Assembly (NCBI GenBank): GCA_963842945.1 | Contig: CAWJIM010000019.1 | Coordinates: forward strand, 160,001-224,000 | DNA: 64,000 nucleotides | Origin: an uncultured Gemmatimonadales bacterium | Lineage (GTDB): Bacteria > Gemmatimonadota > Gemmatimonadetes > Gemmatimonadales > GWC2-71-9 | Reading direction: 5' to 3' | Shown here: in pieces, positions 1-64,000 of the stretch | How positions within the stretch are numbered: the stretch's first letter is position 1 | Layout: each line of letters begins with the position of its first letter | The notes under the pieces: model-generated | Told to the model about the DNA's origin: nothing | What the model saw: only the letters and a program-made list of their open reading frames with translations | The model's database searches: none | Translations under genes and position numbers: made by a program

Positions 1-436
1 ACGCAATCAGGGTAAGAATCTGGGCGATTGTGACCGCTTTTCCGCTCGAGCGGGCGGGTATGGCTCGAGGTTCGTGGGAGATGAGGGTTCCAAGGAAGGC
101 CAGCGTAGCCACGATGTCGCGCAGGAGAACCCCCACGATTTCCCAGATCTCGAGGCGCCCGGAGAAGGCGACCACCCCAACCGCAGCGGCCATGAACACT
201 TTATCAGCGATCGGATCTATCACCGGGCCCAACGGCGAGCCCCCCAGTCGGCGCGCCACCGGCCCATCGAGCAGGTCCGTAACCGCCGCCGCCGCGACGA
301 TGGCCATGCGCCAGCTGGTACTGGAGTCCAGCAGAAACGCCGCGGCCAGAGGTATTCGCAGGCAGCTGATCAGATCGGCCCAGGACCACGAGGCGCGGCC
401 TTGCTCGCCTCTACGAGCCGGACTAGCTTCGGTCAC
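1..436 (-). CDS. CDP-alcohol phosphatidyltransferase family protein (3' end runs off window)
   Basis: Not in the ORF track. GTG at 436 with upstream GAGGGGAG. Translation contains TDLLDGPVARRLGGSPLGPVIDPIADK, matching the DxxDGxxAR...GxxxDxxxD signature. Confidence 0.85.
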   Translation of the reverse strand, partial: MTEASPARRGEQGRASWSWADLISCLRIPLAAAFLLDSSTSWRMAIVAAAAVTDLLDGPVARRLGGSPLGPVIDPIADKVFMAAAVGVVAFSGRLEIWEIVGVLLRDIVATLAFLGTLISHEPRAIPARSSGKAVTIAQILTLIA

Positions 437-478
437 GCTGCTCCCCTCGCCGAACGTGAGCGTGCAAGATACCCCCTC

Positions 479-1252
479 ATGATACTCGACACGGCGGTGA
501 TCCCGTGCGGTGGGCTGGGCACAAGGCTGCATCCCATCACCCGCTGGCTCCCCAAAGAGGTACTTCCAGTCGCACTCAAGCCGGTGTTGTATTGGACCCT
601 GGATGAGGCCGCCGATGCCGGGCTGCTCCGGGCCATCATCATCACCAACCCCCATAAGCCAATGCTGGAAACGGTCGCCCGCAACTACCCGGGCCCGCTG
701 GAGCTGGAATTTGTGCCCCAGGATCATCCGAAAGGACTGGGCGACGCGTTCCTCCGCGCCCGCGACAATCTCGGCGGCTCACCGTTCCTGGCCCTTCTTC
801 CCGACAATCTCTTCCAGGGGCCGAACCCGACGGCCGCTGTGCTGGCCACCTACAAGAAGACCAGACTTGCCACGGTTCTGCTCGCGGAGATCGATAGGGC
901 GCAGGCCGGTTCCAAAGGCGCCACCGGAAGAGCGGCGGTGCGGCCCGCAGCCGATGGGACACTCCGGGTGGTGGCCGTGGCCGACAAGGGATCTGGCCGG
1001 TTCGACACTGCAGGAGCCGACGCTGCCGTAACCCCGATCGGCCGAATGGCCTTCGGTGGTGACATCCTGGATCTGTTTGAGGACGTCGGCCGGGGACTCC
1101 CGCCGGGAAAGGAGCTGGATGATGTTCCGGTGCTGCAGCGCCTGGCCCAACGTGAGGCATTGGCCGGAGTCATCAGCCCTGCGCGATTCTTCGATGTTGG
1201 TGTGCCTGAGGGATACCGGGAAGCGGTGGCCGCTTCCCCCGCCCGGGCGTGA
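479..1252 (+). CDS. Sugar-phosphate nucleotidyltransferase (GalU-like)
   Basis: AVIPCGGLGTRLHPITRWLPKEVLPV (GxGTRxxPxTxxxPK), QDHPKGLGDA and C-terminal FDVG. Start moved to ATG 479. Confidence 0.85.
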   Translation: MILDTAVIPCGGLGTRLHPITRWLPKEVLPVALKPVLYWTLDEAADAGLLRAIIITNPHKPMLETVARNYPGPLELEFVPQDHPKGLGDAFLRARDNLGGSPFLALLPDNLFQGPNPTAAVLATYKKTRLATVLLAEIDRAQAGSKGATGRAAVRPAADGTLRVVAVADKGSGRFDTAGADAAVTPIGRMAFGGDILDLFEDVGRGLPPGKELDDVPVLQRLAQREALAGVISPARFFDVGVPEGYREAVAASPARA

Positions 1253-1267
1253 TCAGCAGGTGCCAGC

Positions 1268-1570
1268 GTGAGCACCTTCAATCACTACCTGGTCGAGCTC
1301 ACCGCGATCAGCTCCGAGCGGCTCCGCGACACCGATGCGCTTTCGGCGCTGGTGGTCGCGGCAGCAGGCGCCGTCGGTATGCCCGGGCTGGGACCACCGG
1401 TCGCGCGGCAGGGCGCCGGCGAAATAGCGGTTGCGCTCCTCTGCCTGGAGGGCCATATCGTGCTTCATTGCGCCCCCTCAGTCGGAGTCTGCCTGGTGGA
1501 CATTGTCGCCCGCGCTCCAGCCGACGTGGGGAAAGGAATCGATGTGATCAGCCGCCGGCTGGCGGTCTGA
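1268..1570 (+). CDS. S-adenosylmethionine decarboxylase (SpeD)-fold protein lacking the autoprocessing serine
   Basis: The pattern HYLVEL..LRDTDAL..AAGAVG..LLCLEGHIVLHCAP..GVCLVD parallels class 1 AdoMetDC (H.l.D..L.D..L..AA..LLxESHxSxHTxPExGxxxxD). ESH is EGH here. Confidence 0.65.
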   Translation: MSTFNHYLVELTAISSERLRDTDALSALVVAAAGAVGMPGLGPPVARQGAGEIAVALLCLEGHIVLHCAPSVGVCLVDIVARAPADVGKGIDVISRRLAV

Positions 1571-4228
1571 CACTGGTGCCGCGCACCACGCCCTCAGCTC
1601 GCTGCCCAGGATCCAGGTTGATCTGAGCAATCTGCAGCACCTCTTCGCGGGTGACCGCCCGGAAGGCCGCTGCGGGATCTTCCAGATCGCTGAGACCCTC
1701 GCCAATCAGCCAGGCCTCCAGCATCTCCCCCGCCAACGCGCCCGCGCTCTGTCTCCCGACCTCGGCCTGTCCTGCCAGGTAATTGATCGCCTGGCTCAGC
1801 TCCACCTCGTCCACCGGAGTGGTTCGAAACACCTCCAGCTCCTGCAGCATTGCCGTCCGCGCCTCTTCCTCCCGCTCCGGGGAAGTGGCGATGTAAGCGA
1901 CTAGGGCCCCGGCCCGCCCTCGCTGCCAGCTCGAGGCAAGTACGGTATAGGCCAGAGAGCGCCGGTCGCGCAGAGCCTCGAAGAGTCGGCCTCCGAGTCC
2001 GCTGGCCACCGCCGCCCATACCTCCGCCGCGTGCCGCTGTGATGCTCCCCGGGCGGGCCCAGGGAAGATCATGGCCAGGGCGGTCTGCGCCTTCTCCCGA
2101 GAAACCACTCGCATTTCCCCGGCGTTTGGCCCCCCTACCGGACTTGTCGGCCTTCCCCTGGGTCCCGGGCCGATACTCCTGGAAAATTCCCGCCAGTGTG
2201 CCACTGGCCTCTTCCGGATCGATGTCGCCCACCGCGAGAACCACTGGCCGGACTCCGAGCATTGCCCGGCTATGCCAGGCACGAACCTCAGAGGCGGAAA
2301 TGCCGGCAAGGGTCTCGGGCAAACCAGCAACCGGAAGCCCATAGGTTCGGTCCCCAAAAGCTCCAGCGAATCCCAGCTGGAACGGATAGCGGAACATGTC
2401 ATCGGCCACCTGCTCGGCCTCGATCTTCATCAGGTCGCGCTCGGTGTTGATGTCAGCCTCGGCGAAGCGGGGAGCAGTGCAGACCTGGTCCAGCAGAGCT
2501 GCCGCTTCAGCCAGATGCTGGGTCAGAACATTGGTGCCGAAACCGAGCCAGTCCGAGGCGGCTGTCGGACTCAAAGTCCCGCCCAGCCGCTCGAAGGCGA
2601 ACGCCAGGCCTGCTGCATCCAGATCTCCAGCCCCTCGCACCGAGCTGCGGACCATGAGAGTTGCCAGCCCCGCGCGCTCCGGCGGCTCGAACTCGAGCCG
2701 GGGCACGTAGAGTCCCAGAGAAACCAGAGGAACGCCGGTCTTGCGCCGAACCAGGAGATCCACTCCCTGCAAAGCGGTGTGGCGCACGTCAGCTTCCCAG
2801 GTGCCACCGACGCGAAGGGACGTGGAGGAGACTCGTACCGGCTGAACCGGCGGGGCAGTGGTGGTGCCTAGTGCCGTAACGGCAAAGCTGCGGGCCAGAA
2901 GGTCGGGCCCGAGATCTTCTCCTTCCTTTTCCGGCAGGTAGACCACCCCGGCGACACTGTCGGGGAGGAGATAGCGCGCGGCGGCCTGGCGAACGGTTTC
3001 CCGATCGACCGAGACCAGGGCGGCATACTCCCGGTCCAGGAAGGACACGTGCTCCAATGCCTCGGCCGATGCCAGGGCAGAAGCCTTCCCTTCCATGGGC
3101 TCCAGCCGTCTTGCCCAGCGGGCGGTGAGCAGAGTGCGCGCTCGATCCAGCTCGTCCGCCGTGGGTCCCACCAGTGTCAGCCGGGCCACGCATTCCGCGA
3201 TCCGCTCGACCGCCAGCGGGACATTCTCAGGAGAGAGATCGGCGCCAATGCTGAAGACCCCGAGCTCGGTGGGAGAGTAGTTATGCGCCGAGACCGAGGT
3301 CACGATCCCAGTATCGCGCAGAGCTTGATAGAGGAGGCTGCCCCTGCCGGAGCCGAGCACCACCGCCGCGAGATCCAGCGCGGGCGCATCCTGGTGCAGT
3401 GCCGGTGCGGTCCTCCAGCCCAGCACCAGCTCGGCTTGAGCAACATCGCCGCGCAGGGTGCGGGCCCGCACCTCGTGCCGCACCGGTTCCTCGGGTGAGG
3501 GATCTATCGCGCCTGGCGCTGGACGCCCAGTCGGCATACCTGGCACGGGCCATTTCGAGCGCCTTCTCGACTGTCACATCACCGGTAATAGCGACGATGG
3601 TTCGCTCGGGCACGTACCGCGACTGATAGTAGCCACGCACATCGTCCCGGGTGAGGCGAGCCAGGTGATCTTCATGACCGATGCGCCAACGCCGGATCCT
3701 GTGCCGGTCGAACATCACTTCATGCAGGGTCTCCTGGGCGACGGCTCCGGGAGTGTCGCGTTTCCGCTTGGCCTCCTGAATGATGACCTGAAGTTCGCGG
3801 GCCAGCTCACCCGGATCGATGAGGGAATTGCGCAGCGCGTCCGATTGGATGTCCAGCGCAGCATCCAGACCCGATGCCGGAAGCACGGTGAAGTAGCTGG
3901 TATGATCGTATCCGGTGCCGGCGTTGAGATACCCGCCTGCAGCCTTGGTCTCCCGGGCGATTGCGCCAACTGCCCGGCGCGGCGTGCCCTTGAAGAACAT
4001 GTGTTCCAGGACATGCGAGATGCCGACCCAGCGGTCCGGCTCGTCGAAAAAGCCCGCTTTCACGTGGGTCACCACGGCCACGACCGGGGCGGAGTGATCC
4101 GGCTGAACCAGGAGCGTCAGGCCGTTTGGCAGCACCTCCCGATGGACACCCTTGGTCCAAAGAGGTGAGCGGGGAGCCCGGCCCTCATGGGCCGCGGTAA
4201 GCGGTGAGCGGGAGGGGGAAACGGTCAT
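1548..4228 (-). CDS. M16 (pitrilysin/PqqL-like) zinc peptidase; two apparent frameshifts (~3528, ~2125-2170)
   Basis: LPNGL..GISHVLEHMFFKGT (HxxEH). Homology continues across ORFs 3281..4291, 1594..3546 and 1548..2402 (GLGGRLFEALRDRRSLAY). ATG 4228 with AAGGA RBS. Confidence 0.85.
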
Positions 4229-4301
4229 CTCTATCCTTGAGGTAGTCAAAAAAACGGGGAGCTCCAAACTTAACCGGAACCCCCCGCTCACCGCTTACCG
4301 C
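4194..4301. repeat. Perfect 19-bp inverted repeat built from 7-bp units (GCGGTAA/GCGGTGA)
   Basis: 4194-4212 GCGGTAAGCGGTGAGCGGG and 4283-4301 CCCGCTCACCGCTTACCGC. The pair encloses the M16 peptidase RBS and start codon. Confidence 0.85.
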
Positions 4302-4308
4302 TTACGCT

Positions 4309-5427
4309 TTATTGCATTATCCGAAGCACGCCCGCCTCGGCACTTCCTCTGATGAATGCTTCAGCATCCGTGGTGGGGATAACCACGCCGGTTTCAGCCT
4401 GGCCCCGGCGGGCCAAACTGGCCATGAAATCGCTCAGCGATCCATGAGCCCATTCCCGGTCGGCGGCTTTCATCTGCAACAGAATTTCATCCCACGTGCC
4501 CCGGATGGTCTGGCCTGCCAGGGTCATGATGAGGTGGGGTTCGCTCTGCCCCGGCCGCTTCTGCATGGCGTGCAGCTCGCTGAGCAGGGTGCCGAACAGC
4601 TCTAGCTGGTGCGGGTCGCGTACGCCCCCGTCGGCCTGCTGGGCCTCGACCTCGGCCAGCAGCATATCGATCGCATCCGGCTCGCCGGCCACTTCCGCGA
4701 GCCGGGCCAGCCAGGGGGCGAGCTCGGGATCTTCGTCGGGCAGCCGGTAGATCGACTTCTTCAATTCAATATGTCGCCAGATACCCAGCTCGTCGTAATG
4801 ATCCTCGGGCTGGGTTCGCTCCAGCTGATGCAGCGCCGCCTCGCTTTCTCCCCGGTCGTAGAGCAGGTTGGCCAGGTAGATCCGGGCTTCGCTGTATCCC
4901 GCGTCGACCTCCAGCGCACGTCGCAGCCAGTAGAGTGAGCCGGCGTCGTTTCCCAACCGGTGCGAGGCATAACCGAGACAGGCCGCGGCGTCGGGCGATT
5001 CCGGTTGGGCCGCCACGGCCAGGTCGAAGAACCGGTGGGCTGGCGCGACCAGTCCCTCGCGGAACAGGGCGCGTCCGATCTGCAGCATGAGCTCGTGATC
5101 GTCCTGGAATCCGAGCTGCAGAATCCGCTCGACCGCCCGCATGGCGCCCGCCCGATCGCCCAGCTTGAGCAGGGTTTCACCCAGCCCCGCCAGGCCGTCC
5201 TCGTGATCCGGATCCAACGCCAGAGCCTGCTCGAAGCTACGTCTGGACCAGGCGTATTCCTCCCGGGCCAAATGGGCGTAGGCTCTTCCGATGTGCAATT
5301 CTACGGCGTGGGGGTATAGCGCTATGCCTTCATTGAGAACAGTCAGGGCTTCATCGTAGCGGCCTTCGTTATAGAGATGATGGGCTTGTTCGTCGAAATC
5401 GTCGGAGCTGAGGAATGCGTCCGACAT
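4309..5427 (-). CDS. Tetratricopeptide repeat protein
   Basis: Repeated TPR-like helices (GRYDEAL..GIALYP; FEQALALDPDH..GLGETL; RRALEVDAGY..LANLLY). GGAGG RBS. Confidence 0.8.
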   Translation of the reverse strand: MSDAFLSSDDFDEQAHHLYNEGRYDEALTVLNEGIALYPHAVELHIGRAYAHLAREEYAWSRRSFEQALALDPDHEDGLAGLGETLLKLGDRAGAMRAVERILQLGFQDDHELMLQIGRALFREGLVAPAHRFFDLAVAAQPESPDAAACLGYASHRLGNDAGSLYWLRRALEVDAGYSEARIYLANLLYDRGESEAALHQLERTQPEDHYDELGIWRHIELKKSIYRLPDEDPELAPWLARLAEVAGEPDAIDMLLAEVEAQQADGGVRDPHQLELFGTLLSELHAMQKRPGQSEPHLIMTLAGQTIRGTWDEILLQMKAADREWAHGSLSDFMASLARRGQAETGVVIPTTDAEAFIRGSAEAGVLRIMQ

Positions 5428-5531
5428 CGGCAGGACCTCCCGCGACGGGTTAACGACAAGTTACGGAATCGAAGGAAGCGGAGCAAGAGAATCCCTCACC
5501 CTGGAACAACCGGCGGCATCGTCTTCCGCTG

Positions 5532-5547
5532 TGTGATTGCTGTCACA
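5532..5547. promoter_or_regulatory. CRP/FNR-family box
   Basis: TGTGA-TTGCTG-TCACA is a perfect TGTGA-N6-TCACA, lying between the divergent TPR and TolC genes. Confidence 0.55.
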
Positions 5548-5687
5548 CCGCAGCGTGTCTCCGGCCGATATCTCATTTTGGTGTGACGGACAGATCCCCT
5601 AGGTTTAGCTGATGACCCCCCAGCACCTCCAATCGGACGGCGCCGCGTTCGCCTCCAGTTCCAGTCCCTGACTTCCCAGGACCAGTC

Positions 5688-6998
5688 ATGCGCCTCACCG
5701 CGGCTCTGCTGAGCGCGATGGTGGGAATCTCCGCGCCGCTCCTGGCGCAGAAGCCCACCGTTCCGAGCGGACCCATCAGCCTGATCGACGCGATCACCAT
5801 TGGCCGCCGCCAGGGAGTGGAAGCAGCCATTGCCCAGCTGAACGTGCGCGCCGCAGAGGCCCGCAAGGGGCAGCGGCTGGCCGACCTTCTGCCCAACATC
5901 GAAGGACAGGCTTCCTACATTCGCCAGACAATCAACCTCGATGCCTTCGGCTTTCCCGGAGTCAGCGGTGTCACCGATGCATTCAATCTGTACAATGTCC
6001 AGCTTCGCGCCTCCCAGAGCATCCTGGATCTCAGCGCGCGAACCCGCTACCGGGCCGGCCAGGACACCGTGGCGGCAGCGAAGCTCGACGCCCGGGTGGT
6101 GGGCGATCTTGCCGGGGCCAATGCCGGCGTGGCCTACCTCCTGGTGCTGAGTGCAGAGGAGACCGTGCGAGCCCGAACGGCAGACAGCACCGTAGCCGCG
6201 GATCTCCTGCAACAGGCGCGAAAGCTGGTCGAGGCCGGAGTAAGTCCCGCGATTGATGCGACTCGCAGTGAGGTGAGCTTCGGTTCGGTACGGACTCAGC
6301 TGTTGATCGCGCGAAACCAGGCCGACCGTTCCCGGCTGGATCTCGTGCGCGCGCTCAACCTGCCATCCAGCACCCGGCTGCAGCTGTCCGATTCTCTTGG
6401 CCTGGCCCCGCTCGAGATACCGCGGGACCCCGAGGAGGCTGCGCGCTACGCCCGCGAGCACCGATCCGAGCTCCTGGCGGAGCATGCCCGCACCGAGGCC
6501 ACCCGGCGAACCCTGCGGGCCATCGGATACGAGAATTTGCCGAGCCTCTCGGTGAATGGGTTTTACACTGAGAGCGGCCAGCAAACCCGGGTTCTGGCCG
6601 GCAGCTACTATCTGCAGCTGTTGCTGAGTGTTCCCATCCTGGACGGATTTCGCCGGCAGAACCGCTCCAAGGAGGAACGGGCTCGCCTGGAGATCCAGGA
6701 GATCAGAGAGCACAACCTGGCTGACCAGGTCGAGACCGAGGCCCGCCAAGCAGTCTTGGACCTTGAGTCGGCGGAGCAGCAGGTGGCAATCGCAAGGGAG
6801 CGGGTGAAGTTGGCCAACCGCGAGTTGAGTGAGGCGCAGCAGCGGTTCACGGCGGGCGTGGCCGGCAGCGTGGAAACCACCAACGCTCAAAGCTCGGTGA
6901 TTGCCGCCCAGGACGCTCTCATTCAGGCTCGGGTGGGCTACGGCACGGCCCGGGTTGGGGCGTATCGCGCCCTCGGCGTCATCGAACAACTCCATTGA
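5688..6998 (+). CDS. TolC-family outer membrane efflux protein
   Basis: Signal peptide, two OEP repeats (ADLLPNIEG; LPSLSVNG..VPILDGFR) and RFTAG..E motif. Confidence 0.9.
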   Translation: MRLTAALLSAMVGISAPLLAQKPTVPSGPISLIDAITIGRRQGVEAAIAQLNVRAAEARKGQRLADLLPNIEGQASYIRQTINLDAFGFPGVSGVTDAFNLYNVQLRASQSILDLSARTRYRAGQDTVAAAKLDARVVGDLAGANAGVAYLLVLSAEETVRARTADSTVAADLLQQARKLVEAGVSPAIDATRSEVSFGSVRTQLLIARNQADRSRLDLVRALNLPSSTRLQLSDSLGLAPLEIPRDPEEAARYAREHRSELLAEHARTEATRRTLRAIGYENLPSLSVNGFYTESGQQTRVLAGSYYLQLLLSVPILDGFRRQNRSKEERARLEIQEIREHNLADQVETEARQAVLDLESAEQQVAIARERVKLANRELSEAQQRFTAGVAGSVETTNAQSSVIAAQDALIQARVGYGTARVGAYRALGVIEQLH

Positions 6999-7025
6999 TC
7001 GCCTGATGGGCGACCGGGACGGATA

Positions 7026-8123
7026 ATGGCAGACGGCACCAACGAGGGCCCGGCAGAGGTCGGGGAAACCAGGCCTAAGCGGCGGCGGATTCCGGTCATC
7101 GTCGTGGGGGTGCTGGCGCTGGCGCTCGCCGTCTGGGGGGTGAAGCGCTATCTGTATTCCCGGCATCATGTCTCGACCGACAATGCCCAGATCGACGGCC
7201 ACATTACTCTGATCGCGCCCCGGATCGCCGCCTTCGTTACCCGGATTCTGGTTGACGACAACCAGCACGTGCAGGCCGGTGATACGCTGGTGGTGCTGGA
7301 CGACCGGGACCTCAAGGTCAAGGTGCAGCAGGCCGAGGCGGACCTGCACGAGGCCGAGGCAGCAGTCGGGAGCCGCCGCGGGCGGGCCGGGCAGACCCAG
7401 GCTCAGCTCCAGGCCACTCGGGCGGAAGCAGCATCGGCCCAGGCATCGGTCAGCGCGGCCGAAGCCGATTACCATAAGGCCGCGGCCGATGTGGAGCGCT
7501 ATCGCAAGCTGGTGGATCAGAAGATCGTATCGGCCCAGCAGTTCGATGCCGCCGAGGCCGCTGCCGCCCAGGCTGCCGCCAAGCTGGAGGCGGCGCGCCG
7601 GCAGGCGGCCGCAGCTGGGAGCCAGGTGTCGGCGTCGGGCGCAGCCGTGCGCAGCGCCGATGCCCGCCTGGCGGCCGCTCAAGCCGCGGTGGACAATGCC
7701 AGGCTGCAGCTCAGCTACGCCTACATCACCGCACCGGTGTCGGGAACCGTGGCCAAGCGGAATTCCGAAATTGGAGCGCTGGTGCAGGTGGGGCAGACCC
7801 TCATGTCCATCGTGCCTGACGAGAACGTTTGGGTGACGGCCAACCTCAAGGAAACCCAGTTGACCCACGTGCGGGTGGGCGACCGGGCCGAGTTTACGGT
7901 TGACGCCTATCCCGGCCGCAGCTTTGAGGGCCGGGTGGAGAGTCTCAGTCCGGCGACCGGGGCCCGGTTTGCCTTGCTCCCTCCCGACAACGCGACAGGG
8001 AACTTTACCAAGGTGGTGCAACGGATTCCGGTCCGAATTGCCGTGGACCAGCCGGCAGGCACCCCGGTGCCCCTGAGACCAGGCATGTCGGTGGACGTGA
8101 CAATAGAAACGGGGAAGAAATAA
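7026..8123 (+). CDS. HlyD/EmrA-family periplasmic adaptor
   Basis: STDNAQI, ITAPVSG, WVTANLKETQL and FALLPPDNATGNFTKVVQRIPVRI (EmrA signature). Confidence 0.92.
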   Translation: MADGTNEGPAEVGETRPKRRRIPVIVVGVLALALAVWGVKRYLYSRHHVSTDNAQIDGHITLIAPRIAAFVTRILVDDNQHVQAGDTLVVLDDRDLKVKVQQAEADLHEAEAAVGSRRGRAGQTQAQLQATRAEAASAQASVSAAEADYHKAAADVERYRKLVDQKIVSAQQFDAAEAAAAQAAAKLEAARRQAAAAGSQVSASGAAVRSADARLAAAQAAVDNARLQLSYAYITAPVSGTVAKRNSEIGALVQVGQTLMSIVPDENVWVTANLKETQLTHVRVGDRAEFTVDAYPGRSFEGRVESLSPATGARFALLPPDNATGNFTKVVQRIPVRIAVDQPAGTPVPLRPGMSVDVTIETGKK

Positions 8124-8161
8124 TTCATCCGCCGGGACCACTGCAGCAAACAAGTAAAAGC

Positions 8162-8482
8162 AGCCACTGATGAACACAGATGAAAGCGGATCGACTCCGG
8201 CTAGACGCTAGCCTGGACTTTGAAGGGCCTGTGGTGGTTTGCCATTCACCACAACATCAGCCCGAAACCGACCGATTACATGTCCGCGAAAATAGACCTT
8301 GATGGGCAATTCTCTGTAGACAGCCAGGCCCTCCGCACGGAGCACTAAGCTGAGGGCCTCTACGTATACCCCCTCCAAGAATCCCTGGCCCAACTCCTTG
8401 TATACCTGGTAGAAACTCCCGATGACACTCCGTGTTATCTCATAGTGTTTCAGATCATTTCCATCCGTGTTCATCCGCGGCT
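8162..8482. repeat. 21-bp imperfect inverted repeat bracketing the GxxExxY remnant
   Basis: 8162-8182 AGCCACTGATGAACACAGATG versus the reverse complement of 8462-8482, AGCCGCGGATGAACACGGATG (18/21). Confidence 0.75.
8208..8474 (-). pseudogene. GxxExxY protein (PD-(D/E)XK-like), C-terminally truncated
   Basis: LGQGFLEGVY = GxxExxY. RADVVV is present, but the expected VExK and C-terminal half are absent. Lower GC than the flanks. Confidence 0.8.
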
Positions 8483-8548
8483 CCGCCGATTGGCAGAAAC
8501 AACTTACGTCCTACTCACGCAGCCCGGAGTATCGGTTAGCTTAGAAAC

Positions 8549-10081
8549 GTGACCTTCCAGCGCAAACTCCTTCTTGGATTTTCACTTATGGCGCTCCCGG
8601 CTCTCGCGGTCGGGGCCAGCGCCATTCGGAGCAATCTGCTGGAGCGGCGGGCCCTGCAGGCGCTGGGCGAAAGCATGGCTCGCACCCGGACGTATGCCGA
8701 GCTGGAAACCGCCATGTTCGACCAGAGTGAGGTGATCTGGCGCTACCTGAGCGGCCTGGACCCAAGTGCACGTAACGAATTCCGGCTGACCGGGCAGGTG
8801 GTGGACTATTGGCAGCAACGCTGGGCCGCCGAGCTCCGACCGGAAGAAATGGGACTCGCCGAGAGCGTCCGCGGCATTCAGCAGCAGATTCAAACGGCGG
8901 CCGACAGCATCTTCCGGCTATACGATTCAGGACGGCGGCAGGCTGCGTTCAACACCGCCCAGCAGGAGCTCAAGGGACGTCTACTCCCCGCGCTCACTCA
9001 GCTGAACCGGGAGATCTACCGGCAGGCACGCGAGTCCAGCGTGCGGGGAGCCTACGCCCGGGTGGAAGAGATTCTCGCCGGTCAGAAGCGGATCCTGGTG
9101 TTGACCTTGATTCTGTCTCTGGTTGGCGGCCTGCTCGCCTCCTGGTTGATCTCTCGCAGTCTGGCCCGGCCGCTACGAGAGCTCACCGGTGCCATGGCGA
9201 CCGTCGGCGCCGGCCGGCTGGACCACCCGGTCACCGCCACTTCTCGCGACGAGGTTGGGGCCCTGGCGCATGCCTTCGGCGACATGACCGACAAGCTGCG
9301 CCAGTCGCGGAGCGACCTGCTCCGCCTCAATACCGAGCTCGAGACCAAGATCTCCCAACTCGAGCGGACCCAGGCCCAGCTGGTGCAGTCGGAGAAGCTG
9401 GCCTCGATCGGAGAGATGTCGGCGGCGGTGGCCCACGGGCTCCGCAACCCGCTGGCGAGTCTGCGAGCCGCCGCCCAGCTGGTCCGACGTCACCCCGATG
9501 CACCCTCGGCCACCGAACATCTCACCGCGATCATCGACGAGGTAGATCGCCTCGACCGCCGGATCAGCCATCTGCTGAGCTTCTCCCGCCCCGCTCCATA
9601 TCACCCGCTGCAGGAGAATGTCCCCCGCCTGATCGAAGGCCTGCTACCCGCCTTTGCCGAGTCGCTGCGCGAGCGTGGGGTCGAACTGGCGCTCGATCTC
9701 CCGCCTCTGCTGCCCCAGGTTCGGGTCGACCCGATGCAGCTGGAACAGGCGCTGCTGGAAGTCGTCTCCAACGCCCTCGATGCCATGCCCAGCGGCGGGA
9801 CGCTGCGAATCTCCGCCACGCCAGCAGCGAGCAACGGCAGCCAGCCCTCCGAGGTAACGATCGAAATTGCCGACACCGGACCGGGAATTCCCGACCAGGT
9901 CATGCCATCGGTCTGCGAGCCGTTCTTCACTACCCGCCAGGACGGAACCGGATTGGGCCTCGCTATCGCCAAGCGGTACATCGAGCAAAACGGCGGACGG
10001 CTGGAGATCCTGAGCCGGCCGGGCGGGACCACGGTTCGGGTACGGCTCCCGGCGGCGGTTCGGAATGAGGCGGTCGTATGA
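8549..10081 (+). CDS. Membrane sensor histidine kinase (periplasmic helical sensor, HAMP, HisKA, HATPase)
   Basis: Two TM segments, HAMP (DEVGALA), H-box AHGLRNPL, N-box, DTGPGI, PFFTT and GTGLGL. Confidence 0.93.
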   Translation: MTFQRKLLLGFSLMALPALAVGASAIRSNLLERRALQALGESMARTRTYAELETAMFDQSEVIWRYLSGLDPSARNEFRLTGQVVDYWQQRWAAELRPEEMGLAESVRGIQQQIQTAADSIFRLYDSGRRQAAFNTAQQELKGRLLPALTQLNREIYRQARESSVRGAYARVEEILAGQKRILVLTLILSLVGGLLASWLISRSLARPLRELTGAMATVGAGRLDHPVTATSRDEVGALAHAFGDMTDKLRQSRSDLLRLNTELETKISQLERTQAQLVQSEKLASIGEMSAAVAHGLRNPLASLRAAAQLVRRHPDAPSATEHLTAIIDEVDRLDRRISHLLSFSRPAPYHPLQENVPRLIEGLLPAFAESLRERGVELALDLPPLLPQVRVDPMQLEQALLEVVSNALDAMPSGGTLRISATPAASNGSQPSEVTIEIADTGPGIPDQVMPSVCEPFFTTRQDGTGLGLAIAKRYIEQNGGRLEILSRPGGTTVRVRLPAAVRNEAVV

Positions 10082-11489
10082 CGGCCAGCGGCGGCACGGT
10101 GCTGATCGTGGACGACGAGCGGACCCTGGCCCGCGCGGTCAAGGCCTTTCTGGCCGAAGCCGGCTATGAGGCGGAGGTCGCGGGCGATGGGGAACAGGCG
10201 CTGGCACTGGTCCAGACGCTCAGGCCGGACGTGGTGTTCACCGACGTTCGGTTACCCGGTATGAGCGGCATCGACCTGCTCCGTCGGATCCGGGAGTTCG
10301 ATCCCGCCATTCCGGTCATCATCATGACGGCCTATGGGACCATAGAAGGAGCCGTGGAGGCGGTGAAGCTGGGCGCGTTCGACTACATGAAGAAGCCGGT
10401 CGATCTCGAGGAGCTGAAGCTCCTGGCCGACCGGGCCCGGGAGAACGCAATGCTTCGGCAGGAGCTGTCCTACTATCGCCGGCGGGCCGCGAACGAGGTC
10501 CCTCTCACCGGACTGTTGGGACAATCCGCCTCCGTGCTGGCGGTGATGGACCAGGTACGGCAGGTGGCCGAGCTCGATGAGACGCCACCGGTCCTGATTA
10601 CCGGCGAGACCGGCACCGGCAAGGGGTTGGTCGCCCGAACCCTTCACCAGCTCAGTCGCCGGGCCGGTAAGCCCTTCATTGACGTGAACTGCACGGCTCT
10701 TCCGGCCAACCTCATGGAGGCGGAGCTGTTTGGGCACGAACGCGGCGCTTTCACCGATGCCAAGGAATCCAAGCTGGGGCTGTTCGAGGCGGCCGAAGGC
10801 GGATTCATCTTCCTGGATGAGGTGGGAGACCTCGAGCTGGCCTGCAGGGCAAGCTCCTCCGGGCGATCGAGGAGCGAATGGTGCGCCGAGTGGGGGGAAT
10901 TCGGGACCGCCGGATCGACGTGCGCATCCTCGCCGCCACGAACCGGAATCTTGAGCGCCAGGTCCAGCAGAACCTGTTTCGGGGAGACCTCTACTTCCGC
11001 CTGGCGGTCATCCTGCTCCACCTGCCGCCGCTGCGGGAGCGGGGAGAGGACATCGGCCTGCTGGCCGAACATTTCCTGCGCCGGTTCAGCAGCAAGTACG
11101 GCAAGGGAACCCGGCGGATCGACGACCGCGCGCGCCAGGCCTTGATGGCCTACCCCTGGCCAGGGAACGTGCGGGAGCTGAGTCACGTCATCGAACGGGC
11201 GGTGCTCTGGAGCCGGGATCACCTTCTGACCGTGGATGACCTGTCCCTGGCCACTCCGCTCCAGTCCAGCGGCAGTTGGGATGGCCCGAGCGTGGTCCCG
11301 GCGCAGGAAGCCGCCTCCAGCCCTGCCGTCGAGCCGGCCGGCAGCGATCTCACCCAGTGGGAGCGGAGTCTGATTGAACGCGCCATGCGCGAATCCGGGG
11401 GGAACCAGACCAAGGCGGCTCAGCGCCTGGGCATTACCCGGGACACTCTCCGATATCGGCTGAAGAAGTTTGGTCTTCAGGGTGGGTGA
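10078..11489 (+). CDS. Sigma-54-dependent response regulator (NtrC family); apparent frameshift ~10840
   Basis: REC (VDDE, DVRLPG), Walker A GETGTGK, GAFTDA, FLDEV, then in the second frame ATNR, FRGDLYFRL, WPGNVREL and a Fis HTH. ATGA overlap with the kinase. Confidence 0.92.
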
Positions 11490-11498
11490 TATCACCCA
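11483..11498. promoter_or_regulatory. Perfect 16-bp palindrome, candidate upstream activator site
   Basis: TGGGTGATATCACCCA, centred ~120 bp upstream of the sigma-54 -24 element. A second copy lies at 11662-11677. Confidence 0.6.
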
Positions 11499-11608
11499 AT
11501 CTGACCCTCTGTCCCCCACCCAAAGCCTCTCACTCACGATCCGACTCTCCACCGCCAAGCTTCGCCCTGACAGAGCCTTGGGCTGCACTTCAGGTTTCCT
11601 GGATATGG

Positions 11609-11624
11609 TGGCACAACCAATGCC
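11609..11624 (+). promoter_or_regulatory. Sigma-54 (-24/-12) promoter of the pqq operon
   Basis: TGGCAC-AACCA-ATGC with exact GG-N10-GC spacing, ~95 bp before pqqA and next to a bEBP gene. Confidence 0.7.
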
Positions 11625-11660
11625 TTACCCACAGTGTCGTCGGGTCTCGCGACGGCCCGG

Positions 11661-11678
11661 CTGGGTGAGATCACCCAG
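11661..11678. promoter_or_regulatory. Second copy of the TGGGTGA-N2-TCACCCA palindrome, in the pqqA leader
   Basis: CTGGGTGA-GA-TCACCCAG. Confidence 0.55.
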
Positions 11679-11717
11679 TGTCGATGTCAGCTTACTCACT
11701 ACCCATTGGAGCTAGAG

Positions 11718-11792
11718 ATGACCTGGACCAAGCCTGAAGCGGAAGTCGTAGCCGTCACGATGGAAGTGACTGCATACGTCGCGACGCTCTAA
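11718..11792 (+). CDS. pqqA: PQQ precursor peptide PqqA (24 aa)
   Basis: Below the ORF-track cutoff. MTWTKPEAEVVAVTMEVTAYVATL has the WTKP leader and ExxxY (EVTAY) core. GGAG RBS, directly upstream of pqqB. Confidence 0.95.
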   Translation: MTWTKPEAEVVAVTMEVTAYVATL

Positions 11793-11806
11793 TCACAGCG
11801 GTAACT

Positions 11807-11832
11807 GAGGGGCCCGCGTAAGCGGGCCCTTC
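11807..11832 (+). terminator. GC-rich hairpin between pqqA and pqqB (attenuator/stabiliser, no U-tract)
   Basis: GAGGGGCCCGC-GTAA-GCGGGCCCTTC, an 11-bp stem with a GNRA loop. Confidence 0.6.
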
Positions 11833-11843
11833 GGCTGTCAAAC

Positions 11844-12749
11844 TTGCACGTCGTTCTCCTGGGCACCGCCGCTGGCGGGGGATTTCCGCAGTGGAACTGC
11901 TGGTGTCCCACCTGCTGCTCGGGACGATCCCAGCCCCACCGAGCCATTCCCCGCACTCAGTCATCGGCCGCAGTCAGCGCCGATGGCGAGCGCTGGTTTC
12001 TGCTGAATGCCTCGCCCGACGTCCGCGCTCAGCTGGCCTGCCTGCCCGGACTCCGGCCCACCGGCGTGCGCCACGTCCCGGCGGAAGGAATCGTGATCAC
12101 TGATGCCGAGCTCGATCACACCTTGGGAATGGTGCTCCTTCGCGAGGCGCGGTCACTGCAGCTCTATCTGACCGGAGCGGTGCAGTCGATCCTCGAGGAG
12201 GACTCGAGGCTGCTCCCGGTCACCCGCGCCTTTGCCGAGGTGACGGTTACTCAGCTTACCCCGGGCCAGCGCACCGCTCTCCATTATCGCGATGGTAAGA
12301 CCTGCCGGATCTGGGTGGAGCCCATCGAGGTCCCGGCCGGCCCGCCTCGGTTCGCCCCCAACTCGGCGAAAGGGCACACCACGGGGCTGATCATCGGAGA
12401 CGAAGCCACCGGCGGACGTTGCGCCTTCGTGCCGGGGTGCGGCGAATTGAGCCCGTCGTTGCTGGAGAAGCTGGAGCAGACCGATCTCCTCCTCTTCGAC
12501 GGGACCTTCTGGAGCAACGACGAGCTGATCGAATTGGGCATCAGCGATCGAACCGCGCGAGAGATGGATCACCTCCCGGTGTCCGGACCAGATGGGAGTC
12601 TGGCCCGGCTTTCACCGATAGACGCGCGCAAAGTTTACACCCACATCAACAACAGCAATCCAATGCTCCTGGAGGACTCGCCCGAGCGTTCAGCAGTCGA
12701 GCAGGCGGGGATTCTGGTGGGAGCGGACGGGATGAGCTTTACCCTGTGA
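11844..12749 (+). CDS. pqqB: PQQ biosynthesis protein PqqB
   Basis: LGTAAGGGFPQWNCWCPTC, RTQSS, LNASPD, DGTFW and HINNSNP. TTG start. Confidence 0.95.
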   Translation: MHVVLLGTAAGGGFPQWNCWCPTCCSGRSQPHRAIPRTQSSAAVSADGERWFLLNASPDVRAQLACLPGLRPTGVRHVPAEGIVITDAELDHTLGMVLLREARSLQLYLTGAVQSILEEDSRLLPVTRAFAEVTVTQLTPGQRTALHYRDGKTCRIWVEPIEVPAGPPRFAPNSAKGHTTGLIIGDEATGGRCAFVPGCGELSPSLLEKLEQTDLLLFDGTFWSNDELIELGISDRTAREMDHLPVSGPDGSLARLSPIDARKVYTHINNSNPMLLEDSPERSAVEQAGILVGADGMSFTL

Positions 12750-12751
12750 CC

Positions 12752-13504
12752 ATGACCACTGCCCTCAATGCGTCGGAGCTGGCTGCCCCACCTCCACCGC
12801 CGATTCCTGGACTCAACCGGCCGCTGTCTCCCGACGCGTTGGCCGAGAGTCTTCGCGCATTCAGCACCTCCTACTACGCTCACCATCCGTTCCATCAGCT
12901 GATGCATGAGGGACGGCTCACGCCACGTCAGCTGCAGGGCTGGGTGGCCAACCGGCTGGCGTATCAGCGCGCGATCCCCCGGAAGGATGCGGCGATCATC
13001 TCCAACTGTCCGCTCCCCGAGGTGCGCCGCGCCTGGATGCAGCGCATCGTGGATCACGACGGCACCGAGCCGGGAACCGGTGGCATCGAGATGTGGATTC
13101 GCCTGGGCGAGGCGGTAGGAGTTCCCCGGGTAGAGATGGAGGACGAACGGCACGTCCTGCCGGGAGTCCGGTTCGCGGCCGAAGCGTACGTGACCTTCTG
13201 TAAGACCAGGCCGTGGATCGAAGCAGTGGCTTCCTCGCTGACCGAGCTTTTTGCTCCCGGTCTCATGCGCAGCCGGATCGCGGCGTTTCCCGAGCACTAT
13301 CCCTGGGTGCGCCCGGAAGGATTGGCGTACTTCCGGAGCCGCCTGGTTCAGGCTCCACGGGACAGCCAGCAGGGCCTGACCCTGGTTCAGGAGCACTGCA
13401 CCACGGTTGACACGCAACGGCGCGCGTTCGAAGCGCTGGCGTTCAAGCTCGAGATGCTGTGGGTGATGATCGACACCATCCATCACGCGTATGGAGAGTC
13501 ATAG
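12752..13504 (+). CDS. pqqC: PQQ synthase PqqC
   Basis: YYAHHPFH, WVANRLAYQRAIPRKDAAI, RIVDHDG and SSLTELFAP. Start moved to ATG 12752. Confidence 0.95.
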   Translation: MTTALNASELAAPPPPPIPGLNRPLSPDALAESLRAFSTSYYAHHPFHQLMHEGRLTPRQLQGWVANRLAYQRAIPRKDAAIISNCPLPEVRRAWMQRIVDHDGTEPGTGGIEMWIRLGEAVGVPRVEMEDERHVLPGVRFAAEAYVTFCKTRPWIEAVASSLTELFAPGLMRSRIAAFPEHYPWVRPEGLAYFRSRLVQAPRDSQQGLTLVQEHCTTVDTQRRAFEALAFKLEMLWVMIDTIHHAYGES

Positions 13505-13790
13505 CGTGGCGCCGGATTCCAGGCTCCTCACGCCCGAGTCCAGGCCGAAACTCTGGCGGCTCGCCCGCCTGGATTTCGATCCGGTACGGCAGCGGCCCGT
13601 CCTGCTGTATCCCGAGGGCGCCGTGCTCCTCAACGACACCGGTGCCGCCATCCTGGAGCTCTGCAACGGCGCCCGTAGCGTGGCGGACATCGTGACCGTC
13701 CTCAACGAGCGTTACCATGCCGATGTGGAAGCTGACGTGACTGAATACCTCGACCAGATGGCCCAGCGGGAGCTGATCCGTGCCGGCTGA
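13491..13790 (+). CDS. pqqD: PqqA peptide chaperone PqqD
   Basis: VLLYPEGAVLLNDTGAAILELCNG, and position in the operon. Confidence 0.93.
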   Translation: MESHSVAPDSRLLTPESRPKLWRLARLDFDPVRQRPVLLYPEGAVLLNDTGAAILELCNGARSVADIVTVLNERYHADVEADVTEYLDQMAQRELIRAG

Positions 13791-14868
13791 CCGCCCGACC
13801 ACCCTGCTGGCAGAGCTGACCCACCGCTGTCCGCTGCACTGCCCCTACTGCTCCAACCCCATCGAGCTGATGCGAGCCGAGGCGGAGCTGACCACGGACG
13901 AGTGGAAGCGGGTCTTCAGCGAGGCTCGTTCACTGGGCGTGCTACAACTGGGTCTATCCGGAGGCGAGCCTCTGCTGCGGAAGGACCTCGAGGACATGGC
14001 CGCGCACGCCAGATCGGTGGGACTCTACTCGACCCTGGTTACCTCGGGGCTGGGTCTCACGCGCGCCCGGGCGGAACGGCTCAAAGAGATTGGCCTGGAG
14101 CACATTCAGATCTCGATCCAGGACTCTGACCCCGAGGTGGCCGAGCGGATTGCGGGAGTCCGATCGGTGCGGCACAAGCAGGCTGCCGCCCAGCTGGTAC
14201 GCGAGTTGGGATTTGCCTTCACCGTGAACGTGGTGCTGCACCGGGCCAATCTGGACCGGATCGAACAGATCATCGACCTGGCCGCCAATCTCGGCGCCGA
14301 CCGCGTCGAGCTGGCCAATACCCAGTATTACGGATGGGGGCTCCGGAACCGGTCGGTGCTGCAACCGACTCGCGAGCAGGTCGAGCGCTCACGTGAGGTC
14401 GCCGAGCGCGCCATCCAGCGTTACCGGGGCCGGATGCAGATCACTTATGTCCTGCCGGACTATTACGAGGCGTTTCCCAAGGCCTGCTATGGCGGGTGGG
14501 GCAAGCTGTATCTGGTGGTCGCACCCAATGGAGACGTCTTGCCCTGCCATGGCGCCACCCAGATCACGGGCCTCAGCTTCGACAACATCCGCGACCATTC
14601 ACTCGATTGGATCTGGCGGGAGTCGGAGGCGTTCGCGCTGTTTCGGGGTGATAGCTGGATGAAGGAGCCCTGCCGGAGCTGTCCTCGGAAGACCGTGGAC
14701 TTCGGCGGCTGTCGGTGTCAGGCGTTTGCCCTTACGGGCGACGCTGCAAATACCGATCCGGTGTGTACCCTGACGCCCTTGCGCCAGATCGTCGACCAGG
14801 CGCTGGAGGAACCCGCCCTGCCGGACTATCAGTATCGCTACCCCTCCGAAGCTCCCTTGCCGGTCTGA
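13780..14868 (+). CDS. pqqE: Radical SAM/SPASM enzyme PqqE
   Basis: LAELTHRCPLHCPYCSNP (CxxxCxxC), ANTQYYGW and SPASM cysteines (CYGGWG, LPCH, CRSC..DFGGCRCQA..DPVC). Confidence 0.96.
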   Translation: MPADRPTTLLAELTHRCPLHCPYCSNPIELMRAEAELTTDEWKRVFSEARSLGVLQLGLSGGEPLLRKDLEDMAAHARSVGLYSTLVTSGLGLTRARAERLKEIGLEHIQISIQDSDPEVAERIAGVRSVRHKQAAAQLVRELGFAFTVNVVLHRANLDRIEQIIDLAANLGADRVELANTQYYGWGLRNRSVLQPTREQVERSREVAERAIQRYRGRMQITYVLPDYYEAFPKACYGGWGKLYLVVAPNGDVLPCHGATQITGLSFDNIRDHSLDWIWRESEAFALFRGDSWMKEPCRSCPRKTVDFGGCRCQAFALTGDAANTDPVCTLTPLRQIVDQALEEPALPDYQYRYPSEAPLPV

Positions 14869-15689
14869 CGAACAGCTCCACCTCCGGTACATCGGTTGAC
14901 CGGTACTCGAAGGTCGCGGCGCAGGCTGATCCGTTGCTCGGCCCGGGCCCGTACCGCCTGCGGTACAGCCCGGCTGGCCGGCACGCTGGTCTCCACCACG
15001 ATAGTCCGGTCCCGCCTCAGTAAACCCAGCCCAGGATGCCAGACAAAGGTCCCCCGTTCTCGGCTGATCTGCTCCAGAGTCAGCGGTATGGTGTCGTACT
15101 GGACCGGAACGCTTCTGGTCTTCCGCGTGGCCTCGAGCGCATACCGGTATAGCGGCAGTCCGGACAACGCACTGTCCGATAGCCGCTGAATCCGAAGCCC
15201 TGACGTGTCGGTCCAGACCTCGCCCGGGTGAAGCGGACCTGGGGGGAGCTCCGGGAAGAAATCGTCCAGGGCCTTTGCCATGTCCGACACCTCCGCCACC
15301 TCTCCCGGAACGAAAGGCTGGACTCGGGTCAGGTACTTGCCCCCCGGGCGGAGCACTCCCCGGTAGCGGCCACCGATGAGACCGTCGGTATCGGGACGAA
15401 TCGTGGTCTCCGGAGACCGGCGGAGCAGGACCAGGGTGTCCAGCCAGCCGGTCAGCGCCACGCCGTTGTTCGCCGGCTCCGCCCTGAACTGCCACACGCC
15501 TCTTCGCTCGACAGTCTGCTCCCGGCTCTGGCGTCCGGTCTGGGTGACAATGGTGGTTTGGGAGGTTTCCAGAAATTGCGCGCACTGCAACTGCGGCACA
15601 GCGTAGCCGAGTGTCGGGTCCGTTTGGGCGCCAAGGAAGCCCGGACCTGCCAACGCCGCTAGCAGCAGCGCTGCGGAGCGGCATCCCAC
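14838..15689 (-). CDS. Exported hypothetical protein (predicted beta-rich)
   Basis: N-terminal signal peptide (SAALLLAALAGPGFLGAQ). Follows the P5C dehydrogenase gene by 6 bp. Confidence 0.6.
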   Translation of the reverse strand: MGCRSAALLLAALAGPGFLGAQTDPTLGYAVPQLQCAQFLETSQTTIVTQTGRQSREQTVERRGVWQFRAEPANNGVALTGWLDTLVLLRRSPETTIRPDTDGLIGGRYRGVLRPGGKYLTRVQPFVPGEVAEVSDMAKALDDFFPELPPGPLHPGEVWTDTSGLRIQRLSDSALSGLPLYRYALEATRKTRSVPVQYDTIPLTLEQISRERGTFVWHPGLGLLRRDRTIVVETSVPASRAVPQAVRARAEQRISLRRDLRVPVNRCTGGGAVRQTGKGASEG

Positions 15690-15695
15690 CAGGTT

Positions 15696-17327
15696 CTACT
15701 CCGCCTCCATGAACGGGTAGCGATACTCCTTCGGTGGGCTGAGCGTCTCCTTGATGCTCCGGGGCGATACCCAGCGAAGCAGATTCAGGATCGATCCTGC
15801 CTTGTCGTTGGTCCCGCTGGCACGGCTCCCACCGAACGGCTGCTGGCCGACCACGGCTCCCGTCGGCTTGTCGTTGATGTAGTAGTTACCGGCAGAGTGT
15901 CGCAGTGCTCGATCGGCCTCGGCAATGGCCCTCCGGTCCCGCGCAAACACCGCCCCGGTAAGAGCGTAAGGACTGGTTTGATCCACCAGCTTCAGCGTCT
16001 CCTGCCACTTGCCGGCGGGATACACGTGCACCGTCAACACTGGACCGAAGATCTCCTCGCACATCAAGCGGTAGGCTGGATTCTCCGCCTGGATCAGAGT
16101 GGGCTGCACAAAGTAGCCCACCGAGTCGTCAGTCCCGCCGCCGGCCAGCACCTTGACTCCCGGATCTCGCTTCGCGGCCTCGAGATGATCCTTCAGCCGG
16201 GTGAACGCCCGCCGGTCGATGACTGCGCCCATGAAGTTTCTGAAATCAGCCACATCGCCCACCCGGATGTCCTCGATCAGGGGAACGACGCGATCTCGAA
16301 CCTCCGGCCAGATAGTGTCCGGGATGTAGGCCCGGGATGCCGCACTGCACTTCTGGCCCTGGTATTCGTACGCCCCACGCACGATGCCAACAGCGAGAGC
16401 ATCCAGGTCCGCACTGGTATGAGCCAGGATGAAGTCCTTGCCTCCGGTCTCCCCCACGATCCGGGGATATCCGGCGTAGCGATCGAGATTGTCGGCTACC
16501 GATCTCCACAGAGTCTGAAACACTGCGGTCGAACCGGTGAAATGGATGCCGGCCAGCCGGCGATCGGACAGCAGAAGATTGCTCACTTCGATCGAATCGC
16601 CGGGGAGAAAGTTGATCACGCCGGGCGGTAAGCCCGCTTCCACCAGGAGCCGGTAGAAGTACCAATTGCTCAACATCGCGGTGGCCGACGGCTTCCAGAC
16701 CACCGCGTTTCCCATCAGGGCAGGCGCGGTCGGCAGGTTCCCGCCAATAGCCGTGAAGTTGAACGGCGTGATGGCGTACACGAACCCCTCCAGCGGCCGG
16801 TGGTCGAGACGGTTCCAGACACCCGGCGCCGAATCTGGCTGCTCGGCGTAGATGCGCTCGGCGTAGTGTACGTTGAAGCGGAGGAAATCGATCAGCTCGC
16901 AGGCGCTGTCAATCTCGGCCTGGTATGCGGTCTTGCTCTGGCCCAGCATGGTTGCCGCGTTCAGGAGCTGCCGATGGGTGCCGGCCAGCATCTCAGCGGC
17001 CCGGAGGAAGACGGCGGCGCGGTCTTCGAACCGCCAGTGGCCCCAGTCCTGTTGGGCCTGTACCGCGGACTCGACCGCGCTCTCGATGGTGCCCCGATCG
17101 GCCTGATGGGCCTTGGCCAGCACCCGCCCGTGACAATGAGGCGAAACCACGTCATGGGTGTTGCCGGTTCGAATCTCCCGCCCGTTTACTACCGCGGGGA
17201 TATCGGCCTGCCGTGCACCTACCGATCCCAGCGCCGCCTTGAGGACGGTACGCTCGGGCGAACCCGGTGCATAGTTGAGCACGGGCTCATTGCGGGGATG
17301 GGGAATATTCGAGGTACCGCTCATCAC
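15696..17327 (-). CDS. pruA: Delta-1-pyrroline-5-carboxylate dehydrogenase
   Basis: NEPVLNYAPGSPER, PFNFTAIGGNL, FTGST, GETGGK, EYQGQKCSA, EEIFGP and QQPFGG..SGTNDKAG. Confidence 0.93.
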   Translation of the reverse strand: MMSGTSNIPHPRNEPVLNYAPGSPERTVLKAALGSVGARQADIPAVVNGREIRTGNTHDVVSPHCHGRVLAKAHQADRGTIESAVESAVQAQQDWGHWRFEDRAAVFLRAAEMLAGTHRQLLNAATMLGQSKTAYQAEIDSACELIDFLRFNVHYAERIYAEQPDSAPGVWNRLDHRPLEGFVYAITPFNFTAIGGNLPTAPALMGNAVVWKPSATAMLSNWYFYRLLVEAGLPPGVINFLPGDSIEVSNLLLSDRRLAGIHFTGSTAVFQTLWRSVADNLDRYAGYPRIVGETGGKDFILAHTSADLDALAVGIVRGAYEYQGQKCSAASRAYIPDTIWPEVRDRVVPLIEDIRVGDVADFRNFMGAVIDRRAFTRLKDHLEAAKRDPGVKVLAGGGTDDSVGYFVQPTLIQAENPAYRLMCEEIFGPVLTVHVYPAGKWQETLKLVDQTSPYALTGAVFARDRRAIAEADRALRHSAGNYYINDKPTGAVVGQQPFGGSRASGTNDKAGSILNLLRWVSPRSIKETLSPPKEYRYPFMEAE

Positions 17328-17359
17328 TGCACCAGAAGCCAGAGGTCTGGTGAAGATAA

Positions 17360-18292
17360 TCAGAAGAGTCCGGCGGGCGGCTTTCCGGGGCCGGCCACGA
17401 GAGGCTGCTCCAGCAGAGTAAATCCGTTCTGCTTGATGATGGCTTTTCCCTCGGGCGAAAGCACGAAGCGGACGAAGGCTTCGGCAGTGTGAGGGTGAGA
17501 CGCCTTGATGGGAATGGTCAGGGCATACACGATCGGTTCACCCCGGAACTCGACCGAGTCCGGTCCGGCCCGATGCTCAGCCGGTAACCGGACAGATGCC
17601 TGAGCATACTGCTCGGCCAGCTTGGGGCTACTCAGGTCTATTTCGTCGGGCAGGTCGACGTAGTGGAGACCCGCGGTGCGAGCAATGGATGCGTAGGACC
17701 AGGAGTAGTCCAGCTCGCCGGCCTGAACCAGTGCGGTGAGATCGGCTTCCTTGGGCCGCATATACCGTGGGGGAAACGCCCGTTCCAGCTTGCCGGCCAA
17801 ACCTGGCTGGTGATAGAACTTCTCGGCCAACTGAAATACCATGAGGGCCCGGTAACCGTTGGGATCGAGCGATGGATCCGAGCGGCCGGCCCGTATGCCT
17901 GGCCGAAGGAGCACCTGCCACCAGTTTTGCGGGTTGATTTCCTTGGCCCCGATGGACTGGTCGCTGTAGATCAAGACCATCGAGTTGCGGGCAAAGGTGG
18001 CATACCAGCTGGCATGCTGGGGAATCAGTAGTTTGGCAATGACGCCATAATCGGCGACGCCTATCACGTCAGGAATCTTGCCCAGATCGGTCAGCTTTCG
18101 GGCTGCCTCCAGGCTTCCCGAATTCTCCTGGGCCGGAACGACGTTTGGATGGGTGGCTTTGAACGCTTTGAGCAACTCGCTGAACGGCTTGGCCAGGCTG
18201 CCGGCATTGAATACCACCAGCGGTCCGGCCACGGTGTCCTGAGCCGCAAGATTATGAGGCGCAGCCAGCAGAAGCGCGATGAGCCATTTCAT
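17360..18292 (-). CDS. WtpA/ModA-like tungstate/molybdate ABC substrate-binding protein
   Basis: Signal peptide, VFNAGSL, ENSGSLEAARK, DVIGVADY, SDPSLDPNGYR and PIVYALTIP. Confidence 0.8.
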   Translation of the reverse strand: MKWLIALLLAAPHNLAAQDTVAGPLVVFNAGSLAKPFSELLKAFKATHPNVVPAQENSGSLEAARKLTDLGKIPDVIGVADYGVIAKLLIPQHASWYATFARNSMVLIYSDQSIGAKEINPQNWWQVLLRPGIRAGRSDPSLDPNGYRALMVFQLAEKFYHQPGLAGKLERAFPPRYMRPKEADLTALVQAGELDYSWSYASIARTAGLHYVDLPDEIDLSSPKLAEQYAQASVRLPAEHRAGPDSVEFRGEPIVYALTIPIKASHPHTAEAFVRFVLSPEGKAIIKQNGFTLLEQPLVAGPGKPPAGLF

Positions 18293-18334
18293 TTACTGTA
18301 CCGCCCTGATGTGTTCGCCTGGAAGGATGCCTTG

Positions 18335-19141
18335 TTAAAAGCTAAGCTCCCACGCTACCGCGGCGCTGCCCGGACCCAGCAGAAACTGCGGTGGGCGAAC
18401 ATTGAAAATGCGCCAGTGGCCATTGACCAGCTTGGCGGAGGTAATCCCCAGCACTGCGCCCGCCGCCACATCCGACAGCCAATGCCGGTTGTCGTTTATC
18501 CGGGACCAGGCCACTCCCGTTGCCAGAGTGTAGAGGCCAACACTGGCCCAGGTGCGGTGGATGTCGTCGGAGAGGGCGGTCGCCAGGGCGAATGCCATGG
18601 TGGTATGGCCGGACGGCATCGCCTCCCGCCCGGAGAACGGGACGTAGGTATCGGCATCGAGGCTTTGGTTCGGTCTGGGCCGTCCGAAGGCCAGCTTGGC
18701 CAAGTTGGAAGTGGTCCCGGCCACGAACAGGGTCGCAACGAGCCTGCCGCCGGCCCGCGTGATCTCGTGATTCCCGCTGATGAGGCCGGCCCCGAGCAGC
18801 CCGAGCGTAATTGTCCCGTACACTTCAGGCTGTCCGATGTGGCGTACCCCGGAGGCGAGATCGTCAGCGGAGCCGGTGCGATGCTCCTGACTCAAGCGCT
18901 GAGTTGAATTGTCCAACAGCATGAGACCGGAGAGTCCGCCGAGGACAATTGCCCCGTGCCACCAGTGTATGACGGTGGGCTCATCGCTGGCCGGAGGCAC
19001 CGCTGCCGTCTGCGCCCCAACTGCCAGTGGCTGCGCCACGAGCAGTGTCGATACCACTATAGGGCGCCACGCCCATGGCAGCGGGAGTTTACTTTGAAGC
19101 GTCGCCGTTGGTCCCTCAGCTGGAGGAGTTGGGATGCGCAT
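18335..19141 (-). CDS. PAP2-family phosphatase (start uncertain)
   Basis: KLAFGRPRP, PSGH and SRINDNRHWLSD (the three PAP2 motifs). Confidence 0.85.
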   Translation of the reverse strand: MRIPTPPAEGPTATLQSKLPLPWAWRPIVVSTLLVAQPLAVGAQTAAVPPASDEPTVIHWWHGAIVLGGLSGLMLLDNSTQRLSQEHRTGSADDLASGVRHIGQPEVYGTITLGLLGAGLISGNHEITRAGGRLVATLFVAGTTSNLAKLAFGRPRPNQSLDADTYVPFSGREAMPSGHTTMAFALATALSDDIHRTWASVGLYTLATGVAWSRINDNRHWLSDVAAGAVLGITSAKLVNGHWRIFNVRPPQFLLGPGSAAVAWELSF

Positions 19142-19535
19142 TTCCCTTGGTGCCTTGCTGGTAGCTGCGAGTCTGTTGGCCTGCCGGGACTACAATCTGG
19201 GTGACCGGCTGGTCAATCAGGACGGCCTGGTGCCCGCTGATCAGTATGCCCGCTACGGGCGGGAGCAGGCGCAGGAGATCGCCATCGCTCGAGAGTTTGG
19301 GCAGGCCCATCGAGGCTCTTCGTCAGCCGACTTGGCCCAGCAGGCCGAGGCTGCCGAGAAGTATGCCCGAAGCCTTCCAGACGTCGCCAATGTGAAAGCC
19401 GATCCTCAGGGCCTCTTGCTGACGGTCCAATTCAAGAGCGGCTGGCGGACGATGATTGCTCCTCTGAACGACGGGAAGCGTGGCGCGGAAACGGCGGGAC
19501 TTCCGGCCAAAACCAGCGCGGGGACTTCGCACTAG
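19134..19535 (+). CDS. Hypothetical lipoprotein
   Basis: Lipobox LLAC and strong GGAGGAG RBS. Confidence 0.7.
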   Translation: MRISLGALLVAASLLACRDYNLGDRLVNQDGLVPADQYARYGREQAQEIAIAREFGQAHRGSSSADLAQQAEAAEKYARSLPDVANVKADPQGLLLTVQFKSGWRTMIAPLNDGKRGAETAGLPAKTSAGTSH

Positions 19536-19579
19536 GACTCCGCAATATAACTATCGGTCTTCACCAGAGAATTTTTGAG

Positions 19580-19912
19580 GTGACCGAGTGCTGTCAGGTT
19601 ACGACAACCTGGCCGGATCAGACCGGAGCGGATCACGCCGCCGGCAGTTTGGTGGCCGAACGCCTGGCCGCCTGTGCCCAGGTGCAGGGCCCCTTGGTCA
19701 GTACGTTTTTATGGAAGGGTTCGATTGAGCGGGGCCAGGAGTGGTATTGCCACTTCAAGACGACCATGGATCGACTGCCGGCGCTGCAGCACAGAATCCA
19801 GGAGCTGCATCCCTATGAGGTGCCCGAGATCATCGCGCTGCCGATCCTCGGTGGCAGCCCGGCTTATCTGGAATGGATCCGCAGAGAGGTGAATGCTGAG
19901 CCGAAAGGCTGA
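19580..19912 (+). CDS. cutA: Divalent-cation tolerance protein CutA
   Basis: LVAERLAACAQ, WKG, KT, HPYEVPEII and YLEWI. Confidence 0.92.
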   Translation: MTECCQVTTTWPDQTGADHAAGSLVAERLAACAQVQGPLVSTFLWKGSIERGQEWYCHFKTTMDRLPALQHRIQELHPYEVPEIIALPILGGSPAYLEWIRREVNAEPKG

Positions 19913-19916
19913 GTCT

Positions 19917-20141
19917 TCATGAGGTCCTCAGGCGTACCCGCACGGACTGGATCAGGCTTGGCGGAGCGGCACAGTTCGTCCTTTGTCGGGCCAGAATACG
20001 AAGCAAGGCACGGCCGCAGCCAAAGGCTGGATAGCACCCGGCGCAGCCGTCCAGGTGGTCCCGCACCTCTTCCTCCTCTTTCGGCCCAAGCTCCTGGTCC
20101 AGATATTCCCAGAGGCGGATCAGAACCTCTTCACATTCCAT
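19917..20141 (-). CDS. Zinc-binding anti-sigma (ZAS, zf-HC2) domain protein
   Basis: CEEV..LWEYLDQEL..HLDGCAGC (HxxxCxxC). Confidence 0.8.
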   Translation of the reverse strand: MECEEVLIRLWEYLDQELGPKEEEEVRDHLDGCAGCYPAFGCGRALLRILARQRTNCAAPPSLIQSVRVRLRTS

Positions 20142-20241
20142 TCATTGCACCCTCGCTAGACGCGTCCCTCGTGGACGCTCCCTTCAGAACAGTGCCCCAG
20201 GTCACAGGGTTCCTGACCTGCCGGCCGGACCGGGTGGAGGA

Positions 20242-20517
20242 GTGATGACGAAACGTGGGCGGCTCGTGACCCTGCTGGTGGCACTGCTGTTTGGTGGCTT
20301 CCTGCTCTGGTCTACGCTAGCCTCCCAGCACGTGGAGTGCACCGTCTTGGTGGCCTTCGGCAAGGACCAGGGCAGCGGAACTGCATCGGCGGCGTCCCGA
20401 GAAGATGCCATGCGCGAGGCCCAAACTGCGGCGTGCGGGCCGCTGGCGCAGGGTATGAACGAGAGTATTGCCTGCAGCCGGGTGCCCCCGATCACCACCC
20501 GCTGCCGCAGCTTGTGA
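20242..20517 (+). CDS. Small membrane-anchored Cys-containing hypothetical protein
   Basis: GGAGGAG RBS, N-terminal TM and four Cys. GTGA overlap with the next gene. Confidence 0.65.
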   Translation: MMTKRGRLVTLLVALLFGGFLLWSTLASQHVECTVLVAFGKDQGSGTASAASREDAMREAQTAACGPLAQGMNESIACSRVPPITTRCRSL

Positions 20518-21863
20518 GCCCTCCCCGATTTCATTTCCCCCACCCGCTGAGTCTTCTGGTCGGCTGCGTGCTGCTGGCGGCCGTACTGACCTGGGTTCTA
20601 CCTGCCGGTCAGTTTCAGCGACGGGAAGATCCGGCCACCGGCCGGAGCGTCGTTATTGCGGGAACGTACGGGCGGGTGGAGCAGCATCCTGTCGGTCCCT
20701 TCCAGGCGTTCGTAGCGATCCCGCGCGGAATTGTCGATGCGGCCTCAGTCATCGCGCTGGTCTTCCTGATCGGGGGCGCATTCACGGTAGTGGAGAGGAC
20801 CGGCACCCTGGGACGCGTCGTCGGGGGGCTGGCTCAGCGGGTGAGCCGCCGGGGGCTGCTGGTGATTCCGATTGCCGGGGTGGCCTTCAGCCTCGGTGGG
20901 ATCATGATGCAGATGCAGGAGGAGCTGATCGCCTTCGTGCCAGTGCTGCTGCTCCTGGTACGCCAGCTGGGGTTCTCTCCCGTCGTCGCCGTGGCCATGA
21001 GTCTTGGAACCGCGGCTGTGGGGGCTGCCTTCAGTCCGGTGAACCCGTTTCAGGTCATCATCGCCCAGAAGGTAGCCGAGCTGCCGCCGGCCTCGGGGCT
21101 GGGTTTCCGTCTCGCATTCCTGATTCCGGCTCTGGCCATCTGGATTGCGGGCACCATGTGGTACGCCAGGCGCACTCGCCAACCACCGGACCTTCCCCCA
21201 GCAGACCGAAGCATTCCTCTGGATTGGCGAGATCTGGTGATCCTGGTCTCGATTCTCGCTGCCTTCGCCATCTATATCTATGGCGCCCAACAGCTAGACT
21301 GGGAGTTCGATCAGCTTTCCGCCCTCTTTTTTGTGGTGGGAATTCTGGCGGGGGTGCTGGGCCGGCTGGGCCTGGCCGGCACGGCTGAGGCCTTTGTGGA
21401 CGGCTTCCGATCCATGGCCTTTGCCGGACTGCTGATCGGATTTGCCCGGGCCATCTATGTGGTGCTGAACGAGGGTCAGATCGTGGACACCCTGGTGAAC
21501 GGTATGTTCACCCCTATCGCCGGCCTTCCAGCCACCCTTTCCGCTCTGGCCATGATGGTGCTTCAGGCCGCGATCCACGTGCCGGTGTCCAGCACCAGCA
21601 GCCAGGCCGTGCTCACCATGCCATTGCTGGTTCCGCTGTCGGACTTGATCGGTCTCTCCCGGCAGGTGACCGTCCTGGCGTATCAGTACGGAGCCGGGTT
21701 GTGTGAAATTGTCACACCGACCAACGGCGCACTGATGGCGATGCTGGCTGCAGCGGGAGTTCGGTACGAGGACTGGTTGAAGCTGGCCCTGCCCCTGCTC
21801 GGCCTGCTCACCCTGCTGGCGGCAGTCGGGGTAATGCTGGCGGCGGGATTGCGGCTCAGCTGA
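20514..21863 (+). CDS. YfcC/DcuC-like (ArcD/AbgT clan) transporter
   Basis: FPHPL..LTWVLPAG.F.R, PVNPFQV, SSTSSQA..TMP and AYQYGAG..PTNG; multiple TMs. Confidence 0.85.
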   Translation: MSPPRFHFPHPLSLLVGCVLLAAVLTWVLPAGQFQRREDPATGRSVVIAGTYGRVEQHPVGPFQAFVAIPRGIVDAASVIALVFLIGGAFTVVERTGTLGRVVGGLAQRVSRRGLLVIPIAGVAFSLGGIMMQMQEELIAFVPVLLLLVRQLGFSPVVAVAMSLGTAAVGAAFSPVNPFQVIIAQKVAELPPASGLGFRLAFLIPALAIWIAGTMWYARRTRQPPDLPPADRSIPLDWRDLVILVSILAAFAIYIYGAQQLDWEFDQLSALFFVVGILAGVLGRLGLAGTAEAFVDGFRSMAFAGLLIGFARAIYVVLNEGQIVDTLVNGMFTPIAGLPATLSALAMMVLQAAIHVPVSSTSSQAVLTMPLLVPLSDLIGLSRQVTVLAYQYGAGLCEIVTPTNGALMAMLAAAGVRYEDWLKLALPLLGLLTLLAAVGVMLAAGLRLS

Positions 21864-22311
21864 CGCCGCTCAGATTCTCCAGCACTTTCATATCAGCCAG
21901 TCCCACGTGGCGCGATCGCTCGCTTCCGCCCTGGAAGGCAATCACCGTGGGAATTCCCCGGATGCCAAATCGCGATGCCGTGAGGGGATTCGCATCGGTA
22001 TCGAGCTTCAGCACCAGGACATCGCCGGCACGCTTCTGGGCAAACTCGTCCAGGGTTGGCGCCATCATCCGGCAGGGACCGCACCAGTCAGCATAGAAGT
22101 CCACCAGCACCGGCACCGCTGAACTGGTTATGGTCCGCTCAAAGTCCTTGTCACCCACCTTCTGGGGCCGGTCCAGCCGTAGCGGCTTGCCACAGTTGGC
22201 GCATTTAGGCCCGGCCGTCAGCCGGGCAAGGTCAACCCGGTTGGCGGCTGAGCAGAATGGGCAGGGAACGACCACCGGGCGCGCGGAGGGAGTTGTAGTA
22301 CTAGTTGTCAT
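21856..22311 (-). CDS. trxC: Thioredoxin 2 (Zn-ribbon + Trx)
   Basis: CPFC..NR..CANC and VDFYADWCGPC. Confidence 0.88.
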   Translation of the reverse strand: MTTSTTTPSARPVVVPCPFCSAANRVDLARLTAGPKCANCGKPLRLDRPQKVGDKDFERTITSSAVPVLVDFYADWCGPCRMMAPTLDEFAQKRAGDVLVLKLDTDANPLTASRFGIRGIPTVIAFQGGSERSRHVGLADMKVLENLSGVS

Positions 22312-22449
22312 GGGCCCACCTTCCTGAATATTCCAATGCCTCCCCAAGTTTAGCCTCCAGAGGGCACCAGGCAACCGGACATTTGCGCGGCCACTTGGCT
22401 GAGCGCTCCCGCACCGCGTGATTACGTTCACAGACAGGAACTGCCGGCG

Positions 22450-22465
22450 TGGCATTAGTGTTGCT
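22450..22465 (+). promoter_or_regulatory. Sigma-54 promoter upstream of the GNAT gene
   Basis: TGGCAT-TAGTG-TTGCT, near consensus. A CRP-like CGTGA-N6-TCACA lies at 22417-22432. Confidence 0.65.
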
Positions 22466-22505
22466 GACAGGGGGAAAGGAGTCTCCCATCGGGAGGACGG
22501 TACGT

Positions 22506-22940
22506 ATGAGCGAGCTGACCATTCGAGACATGGAACAGGACGAGGACTTCGCGGCCTGGTTCTCGGAGATGCTCGAGCAGGAGGAGGATCCCGCCGGCTG
22601 GTCCAGCGCGCTTGATGAGCGCTACCTCATTCTCAGCAACGAGATCGGCGACTGGATCGGGGGCCTCCGCTTCTGGCTTCGCGGCGGCGTCGCCCACCTG
22701 GTCGACGTGGTAGTGCTGCCCCAGGAGCGCCACCGGGGTCACGCCCACCGTCTTCTGACCGCCTTCGAGGAGCGCGCCGTCGAGGCGGGCGCCCACGTGG
22801 CCGAGTTCTGGACCGATGACGCCCGCTCCGAGGGGCTGCTGGCAGCCTTCGGCTGGCGCCGGATCTTCACCCGCGATCGCTATATCGGGCAGCGGACCTG
22901 GTCCCTAATGGAGAAAGCGCTCGGCCCGAAGGAGGCGTAA
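22506..22940 (+). CDS. GNAT-family acetyltransferase
   Basis: VVVLPQERHRGHAHRLL (motif A-like). GGAGGA RBS. Confidence 0.75.
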   Translation: MSELTIRDMEQDEDFAAWFSEMLEQEEDPAGWSSALDERYLILSNEIGDWIGGLRFWLRGGVAHLVDVVVLPQERHRGHAHRLLTAFEERAVEAGAHVAEFWTDDARSEGLLAAFGWRRIFTRDRYIGQRTWSLMEKALGPKEA

Positions 22941-23034
22941 CCCCCTACCGCAGTGGCACTCGCAGTACCAGCAACACTATATTTGATGGCTGGTTGCATC
23001 TTACTGCCTTGTCTTCTGTTGTCGAAGGTACTTC

Positions 23035-24012
23035 ATGGGCATCGCTACCGACCCCGCACGAGAGCTGCACTCGAAGATCGAGGTTCTCGAGGACCTGGAA
23101 GACACAGTCCGGGAGCTCATGGACATTCACGAGCGGAAGCGGGAGCTCTGGTTTCCCGCCGATCTGGTAGGCCCTGCCCCCGATGAATGCCCCGACACCC
23201 ATCTCGCTGCTCTGCGGGCCAGAGCCGAGGGCATCCCCGATCCCGCCCGCGCGGCGCTGGCGCTGAATCTCCTGACCGAAGAAGGTCTCCCCCACTTTCA
23301 CCGCCTCCTTGCCGTGTACCTGGGAGACGACAGCTTCTGGCGCAGCTGGAACAATCTCTGGACCGCCGAGGAAGATCGGCATGGCCAGGTACTCCACGAC
23401 TACGCCCGGGATACGCGTCTGCTGCAGCAGAGGAAGCTCGAAGAGATGCAGTTCGAGTATCTCAGAGCCGGCTTCCACCCCGAATGGGACCGGGATCCGT
23501 ACCGGGTCTTCGCCTACACCACGGTCCAGGAGCGGGCCACCCAGTTCTCCCACAGTGAAACCGGCAAGATCGTGGCCGAGTACGAGCCGCAGCTCGCCTC
23601 CATTCTTAGCCAGGTAGCCAAGGAGGAGGCGCGGCACTACACCTTCTATCGCACGGTCTTTGACGAAATTCTCAAGCGCGATCCGGACCAGGCGCTCTAC
23701 TCCGCTTCATTCATCCTTCCGGCCATCGACATGCCGGGAGTCACGATGCCCGGTTTCAGGGAGCTGGCCGACGTGATCCGCCGGGCGGGGATCTACGGGC
23801 CTCGAGACTACCTGCGCATCGTGCAGGAGCAGATCAGGTACTGGAAGATCGAAAGTCTGGAAGGGTTGAACGAGCTGGGGCGGAAGGCTCAAGAGAAAAT
23901 CATGGGTATTCCCGCGCGCCTCAAGCGCATCGCCGAGCATATGGAAACCCGCAGCAAGAGCAAGACATTCAGTTTCGAGGTTGTGTTCAACCGCGAATTC
24001 GCGATGGAATGA
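23035..24012 (+). CDS. Acyl-ACP desaturase (di-iron, DesA-like)
   Basis: NLLTEEGLPHFH, WTAEEDRH, YTTVQERAT..SH and EEARH. Confidence 0.9.
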   Translation: MGIATDPARELHSKIEVLEDLEDTVRELMDIHERKRELWFPADLVGPAPDECPDTHLAALRARAEGIPDPARAALALNLLTEEGLPHFHRLLAVYLGDDSFWRSWNNLWTAEEDRHGQVLHDYARDTRLLQQRKLEEMQFEYLRAGFHPEWDRDPYRVFAYTTVQERATQFSHSETGKIVAEYEPQLASILSQVAKEEARHYTFYRTVFDEILKRDPDQALYSASFILPAIDMPGVTMPGFRELADVIRRAGIYGPRDYLRIVQEQIRYWKIESLEGLNELGRKAQEKIMGIPARLKRIAEHMETRSKSKTFSFEVVFNREFAME

Positions 24013-24462
24013 TCCGCTGGGTTCTGCTGCGCATCCCTTTCATGCTGGTGTTCGTGGTCGCGGGCTGCACCGGAACGGGCAGCTCGAGCTCGCGCCCGCG
24101 GGCCCCGAGCGAGCTCTCTCCCGATGAGCGCGACGCTCAAGTCCTCGGGCGGGAAATTTTCGGCTTGATTGATCGCGCGGTCGACTACCGAGGCTCTCAC
24201 CGGGGACGGCCGCCTGGGACCCTGAAGCAGATGGGCGCTGAAAGCCTCACCACCACGACCGTTCGGCGAATCGTCAATGTGCAGCGGGAGCCGGTGGTCA
24301 CGGTCCGGTTCCGTCAACCTGGCGGCCGGCGAGATCGTCTCCTGCTGGGGGGACAGCAAGATTCTGGAAGACGCGTCGGTCAGTGGGAGTTACACCCTCA
24401 TGTGCACCGCCAGCTCCGGCGCCCAACGCCAAATGGAGGTGGTGACCTCGGGCGAGCCCTGA
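24009..24462 (+). CDS. Hypothetical lipoprotein; apparent frameshift ~24324
   Basis: Lipobox VAGC and ATGA overlap with the desaturase. A plausible C-terminus is in ORF 24277..24462. Confidence 0.55.
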
Positions 24463-24480
24463 GTCCGAACTCTCCCCTCC

Positions 24481-25056
24481 ATGAACCTCGCCACGCTCGA
24501 CGCCGCCCTCCGCATTCTCGTCATCGTAGCCTTGTTGTACGCTTCGATCGTGGCCCTCACGTCCTGGGGGACACGGACCCGCCGGATCAATCCATTTGGA
24601 ACCTGGCCCCGCTTCGTTCGCCGGGTGAGCGATCCGCTTCTCCTCCGCTTGGAGCGCCGGGTCATTGCCGCTGGAGGCAGCCCGCAAACCGCCCCTCTGT
24701 GGCTGGTCGGGCTGGTCATCGCCGGCGGGCTCGTTCTCCTGAGCCTGACACACTGGCTGATCGGAATGGCTGCCGGTGTTTCGCTGGCCATCAGAAGCGG
24801 CCCCCGGATCTGGCTGCGCCTGCTGCTGAGCGCGCTCTTTACCATCCTGATGACGGCGCTGTTGATCCGGGTCATCGCATCGTGGTTCGGGATCGGCCCG
24901 TACAATCGCTGGATGCGGCCCATCGTAGCGCTGACCGGCTGGCTGATCGACCCGATCAGGAGAGTGCTTCCACCCTTTGGGATGATTGATTTCAGCCCCA
25001 TGGTGGCCTGGCTGGTGCTTTATCTGGTTCGCGGGTTTGTGCTGGGGATGATCTGA
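24481..25056 (+). CDS. YggT-family membrane protein
   Basis: Two YGGT repeats; LIDPIRRVLPPFGMIDFSPMVA. Confidence 0.88.
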   Translation: MNLATLDAALRILVIVALLYASIVALTSWGTRTRRINPFGTWPRFVRRVSDPLLLRLERRVIAAGGSPQTAPLWLVGLVIAGGLVLLSLTHWLIGMAAGVSLAIRSGPRIWLRLLLSALFTILMTALLIRVIASWFGIGPYNRWMRPIVALTGWLIDPIRRVLPPFGMIDFSPMVAWLVLYLVRGFVLGMI

Positions 25057-25067
25057 TCGCGCCCGAA

Positions 25068-25096
25068 TTGACTCCCTGCAGTCCGGCGGTTAACTT
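25068..25096 (+). promoter_or_regulatory. Sigma-70-type promoter of the metH leader
   Basis: TTGACT-N17-TAACTT, placing +1 just before the SAM-II aptamer. Confidence 0.7.
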
Positions 25097-25111
25097 GAGT
25101 TAACAATTGAG

Positions 25112-25159
25112 CCCGTGGCGATTTGCGCTGATTGCGGCCACGTAAAATAACCGCTAAAA
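25112..25159 (+). ncRNA. SAM-II (SAM-alpha) riboswitch aptamer
   Basis: CCCGTGGC-GATTTG-CGCTGA-TTGC-GGCCACG-TAAAATAACC-GCTAAAA. P1 is CGTGGC/GCCACG, with GAUUU, UUGC and terminal GCUAAA hallmarks. It lies upstream of metH. Confidence 0.88.
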
Positions 25160-25166
25160 CGCTACC

Positions 25167-25198
25167 CCTGAGGCGTTTTGGCTTCAGGTTTTTTGTTT
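25167..25198 (+). terminator. Intrinsic terminator of the riboswitch expression platform
   Basis: CCTGAGGC-GTTTTG-GCTTCAGG followed by TTTTTTGTTT. Confidence 0.8.
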
Positions 25199-25209
25199 GG
25201 GAGGTCTTT

Positions 25210-28971
<3,762 letters not shown>

Positions 28972-28972
28972 A

Positions 28973-30817
28973 ATGCCGACGCTGCGCGATCTGATCGGGG
29001 ATGGCCGGGTCCACGTGCTGGACGGCGCGATGGGCACAATGCTGTACAGCCGCGGCGTCTTCGTGAATGTGAGCTATGACGAGCTCAACCTGAGCCAGCC
29101 CGCCCTGGTGCGCGAAGTGCACGAGGCCTACGTCCAGGCCGGCGCGGAGATCCTGGAGACCAACACCTTCGGGGCCAATCCGGTCAAGCTCTCGAGCCAC
29201 GGGCTCGATGAGCAGACCGAGGTCATCAACCGCTCTGCCGTAGCCCTTGCCCGGCAGGCTGCCGGCCATCGCGCGCTGGTAATCGGCGCCATCGGCCCGC
29301 TGGGAATACGGCTGGAGCCCTGGGGACCGACGGCCCGGGGTGAGGCCATCGCGTTCTTCAGCCGGCAGGCCCGCGGCCTCCTGGAAGGCGAGGTGGACGG
29401 CTTCATCCTCGAGACCTTCAGCGATCTCAACGAGCTGGAGGCGGCACTCTGCGCCCTGCGCTCGCTCAGTGACCTGCCCATTATCGCCCAGATGACGGTA
29501 AGCCAGGATGGCAATACCAGCTACGGTACCTCGGTCGAGACCATCGCGTCGAAGCTGGACGAGCTGGGAGCCGACGTCGTGGGTCTGAACTGCTCGGTGG
29601 GCCCCGCAGCCATGCTCGACGGGATCGAGCGCATGGTCGAGCACACCCATCGCCCGATCTCGGCCCAACCCAACGCCGGATTGCCCCGGGCAGTGGATGA
29701 CCGGCGTATTTATCTCGCCAGCCCGGAGTACATGGGGTCCTACGCCCGCCGGATGATCCAGGCCGGCGCCCGTTTCGTGGGCGGTTGCTGCGGCACCACA
29801 CCGGATCACATTCGGAAGATCCACGCTTATGTGTCGAGCCTGCAGCCGAGACTCGTTGCAGCGGACCCCACTGCGCGAGCGCGGGAGCCGATCGGAGTAG
29901 CGCCTGCACCCCTGGCGGAGCGGTCCCGGCTGGGAGAGAAGCTGGCCCGGGGCGAGTGGGTGAATACGGTCGAGATCGCGCCACCGAAGGGTTGGAACGC
30001 CGCTGAGATGATCGAGCAGTGCCGCTCGCTGCAGGAGGCCGGGGTAGACGCGGTCAATGTGCTCGACAGCGCCCGGGCCCAGAGCCGAATGGGCGTGCTG
30101 CCCGCGGCCCTGATCGTCCAGCGTGAGACAGGCATCGAAACGGTGTTCCACTACACCTGCCGCGACCGCAACATGCTCGGCATGCTGAGCGACCTCCTCG
30201 GGGCGGCAGCCGGTGGGCTTCGCAACGTGCTGATCGTCACCGGCGATCCTCCCGCCATGGGACCGTACCCGGACTCCACCGCGGTGTTCGACATCGACAG
30301 CATCGGACTCATCAATGTCGTCCGGCGGCTCAACCAGGGGCTGGATCCGGGCGGAAACCAGATCGGCGAGCCCACCCGCTTTGTGGTTGGTGTCGCGTTG
30401 AACCAGGGAGCCGAGCAACGGCGCGAGCTCGAGAGATACGCCTGGAAGGTCGAGGCCGGAGCCGATTTTGCCGTCACTCAACCGGTATTCGATCCCGAAC
30501 AGCTGGCCCGGTTTCTGGAGCGGGCCAAATCGCCCGTCCCGGTCATCGCCGGAATCTGGCCCCTGACTTCGCTCCGGAACGCGGAGTTCCTGGCCAACGA
30601 GGTCCCCGGCGTTGTGGTGCCGCCAGGGATCATCGAGCGGATGCGGAAGGCGCAGGAACATGGATCTGCCGCAGCGCGCTTGGAGGGCGTTGCGATAGCG
30701 TCGGAAATGGTGGAGGCCGTCAAGAATCTGGTGCAGGGAGTTCAGGTAAGCGCATCGTCCGGCCGGGTCGGTGTGGCGCTCGAGACCCTCTACAGCAGCT
30801 CCACGATCTTACGGTAA
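28973..30817 (+). CDS. Bifunctional homocysteine S-methyltransferase / methylenetetrahydrofolate reductase (YitJ/SamT-like)
   Basis: LDGAMGT, GLNC and GGCCGTT in the N-domain; HYTCRDRN, VTGDPP and ADFAVTQP in the C-domain. Confidence 0.92.
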   Translation: MPTLRDLIGDGRVHVLDGAMGTMLYSRGVFVNVSYDELNLSQPALVREVHEAYVQAGAEILETNTFGANPVKLSSHGLDEQTEVINRSAVALARQAAGHRALVIGAIGPLGIRLEPWGPTARGEAIAFFSRQARGLLEGEVDGFILETFSDLNELEAALCALRSLSDLPIIAQMTVSQDGNTSYGTSVETIASKLDELGADVVGLNCSVGPAAMLDGIERMVEHTHRPISAQPNAGLPRAVDDRRIYLASPEYMGSYARRMIQAGARFVGGCCGTTPDHIRKIHAYVSSLQPRLVAADPTARAREPIGVAPAPLAERSRLGEKLARGEWVNTVEIAPPKGWNAAEMIEQCRSLQEAGVDAVNVLDSARAQSRMGVLPAALIVQRETGIETVFHYTCRDRNMLGMLSDLLGAAAGGLRNVLIVTGDPPAMGPYPDSTAVFDIDSIGLINVVRRLNQGLDPGGNQIGEPTRFVVGVALNQGAEQRRELERYAWKVEAGADFAVTQPVFDPEQLARFLERAKSPVPVIAGIWPLTSLRNAEFLANEVPGVVVPPGIIERMRKAQEHGSAAARLEGVAIASEMVEAVKNLVQGVQVSASSGRVGVALETLYSSSTILR

Positions 30818-31653
30818 CGCGCCTCGACCTGGTGAAAGCCCAGGTTGCTCAGGTACACCTTGTCCGCGCCGATCTCGCGAAGCATCCGGACCGAGCGGGC
30901 GCAGATAGCCTCCGGACTCATTCCGGCTTCGAATTCGCGGGTTAGTTCGGCGGCCGGGACCGGAAAGAAATCGGCCAGCTTGGCCAGGGTTGCAGGGTTG
31001 GCGCTGCGGTATAGAAACACCCCGAACACACCAGGATAGGGCACTTCTCTCCGGCGGGCCTCCTCGAGAAATCGCTCCACGGCGGCAATGCTGTGGTGAG
31101 ACACGATCTGCGTCAGATAAAAGTCCGCTTCGAATTTTGGATCCAGTAGAAAATCCACCTGTTCCTCAGCCGGCCGGTGCGGGTTGGCCCAGCCGCCCAG
31201 GTCCAGGCCGGGGACCCGGCGGCGGATCAGCGTCCGCAGCTCTCGCGCATGGGGAACGCACCGCGGCGGGCCGGCGGTGTGGTCACCACCCAACACCGTG
31301 AGCGCCTCGAAGCCGTAGGATGCGGCTCGCGAGGCATGCATCAGGCAGTACTCGATCGAATGCTTGGAGGTGAGGAAGGGAACGATGTGACGCGGATCGA
31401 CGTCGCCCGCCAGATTGGCGGTCAGATGGCCCAGGTTTTCCTCTTCCGAGAGCCCCACCGCATTATCCGTCAGGAAGATCACGGTGTCCCGGCGGGCCAG
31501 CCGCTGGATCGAGTGGTACATGTCGATCCAGAGCTCCATGCTGTCTGCCGACGACAGGCCGGTGCGGGGAGGCCGCAGCTCGACCGCCGCGAGGGGACGG
31601 TCCTGGCGGAGTCGCTGGAGCACGGAGCTTGCTGGACGTGAATCGATACCCAT
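30790..31653 (-). CDS. Divergent MTHFR-fold protein
   Basis: VELRPPR, LTDN, PFLT, VLGGD, ANP and ADFYLTQ follow the MetF motif order. Confidence 0.7.
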   Translation of the reverse strand: MGIDSRPASSVLQRLRQDRPLAAVELRPPRTGLSSADSMELWIDMYHSIQRLARRDTVIFLTDNAVGLSEEENLGHLTANLAGDVDPRHIVPFLTSKHSIEYCLMHASRAASYGFEALTVLGGDHTAGPPRCVPHARELRTLIRRRVPGLDLGGWANPHRPAEEQVDFLLDPKFEADFYLTQIVSHHSIAAVERFLEEARRREVPYPGVFGVFLYRSANPATLAKLADFFPVPAAELTREFEAGMSPEAICARSVRMLREIGADKVYLSNLGFHQVEARYRKIVELL

Positions 31654-31714
31654 TGTGGCCGGGGAAACTAACGGGGACCGTAACTCGCAGCGAGATTATC
31701 TTGAGCTGAGAATC

Positions 31715-32902
31715 ATGACCCCTGACCCGGACCATTCCATGTCCACGCTGTCCGTCGCCACGCCTGCCCTAACGATCCTGTCCGAGGAAGAGTCGCTGTT
31801 TCGCGACGCCGTCCGCGAGTTCGCGGAGACCGAGATCCGGCCACACGTACAGGCAATGGACGAGGCGGCGCAGTTCCGGCCCGATCTGATTCCCAAGTTC
31901 TTCGAGCTGGGATTGATGGGGATCGAGGTGCCCGAGACGTTCGGCGGGAGCGGTGGAAGCATCTTCATGGCCGCCATTGCAATCGAAGAGCTGGCGCGGG
32001 TGGATGCCTCCGCCGCCATCTATGTCGATGTGCACAACACCCTGGTGAACAACGCCCTTATCCGCTGGGCCAACAGTGAACAACAGGCGCGCTACTTTCC
32101 CCGGCTCACCACCGAGCTCCTGGGAGCATTCGCGCTGTCCGAACCGGGCAGCGGCAGCGATGCCTTTGCCCTGGCCACCCGAGCGGAGAAGAAAGGGAGC
32201 GACTGGTCGCTGACCGGCCGAAAGTTCTGGATCACCAACGGCGCGGAAGCCGGGCTCTTCATCGTGTTCGCCAATGCAGACCCGTCCAAGGGATACAAGG
32301 GAATCACGGGGTTCCTGGTCGAGCGAGGCTTCCCCGGATTCTCCATCGGGAAGAAGGAAAACAAGCTGGGGATTCGGGCCTCCAGCACCACCGAGCTGAT
32401 TCTGGAGGAGTGCCAGGTTCCCGGTGAGAACGTGCTTGGCCCCGTTGGGCAGGGCTACAAGATCTCGATCGAGACTCTCAACGAGGGCCGGATCGGCATA
32501 GGCGCCCAGATGATCGGGGTGGCCCGCGGCGCGCTCGAGGCGGCAACCGGCTACGTCAAGGAGCGGCGTCAGTTCGGCAAGGCGATAGCGGAATTTCAGG
32601 CGGTGCAGTTCCAGCTGGCCCAGATGGCAACCGACCTGGAAGCGGCCCGACTGATGGTCTACAACGCGGCCCGGCTCAAGGATGCCCGCTTGCCGTTTGC
32701 CCAGCAGGCCGCGATGGCAAAGTTGTTCAGCTCCCAGGTGGCCGACCGGATCACCTCCGCCTGCCTGGAGCTCTTCGGCGGATACGGCTACTCGAAGGAA
32801 TATCCCGCAGAGAAGTACTACCGCGACGCCAAGATCGGAACGATCTACGAAGGCACCAGCAACATGCAGCTGCAGACGATCGCCAAGGCGTTGCTGAAGT
32901 AG
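31715..32902 (+). CDS. Acyl-CoA dehydrogenase (short/branched-chain type); alternative start 31739
   Basis: FALSEPGSGSD, GRKFWITNG, KLGIRAS, LNEGRIG, RRQFG, GGYGY and IYEGTSNMQ. Confidence 0.93.
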   Translation: MTPDPDHSMSTLSVATPALTILSEEESLFRDAVREFAETEIRPHVQAMDEAAQFRPDLIPKFFELGLMGIEVPETFGGSGGSIFMAAIAIEELARVDASAAIYVDVHNTLVNNALIRWANSEQQARYFPRLTTELLGAFALSEPGSGSDAFALATRAEKKGSDWSLTGRKFWITNGAEAGLFIVFANADPSKGYKGITGFLVERGFPGFSIGKKENKLGIRASSTTELILEECQVPGENVLGPVGQGYKISIETLNEGRIGIGAQMIGVARGALEAATGYVKERRQFGKAIAEFQAVQFQLAQMATDLEAARLMVYNAARLKDARLPFAQQAAMAKLFSSQVADRITSACLELFGGYGYSKEYPAEKYYRDAKIGTIYEGTSNMQLQTIAKALLK

Positions 32903-32906
32903 GCAT

Positions 32907-32942
32907 AAAAAAAGTTCGGGGGCCGCTGGTGCGCCCCCGAAC
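32907..32942. terminator. Intrinsic terminator between convergent genes (U-tract on minus strand)
   Basis: A7 then GTTCGGGGGC...GCCCCCGAAC. Confidence 0.75.
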
Positions 32943-32979
32943 CGAGACCCGCTTCCTTCGACTTCTCTACAACGATCCG

Positions 32980-33477
32980 TTACCGGTTGGTCGAGTCCCG
33001 CGACTGCTGTGATGGGTTGTAACCGGTCGTATCACCGGTCTGCGACGTCCCGGTTGAATCGAGCTGCGAACCGGAGTTCGGGTTGGAGCTCTGGTTCATG
33101 CTGGAGGTATCGGCACCGACCGCGCCCGAGGTATCCTGGCCGGTCACGCCGGTCGTGTCGGTCTGATTCTGCTGATTGGCCTGGCCGGTGGTATCCCGCT
33201 CGATCCCGGAATAGCCCGCGGTATCCTGCGGGGTGCCCTGACCCTGATTCTCGAGGAACGTATCAGATGGGGTCTGGCCGGTTGGGGCCTGCGTGGTATC
33301 GCGCTCCATGCCCGAATATCCCGGCGGGGTCTCGTTCTGCCCGTTGAGGGTATCGCGGCCAGTAGTCGTAGTGGTGTCCTTGGCGGCGGCCGACTGATCC
33401 GCCTTGTTGCCTGCGCACGCCAGGCCGGCAATCAATGCCGCGAGCGTCGCGTAGCGCGTGGGAGCATTCATTTTCAT
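32980..33477 (-). CDS. Low-complexity Thr/Gln/Asp-rich lipoprotein
   Basis: AGGAGG RBS, lipobox GLAC, and internal repeats GYSG(M/I)ERDTT and DT(T/S). Confidence 0.75.
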   Translation of the reverse strand: MKMNAPTRYATLAALIAGLACAGNKADQSAAAKDTTTTTGRDTLNGQNETPPGYSGMERDTTQAPTGQTPSDTFLENQGQGTPQDTAGYSGIERDTTGQANQQNQTDTTGVTGQDTSGAVGADTSSMNQSSNPNSGSQLDSTGTSQTGDTTGYNPSQQSRDSTNR

Positions 33478-33972
33478 TCGACCTCCTAGAGATCGCTTGC
33501 GTGAAGTCATTCGTGGGTCCCGCCATGCACTCTGCCCCACCTATTCGCCACCAGTGGGAAATCCGGACCCGAAAGGGGCGCAGTTCGCCCCAATTCTTGA
33601 GTTCCCGCTGGACAACCTTCAAGTTTTCGCGCCCGGTATCATATCCGGCCTAGGGGAGGGGGGCTGTGACCGAGGTCACGGGTAGGCTCCCCTGCGGAGG
33701 GCCACTACAGTGTTGTTACCGCACAACTGTTCTGAGGCTCCGGGGACAGTTTCTGCTGCTCCCTGGGGCCGGAAAGGCACCTTCCAGCGGGCGCAGGATT
33801 TGCCGCATACCGGCCCTGGTACGCTGCGCTGTCGCCAGGGTGGTTCTGTAACAGCCTTTGCCTCAAGCAGTTGAACTTGACTCCTAGGTGGGACCTCAGG
33901 ATAGATTCCCCCCCTTTCTGGGTCAGTTACGCACGTGCGGTGTCCTCTTTTGCCTCCTCTTCGGTGAGTTGA

Positions 33973-35540
33973 ATGGCAGGTTTGCGCGGTTCACGTCATT
34001 TCCGGTTGACACTGGTTCTAGCAGGTCTGGTCGGCTGGGCAACCGCCCTTTCGGCGCAGACCGATGCCCGCTGGCTGGGTTCGCGGATGAACGACTGGTA
34101 CGCCGAGGCGTCTCGCAGCGCTCCAGGCGACTGGGGAATTGCGGTGGCAGACCAAGGCAGGGCAGATGCTCTGGAGCTTCAATGCCGACGCGTCGCTGAT
34201 GCCCGCTTCGGCGGTGAAGCTGTTCACTACCGGGTACGCCAGAAGCGTGTTGGGGGGAAACGCTCGACGCGCAACTCGCCTGATTGGCTCCGGGGTGGTC
34301 GACCCCAAGACCGGCGAATGGCTGGGCGATTGGGCGCTCGAGGTGAATGGAGATCCCTCCCTGGAACGGGCCCAGGGCTCGGGGCCAACGCTGTTTGACC
34401 TGGCCACCCAGCTGGCGGATGCTGGTGTCCGGCGGCTCAGCGGTCCACTGCAGCTTCAGAGCGCCGATGGACCCGCGACCGCGATCTATCCCGCCGTCTG
34501 GTCCCGCCGCCACATGGGACGCCTGTTTGCTCCCCTGGTGGGACCGCTGATGGTGCACGAAAACATCGTCTGGTTCACCGTTCGGCCGGGGCGGCGCGTA
34601 GGTGAGCGGGTCAGACTGATCGAGACGGCTCCTGCGGGCATCAGCTCACTGGTGACGGTGACTGCCACCACCCGGAGCGGGCGCCGCTCCCGCCTGCGTC
34701 TGGTGCCGAGAAGGGGTGGCGGTTGGGTGGTCAGCGGCACTTTGGGCGTGCGGGCCGCGCCGCGCCGGCTCACGACCGTATCGAGCGATCCCAAGGCCGT
34801 CCTGTCCGCGGCCTGGAGCTCGGCGCTGAAGCGCGCGGGCATCACCTGGAACCGGACCAAAAGGCCAAAATCGTCGTTCGACGCGTCGCCCAGAGTGCTG
34901 GCCGAGGTGGCCTCCCCTCCGCTCGACTCGCTGGCCAGTGAGATCAACCGGCGGAGCCTCAACGCCGGGGCGGAGCTGCTGCTCCAGTGGGCTGGAGGAC
35001 GGGAAGATGGGCCTGCCCACCTGGTGGACCACGTCCAGACTATCACCGGGCAGAATCAGGGCGTCTATCTGGTGGATGGCAGTGGACTGTCCTATGAAGA
35101 CCGGGTCACCGCATCCACGTTCGTCTCCTACCTGGCAAAGTTCCCCACCACGCAGGCGGGCCGGAACTTTCCTCAGCTCCTGCCATCCAATGGCACCGGT
35201 ACCCTGCGCCAACTGAATACCGGATTCCCCGGCCTCGGGCGTGGTTCGGGCCAAGACAGGGACGCTGGGTCAGGTGTCGACCGTGGTCGGCTACCTCGGG
35301 CGGCCGGAGGGCACCCTGCTGGTGTCACTGATGTACAACGGCGGGCGTCCCGGCGCGGCTCGGCAGGAGCAGTGGAAGCTGTTCCGCCTGCTCGGCGCCG
35401 ATGGGGTGGTGATTCCGGCGGACACCAGCTCGGGCGAGCCGGTACAGCTGGGTGGGGAGCAGACGGCCCCGCCGGATTGGTGGCCGGGGTCCTCCGCCGA
35501 CTCGAGCGATAGTGGAGCCGACACGCTCGAGACCGAATAG
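33973..35540 (+). CDS. dacB: D-Ala-D-Ala carboxypeptidase/endopeptidase (S13, PBP4); apparent frameshifts ~34156 and ~35237
   Basis: Signal peptide, PASAVK (SxxK), GDPSL, RSLN (SxN), DGSGLS and AKTGTL (KTG), spread over three frames. Confidence 0.85.
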
Positions 35541-35548
35541 CGCTAGAT

Positions 35549-36136
35549 CCCGACCTGTCACTTTCAAACTCCGACCCAGCACCTTCAGACTCCGACCGGT
35601 TCAGCCTAGGCGTCGAAGCGATGAGCTTCGGACGCGACCTGTTCGATCCCAAGCGCGATCCTATCATTCCAGACTGCGTCGCTCTCAACGCCGGATGCGA
35701 AGCAAACACTTTCGACGCGATAGCAGCCACTCCAGAGCGCGACCCGTTCATTTCCGTCTGCGACCGGTGCAGCGCTGATCACGACCTGCGCGGTTCCGAC
35801 CCCGATCCGGTCAACTCGTGCGGCGAACCGGTCGCTTTCATGTGCGACCCGTCCAATTCCGGACGCAACACGTTCGATCTCAAGCGCGATCCTGCCAATT
35901 TAGGCTGCGGTTGGTTCATCAGCAGACGCGAAGCAGTCACTTACGACTCGGAACCGGCCACTCCGAAGCGCGACCTGCGCAATCCTGATCGCGACCCGAT
36001 CCTTTGTCATTGCGAGTCGGTCGACTGCCTTCTCGACCGTGACGGCTTCGAGGTCAACCCAGTCATCCTCCCACCCGAGTCTCGCCAGTTCGACCTCTAG
36101 TCGTTCACTTGCAACGTCGAAGCAACTATCTCTGGG
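35549..36136. repeat. Degenerate 21-bp tandem array, at least 28 units
   Basis: Strict 21-nt phase, with CGA at unit positions 3-5 in 21 of 28 units by manual count. The signal fades toward ~36220. Confidence 0.8.
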
Positions 36137-36249
36137 ATTGTTCCGGACGATCACAATGTCTTCCCTGACGGGATCGCAGTCGCATCGGGTTCCGGGAATT
36201 CCGAGCCTGTCGCTGAGATTCAAGCTTTGCTCAACTCGATCGTTGGTGT

Positions 36250-36277
36250 AAACAAAAGGGCCGCCAAAAGGCGGCCC
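36250..36277 (-). terminator. Intrinsic terminator of the subtilase gene
   Basis: GGGCCGCC-AAAA-GGCGGCCC preceded by an A-rich tract on the plus strand. Confidence 0.75.
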
Positions 36278-36308
36278 CTCGCTCAAGCAATTTGCTTCGA
36301 CTGTCGGC

Positions 36309-37748
36309 CTACAGACCAGCGAGAGCTTCGTCTGCCGTGGCCAGACCCGCACCGGTGGCGTCAGACCCCCAACAGATCTTGTCATCCTTTGCCGTATTGG
36401 GATTGAGCACGTCCCGGCAGCCCGCCTCTAGCGGTATCGCCGTTGTCTTGAGGACGGTTTCGGCCTCGGCCTGGTCCAGGCTGTTCTTCTGCTGGGCCAT
36501 GAGGGCCACAATGCCGGCCACATGCGGGCTGGCCATCGAGGTGCCGCCCAGGAAGAACCAGGAGAGCTGGCCCTGCTGCTCCTGGAACGGACCGACCACC
36601 CAGCTGCCCGGCGCCGCCACATCTAGCTGCTGGTCCTTGAGCTCACGGCTGGAGAAGTCGGTGATGTAGTAGTTAGCCGGGTCGGTCGGATCGGGAACGT
36701 TGCAGGCATTCCACCAGGAGCCGAAGACCACTGGTGTCGCGGCAATGCAGTTCCGCCACTCGCCGACCCAGCCCGATGCCGCCACGCTGATGACCGGCGG
36801 GTAGGCGCCGGGGTAGCCCATGCCGTCCTCACCCTGGTTGCCGGCGGATGCAACAATCATTACGCCTTGGCCGATAGCATAGTCGATCGCAGCCTTCTCC
36901 ATGGCGTCCAGCTCCGGGCCGCCCAGACTCATATTGATAACAACCGGCGAACCGTGGAGCTGGCCTTTCTTCAGGTCGCCGATGTAGGTGATGCCTTCCG
37001 CAATGACCGAGGAAAAGCCGCTGCCGGTCTGACCCAGGACCTTGACCGGGATGACCGTTGCCTTGGGAGCTACGCCATTGAGCGGCACACCCTGCAGGGT
37101 GTAACCGAGAATGGTGCTGGTGACGTGGGTGCCGTGCGAATGGACGTCTTGCTCCCACTTGTTCGGCTGTTCCGACACATTGCCCAGATCGTTGCCGCCG
37201 CCGCCGAACGACTTGGCCAAACCGGTAGCAATCCGGTCGGCCGGGAAGTAGTAGCGCCAGGTCGGGAGCAGGCCGGTGTCGAGGACCGCAACGTAGACGC
37301 CGTTGCCATCCTTCCCGATGACTCGGTCATTGTTTGCGCCGGACACGCGGTCAGTGACGTTCACCGCATCCAAGTCCCAGGTGTTCAATCCGGCGGTCGC
37401 GAAGTCATTGATCGGGAGCGTCACATCGGGCGGAATGTTCCGCTTCACGTCGAAGTTCGCCGCCGCCACATATGGCAGCGCCCGGATCGAGGAAAGCACC
37501 GACTCCTTGCCCACCAGAGTCACCGCGTTGATCTCGACAATCTGCTTCTTGATGGTGCCGAAAGTGCCGAGTTGCGTCAGCTGAGCGGGCGTAGCCGGAC
37601 CCTTGAGCACTACGTTGATGCCCTTGCTAGCCGATGAGGTTGCGGCTTCGGCGCCCGGATTCTGAGGTCCGGTGTTGGGCTCCTGTTGGTCGTTACAGGC
37701 CCCGATCGCGAGGACCGCGGCGACCCCGAGCATGATACGGCGATTCAT
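36309..37748 (-). CDS. S8 subtilisin-like serine protease, lipoprotein
   Basis: Lipobox IGAC, VAVLDTG, HGTHV, NMSLG, ASAGN and GTSMASPHVAG. Confidence 0.93.
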   Translation of the reverse strand: MNRRIMLGVAAVLAIGACNDQQEPNTGPQNPGAEAATSSASKGINVVLKGPATPAQLTQLGTFGTIKKQIVEINAVTLVGKESVLSSIRALPYVAAANFDVKRNIPPDVTLPINDFATAGLNTWDLDAVNVTDRVSGANNDRVIGKDGNGVYVAVLDTGLLPTWRYYFPADRIATGLAKSFGGGGNDLGNVSEQPNKWEQDVHSHGTHVTSTILGYTLQGVPLNGVAPKATVIPVKVLGQTGSGFSSVIAEGITYIGDLKKGQLHGSPVVINMSLGGPELDAMEKAAIDYAIGQGVMIVASAGNQGEDGMGYPGAYPPVISVAASGWVGEWRNCIAATPVVFGSWWNACNVPDPTDPANYYITDFSSRELKDQQLDVAAPGSWVVGPFQEQQGQLSWFFLGGTSMASPHVAGIVALMAQQKNSLDQAEAETVLKTTAIPLEAGCRDVLNPNTAKDDKICWGSDATGAGLATADEALAGL

Positions 37749-38190
37749 AGACGAGCTTCCCCGTGTTGGAGGTAAGGATGCAGAGTAGGTATTGAAAGGG
37801 GATGGTACGGCAGGCGGGAAGACGGACGAGTTGGGCAGCCGAGGCCGCTCGGACGGGTGAGCAGACACCACCCATTCCCGCGCATATGCGCTTGGACCGA
37901 AGAACAAACTTGGGGCTTCACGCGCAATTCTATAGCCTCGGAGCCAGGAGCTCCGCTCGAAGACACGCCGTTGTGAATTTGAAGTTCCCGCAGAATCCCG
38001 ACGAAGAAACCTACTGTCGGAACTCGGCGCCAGCTATACTACCCCCCCGTACCCCATACATGCAAGTCCGCAATTTTTCCAACCAGCATTCGGGGGGCTC
38101 AACTGGACGGCGCCGCCGGCCACCCTACTTTGGACCTTCTCTGCAAGTCCAGTGTTTACTTAGCCGTTCCCCATCGCTCCAAGGCATTCC

Positions 38191-40386
38191 ATGGCGACCC
38201 AGACCCGCCCTGTCGCTCCCAAGCCCGAGCCACCTGCGTTCAAATCCTATGTCCCTGCATCTCAGGAGCCCGCCGAGCTTACCGTCCGAGCGGTCATCCT
38301 GGGAGCCATCCTGGGCATCGTGTTCGCGGCCTCCAGCGTCTATCTCGCGCTCAAGATCGGGCTCACGGTCTCGGCCTCGATCCCGATCGCGGTGTTGGCC
38401 GTGGCCTTCTTCCGCACCCTCGGCAAGTCGACCATCCTCGAGAACAACATCGTGCAGACCACCGGCTCGGCCGGTGAGTCCATCGCGGCCGGGGTCGTTT
38501 TCACGCTCCCGGCCATTTTGTTGATGGGCTATGACCTGACCGTGAGCAAGGTGGCGGTGATCGCGGTCATCGGCGGGCTGCTCGGGGTGCTCATGATGAT
38601 CCCGCTCCGGCGCGCTCTGATCGTGAAGGAGCACGGCAATCTGCCCTACCCCGAAGGGACCGCCTGCGCCGAGGTACTCATCGCGGGAGACAAGGGCGGG
38701 CTGCAGGCCCGACTGCTCTTTCAGGCCTTCGGCCTCGCGTTCGCCTACAAGTTCCTGATGGCGGGACTGAAGTTGTGGAAGGAGTATCCCGGGCGGGTCT
38801 CCACCTTTTATAAGGGCGCCTCCATATCAGCCGAGGTCTCGCCCGAGCTGCTGGGTGTCGGCTACATCATCGGGCCCCGGATCGCCGGGTATCTGTTTGC
38901 CGGCGGCTCCCTGGCGTACCTGGTACTGATTCCGGCCATCAAGCTGTTCGGCTCCGGCCTCAATCAGCCCATCTTCGCCGAGACCAAGCTGATCCGCGAC
39001 ATGAGCCCGGGCGAAGTCAGGGCCGAGTTCGTGTTCTACATCGGCGCCGGCGCCGTGGCATCCGCCGGGATCATCGCCCTGCTGCGCGCCCTGCCCACGA
39101 TTGTCTCCGCCTTCCGTTCCGGCTTTCAGGATCTCCGGAGCAGCGTTGGCGAGATCAGCTCCCGGGTGCGGACCGACATCGACCTCCCCATCTGGGTCAC
39201 TATCGCCGGCTCGGTGGCCCTGGCGCTCCTCCTGACGATTCTGCCTCAGGTCGGCGTCAACCTGCTGGGCGCCATTCTCATCATCATCTTCGGGTTCTTC
39301 TTTGTGGTGGTCTCCTCCCGGATCACGGGCGAGATTGGCGTCAGCGCCAACCCCATCTCCGGGATGACCATTGCGGCGCTGATCGGGACTACCACCATCT
39401 TCCTCCTGATCGGATGGACTGGAGTGGACCACAGGGTGGCGGCGCTGTCTATCGCCGGCGTCATCGCCGTGGCGGCGGGCAATGCGGGCGCCACCAGCCA
39501 GGATCTCAAGACCGGCTTCCTGGTTGGCGCCACGCCCAAGCGGCAGCAGATCGCCATCATGGTTGGCGCCATCACCTCCGCCCTCGCCATCGGCTGGACT
39601 ATCACCCTCCTGAACAACACCTACACCAACGTGGTCCCCGAGCAGCACGCGGGGGTCACGCTGCAGGCGTCGCCCCCGGGAGCGGCCGACCGCTCGGTGA
39701 CCGGAATCGGCGAGCGGATGCGGCACCAGGGCAAGGAGTGGGAGGTAGTGCGGGTGAACATCCCCACCCAGGGAGTTCAGCCCGGGAAGTATCTGATCGA
39801 CCCTCAGACTCACCAGGTCGCTTATCTGGTCGATCCGGGGATCGGCGGCAGGGTCCGCGAGATCGAAGGCAAGCCGATCACCAAGCTCGACTCGCCCAAA
39901 GCCACCATCATGGCCCTGGTGACCGACGGCATCCTGACCCAGCGGCTTCCGTGGGGATTGGTGCTCATCGGGGTGTTCCTGACCTTTGCCATCGAGCTGA
40001 TGGGACTCCAGTCCTTGCCCATCGCGGTCGGCGTCTATCTCCCGATCTCGACCTCCTGCCCGATGTTCATCGGCGGGGCGGTGCGCTGGCTGGTGGAGCG
40101 GAGATCGCGCGGAGCCCAGCGCTCGCTGATGGAGGTGGAATCGGGACCGGGGGTGTTGTTCTCCAGTGGGCTCATCGCTGGCGGCGCCATCGCCGGAGTC
40201 ACCATCGCCGGCATCGCCGCACTTCTGGTGTCCCGGGCCGAAGCTGCCCAGGTCCCGGCGGCCGACTACCTGGCCCACGTGGTGGGTCTGCAACGGCTAC
40301 TGGGTGGCTTCGCTACCAGCGACCTCGCGGCGGTTCTGGTGTTCGCCGCCCTTGGCGCGGTGCTTTATCGGGTGGCTCGCCGCTAG
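38191..40386 (+). CDS. OPT-family oligopeptide transporter
   Basis: YLALKIGLTVSASIP, ILENN, LPYPEGTACAEVL, NPISG and QDLKTG. Confidence 0.93.
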   Translation: MATQTRPVAPKPEPPAFKSYVPASQEPAELTVRAVILGAILGIVFAASSVYLALKIGLTVSASIPIAVLAVAFFRTLGKSTILENNIVQTTGSAGESIAAGVVFTLPAILLMGYDLTVSKVAVIAVIGGLLGVLMMIPLRRALIVKEHGNLPYPEGTACAEVLIAGDKGGLQARLLFQAFGLAFAYKFLMAGLKLWKEYPGRVSTFYKGASISAEVSPELLGVGYIIGPRIAGYLFAGGSLAYLVLIPAIKLFGSGLNQPIFAETKLIRDMSPGEVRAEFVFYIGAGAVASAGIIALLRALPTIVSAFRSGFQDLRSSVGEISSRVRTDIDLPIWVTIAGSVALALLLTILPQVGVNLLGAILIIIFGFFFVVVSSRITGEIGVSANPISGMTIAALIGTTTIFLLIGWTGVDHRVAALSIAGVIAVAAGNAGATSQDLKTGFLVGATPKRQQIAIMVGAITSALAIGWTITLLNNTYTNVVPEQHAGVTLQASPPGAADRSVTGIGERMRHQGKEWEVVRVNIPTQGVQPGKYLIDPQTHQVAYLVDPGIGGRVREIEGKPITKLDSPKATIMALVTDGILTQRLPWGLVLIGVFLTFAIELMGLQSLPIAVGVYLPISTSCPMFIGGAVRWLVERRSRGAQRSLMEVESGPGVLFSSGLIAGGAIAGVTIAGIAALLVSRAEAAQVPAADYLAHVVGLQRLLGGFATSDLAAVLVFAALGAVLYRVARR

Positions 40387-40812
40387 ATGCCGCCCGGAGC
40401 CCCCGTCTCCCCCGCAATCAGCGCCCGGATAATTCATGCTGCGTTGATGCTCGGTGTGATGTTGTTCTTTGGGGTTGCCTGGTACGTGGGCTCGATGGCG
40501 TCCATGCCGATCTCGGCGGTACCCGACCGGCGCGTGCTCTATCTGGGCCTCTTCTTCATCAGCGCGGTGCTCTTCGGTGCCGCCGTGTACTCTGCCGGAC
40601 GGCTCACCAGCTCCAGCGCAGGCCTGTCGCAGGACGAATGGTGGCGGGCCAACCTGGGCCGGGCCGTTGTGATCTGGGCCTTGACCGAAACACCCACGCT
40701 CCTGGGAACGGTGGCGTATCTGCTGACCCACGATTTTCGCACCCTCATCGCCACCTTCACCGGCCTCCTTCTATTCGTGAACTACCGACCCAGCCGGCTG
40801 GCAGAGGCGTGA
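40387..40812 (+). CDS. Hypothetical membrane protein
   Basis: Four hydrophobic segments; abuts both neighbours. Confidence 0.7.
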   Translation: MPPGAPVSPAISARIIHAALMLGVMLFFGVAWYVGSMASMPISAVPDRRVLYLGLFFISAVLFGAAVYSAGRLTSSSAGLSQDEWWRANLGRAVVIWALTETPTLLGTVAYLLTHDFRTLIATFTGLLLFVNYRPSRLAEA

Positions 40813-41706
40813 GTGCGAGTCGTTAGCCTGTTGCCGGCGGCCACCGAGATTGTGGCCGCCCTGGGAGATCGGAGCCTGCTGGTCGGGATCTCCCACGAGT
40901 GTGATTACCCGGCCTCGGTCCTCCACCTTCCCCGAGTTACCACCACCCCGATCGATATCGACGCCCCCGGGGCCGCCATCGACGCGGAGGTCCGGCGGCT
41001 GAGCCAGGACGGACAGCCGGTCATCGCCGTTGACGAGCGGGCGCTCCGGCGGCTGGCTCCCGATCTGATCATCACTCAGGATCTCTGTCAGATCTGCGCG
41101 GTCAGCGACGGCCAGGTTCACCGCCTCGCGGCCAGCTTACAGCCCGAACCGCAGGTGCTGTCCCTCAGCGCACAGAATCTGGCAGGCGTGTGGCAGGACA
41201 TCCGGGCCATCGGAGCAGCCCTGCAGCTGAGTGACGAGGCGGAGGAGCTGGTTCTCGGGCTCCAAAACCGGCTCCGCAGGCTGGCCGCGGAACGTTCGGC
41301 CCATTCTCCCCGGGTGCTCTGCATCGAGTGGCTCGATCCCCTTTATCTGGCGGGACACTGGGTCCCCGAGCTGGTTGCGATCGCTGGAGGATTGGATGTC
41401 GGCGCAGCTCCGGGCAACCGTTCGGTCCGAGCCGCGTGGCCCGACGTGAGTGCGCTGGAGCCGGATTGCCTCCTGATCATGCTCTGTGGCTTCGACCTCG
41501 AACGGAGTCGGGCGGAGCTGGAGCAGCTGAATCAGCCGGAGGCGTTGGAGTTGTTCTCCCGGGTCCCGACCTGGATCATGGACGGCAACGCCCACACCTC
41601 GCGACCCGGTCCAAGGTTGGTGGATGGCGCCAGAAGGATGCGGTCGGCCTTCGACGGCCGGACCATGGCAAGTCTCGAGCGGTGGGCCACAGCCGGAGCA
41701 TGCTGA
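40813..41706 (+). CDS. BtuF-like cobalamin/iron-chelate binding protein (no signal peptide)
   Basis: RVVSLLPAATEIV, GISHECDYP, PDLIITQDLCQICAV, EWLDP..GHWVPE and SRPGPRL. Confidence 0.8.
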   Translation: MRVVSLLPAATEIVAALGDRSLLVGISHECDYPASVLHLPRVTTTPIDIDAPGAAIDAEVRRLSQDGQPVIAVDERALRRLAPDLIITQDLCQICAVSDGQVHRLAASLQPEPQVLSLSAQNLAGVWQDIRAIGAALQLSDEAEELVLGLQNRLRRLAAERSAHSPRVLCIEWLDPLYLAGHWVPELVAIAGGLDVGAAPGNRSVRAAWPDVSALEPDCLLIMLCGFDLERSRAELEQLNQPEALELFSRVPTWIMDGNAHTSRPGPRLVDGARRMRSAFDGRTMASLERWATAGAC

Positions 41707-42185
41707 CCATTGCCCAGGCCCATGGTGCCGCCGACATTCTTCTGGCCCGCGATCTGTTTGAGGAATATGCCGGCTCGCTCGACGTGGACCTGTGCTTTCA
41801 GGATTTCGCATCGGAGCTGGCGGGATTGCCGGGCCAGTACGCCCCTCCTCGCGGAGAGCTCCTGCTTGCGTCCTGGGATCATAGGCCGGCGGGTTGCGTC
41901 GCATTGCGGCCGCTCGACGAGGCTGCCTGTGAGATGAAGCGGCTGTACGTTCGGCCCGAGTTCCGGGCACACGGGATTGGCCGAGCCTTGATTCAACGCA
42001 TTATCGAAGTTGCCCGCAAAGCGGATTACCGGTACATGCGTCTGGACAGTCTTCCTTCAATGAAGAGCGCTCTCACTCTCTACCGGCAGCTCGGCTTCCA
42101 CGAGATTCCGCCCTACCGGAACAATCCAGTAGCCGGAACCGTCTACCTGGAACTGCCCCTCAACGGTCGGTCACGTGAATCCTGA
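41700..42185 (+). CDS. GNAT-family acetyltransferase
   Basis: DLCFQDF..LPGQYAPP, CEMKRLYVRPEFRAHGIG and LYRQLGF. Confidence 0.88.
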   Translation: MLTIAQAHGAADILLARDLFEEYAGSLDVDLCFQDFASELAGLPGQYAPPRGELLLASWDHRPAGCVALRPLDEAACEMKRLYVRPEFRAHGIGRALIQRIIEVARKADYRYMRLDSLPSMKSALTLYRQLGFHEIPPYRNNPVAGTVYLELPLNGRSRES

Positions 42186-43242
42186 TTCTCTCGCCTTCCT
42201 CAAGCGCCTGCTCGACACTCCAGGCCCCTCTTCGTTCGAAGCTGCGCCCGCCCGGTCCTGGAGAGCCGAAGCGGAGAAGTTCGCCGATACGGTGGAAGCC
42301 GATGTTTCCGGAAACTCTTTTGCCCGGCTGGACGGGTCAGGCGGGCCGCAGGTGATGTTCGCCGGCCACATCGACGAGATCGGGGTGATGGTCACCCACG
42401 TGGACGATGAGGGCTATCTCAGCTTCGATACCATCGGCGGCTGGGATCACCAGGTGTTCGTGGGGCAACGCGTCATCCTGCTCGGTCGGTCCGGCCAGGT
42501 AACCGGAGTGGTAGGGAAGAAGGCCATCCACCTGATGGAGCGGGAGGAGCGGGAAAAAGTCTCCAAGGTCGAAGACCTCTGGATCGACATCGGAGCCGCC
42601 AGTCGAGCCGAGGCGGAAGCCCGGATCCGGATCGGCGATCCCGGCGTGCTCTCGGCCGGGGTTCTCGAGTTTCCCAACGGGCGGCTGGTGAGCCGCTGCA
42701 TCGACAACCGGATAGGAGCATTTGTTGTTCTCGAGGCGCTCCGGCTCCTGGCTGGAGACCGTCCGGCGGCAACCGTCACCGCTGTGGCCACGACCAGAGA
42801 AGAGATCGCGGCCACAGGCGGTGGCGCCCGGTCGTCGGCCAGCCGGCTGGAGCCCGACGTGGCAATTGTGATCGACGTGACGCACGCAACCGACTACCCC
42901 GGCATCGACAAGCGGCGCCACGGCGACTACCGGCTCGGCGGCGGCCCAGCGATCTCGCGGGGAGCCTCGGTGAGTGAGATCGTATTCGAGCTGCTGGTAG
43001 AAACAGCCGAGGCGGAGCAGATCCCCTACAAGATCGAAGCGGCTTCTCGCGACACTCACACCGATGCGGAAGCCATTTTCAACGCTCACCGTGGGGTGGC
43101 CACTGGACTGGTTTCGGTGCCCAACCGTTATATGCACAGCCCCAATGAGATGGTGGCGCTCGAAGACCTCGACCGTACGTCTCGCCTGCTGGCGGCCTTT
43201 GCCCGGCGGCTTCGGCCCGACACGAGCTTCGTGCCGCAGTAA
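42175..43242 (+). CDS. M42-family (TET-like) metalloaminopeptidase
   Basis: GHIDEIG, IDIGA, DNRIG, REE, DVTH, TDA and RYMHSP. Confidence 0.92.
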   Translation: MNPDSLAFLKRLLDTPGPSSFEAAPARSWRAEAEKFADTVEADVSGNSFARLDGSGGPQVMFAGHIDEIGVMVTHVDDEGYLSFDTIGGWDHQVFVGQRVILLGRSGQVTGVVGKKAIHLMEREEREKVSKVEDLWIDIGAASRAEAEARIRIGDPGVLSAGVLEFPNGRLVSRCIDNRIGAFVVLEALRLLAGDRPAATVTAVATTREEIAATGGGARSSASRLEPDVAIVIDVTHATDYPGIDKRRHGDYRLGGGPAISRGASVSEIVFELLVETAEAEQIPYKIEAASRDTHTDAEAIFNAHRGVATGLVSVPNRYMHSPNEMVALEDLDRTSRLLAAFARRLRPDTSFVPQ

Positions 43243-43265
43243 GTAGCCCCTTCTATTATTCCCGG

Positions 43266-44534
43266 ATGCGTAACGCGTTCGCAGCTGTGGGGCTGGCGCT
43301 CACGGCGGTGGTCCAGTCGTTGGCGGCTCAGAAGCTGGTCGAGCCGCCCCGCCTTCTGGACGACATCAAGTTTCTCACTGACGATCGGCTCCAGGGCCGG
43401 GCCACCGGCTCCCCCGGGGCCGACTCCGCTGCCACTTACCTTGCCCGCCGGTTTTCCGAGGTGGGACTTCAGCCCGCCGCGGGAGGCTGGTTTCAGTCGT
43501 TCAACGTAGGCCGGGATGCTCCCTCGGCTCGGGGCAGGGTGGTGTTGGTGGGAAAGAATGTGATCGGCATTCTGCCCGGCAGAGATCCGGTCCTGAGAAA
43601 CCAGACCGTCATTCTCGGCGCCCACTACGATCATCTGGGGCTGGGTGGGTTCGGCAGCCTCGATCCCGACAGCACCGGCCGGGTTCACAATGGCGCGGAC
43701 GATAACGCCTCGGGCATTGCCGCGCTCATCCAGGTAGCAGCCCGGCTGGCCGCATCACCGCCGGCGCGGACCGTGGTGTTCATCGCCTTCAGCGGCGAAG
43801 AGCTGGGGTTGCTGGGCTCGGCTCATTATGTGAAGGAGCCGATCTATCCTCTCGCCGGCACCCTCGCCATGATCAATCTCGACATGGTAGGTCGCCTCCG
43901 CGCCGGGCGGCTCATCGTGTACGGCGCCAAGACCGCCAAGGAATTCCCTCCACTGCTCGACTCGCTCAACTGGTATGCGGGATTGGACCTCAAGGCTCAG
44001 GGCGACGGCTACGGGCCGAGCGATCAGTCCTCGTTCTACGCTGCCAAGCGCCCGGTGCTCCATCTGTTCACCGATCTGCATGAGGACTACCACCGCACTA
44101 CCGATGACTGGGACAAGATCAACGTCGACGGGCTGAAGCGCGTTGCCGACTTTGCCCTCGGACTGGTAACCGCACTGGCGAATCGCCGAGCTCCTCTCGC
44201 TTATATGGATGTGCCGGCGTCGGTCCCGGTACAGACCTCCACCACGGCCGCGACTTCGACTGGCTACGGAGCCTACCTCGGGACCGTGCCTGACATGACG
44301 GGGGCGCCCGGAGGGGTTCGGCTGGTCGGAGTGCGAGCGGGGAGTCCGGCCGAGAAAGCCGGGCTCCGGGGCGATGACATCATCACCAGAATAGGCGCGA
44401 CCGAAACGCCCGATCTGCAGGCCATGACCGAGGCGCTTCGAAGCTACCGTCCGGGAGAGACGGTGGACATCGTGGTCCGCCGCGGCTCGGCAATAACAAC
44501 CCTCCGCGCCACTCTGGGAATCCGGGGGGGCTGA
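43266..44534 (+). CDS. M28 peptidase with C-terminal PDZ domain
   Basis: GAHYDH, NGADDNASG, GEELGLLGS, NLDMVG, DYH and GSPAEKAGL..DII. Confidence 0.92.
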   Translation: MRNAFAAVGLALTAVVQSLAAQKLVEPPRLLDDIKFLTDDRLQGRATGSPGADSAATYLARRFSEVGLQPAAGGWFQSFNVGRDAPSARGRVVLVGKNVIGILPGRDPVLRNQTVILGAHYDHLGLGGFGSLDPDSTGRVHNGADDNASGIAALIQVAARLAASPPARTVVFIAFSGEELGLLGSAHYVKEPIYPLAGTLAMINLDMVGRLRAGRLIVYGAKTAKEFPPLLDSLNWYAGLDLKAQGDGYGPSDQSSFYAAKRPVLHLFTDLHEDYHRTTDDWDKINVDGLKRVADFALGLVTALANRRAPLAYMDVPASVPVQTSTTAATSTGYGAYLGTVPDMTGAPGGVRLVGVRAGSPAEKAGLRGDDIITRIGATETPDLQAMTEALRSYRPGETVDIVVRRGSAITTLRATLGIRGG

Positions 44535-44535
44535 G

Positions 44536-44991
44536 GTGGCAGTGCTCGATAGCGAACGGATCATCGCCGCCCTCAGAGGGGCATTCGTCCGGGAAGAAGG
44601 CAGAGAGGCACTGCTTCGCCTGACGGCGGAAAAGATCCGGGCGGCCGGCCCGCCGTACACTTCGGTGTATCTCTACATGGTCCACGGCGAGGAGCTGGTG
44701 CTGGAGGCGTACTCCGGCCGAGAAACCGACCACACCCGAATCCCGGTGGGAGTCGGTGTCTGCGGCACCGCCGTCGCCACCAAGCAGGATCAGAATGTTC
44801 CGGACGTCCGGGCCGTGGAGAATTATCTGGCTTGCAATGCGTGGACCCGCTCCGAGCTGGTGGTGCTCATCCGGCGGGGGCCTCTCATCCTGGGGCAAAT
44901 CGATATCGACAGCGACGTACCCGACCCGTTTACTCCCGACGAAGAAGCGGCGGTGAGGCGGGTGGCCGACGCGCTGGCCATCCTGCTGTAA
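44536..44991 (+). CDS. GAF-domain protein, free Met-R-sulfoxide reductase-like
   Basis: RIPVGVGVCGTA, YLAC..TRSELVV and DIDS. Confidence 0.8.
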   Translation: MAVLDSERIIAALRGAFVREEGREALLRLTAEKIRAAGPPYTSVYLYMVHGEELVLEAYSGRETDHTRIPVGVGVCGTAVATKQDQNVPDVRAVENYLACNAWTRSELVVLIRRGPLILGQIDIDSDVPDPFTPDEEAAVRRVADALAILL

Positions 44992-45002
44992 AGCCGGTCC
45001 AC

Positions 45003-45869
45003 ATGCCCATCGCCGAGGCACAGTCCGGAAGTCGACACGTCCGTGGCGTCAGCATTTTCGAGCGTCGCATCGGACAGGGGCCACCCGCCGTGGTGCTCCA
45101 CGGTGGCCCCGGCGCCCATCACGACTACCTCCTCCCCGGATTCGACGACCTCGCCAGTGGTCGCGAGCTCATCTACTACGATCAGCGGGGCGGCGGCCAA
45201 TCTCCTGTCACCCGGGAGACCCCGGTTGGCTGGCGCGAGCACGTGGCCGATCTGGAAGAGCTCCGAAAGCAATGGTCACTCGAGCAGCTGACCCTGGTTG
45301 GCTACTCCTGGGGAGGCCTGTTGGCGCTGCTCTACTCCACCGAGTACCCGAGCCGAGTCAGCCGGCTGGCCCTGGTCTCGCCGGCTCCCGCCTGGCGTGA
45401 AGCCCGGCAGGAGTTCGAGCGACGCTTTCAGGAGCGGAACCTGGACCCGGCTCTGCAGCAGCAGCGAGCCGATCTCCGAGCCAGCGGCCTCCGCGCAGAG
45501 TGACCCGGCTGCCTATGCCCAGCGGGCCTTCGAGCTTTCCGTTGCCGCTTATTTCTTCGATCCTGCCCGGGCTCGTGACCTCACGCCTTTCCGGGTAACC
45601 GGCCGGACTCAGCAGGAGGTCTGGTCCAGTCTGGGCGATTACGATCTCCGCCCGCGGCTTTCCGGGCATCCGGATCCCGGCCATCCTGCTTCAGGGCGAA
45701 GCCGACGTCATTCCCCTGGAAGCCTCCCGCACCGTCGCCCAGCTGCTTCAGGTGGACGCTGGCGGTACTTTCCCGCTGCGGCCATGTGCCGTACGTCGAA
45801 GCCCATCAAGAATTTGTGCGTTTGCTCCACGGGTTCCTGCCGCGCGCCGAGCCGGGGACGACCCGCTAG
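45003..45869 (+). CDS. Alpha/beta hydrolase (proline iminopeptidase-like); apparent frameshifts ~45497, ~45665, ~45757
   Basis: LHGGPG, YDQRGGG and GYSWGG. LQGEADVIP and CGHVPYVE appear in shifted frames. Confidence 0.8.
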
Positions 45870-45878
45870 ATTTCATTC

Positions 45879-46607
45879 ATGCAGCGCTTGCGTCCTACCC
45901 CGTTCGACCTGGTGTTCGAGACCACCGCCCAGACCACCTTCCCGGCCATCCGAACCGCTCTTGACGAGGCTGGCCACGACGCCCGTAATCGAGACGGCTT
46001 CCTCATGCTGCGGGAGGTGGTGTCGCTGCTGCGGGACCTCCGGCCGGAAGACGGATTGGGCGAGGGCATCGATCAACTGGCTGCGCTCGTGCATCACGGG
46101 TACCTCTTCTGGGCCGGCGGCAGCCTCACCGTGAAGCTGAGCTCGGATCAGCTTTCGGACTTCCTCCGTAGCGCGGCGCCGCGGGCAGCTCCCCAACCCG
46201 ATGGGCGAGCGTTCTACACCCAGCTACCGGAGCGGCGAGTCTGGGCTCAGGTCATTCCCGGAGATCCGCACGAGCCACTGGACGGCTGGTTCCAATACTA
46301 TGAGCCGGACGCCGGACTGCTGCGGGTTCTGGGGGTCTTCGGAATTCATCCCGATCGTCCAGGCTTCAGCGTGGTCGAGGTAGGCGGGCAGCAGCCGATC
46401 GGGTTGACCAGACCGGACGGCACGTCGGTGTTCAGCCCCACCCTTTCCGGGGGCGCGGCCGCGGGACTCTTCTCCCTTGCCGGTGAGGAGGAGCTGCTCG
46501 AGCTCGGCTGGCGGGTCATTGAGCTGGAAGCTGGGAGCGGGGAGCTGGGAGCAAACCGCTCCGAGCAGCCCGATCCGAGCTCCCGACTCCCGGCCCCCAG
46601 CTCCTAG
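45879..46607 (+). CDS. Hypothetical protein
   Basis: 242-aa ORF packed between operon neighbours, with GC-rich codon usage. Confidence 0.65.
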   Translation: MQRLRPTPFDLVFETTAQTTFPAIRTALDEAGHDARNRDGFLMLREVVSLLRDLRPEDGLGEGIDQLAALVHHGYLFWAGGSLTVKLSSDQLSDFLRSAAPRAAPQPDGRAFYTQLPERRVWAQVIPGDPHEPLDGWFQYYEPDAGLLRVLGVFGIHPDRPGFSVVEVGGQQPIGLTRPDGTSVFSPTLSGGAAAGLFSLAGEEELLELGWRVIELEAGSGELGANRSEQPDPSSRLPAPSS

Positions 46608-46609
46608 CT
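46521..46609. repeat. Inverted heptamer-repeat element
   Basis: GAGCTGG AAGCTGG GAGCGGG GAGCTGG GAGC ... AGCTCCC GACTCCC GGCCCCC AGCTCCT AGCT. Confidence 0.75.
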
Positions 46610-46613
46610 ATCT

Positions 46614-48353
46614 ATGGAGAGCGTCAAGGATTACATGGACAAGAAGGCGGTGGCTCAGGTGCTGGAGCAGATCGCCGCCTTCCTGGAGCTGAAGAGCGAG
46701 AACCCGTTTCGAATCAGGGCATTCAGGACGGCGGCCCGGGCCATCACCGGCTTTCCCGGCGACCTGCGGCAGTCTCTGGAAGATGGAGCGCTCGCATCGG
46801 CCAAGGGCATCGGGCCGGCAACACTCAACATCGTGTCCGAGCTGGTGAACACCGGGCGGGCGAGCATGCTGGAGGAGCTCCGCGAGCAGATTCCGCCCGG
46901 ATTGGTGGAGATGCTCGAGATTTCCGGCTTGGGGGTCGCCAAGATCCGCCAGATCCACGAGGTGCTGGGGATCGATTCCCTTCCCGAGCTGGAGGCGGCC
47001 GCCCATGACGGCCGTCTGGCCAAGCTGCCTCGGTTCGGCCAGCGCACGTCGGAGAACATCCTCAAGGGCATCGCCTTCCTGCGGCACACCAGCGCGTATC
47101 GCCTGTCCCATCACGCGGCCGACGAAGCCGAGGGTCTTCGGGCTGCGCTGGAGAGGCTGCCCGGCGTCACCAGCGCGATCACAGCGGGTGATGTGCGCCG
47201 CCGGTCCGAGATCGTCCGGGACCTCATCTTCGTGCTGGTGGCCGAGTGCTCGCCCGCCGACCTGTTTCGGCGGCTGAGTCAGCTCCCCGGGGTCCATGAG
47301 TTTGCGGGACAGGATGAGCGGCGGCTGACCCTGCGGTTTCCCGGGGGTGCCAGCGCACAGATCGTGGCGACCACTCCGGTAAACGCCGGAACCGTGCTGG
47401 TTCAGGCGACCGGCAGCGACGCTCACCTGAGTGCGCTCGGCGCCCGCGCGCGCGAAAAGGGCTACACCTTGGCTGGCGCGGCGCTGTGGCGGGGAAGTCA
47501 GTTCGTGGCTACACCGGACGAGCAGACCTTCTATCAGGCGCTCGGTCTGGAGTTCATACCTCCCGAGCTGCGGGAAGGCACCGACGAGGTAGAGACCGCG
47601 GCAAAGAGCGCGATGCCCGCGCTGGTGACTCAGCAGGATCTCAAAGGCTTTCTCCACTGCCACACGAGCTACTCGGATGGTTCGAACACCGTCGAGGAGC
47701 TGGCCATCGCTTGCAAGAATGCCGGCTACGAATACCTCGGCGTCACCGACCACAGCCAGGCGGCCGCCTATGCCGGCGGACTGCGGCCGGAGGATCTCGC
47801 TCGACAGGCCGACGAGATCGATGAGGTAAACAGCCGGCTCAGCGGCTTCCGGGTGCTGAAAGGGATCGAGGCCGACATCCTGCAGGATGGGCGAGTGGAT
47901 TACGAGGAACGGATCCTCGAGCGACTCGACTTCGTAATCGCATCGGTGCACAGCCGCTTCAACATGGGCGAAAAGGAGATGACCGCTCGCATGCTGGCGG
48001 CGATGGACAACCCCTATCTGACCATCATCGGCCATCCCACCGGCCGGCTGCTGCTCTCCCGGGATCCCTACCCGGTTGATTTGGACGCGGTCATCGGCAA
48101 GGCCGCCGAAACCGGTGTAGCCCTGGAGATCAACGCGGATCCTCACCGCCTGGACCTCGACTGGCGAGTGGTTCGGCAGGCGCGCGACCGAGGAGTCGTC
48201 ATTTCCATCGGTGCCGACGCGCACAGCGTCTCCGGTTTGAGCTACGTGGAGTTCGGAATGAACATGGCCCGGAAGGGCTGGTTGAGCTCGAGCAACATCT
48301 TGAACACTCGGTCGGTGGGCGACTTCGTCGCGTATGCCAGGAGGCGGAGGTGA
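46614..48353 (+). CDS. polX: DNA polymerase X / PHP exonuclease (PolX), non-canonical polymerase site
   Basis: ENPFRIRAF, HhH motifs and IPPELRE; PHP motifs [18 protein letters not shown] and DAH. Confidence 0.9.
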
Positions 48354-49126
48354 GGGTCGACGGACGGGCGGAGACGGCGGAACGGGCGGAAGACGCGCGA
48401 GGACTGCAGTTGCGAAAGGGCGGAAGAAGCAGGTCGCTCAAGAAATCGGTCCGGAGGAAGCTGTCCAGGTTCTGGCGTAGGGCGGTACCGTGGCACCGTC
48501 CGTCCGGCCGCCGGGAGAAGTACTCTCCCGACTCAAGGCAGCTTTACCCGGACGCAAAGTGCGCGCTGGACTACCGGAATGCCTTCGAGCTGCTCTCCGC
48601 CACCATTCTCTCGGCTCAGTGTACCGACGCTCGGGTCAACATGGTCACCCCGGTCCTCTTCGCCCGCTACCCTACAGCCTTCGAGCTGGCTCAAGCCGAC
48701 CCAGCCGAGGTCGAAGAGATCATCAAGTCCACCGGATTCTTCCGCAACAAGACCAGGAGTCTCGTCGGCATGGCGCAGGCCTTGGTGGCGGACTACGGCG
48801 GCGAGGTGCCCAGGACCATGGAGGAGTTGAGGAAACTGCCCGGTGTCGGCCGGAAGACCGCCAATGTAGTCCTGGGAAACGCGTTCAACCTGAACGAAGG
48901 AGTCACGGTCGACACCCACGTGGGACGGCTGTCCCGACTGCTGGGTCTGAGCGCGGAGGAGGACCCAGTGAAGGTAGAGCAGGAGCTGATGCGTCTCTTT
49001 CCCCAGGAGGAGTGGGCCCTTCTCTCCCATCTTCTCATCTTCCATGGCCGCCAGGTGTGCATAGCCCGGCGGCCTAAATGCAGCGATTGCGTGCTATCCC
49101 GAGTCTGTCCTTCGTCTCTCGTCTGA
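48350..49126 (+). CDS. nth: Endonuclease III (start uncertain; apparent frameshift ~48538)
   Basis: [36 protein letters not shown] and C-x6-C-x2-C-x5-C. Confidence 0.92.
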
Positions 49127-49146
49127 CCACCTCCAGGATCGAATCC

Positions 49147-50793
49147 ATGCCCCGTAACCTCGTGCTGTTGTGCCTGCTCAGTTGCCTGCCCCTGGCGGCC
49201 CAAAGTCAGACCTCGAGCTCACCTTCCGCTGCTGAAAAAGTTGCCGGTGCAGTGGATCAGCGAGTGCTCCGGGCCCATCTCGAGTTCCTGGCGGACGATG
49301 CCCTTGAGGGCCGGCGACCGGGCACTCGCGGTGGTGAGCTCGCGGCCAAGTACATCGCGGCCCAGTTCGAGCGCCTGGGCCTGCAGCCCGCTGGTGACAG
49401 CGGCACCTACTATCAGCACGTCCCCATCATCACCCTCACTCCGAGCCCCACCGTCCGCATCGCGGCGCCGGCGCCCGGCGATCTGGCGTATCGGAAGGAC
49501 TACGTGCTGTGGTCGATGCGGAACGATTCGCTGGTTTCACTCAAGGGCGATCTGGTGTTCGTGGGCTATGGCATCGTTGCGCCGGAGTATCAGTGGGACG
49601 ACTACCGAGGTCTCGATGTCAAGAACAAGATCGTGGTGGCCCTGGTCAACGACCCCGGACTGAGAGACTCCACGATCTTTCGCGGCCCCATTCTGACCTA
49701 CTATGGCCGGTGGACTTACAAGATCGAGGAGGCACAGCGGCAGGGAGCGGCCGGCATCCTGCTGGTCCACACGCCGGAGAGTGCCACCTATCCCTGGTCC
49801 ACAGTACAGTCGAGCTGGACCGGGCCCCAAGTTCGAATCGAGGAGCCACCAAAGTCACTCCTGATTGCCGGGTGGCTCACCAGCGATGCCGCGGGAAGAC
49901 TCTTTCAGCTGGGCGGAAAAGACCTGACGGCGTTGATGGACCAGGCTGCACGTCATGGATTCGAGCCGGTGCCACTGGGCGTCCAACTCGATGCCACAGT
50001 CCGGAGCTCCATTCAACGCTCCGGTACCAGCAATGTCCTGGGGAAGCTTCCCGGCCGGGGGCCCCTGGCATCAGAAGCAGTTTTGATCGGCGGCCACTAC
50101 GATCACTTCGGGATCGGCGCCCCGGTGAACGGCGATTCCATCTACAACGGAGCCGAAGACAATGCCTCGGGCACCGCGGCAGTTCTTACCGCGGCTGAGG
50201 CCTTCGCCCGAAGCGGAGTGCGCACCGGGCGCTCTCTCGTATTCGTGGGATTCACCGCCGAGGAGTCCGGGCTGCTGGGCTCCCAGGCCATGGTCGGCCG
50301 ATCTGCAATTCCGCTGAGCCGAATTGCCGCGATCCTGAACCTCGACGTCATGAACCTGTACGGCCGCACGAAAGATGTAGCGGCAGTGGGGCTCGATCAG
50401 TCGAATCTGAGCAAGACGTTCGGGCAGGCTGCCGCTGCAGAAGGCCTTCAGGTCACCGAGAGCCGGGAGGCTCTCCTTCACGGGGCCTTCTTCCGATCCG
50501 ATCACTTTCCGCTGGCTCGCGCAGGTGTACCCGGACTCTCGATCGAGGATGGGCAGCACTATGTGGGTCAGCCCGCCGACTACGGGAAGAAGAAACAGGA
50601 GGAATACACCGAGAAGCGGTACCATCAGCCCAGCGACGAGGTCCTCCCCTCATTCAATTATGATGGTGCACGGCAGCAGCTTCGTGTCATCGTCCGGACA
50701 GCTGTGGCAGTGGCCGATGCTTCGGCCCAGCCTGCCTGGAATTCAGGCTCCGAGTTCCGCAAAGCGGGGGAGGAGCGGGTGAAACAGCAGTGA
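49147..50793 (+). CDS. M28 peptidase with PA domain
   Basis: Signal peptide, FVGYGI, YYGRWTYK, GHYDH, NGAEDNASG, AEESGLLGS, RSDH and YHQPSD. Confidence 0.92.
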   Translation: MPRNLVLLCLLSCLPLAAQSQTSSSPSAAEKVAGAVDQRVLRAHLEFLADDALEGRRPGTRGGELAAKYIAAQFERLGLQPAGDSGTYYQHVPIITLTPSPTVRIAAPAPGDLAYRKDYVLWSMRNDSLVSLKGDLVFVGYGIVAPEYQWDDYRGLDVKNKIVVALVNDPGLRDSTIFRGPILTYYGRWTYKIEEAQRQGAAGILLVHTPESATYPWSTVQSSWTGPQVRIEEPPKSLLIAGWLTSDAAGRLFQLGGKDLTALMDQAARHGFEPVPLGVQLDATVRSSIQRSGTSNVLGKLPGRGPLASEAVLIGGHYDHFGIGAPVNGDSIYNGAEDNASGTAAVLTAAEAFARSGVRTGRSLVFVGFTAEESGLLGSQAMVGRSAIPLSRIAAILNLDVMNLYGRTKDVAAVGLDQSNLSKTFGQAAAAEGLQVTESREALLHGAFFRSDHFPLARAGVPGLSIEDGQHYVGQPADYGKKKQEEYTEKRYHQPSDEVLPSFNYDGARQQLRVIVRTAVAVADASAQPAWNSGSEFRKAGEERVKQQ

Positions 50794-51974
50794 GCCTACC
50801 GCCTCTGCGGCTTGAGCGCATATCTTCTCCGCCGCCTGACCCCGCCAACCGAACCCCGGAGCGATCCTGGACCTGCCCACTGAGCACCGGATTCCGCTCA
50901 CCTGGCTGCTGGAAAACGCCGGGGCTTCGATCCGGTATCGCACGTATCGTGAGCTGGCCCCCCAAGGTTACGCCCCGCCCGAGGTAATCGAAGCGGCCCA
51001 GCTCGCCATTCTCGATTCCAAAACCGCCTTGGCAGTAGTTAAGAAGCAGAAGGACAGCGGGATATGGGGTGGAAACCTGCTCGGCCTGGCGACGTCCGCC
51101 GCACAGGGAGTAAAGGATGTAGGCACCATCCCCCAGTACCGGCGTCTGCTGCAGCTGGAGTGGCCACGCTCGAGCCGCCCGTTCAAGCTTGCCGATCAGG
51201 GTTCTCTTTCGCCTGCTCTCCCGGGACGAAGATCCCTCTCTCATGTTCGAGTTTCAGAAGGCGGTCAAGTCGGATCCGGAAGCCGAGTCGTGGGCTCGGG
51301 GGATCATGCGAGAAGCCGCGTCGGCTTCACTGGCCGAGGCGGGCTACGGGGATGACCCCCGTTTGCGGGGCGCAGGGCATAAGATCGCCAGCGCCATCTC
51401 TCAGTTTCTGCGGGGTCCGCTCGCCGAAAAGCCCTTCATCAAGTCCGGCAAACAGATGGTCCTCCATCCTGAGGCTCACCCACCGAGTTGGTATTCTGTC
51501 GCGATGCTGGCGTCAATGCCGAACCTGCAGCGGGAGCGGGCAGGATTCACCGAGCGGTTGGGCCACTACCTGGCCCAGCCCGAGCCGAAGAAGGCGTTCG
51601 TGATCCAGGTGGGGAAGAAGACGGTGCGGCCCCAGCACCTGATCTTGGGCGACCCGATCGAGGCCGACAGCAAGGGCGTGCCCAAAGATCTTCCCCTGGC
51701 CCTGCACTATATCGAGCTGCTCGCGCGTATGGGTGCCTTGGAGTGGGCTCCCGTGGCCACCAAGGTCTTGGGCCGGCTGCTGCAGGATTGCGATGAATTG
51801 GGCGTATGGCGCCCGAAAAACCTCAGATCGCAGCCAAAAACGGGAAATAAGATCACTTATCACTACTATCCACTTCACCTGGATCCCAAGACCACCGAGG
51901 GTCGGGAAGTGGACGTGACATTCAGGCTCGCCCTCATTGCCCAGGCCCTTGGCTGGAACCTGAGTTACACCTGA
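50790..51974 (+). CDS. Hypothetical protein, possibly alpha/alpha-barrel; apparent frameshifts ~50853 and ~51200
   Basis: GTGA overlap with the upstream gene. Coding-like frames join (WLLENAGASIRYRT..KQKDSGIWGG..RVLFRLL). Confidence 0.55.
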
Positions 51975-51990
51975 CCCTTGTGGCTTCAAC

Positions 51991-52012
51991 GGTAGTATAT
52001 GAAACTACTACC
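51991..52012. promoter_or_regulatory. Palindromic operator candidate before the TrmB-family gene
   Basis: GGTAGTA-N8-TACTACC, AT-rich, ending 2 nt before the ATG. Confidence 0.6.
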
Positions 52013-52014
52013 TT

Positions 52015-52698
52015 ATGGGCCTAGATCTCACGAGCTTCGGCTTCACCCCGACGGAAAGCCTGGTTTATGAGGTCCTTCTCAAGCATGGTCCAGGCACTGG
52101 GTACGCTATTGCCAGAGCCGCCGGTCTGGCCCGGGCCAACGCCTACAGCGCACTCGAGGGGCTGGTGAGCAAGGGCGCTGCCCGGGTTGAAGCCGGACGC
52201 CCCCGCCGCTACCGACCCGAAGGGCCGGCGGGTCTCATCGCTCGAATCTCCAGCAACCACGGAACGGCCCTCGAGCAGCTCAGCATCGAGCTGGAGAGGC
52301 TGCCGGCTGAATCCGGTCCAACACTGGTCGAGATCGACTCCGGGCGCGGAGCCCTTCAACTGCTGACGCAGGGAGTCACCCGAGCCGCCCGGTCGGTGGA
52401 CCTCCTGGCGCCACCCGATGCGTATCCTCTGCTGAGTCCGGCGCTACGACGCCCATTCGCCGCCGGGGTCGCCTTGAGCCTTTGGTCGACGGGGCCTGTG
52501 GATCTCGGATTCTCGGAGGTCAGGGTCTTGCCGGAGCAGCATGATTGGCCGGGAATGCCGGTCCTCGCGGTATTCGACGATCACAGCGCAATCATTGCTT
52601 CTCGCAGAAACGACGTGGTGCAGGGTCACTGGAGCACCGCCCCTTCGTTCGTGGCCGCTGCCCGCCTCTCGCTCGAGCGATTCACGGAACCGACATGA
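52015..52698 (+). CDS. TrmB-family transcriptional regulator
   Basis: FGFTPTESLVY..LL..GYAIARAAGL.RANAY..L..LV.KG wHTH plus a C-terminal effector-like domain. Confidence 0.85.
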   Translation: MGLDLTSFGFTPTESLVYEVLLKHGPGTGYAIARAAGLARANAYSALEGLVSKGAARVEAGRPRRYRPEGPAGLIARISSNHGTALEQLSIELERLPAESGPTLVEIDSGRGALQLLTQGVTRAARSVDLLAPPDAYPLLSPALRRPFAAGVALSLWSTGPVDLGFSEVRVLPEQHDWPGMPVLAVFDDHSAIIASRRNDVVQGHWSTAPSFVAAARLSLERFTEPT

Positions 52699-54279
52699 CC
52701 TACCCGGTCGATGCCGCTCTGCTTCAGCTCCAGCGTGAATACCTGGGGTCCATGCCGCAGAAGCTCGACGAACTGAGATCCGACATCGCCGCGCTCGGCA
52801 GCGGTGCCGAGGCAGAACATACGCTGCGAGACCGGCTTCACCGCCTCGCCGGCTCGGGAGGCTCATTTGGCTTCTCCGAGTTGAGCGGTATTGCGCGGGA
52901 GGGGGAACGGTGGCTCGCCGCCAACCCGGGCTCGACCGACACCGCAAGTCTGTCTTCCCTGGTCGAGCGGCTCGGGGCCGCCGTCCGCAGAGCCGAGGCC
53001 CAGCTCGCCGGAGTGGCCGCGGGAGAGAAGTCTTCGCTGACTCCACGGGCCCTAGCTGGTCATGCGGGCCACTCCGCAGCGGGAGCGGATTGCCCAGGAG
53101 TTACGGCGGGCGGGATACGAGGTTCGATTCGGCGAACGGCGGGAGGATCCTGGCTCGATCCCCACAGAGGAGCTGCCCCACTTGGTGATCATCGGGGGTG
53201 AGGCGGGCGACGGCGACCTGTCAGCCGTCGCCTCCAGCTGGACCAGCAGTGCCGATAGACGTCCTGGTGCAGTCGTGCTGGTGGAGACGCTGCGGCCGGT
53301 CGACCGGCTTCGGGCCATAGCGGCAGGAGTGGATGCGGTGTTTCCCGCGGAGCAGGTGGAGCAGAAGCTGCCGCGCTACGCCCGGACCTTTGCCCGCATT
53401 GGTCCGCCTCCGTCGAACGTTGTGCTGGTCGAGCCCGATCCGGACCGGGCCGGCCGAATCTCAACCGCTCTCGACGGAGCGCATATACGGGTGACCTGCA
53501 ACGCACCCTCTCAATCCGTCACCGAAGCGCTGGACCGCGAGTCGCCAGATCTGCTCCTGCTGAGCACTCGTCTCAAAGATTCCGATGCCTTCGCCCTGGC
53601 CCGGATGATACGCCAGGACGCCCGCTACCATCTCTTGCCAATCGTCTTTGTGGGTGAGGACACAACGGCGGAGCGGGTCGCGGCACTCCGGGCCGGCGCC
53701 GACGATTTCGTGTCCGCCAACTCCGATTCTGCCTTGCTGGTCCAGACCGTGATCGCCCGCGCGGCCCGGGGCCGTAGAATCCGTGAGATGGTGCACCGGG
53801 ACGGGCTGACCGGTCTGCTCAATCACGCCACCCTTATGACGGAGCTGGAAGGCGCAGTGGATTTCAGCCGCCGTTACGGCGAGCCATTGGCCTTCGTGAT
53901 CTTCGAGCTGGCAGGATTCAAACATTTGGGCGAGCGTCTCGGGCCGCGAGCGGGGGATGAAGTGCTCCTCCATGCAGCCGGAGTGTTTCGCTCCAATGTG
54001 CGAGCCAGTGATGTGATCGGCCGCTACGGGGTGGAAGCGTTCGGAATGCTGCTCCGGGGAGCCAATGCCGGTGGCGCCAGCGTTCTGGCCCAGAACCTCC
54101 ACCGGGCGCTGAGTGAACAACCGGCCCGAACCTCCGGCGGCGAGCTGGTACCTATCGAAGTGAACGCGGGAGCCGCCGTCTTCCCCCGTGACGGGACTAC
54201 GCCGGCGGAGCTAGCCCAGGCCGCGGAGATGGGGGTGAGAAAGGCGGGGCAGCGGGGCGGAAGGGCAGCGGGGCAGTAA
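52695..54279 (+). CDS. Hpt - receiver-like - degenerate GGDEF protein; apparent frameshift ~53054
   Basis: LHRLAGSGGSFGF (Hpt), two REC-like domains (AGADDF), DGLTGLLN and RASDVIGRYGVEAF. Confidence 0.8.
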
Positions 54280-54281
54280 GT

Positions 54282-54321
54282 ACAAAAACCCTCCCAGACG
54301 TATGTCCGGGAGGGTCTTTGT
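54282..54321. terminator. Bidirectional terminator between the GGDEF gene and lon
   Basis: ACAAAAACCCTCCCAGAC-GTAT-GTCCGGGAGGGTCTTTGT, flanked by GCGGGGCA octamer repeats and their complement. Confidence 0.75.
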
Positions 54322-54345
54322 GCTGTCAGCCCGCTGCCCCGCTTG

Positions 54346-56919
54346 TTAGTGCCTGAACCCAACCGCCGAAAGCGGGAGCACGTCACGCGGGTTTTTCTCG
54401 TCGCCGAAGAGCAGGCGTCCCTCGCGGAACGTGGCGCCGCGGAGCGTGAAGGCAAGAACTTCGCCCAGCTCCTGAACCAGGAATACTTCGATCTTGTCGC
54501 GAACCTCGCGCGGCAGATCCTCCAGGTCCGGCTCGTTCTCCTTGGGCAGAATGATCTTGTTGATTCCTGCCCGCACCGCGCCAAGTACCTTCTCCTTGAC
54601 GCCTCCGATGGGAAGCACCCGGCCCCGAAGGGTGATCTCTCCGGTCATGGCAATGTCATGTCGCACAGGCCTGCCCGAGAGGGTAGACACCACCGCAGAT
54701 GCCATGGTGACACCGGCGGAGGGCCCATCCTTCGGAATCGCTCCTGCCGGCACGTGGATGTGAATGTCCCGATCGAACATGTCATCCGCAATCTGCAGTG
54801 CCGCTGCGTGGGACCGGGCGTAGGTCCAGGCGGCGCGGGCAGACTCCTTCATGACATCGCCCAGCTGACCGGTGAGGACCAGCTCGCCCTTACCCCGCAT
54901 GGTTGACGCCTCGACGAACATGATGTCGCCGCCCGTGGGCGTGTAGTACATGCCGGTAGCCACGCCGACTTCGTCTTCCCGCGCCATCTTCTCCGGGTGC
55001 ACCTTGGGCCGGCCCAGCAGATCGTCCACCTGCTCGCGGTCGATGGTTATTTGCTCCACTTCGCGCGTGGCGATCTTTCGAGCCACCTTCCTGGCCAGCC
55101 GTCCGATCTCCCGCTCCAGCTGCCGTACGCCGGACTCCCGGGTGTAGCTGGTGATTACCTCCGAGAGCGCCTCATCGGTAATCGTGAGTTGCTCCGGGCT
55201 CACCCCATTCTCCGTGAACTGCCGGGGGATGAGGTATTTCCGCGCGATCTCGCGCTTCTCCCGCTCGGTGTAGCCGGCAAACTCGACCACTTCCATCCGG
55301 TCCAGGAGGGGCCCCGGGATGTTCTGAATGAAGTTTGCCGTAGCAATGAAGAGCACCTCACTCAGGTTGAAGGGCACGCCGAGGTAGTGATCCACGAACG
55401 TATCGTTCTGCGCCGGGTCCAGAACTTCCAGCAGCGCACTCGCCGGATCGCCCTGGAAGGAGATGCCGAGCTTATCTACCTCGTCCAGCAGGAACACAGG
55501 ATTCTTTGTGCCGGCCTGCTTCATCCCCTGGATGATCCGGCCAGGCATCGCTCCGACGTAGGTGCGGCGGTGGCCGCGCACGTCGGCTTCATCCCGGGCG
55601 CCGCCCAGCGAGATTCGGACGTACTTCCGGCCCATGGCCCGGGCGATGGACTTGGCAACCGAGGTCTTGCCCACACCCGGAGGTCCCACGAACAGCAGGA
55701 TCGGACCCTTGGCAATGCGGTCATCCTCGTTGCCCTTGGGCGGTGTGTTGGGCGGTGGAACGGTGGCGGTGGCCTGCGGCGCATCGGTCGACTCACCGGC
55801 GGCAACCTCCTCCGCTTTGTGCTCGGCTTTTGCCTCTTCGAGTGAGCCGGTGCCATCCGCCATTCCATCGTTCCGCCGCTCCGCCTCTTCCTGCTGCTCC
55901 CGAAGCTGGCGGACCGCCAGGAACTCGAGCACCCGGTCTTTCACGTCGCCCAGGGCGTAGTGGTCCTCGTCCAGGATGCGCTGAGCTTCCGGAAGGTCGA
56001 GGTGTTCCTTGCTCCGCTCGTTCCAGGGGAGCTCGGCAATGTTCTCCAGGAAGGTGCGGATGACCTGGGACTCCATGGACTCCCGCCCGATGCGGGTCAG
56101 CCGGCTGAACTCCCGGTCCACTTCCTTGCGAGCCTCGGCCGGCAATTCGAGCGCCTCCAGCTTCTCCTTCAGCTCCTGGAGATCGTCCCGCTCATCGCCT
56201 TCACCCAGCTCCCGCTGAATGGTCTTGAGCTGCTCCCGAAGGAACATCTCCCGCTGCCGCTCGCCCAGCTCTTCCTGGACCTGGGATTTGATGTCTTCCT
56301 GGGCATCCAGCACACCGATTTGCCGCTGCATGTGGACCAGCACCCGGCGGAGCCGCTCCTCCACGCTCAGCGTTTCCAACAGCATCTGCCGCTGGGCCGG
56401 CGTGATGTCGATGTAGCCCGCCACCAGGTCCGCGAATTTGCCGGCCTCGTTGACTCCGGCCAGTACCTGCTGCACCACCTCATCCGGCAAGCCGGACTTC
56501 TGGCCCAGTTCGGCCGCACGGGCCCGAGCCTCGCGATGCAGCGCGACGAACGCAGGATCCTGAGGATTGAGCGGCTGCATCTCTTCGGCCTCACGCACGA
56601 TGGCCTGGAGGTAGCCGTCCCGCTCGGTGTAGTGGATGGCGATGCCCCGCTGCTCTCCATTGAGCAGCAGCTGCATGCCCGATAGCCCGCGCTGCAACTG
56701 GCCAATGCGGGCGATGGTTCCGATGGTATAGAGCGCCTCGGAGGTCACGCTTTCCACGTTCTGCCGCTGCGACACCGCAAAGACCAGCCGATCGCCCGCA
56801 AGGGCGGCTTCGATGGCGCGCAGTGTTGCCGGACGGCCGGCACCGATGGGTGCCGTGACCCCGGGGAAGAGAACGACTTCTCTCAGGGGAAGAACGGGCA
56901 GTGTCAATCGTTCGGCCAT
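54346..56919 (-). CDS. lon: ATP-dependent Lon protease
   Basis: [46 protein letters not shown] and PIGGVKEK. Confidence 0.97.
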
Positions 56920-56990
56920 TTAAGGCCCTCCTTACATAGCCCCAATCTGGGGCAAGAATGACAGACTCACAAACAGATCGGCCAGGCAAG

Positions 56991-57006
56991 TGCACCGACC
57001 GTGCCA
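56991..57006 (-). promoter_or_regulatory. Sigma-54 promoter upstream of lon
   Basis: Minus strand TGGCAC-GGTCG-GTGCA (GG-N10-GC), ~70 bp upstream of the start. Confidence 0.6.
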
Positions 57007-57282
57007 GCCCATCTCTGTCCTATCATGGGTTTGAGCACTCGTTTAAAAGGATTTAGCAGGTCTATAAGTTCCCGTCCGACGTTCTGGCGGGTGCCTCCAG
57101 CCCTTACGGCTCAAGTGAGTTGGAATGCTGCCAGAATGGCCCAGCAGCGCCCAGTCCCCGGTTCCTCAGACCCGAGCCAAACCGTAGGAACTGCCACCAC
57201 TCTCGACTCCCGACTCCCTTGGGTACAGATTGTTTGCCATGCTGGGAAATCTCGCCTTCCATCCTTCCCCAGCGCCGACCGC

Positions 57283-59175
57283 ATGACGGCGCCGCACGAT
57301 AGACCCCTCGCGGCTCGTTTGGCCGAGGCTTTGGGAGACGCCTATACCATCGAGGGTGAGGTCGGGCGTGGCGGAATGGGCGTGGTGTATCGCGCCCGTG
57401 ACGAGCGGCTCCAACGGCGGGTCGCCATCAAGGTGCTTCCCCCCGAGCTGGCCTTTCAGCAGGACATCCGGCAGCGATTTACCCGGGAGGCTCAGACTGC
57501 GGCGCGGCTGTCTCACCCGCACATCGTCCCGATCCACTCGGTCGGTGAAGCCCAGGGTCTGGTCTACTTCGTCATGGGCTATGTGGACGGCGAATCGCTC
57601 GCCGCCCGGGTCCGCCGGCGGGGACCGCTGCCGGTCGAAGAGGTCCGCCGGATCATGAAGGAAACCGCCGACGCGCTCAGCGCCGCCCACGCGCTCTCAG
57701 TCATCCACCGCGACATCAAGGCCGACAACATCCTGCTCGAGGGAACTCGGGGCCGGGTCATGGTCACCGACTTCGGGATCGCGAAGGCGCTCTCGGCGTC
57801 CTCGGGTGCCACGCTTACCGGCGTTGGCGTGGCCATAGGCACTCCCGCCTTCATGAGCCCGGAACAGGCCGCCGGTGAGCGCAACATCGACGGGCGCTCC
57901 GATCTATACAGCCTCGGCGTGGTCACCTACCAGATGCTGACCGGCAAGCTCCCCTTCAATGCCCCGTCCGTGGCCGGCATCCTGATGAAGCAGATCACCG
58001 AGCCGGCGCCCGACATCCGGCTACTTCGGCCGGATATACCGGAGGACCTGGCGCTCGCGGTGGCCCGCTGCCTGGAGAAGGATCCGGAGAGCCGCTGGCC
58101 AACGGCGGATGCGCTCCGCCGTGCACTGGAGACCCGGAATGTGGGGGACTACCAGCCGACTGGTGCGCGGCGAGCCGGCACGGCGGGACAGCGGGGCAGC
58201 GGGGCAGAGTTCGGGCGGGGTAGCTCCCGGGTTCCGGATTCCAGGACCGGCCGCGGAAATCGCCCCCCCCATCCGGGCGGCGGCCCGGTCGCGCGGTTGC
58301 CCGACAGTGCGCTGTCCCGATCCCAACGTCGGGCGGCCCGGCGAGATCGGCAGGGCTTGGAGATTCCTGACACCGGCGAGCCCAAGATCATCCAGAAAGT
58401 CCGGGGTCAGTTCGCCAGTTGGGCGGCAGTCAGCGCCGGGTGCATGGGGATCAACGTCGCCACTGGGCTGGAACACCCCTGGTTCCTCTTCCCGATGTTC
58501 GGAATGGGCATTGGGCTGATGCGGAACTATGCCACCCTGTGGTCGGCTGGTTATAGCTGGCGGGACGTGTTGAAGCGTCCGCCGGCCCCCGATGCCGTCG
58601 AGACGACGATGATCGGAGGCAAGGCTCCCCGGCAGCTGCCGGTTCCCGATATCGAGGAGTACGGGTCCCAGCTCCCGGCAGTGCTGCAGGTGCACGGCGA
58701 CCGGCAGGCCATTCTCAAGCTGTTGTCCAAGCTGCCGGCATCCGAGCGCAAGATGCTGCCTGAAGTCCAGCAAACCGTCGATGCCCTGTACTCCAGGGCC
58801 ACCGACCTGGCCAAGACCCTGCACGCCATGGACAGCAACCTGGACACCGACGGTCTGGCAGCCATCGACGAGCGGATCGCCGGCCTCTCCCGGGAGCCGG
58901 ACGACCCGGAGCGAGCCCGCCGCCTCAATCTGCTCGAGCGGCAGAAGCAGACCATCTCGGATCTGCGAGGCCGCCGGGGCCAGGTCGCCGGCCATCTCGA
59001 GTCCTGCGTGCTGGCAATGCAGAATGTGCGCTTCGATTTGTTGCGGCTACGCTCGGCGGGAGTGGCGGCGGTGCTGGGCGATCTCACTCAGGCGACTCAG
59101 CAGGCGAGGTCTCTCTCCCGCGACGTGGACAACGTGATCGCCGCCGCCGGCGAGATTCGAGAAGTCATGAAATAG
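57283..59175 (+). CDS. Hanks-type Ser/Thr protein kinase with two hydrophobic segments and helical C-terminus
   Basis: GRGGMGVVY, VAIK, HRDIKADN, DFG, GTPAFMSPEQ and SDLYSLG. Confidence 0.92.
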   Translation: MTAPHDRPLAARLAEALGDAYTIEGEVGRGGMGVVYRARDERLQRRVAIKVLPPELAFQQDIRQRFTREAQTAARLSHPHIVPIHSVGEAQGLVYFVMGYVDGESLAARVRRRGPLPVEEVRRIMKETADALSAAHALSVIHRDIKADNILLEGTRGRVMVTDFGIAKALSASSGATLTGVGVAIGTPAFMSPEQAAGERNIDGRSDLYSLGVVTYQMLTGKLPFNAPSVAGILMKQITEPAPDIRLLRPDIPEDLALAVARCLEKDPESRWPTADALRRALETRNVGDYQPTGARRAGTAGQRGSGAEFGRGSSRVPDSRTGRGNRPPHPGGGPVARLPDSALSRSQRRAARRDRQGLEIPDTGEPKIIQKVRGQFASWAAVSAGCMGINVATGLEHPWFLFPMFGMGIGLMRNYATLWSAGYSWRDVLKRPPAPDAVETTMIGGKAPRQLPVPDIEEYGSQLPAVLQVHGDRQAILKLLSKLPASERKMLPEVQQTVDALYSRATDLAKTLHAMDSNLDTDGLAAIDERIAGLSREPDDPERARRLNLLERQKQTISDLRGRRGQVAGHLESCVLAMQNVRFDLLRLRSAGVAAVLGDLTQATQQARSLSRDVDNVIAAAGEIREVMK

Positions 59176-59212
59176 CGCTATTGACTGGCGAGTGTCTCCA
59201 CCATACTCATGT

Positions 59213-59437
59213 AGGGCACTCCGTCAGAAGGGAGGGGCAGCGGCACTCACCCAGCGCAGGGTACCCCACAAAGTGCGTGCCGGCATATGAACCGACTCAC
59301 CCACAATCACACGTAGCATCGAACAAGCAGACCGTAGGTCAGTGTGGACTGAGCAAACGTCCACACGCACAGCGGCATAATCGTCGCTAGCCGATTGGCA
59401 ACGGGGCCCGGACAAGATCCGGGCCCCGATTCGTTTT
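59213..59437 (+). ncRNA. Candidate stand-alone structured small RNA
   Basis: TTGACT...CATACT-like promoter (15-nt spacer) at 59181-59207, a run of hairpins, then a terminator. Lies between convergent genes. Confidence 0.35.
59402..59437. terminator. Intrinsic terminator-like hairpin
   Basis: CGGGGCCCGGA-CAAGA-TCCGGGCCCCG then ATTCGTTTT. Confidence 0.75.
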
Positions 59438-59466
59438 CAGCGGAGTGTCGAGGGGAAATCCGGCTG

Positions 59467-61593
59467 CTAAAAGGCCAGGATCTCCTCCATCGCCTTCTTG
59501 AGACTCTCCACCTGCGGCAGAATCACATCCTCCAGCTCCGGCGCATAGGCAACGAAGGTATCGGTGGCCGCAACCCGCCTGACCGGCGCATCCAGGAACG
59601 CGAAAGTCTCGTCGGCAATCCGGGCGGCGATCTCCGCTCCGTAGCCCCAGCTCAAGGAGTCCTCATAGGCCACAATCACCCGGCTGGTCTTCCGAATCGA
59701 CTCATAGATCGTGTCCCAGTCCACCGGTGAGAGCGAACGCAGGTCGATCACCTCGACGCTCAGGCCCTGCTGATCCTCCAGGGCCTTGGCGGCCATCAAG
59801 GTCCGCTGAACCACGGCGCCGTAGGTGACCACCGTCAGATCGCTGCCGGTCCGCACCACCTTGGCCTTCCCGAAGGGAATCATGAAATTCGGGCCGGGGT
59901 TCGGAGCCTTGTTGTAGGTCTGGCGGTAGAGGTGTTTGTGCTCCAGGAACATCACGGGGTCGTCGCAACGAATGGCGGTACGGAGCAGCCCGTTGGCGTC
60001 GAGCGAAGTGGAGGGACAGATGACCCGGAGACCGGGAACGCCGGTAAAGACCGCGGCGCCGGTTTGAGAGTGGTAGACCGACCCGCCTTTGAGGTACCCG
60101 CCGTAGGTCACTCGCACCACCAAGGGAGCGGCAAAGGCGTTGTTCGAGCGCCAGCGCATCAGGGCGAGCTCATTGCGGAGCTGCATATACGCGGGCCAGA
60201 TGTAGTCGAAGAACTGAATCTCCACCACCGGCTTCAATCCCCGGGTGGCCAATCCAATCGCCCGCCCGATGATGTTGGCCTCGGCCAGCGGTGAGTTGTA
60301 GACCCGTTCACTGCCGAAGGCGCGTTGCAGTCCCCAGGTCACCTTGAACACCCCACCCTTCCCTTTGACGTCTCCGAGATGCTCTTCCCGGCTGCAGTCC
60401 GCCACGTCCTCGCCGAAGATCACGATCCGGGGGTCGCGGGACATCTCGTCCCGCAGGCAGATGTTGAGCAGGTCCACCATGGTGGTGGGATCGCCGGTGA
60501 ACTTGGGATCGTCTTCGGTATCGAACTGCTCGGAGGTCGGATCGACGTCAGGCGAGTAGACGTACTGGTAGATCGTTTCGGGCCCCGGTTGAGGCGAGGC
60601 CAGCGCTGCATCTGTCGCCCGCTGCACCTCTTCATCCACCTGCCGGGCCACGGCGTCCAGCTCATCCTGGGTGACCAGCCCCTGAGCCAGGAGGTACTTG
60701 GGGAATCGGGTGACGGGGTCGCGCTCCGCGTCGGCCTGCCGCTCGGCCGACGGGCGATAATGGACTTCGTCGTCCGACAGGGAATGGCTATAGGGACGGA
60801 TCACGTGCGCGTGGACCAGGGCGGGACCCTTCCGGGCGCGAGCGTACTCGGCAGCCTTGGTCAGGACCTCCAGCGAGGCCATCACGTCACAGCCGTCCAC
60901 CTCCTGGATGAACAGGCCGGGGAAGCCGGTAAGCAGCTTGGAAATGGAGCCGCCCGGGGTGTTCACCTCGACCGGGACTGAGATGGCGTAGCCGTTGTCT
61001 TCCACCAGGAACACGACCGGAAGCTTGAGGTTGGTGGCGCTGCTCAGCGCCTCCCAGAACTCGCCCTCGCTGGTGGTGCCATCACCGGTGGTGCAAAGCA
61101 CGACTTCGTCGCCCCGGATCAGCTGCTGCTTGTCCTCAATACCCTCGATCCGCGAATACCTGAGCCACGCCTCGGCGCATCCGACCGCCTGGAGAAACTG
61201 GGTGCCGGTAGGGCTGGAGGCGCTGACGATGTTCAGGTCCTTGTGCCCCCAGTGGGAGGGCATCTGCCGGCCACCCGAGTTGGGATCGGCGGCGGCACCT
61301 ACGGCGGAGAGCAGCTGCTCGGTTGGGGTCATTCCCAGGCCGAGGCAGAGGGCTCGATCTCTATAGTAGGTGTAAAACCAGTCGTAGGCGGGACGAAACA
61401 CTCGGGAGGCGGCGGCGAGCACGGCTTCGTGGCCGGCCCCGGATATCTGAAAGAAGATCTTGTTCTGACGCTTGAGCTGGATCTCCTTGTCGTCGATCCG
61501 CCGGGCCAGCAGCATAAGCCGGTGGATGTCGAGGAGATCGGATTTTTCGAGTTTGAGGGGGCCTTTGGTGCGGCCCGATGTGCGTGTGGCCAT
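59467..61593 (-). CDS. 2-oxoacid (probably branched-chain) dehydrogenase E1, fused alpha/beta
   Basis: [20 protein letters not shown] (TPP motif), HSLSDD, GEDV..GGVF, EIQFFDY, FLEHK and VIDLRSL. Confidence 0.92.
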
Positions 61594-61673
61594 GGAACCC
61601 GGGGTTCGAAAGTCTAGGTCACGCTGCGAACTCCGAAAGATAGCTGGCGGCCGGACGCTCGGGCCAGCGGCTC

Positions 61674-64000
61674 TCAGTTGCTCCAGTCGACCATCTTGAC
61701 CTCGGCGAGCACCCCATCCAGATCGTTGAATTTGAGCGCCTTGGGCTCCGCCGGCATCAGCGGCAGATCGATCTCCGACTTGGGTCCCCGCACCTTTACC
61801 CGAAGCCGCGCTACCCGGTCATTTCCCAGATCGAGGGTCACCGGCACGTACATCTGGAAGTCTTCGGGCACATGTGCCTGCGCAACCTGGAGCTTCACCC
61901 GGTACTGCCCGTTATCTGCCGGGACCGTGCGGTAAGCCACCCGGTAGGTGGGCACATCGCTCCCATAGATCCACTGGTCGAAGAACCAGCCGAGGTCGGT
62001 GCCCAACTGCTTCTCGGCCACCTTACGGAAGTCCTCGGTGGACGCGCGCTTCCCCTTATAGGTCTGATAAAAGTCTCGCATGGTCGCGGTAAAACGATCC
62101 TCGTTCATAGTTTTGAGGTCCAGCATCATGATCCGCAGCATGTGCAGAGCCCAGGCACCCTTGCGATAGACGATCACGCTGTAGCCTGCCTCGTCCATGC
62201 CACTGCTGTTCCGCCATCCCAGCCACACTGGGGCGGGATCATTCCGGCGGTTCATGATGTCTGCTCGCCAGCGTTCCAGCATGTCGTAGTACTTGTGATT
62301 GTCCTTGCGAAAGCGTTGGAGATACCAGAGCCCGGCGAAGCTGGCGAAACCTTCGCTCAGCCATTGCTCATGGTAGGTCGTGTAATCCACACCGAGTCCC
62401 CACCACTGGTGAGCAACTTCGTGGGCCCGGAAAAACTCGTCGAAGCCGTCCTCCTGGGTATTCCGGAATGTCGTCCACGACAGATGAACCAGGCCTGGAA
62501 ATGCCACACCATGGAAGTAAGGCACTTCAGTGGCATAGAAGTGGCCGGCGGGCGCGGTGCCAAACACGCTCTGGAAAAACTTCATGCTGTTCAGGACGTC
62601 CGATCCGACGACTTCCTTCATCTTCCGCTGCGGTCCCGGCCCAGCCTCACCGCCTCTGAGGAGTGCGCGGGTGTACGCCTTGTGGGCGTCGTCCGAAGCC
62701 AACACCGTGATGGGCGGTGCTCCCTCCTGGCGGATCTGATATTCCTTGAATCGGCCGACGTTGAACGCCGCGAACGATACCGGCGTCTTCGTGACCCACC
62801 GAGTAATGATCGTCCGGTTCTCGGCCGTGGAGTCCTTCCGCTCTCCCACACTAGCCAAGACCAGAGAGGACGGCACCCGATAGGTAAGGTCGAAGGTGGC
62901 GAGACTCCTGCCATCGAGCGGAATCGGATACCAGGCCGCCGATGATTTGATGAAGAACCAGTCTCCGAAGCGATCGATGAGATCGCCCCGGTAGAAGAGC
63001 GTCAGCGTCTTGGTCTCTCCAGGGCTCAAGCGACGCTCCAGGTTGACCCAGAGAATCGGGCTCTTCTTCGGCTTCGCGAAGCCCGCGGGGGTTCCCCCTT
63101 CCCATCGAGCAGAGTCAACGTCGAGCTCGTCGAAGAGCCGCAAGGGGACCCACGGTCCAACCGAAGCCTCAGCCGCTACGACAATTCGAGTGGCGGCGCT
63201 GAACCGCACATCACCCATGGCCGTATGCTCGAGATGAGTATCGATGGTGTAGTGGGAAATCCCGACTCGCGGCCGGCGCTCGTAGGTGGAAGCGCGGACC
63301 GTGTCCCCCTGTCTCGGAAATTGACTGATGACCTCCGTCTGTTTCCCAATCCACCGCTTCCTGCGTGCCCGGGTCGCCAACTGAACCGCCTCGTTAAGCC
63401 GGGAGTTCACAGTGAACATCAGGGGGTCTTTCTTCGGGCGTTGGATATGGGCGTAGAAGAGATCCGTAGAGTCCTGGTTCAGAAACGCTTCCATCAGATC
63501 GGGATCGAAGCTGGGGCTGTCATCATCCCGCAGGTATTCGAGAGCGTCCTTGATGGCTCTCGCCGCATCGGGCGACACCGGGCCGTCTCGAAAGCTGAGA
63601 CTCCGCTGCAGCTGAACGGCCGTGGTGTCGGCAAAGAGGAGCACCACCGCATTCAGGGGCGCCACGAGATCCTGGGTTTTCTCAAAGAACGCCAGGCGCT
63701 CGCGCTCCATGCAGTGGGAGGTGCGAAGGAGAAGGTTCCTCTGCCCACGAATACCGCCCCAACCACCCTGCCGCCTACCGGCTTCAGTAGATAGAAATTG
63801 CCGCGCTCGAAGGTGAAGCGACCCACGTCGCGTCTCAGAACCAACTCGCTTACCGCCGCTACCGCCTGCGGCTGCGGTCGCAACGAGACGAGCTCCTCGT
63901 ACAGCCGATCATAGGAGGAGGCTTCCGCCCCCGGAGACACTCCTAGTCCCGAGCCCGCTTGGGCAAACCCTGCTGACAACCAGCCCCACTGCATCAGAAG
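61674..64000 (-). CDS. M1-family aminopeptidase; apparent frameshift ~63712; start at 63994 or beyond window
   Basis: [17 protein letters not shown] (HExxH-x18-E), [12 protein letters not shown] and WFFDQW. The N-terminal part is in ORF 63653..63994. Confidence 0.88.

Follow-up and report, generated by a model that had tools for sequence, protein, structure and literature searches.

In a Gemmatimonadales genome, metH and yitJ are preceded by a SAM-II riboswitch that likely turns these genes off by early termination of transcription when SAM is plentiful. The element was placed in the 5' leader of methionine/SAM genes (metH, then yitJ) within the window, meaning the whole 64-kb stretch of DNA that was analysed. 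A previous sequence-only reading had proposed a switch between a terminator and an antiterminator at this position, and that logic was supported by the Rfam match, by folding and by conservation. The element is genuine and is probably functional as a transcriptional SAM-II riboswitch. The features of the locus are given in Table 1.

Table 1. Features of the metH-yitJ leader and adjacent genes, in window coordinates
Feature	Position	Strand	Evidence
yggT-family gene (upstream context)	24481-25056	+	ORF; Pfam YGGT, E 2.7e-19; syntenic in relatives
Predicted promoter (-35 TTGACT 25068-25073, 17-nt spacer, -10 TAACTT 25091-25096)	25068-25096	+	Sequence; conserved position
SAM-II aptamer	25114-25162	+	RF00521, 38.5 bits; P1/P2 conservation; P2a covariation
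P1	25114-25118:25138-25142	+	Numbering mapped to metX (PMC3303485, accessible text)
L1 (UUU)	25122-25124	+	Mapped to metX (PMC3303485, accessible text)
P2a (GCG:CGC)	25125-25127:25160-25162	+	Mapped to metX (PMC3303485, accessible text)
P2b (UUGC:GC(U)AA)	25132-25135:25153-25157	+	Mapped to metX (PMC3303485, accessible text)
Predicted antiterminator (aptamer 3' strand 25153-25162 with terminator cap 25173-25182)	25153-25182	+	Folding; conservation
Predicted intrinsic terminator (8-bp hairpin 25167-25188, U tract 25189-25198)	25167-25198	+	-13.0 kcal/mol; conservation
Shine-Dalgarno GGAGG (25200-25204) and inferred CUG start codon (25210-25212) of metH	25200-25212	+	Sequence; aligned starts in relatives
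metH, B12-dependent methionine synthase	25210-28971	+	NF007024, 2164 bits; TIGR02082, 1775 bits; both above cut-off
yitJ-type homocysteine S-methyltransferase/MTHFR	28973-30817	+	NF006396, 698 bits; above cut-off

Genes and signals of the locus

The downstream gene had been named metH in the sequence-only reading, and the scores of both protein models agree with that assignment; the product contained five Pfam domains. Reading of the junction between metH and yitJ gave a gap of 1 nt, and the two genes likely belong to the same operon. The closest relatives of the yggT gene were Gemmatimonadales records, 92-94% identical, and the genome was assigned to that order on this basis. On the opposite strand, a 287-aa ORF (30790-31653) converged on yitJ with an overlap of 28 nt and, at the thresholds applied, matched neither NCBIfam nor Pfam models.

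The start of metH is most likely the CUG at 25210 behind GGAGG, as suggested by its alignment with GTG, TTG or CTG starts in 37 relatives. We rejected a longer reading frame that would begin at TTG 25132, within the aptamer, since an in-frame stop precedes the Shine-Dalgarno-linked start in 30 of the 37 relatives. The first such start in the window and the 37 relatives was GTG in 17, TTG in 11, CTG in 9 and ATG in 1, with ambiguous calls for L043 and L050; a non-AUG start was present in 36-37 of the 38 syntenic copies. A small GGUC/GACC hairpin (within 25200-25219) overlapped the end of the Shine-Dalgarno sequence and the start codon of metH. Together, the non-AUG start and this hairpin are possibly a built-in translation damper.

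A promoter had been claimed for this leader. It was not listed by a consensus promoter scan, which returned 0 sites, and the -10 box TAACTT matches 3 of 6 positions; its position, however, was kept in family leaders. Matches to TA...T at 23-28 nt upstream of the aptamer numbered 86 among 123 such leaders, and ACAA matched 95 times at 11-14 nt upstream. From these motifs, transcription would start near 25103 (ACAA). An inverted repeat, GTTAACT-TG-AGTTAAC (25089-25104), spanned the -10 box and the inferred start in the window and was found in the closest relatives only; it may bind a protein or may have arisen by chance.

SAM-II aptamer

Rfam model RF00521 (SAM-II) covered 25105-25177 (38.5 bits with a cut-off of 36, E 4e-5, model positions 1-79); no other Rfam model reached its gathering score in the 64-kb window. 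This covariance-model search had been suggested as a check of the SAM-II assignment, and it supported the class. The nucleotides of the SAM pocket were present (L1 UUU, UUGC at 25132-25135 and GCUAAA at 25153-25158). Every nucleotide that contacts SAM in the solved metX structure was found in the window aptamer by mapping to the accessible text of PMC3303485; U10-U12, U20-U21, G22 and U44-A47 of metX SAM-II 2QWY map one to one. The aptamer had been placed at 25112-25159 by the sequence-only reading. An aptamer is indeed located there, but its end was wrong and was corrected to 25162 because CGC at 25160-25162 is a strand of P2a. The whole antiterminator 10-mer therefore lies within the pseudoknot.

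Conservation was assessed in 38 syntenic leaders, comprising the window and 37 of 42 Gemmatimonadota loci from a search for yggT relatives. Rows dropped from the analysis as a whole were L201, L209 and L272, which the pattern missed, L137 and L053, which lay at a contig end, and the syntenic loci L058, L063, L069 and L074, in which the 0-281 nt available behind yggT contained no aptamer. The core nucleotides of the aptamer were invariant across the 38 leaders, and P1 and P2, both invariant there, were 100% and 99.7% paired, respectively. Over 188 aptamers, P2a covaried (GGC:GCC, CGC:GCG, GCG:CGC); family counts of the pocket core in this set are partly circular because the search pattern demanded part of the core.

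Predicted terminator and antiterminator

The predicted terminator hairpin begins 4 nt behind the aptamer and is followed by the U tract TTTTTTGTTT (25189-25198), at the coordinates originally proposed. A scan for terminator-like sequences found 1 with 0.8 expected, which alone is chance level; the case for a terminator comes from conservation, not from the scan match. In the 38 syntenic leaders, pairing of the hairpin was 89.8%; 3 of 9 pairs had changed on both sides, and the changes in the lower stem were compensatory. The loop, GUUUU(G/A), was kept in these leaders and was better conserved than the lower stem, its variation being essentially limited to U-G/U-A (25/13). In the family sample, 56 of 73 metH leaders passed the terminator test.

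The 3' strand of the aptamer, GCTAAAACGC (25153-25162), is complementary to GCGTTTTGGC in the terminator cap (25173-25182). The sequence-only reading had described this pairing as 10/10 with one G-U and as exclusive of the terminator, and its letters and coordinates proved accurate; ViennaRNA adds an 11th pair, U25163-G25172. The antiterminator helix had an energy of -14.3 to -14.6 kcal/mol, and 0 of 200 shuffles of 25150-25182 folded as well (z -4.13). A perfect complement of the 10-mer occurred 10 times in 8.6 million genome positions, with approximately 6e-5 expected per 50-nt stretch. The antiterminator and terminator helices are mutually exclusive.

Pairing of the antiterminator was kept at 99.2% in the 38 syntenic leaders compared to 29-50% when slid, and the RNAalifold consensus fold of the leader alignment was the antiterminator. 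Its only regular variation in these leaders was U-G/U-A, and two-sided changes were absent among the 38 close leaders. Beyond the syntenic set, the 3' strand paired with the downstream 50 nt better than shuffles did (p<=0.05) in 46 of 73 family metH leaders, with 27 falling short of this threshold, versus 0 of 73 for the control L1 strand. Leaders of the window's own genus carried the 3'-strand pairing in 14 of 16 cases, a set that overlaps the syntenic one. Own pairings were stronger than swapped pairings (-11.9 versus -10.6 kcal/mol; 61 of 72 leaders; 0 of 10000 permutations), a result inflated by kinship because a tree-aware covariation test, itself underpowered, yielded only 2-3 independent pairs, a median p of 1 and no significance. 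For three control strands, own pairings were not better than swapped ones.

Folding balance and proposed mechanism

The two helices in the window were nearly equal in energy (-14.3 kcal/mol for the antiterminator versus -13.0 kcal/mol for the terminator); the medians over the 38 leaders were -14.3 and -15.6 kcal/mol, respectively. In an energy model without pseudoknot and ligand energies, barring the P2 strands from pairing, to mimic bound SAM, brought the terminator pair to 0.99-1.0, and the unliganded share of the antiterminator at equilibrium varied from 0.07 to 0.87 with the end of the transcript. When P1 was forced in this model, the antiterminator share was 0.93 in the window, but it exceeded 0.5 in only 18 of the 38 leaders. 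With so small a difference in energy, which helix prevails probably depends on folding order.

In the mechanism that we propose, P1 would fold first. With SAM present, the pseudoknot P2 and the triple helix would lock 25153-25162, allowing hairpin 25167-25188 to form; polymerase would then stop near 25195 and the operon would be off. With SAM absent, 25153-25162 would zip onto 25173-25182. The antiterminator strand is complete 6 nt before the 3' arm of the terminator, so that the hairpin would be blocked and polymerase would read through into metH. We infer from the folding model that the switch is under kinetic control, with a folding order that would favour read-through without SAM; the decision window would be roughly 15-20 nt of transcription by our estimate. 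Five RNA runs contained 8-9% of the sequence words, and four of them were aligned; all consisted of contigs, mostly from metH of other organisms, in which the leader was almost uncovered and transcript ends were not readable.

Alternative explanations

The terminator could instead be largely constitutive, cutting read-through regardless of SAM and releasing a small RNA that bears the aptamer, with SAM acting weakly or through RNA stability; we consider this unlikely. Terminator loops are normally free to vary, and a constitutive terminator leaves unexplained that the loop here is kept complementary to the aptamer strand. It would be consistent with the equilibrium model, which favours the terminator in 20 of 38 leaders when SAM is absent, and with a rival hairpin (GUGGCG 25115-25120 with CGCUAC 25160-25165) that releases the terminator of the window in the absence of SAM. 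That hairpin, however, requires opening of P1, and it was rejected as a conserved alternative because only 8 of 38 leaders can pair it in full. There is a precedent in S. meliloti: according to the accessible text of PMC9373788, the metZ SAM-II is predicted to terminate, whereas the terminator behind the metA aptamer releases a small RNA that bears the aptamer and showed no link to SAM. The same text reports no antiterminator for metA, in contrast to the 10-bp one in the window.

Control that is mainly or also translational, in which the SAM state alters access to GGAGG and the CUG start, is very unlikely, although the metX SAM-II provides a precedent (PMC10907184 and PMC3303485, accessible text), the metH start codon is weak, and the GGUC/GACC hairpin lies over the end of the Shine-Dalgarno sequence and the start codon. 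A few family leaders also run straight into the gene without a terminator (e.g. L006, L015, L018, L029). The Shine-Dalgarno sequence of metH is nevertheless 38 nt behind the aptamer and past the U tract, and its hairpin is predicted in both states. Whereas metX 2QWY hides its Shine-Dalgarno sequence in P2, the P2 of the window contains none and is followed by a terminator.

Least credible of all is that the aptamer is a variant for another ligand (such as SAH) or a relic, for although its RF00521 score is only 2.5 bits over the cut-off, no core nucleotide is missing or varies among the 38 leaders and the downstream genes fit feedback by SAM.

Distribution of SAM-II in the phylum

SAM-II was found in 91 of 100 sampled genomes of the family and in 106 of 150 other genomes of the phylum sample (98 of 104 within the order), with few or none in several other families of that sample and none in 14 control genomes. 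The view that this lineage is atypical for SAM-II was not borne out by these frequencies. A plasmid of Gemmatirosa kalamazoonensis also carried a SAM-II match. Of 127 family matches, 125 were parsed: 73 preceded metH, 18 yitJ, 16 a thrC-like gene and 18 other genes, mostly aspartate-family or sulfur enzymes.

The window genome had two further SAM-II copies (L001 and L002; G000 C13:14892-14965 and C12:13643-13716) before a thrC-like gene. Both had terminator-like hairpins and were on near-duplicate contigs with many frameshifts; the duplication is likely a strain mix or an assembly error. SAM-I was not found in the window genome (87% complete), and a search for SAH riboswitches gave no match in any genome, controls included, so that its negative outcome carries no information.

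Several copies had less expected surroundings. Of the 42 downstream frames scanned, 6 (L114, L163, L190, L193, L211, L228) were PanB-family genes (ketopantoate hydroxymethyltransferase) immediately behind a SAM-II with a terminator, although SAM would not be expected to control such genes. In L006, L015, L018, L029, L132, L170 and L191, SAM-II had no terminator and the gene started soon after P2, some without an obvious ATG or GTG start; these are possible translational versions. L213, L247, L252, L255 and L291 had no clear methionine link downstream (a receiver-domain protein, unassigned ORFs) or, on a Sinorhizobium medicae plasmid, a degenerate 3' strand.

Limits of the cap pairing and a second arrangement

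Pairing of the 3' strand with the terminator cap appears to hold in the family of the window and not in the sister family or in S. meliloti metZ, a mildly new observation that comes from comparing leaders. In the sister family it was found in only 4 of 25 comparable leaders. Neither S. meliloti metZ nor the copies of Shinella, Rhizobium metA and the Gemmatirosa plasmid gave a significant match, and the two thrC-like copies of the window genome fell short of significance (p 0.11 and 0.26); L291 was left unscored for want of a GCUAA anchor. On these counts, cap pairing as a general feature of SAM-II was rejected.

Aptamers with a GCCGC-type P2a had cap pairing in 0 of 30 cases. Their L1/P2a strand matched a conserved GCGGC in the 5' arm of the terminator, which 28 of 30 carried and which reached p<=0.05 in 15 of 30; sister-family leaders gave a weaker signal (5 of 18). 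In leaders of this type (e.g. L144, L157, L162, L177), the C of GCGGC was often bulged in the terminator. The yitJ leaders of the sister family (L223, L230, L240, L246, L250) all matched through the L1 strand (5 of 5) with a different sequence, and L223 had a compensatory change. Because these groups are clades, this second arrangement is a lead and not a result.

Comparison with known SAM-II systems

Linkage of SAM-II to terminators was noted at its discovery, with many representatives having a terminator between P2 and the gene (PMC1273637). SAM-II has also been described as occurring most often with terminators, by a mechanism not established (PMC2258182), and as preceding terminators in tandem systems (PMC9481103). 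As far as the accessible text of PMC1273637, PMC2258182 and PMC6061858 goes, the class is mostly transcriptional, and the Shine-Dalgarno picture belongs to the crystallised metX RNA, a minor subset according to the cited SAM-II paper. The sequence-only reading had taken SAM-II to be usually described as Shine-Dalgarno-occluding, a view at odds with these papers but understandable because a review (PMC10907184, accessible text) still presents SAM-II in this way.

The metA motif (RF00521 SAM_alpha; PMC1273637, PMC2258182, PMC6061858), as described in the accessible text, shares with the window a P1 plus pseudoknot aptamer, a promoter just upstream of P1, an intrinsic terminator between P2 and the gene, and a target in the methionine pathway. 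The window differs in its Gemmatimonadales host, a group for which we found no SAM-II report, and in its target, as the SAM_alpha targets given in the accessible text of PMC4239095 do not include metH-yitJ. It also has a predicted antiterminator helix, whereas none is named in the accessible text of the metA-motif papers; the word "antiterminator" is absent for the metA motif from that of PMC1273637.

The metZ element of S. meliloti (PMC9373788, accessible text) shares a predicted SAM-induced termination that yields a short leader RNA, and compact spacing. Its arrangement differs from that of the window because, in strain Ak57, the GCUAAA strand has no terminator complement (p 0.94), and the match to an arm of the terminator is instead made by the L1/P2a strand (p 0.05). 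The metXZ element of beta-proteobacteria, called a canonical SAM-II in the accessible text of PMC5473149, shares a proposed terminator-antiterminator mechanism. The antiterminator is speculative in the accessible text of PMC4239095 and sets regions 3 and 4 against the terminator stem, in contrast to the 3' strand against the cap in the window.

In a literature search in which subscription journals were thinly covered, we found no paper on SAM-II in Gemmatimonadota; the phylum may already be recorded in the annotations of Rfam or RefSeq. The accessible literature contained no reconstituted SAM-II termination; the step is predicted there, not wired or reconstituted. Terminator-linked SAM-II being already known, sparse documentation is confined to the host group and the exact pairing.

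Significance

These data extend a known riboswitch class to a phylum for which no report was found, with near universal presence in its main order. They also provide an explicit short base-pairing model for SAM-II termination that leaves the principles of SAM-II unchanged. A compact natural example is handy because most SAM-II biophysics has used the translational metX RNA even though most members are predicted to be transcriptional. There is about an even chance that SAM-II is the main methionine regulator in Gemmatimonadales and is wired to terminators in at least two ways: through the 3' strand and the cap in the window and most family metH copies, and through the L1/P2a 5' strand and the terminator arm in GCCGC-type and sister-family yitJ leaders. 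If true, the window element of approximately 95 nt would be a minimal model for how SAM-II causes termination.
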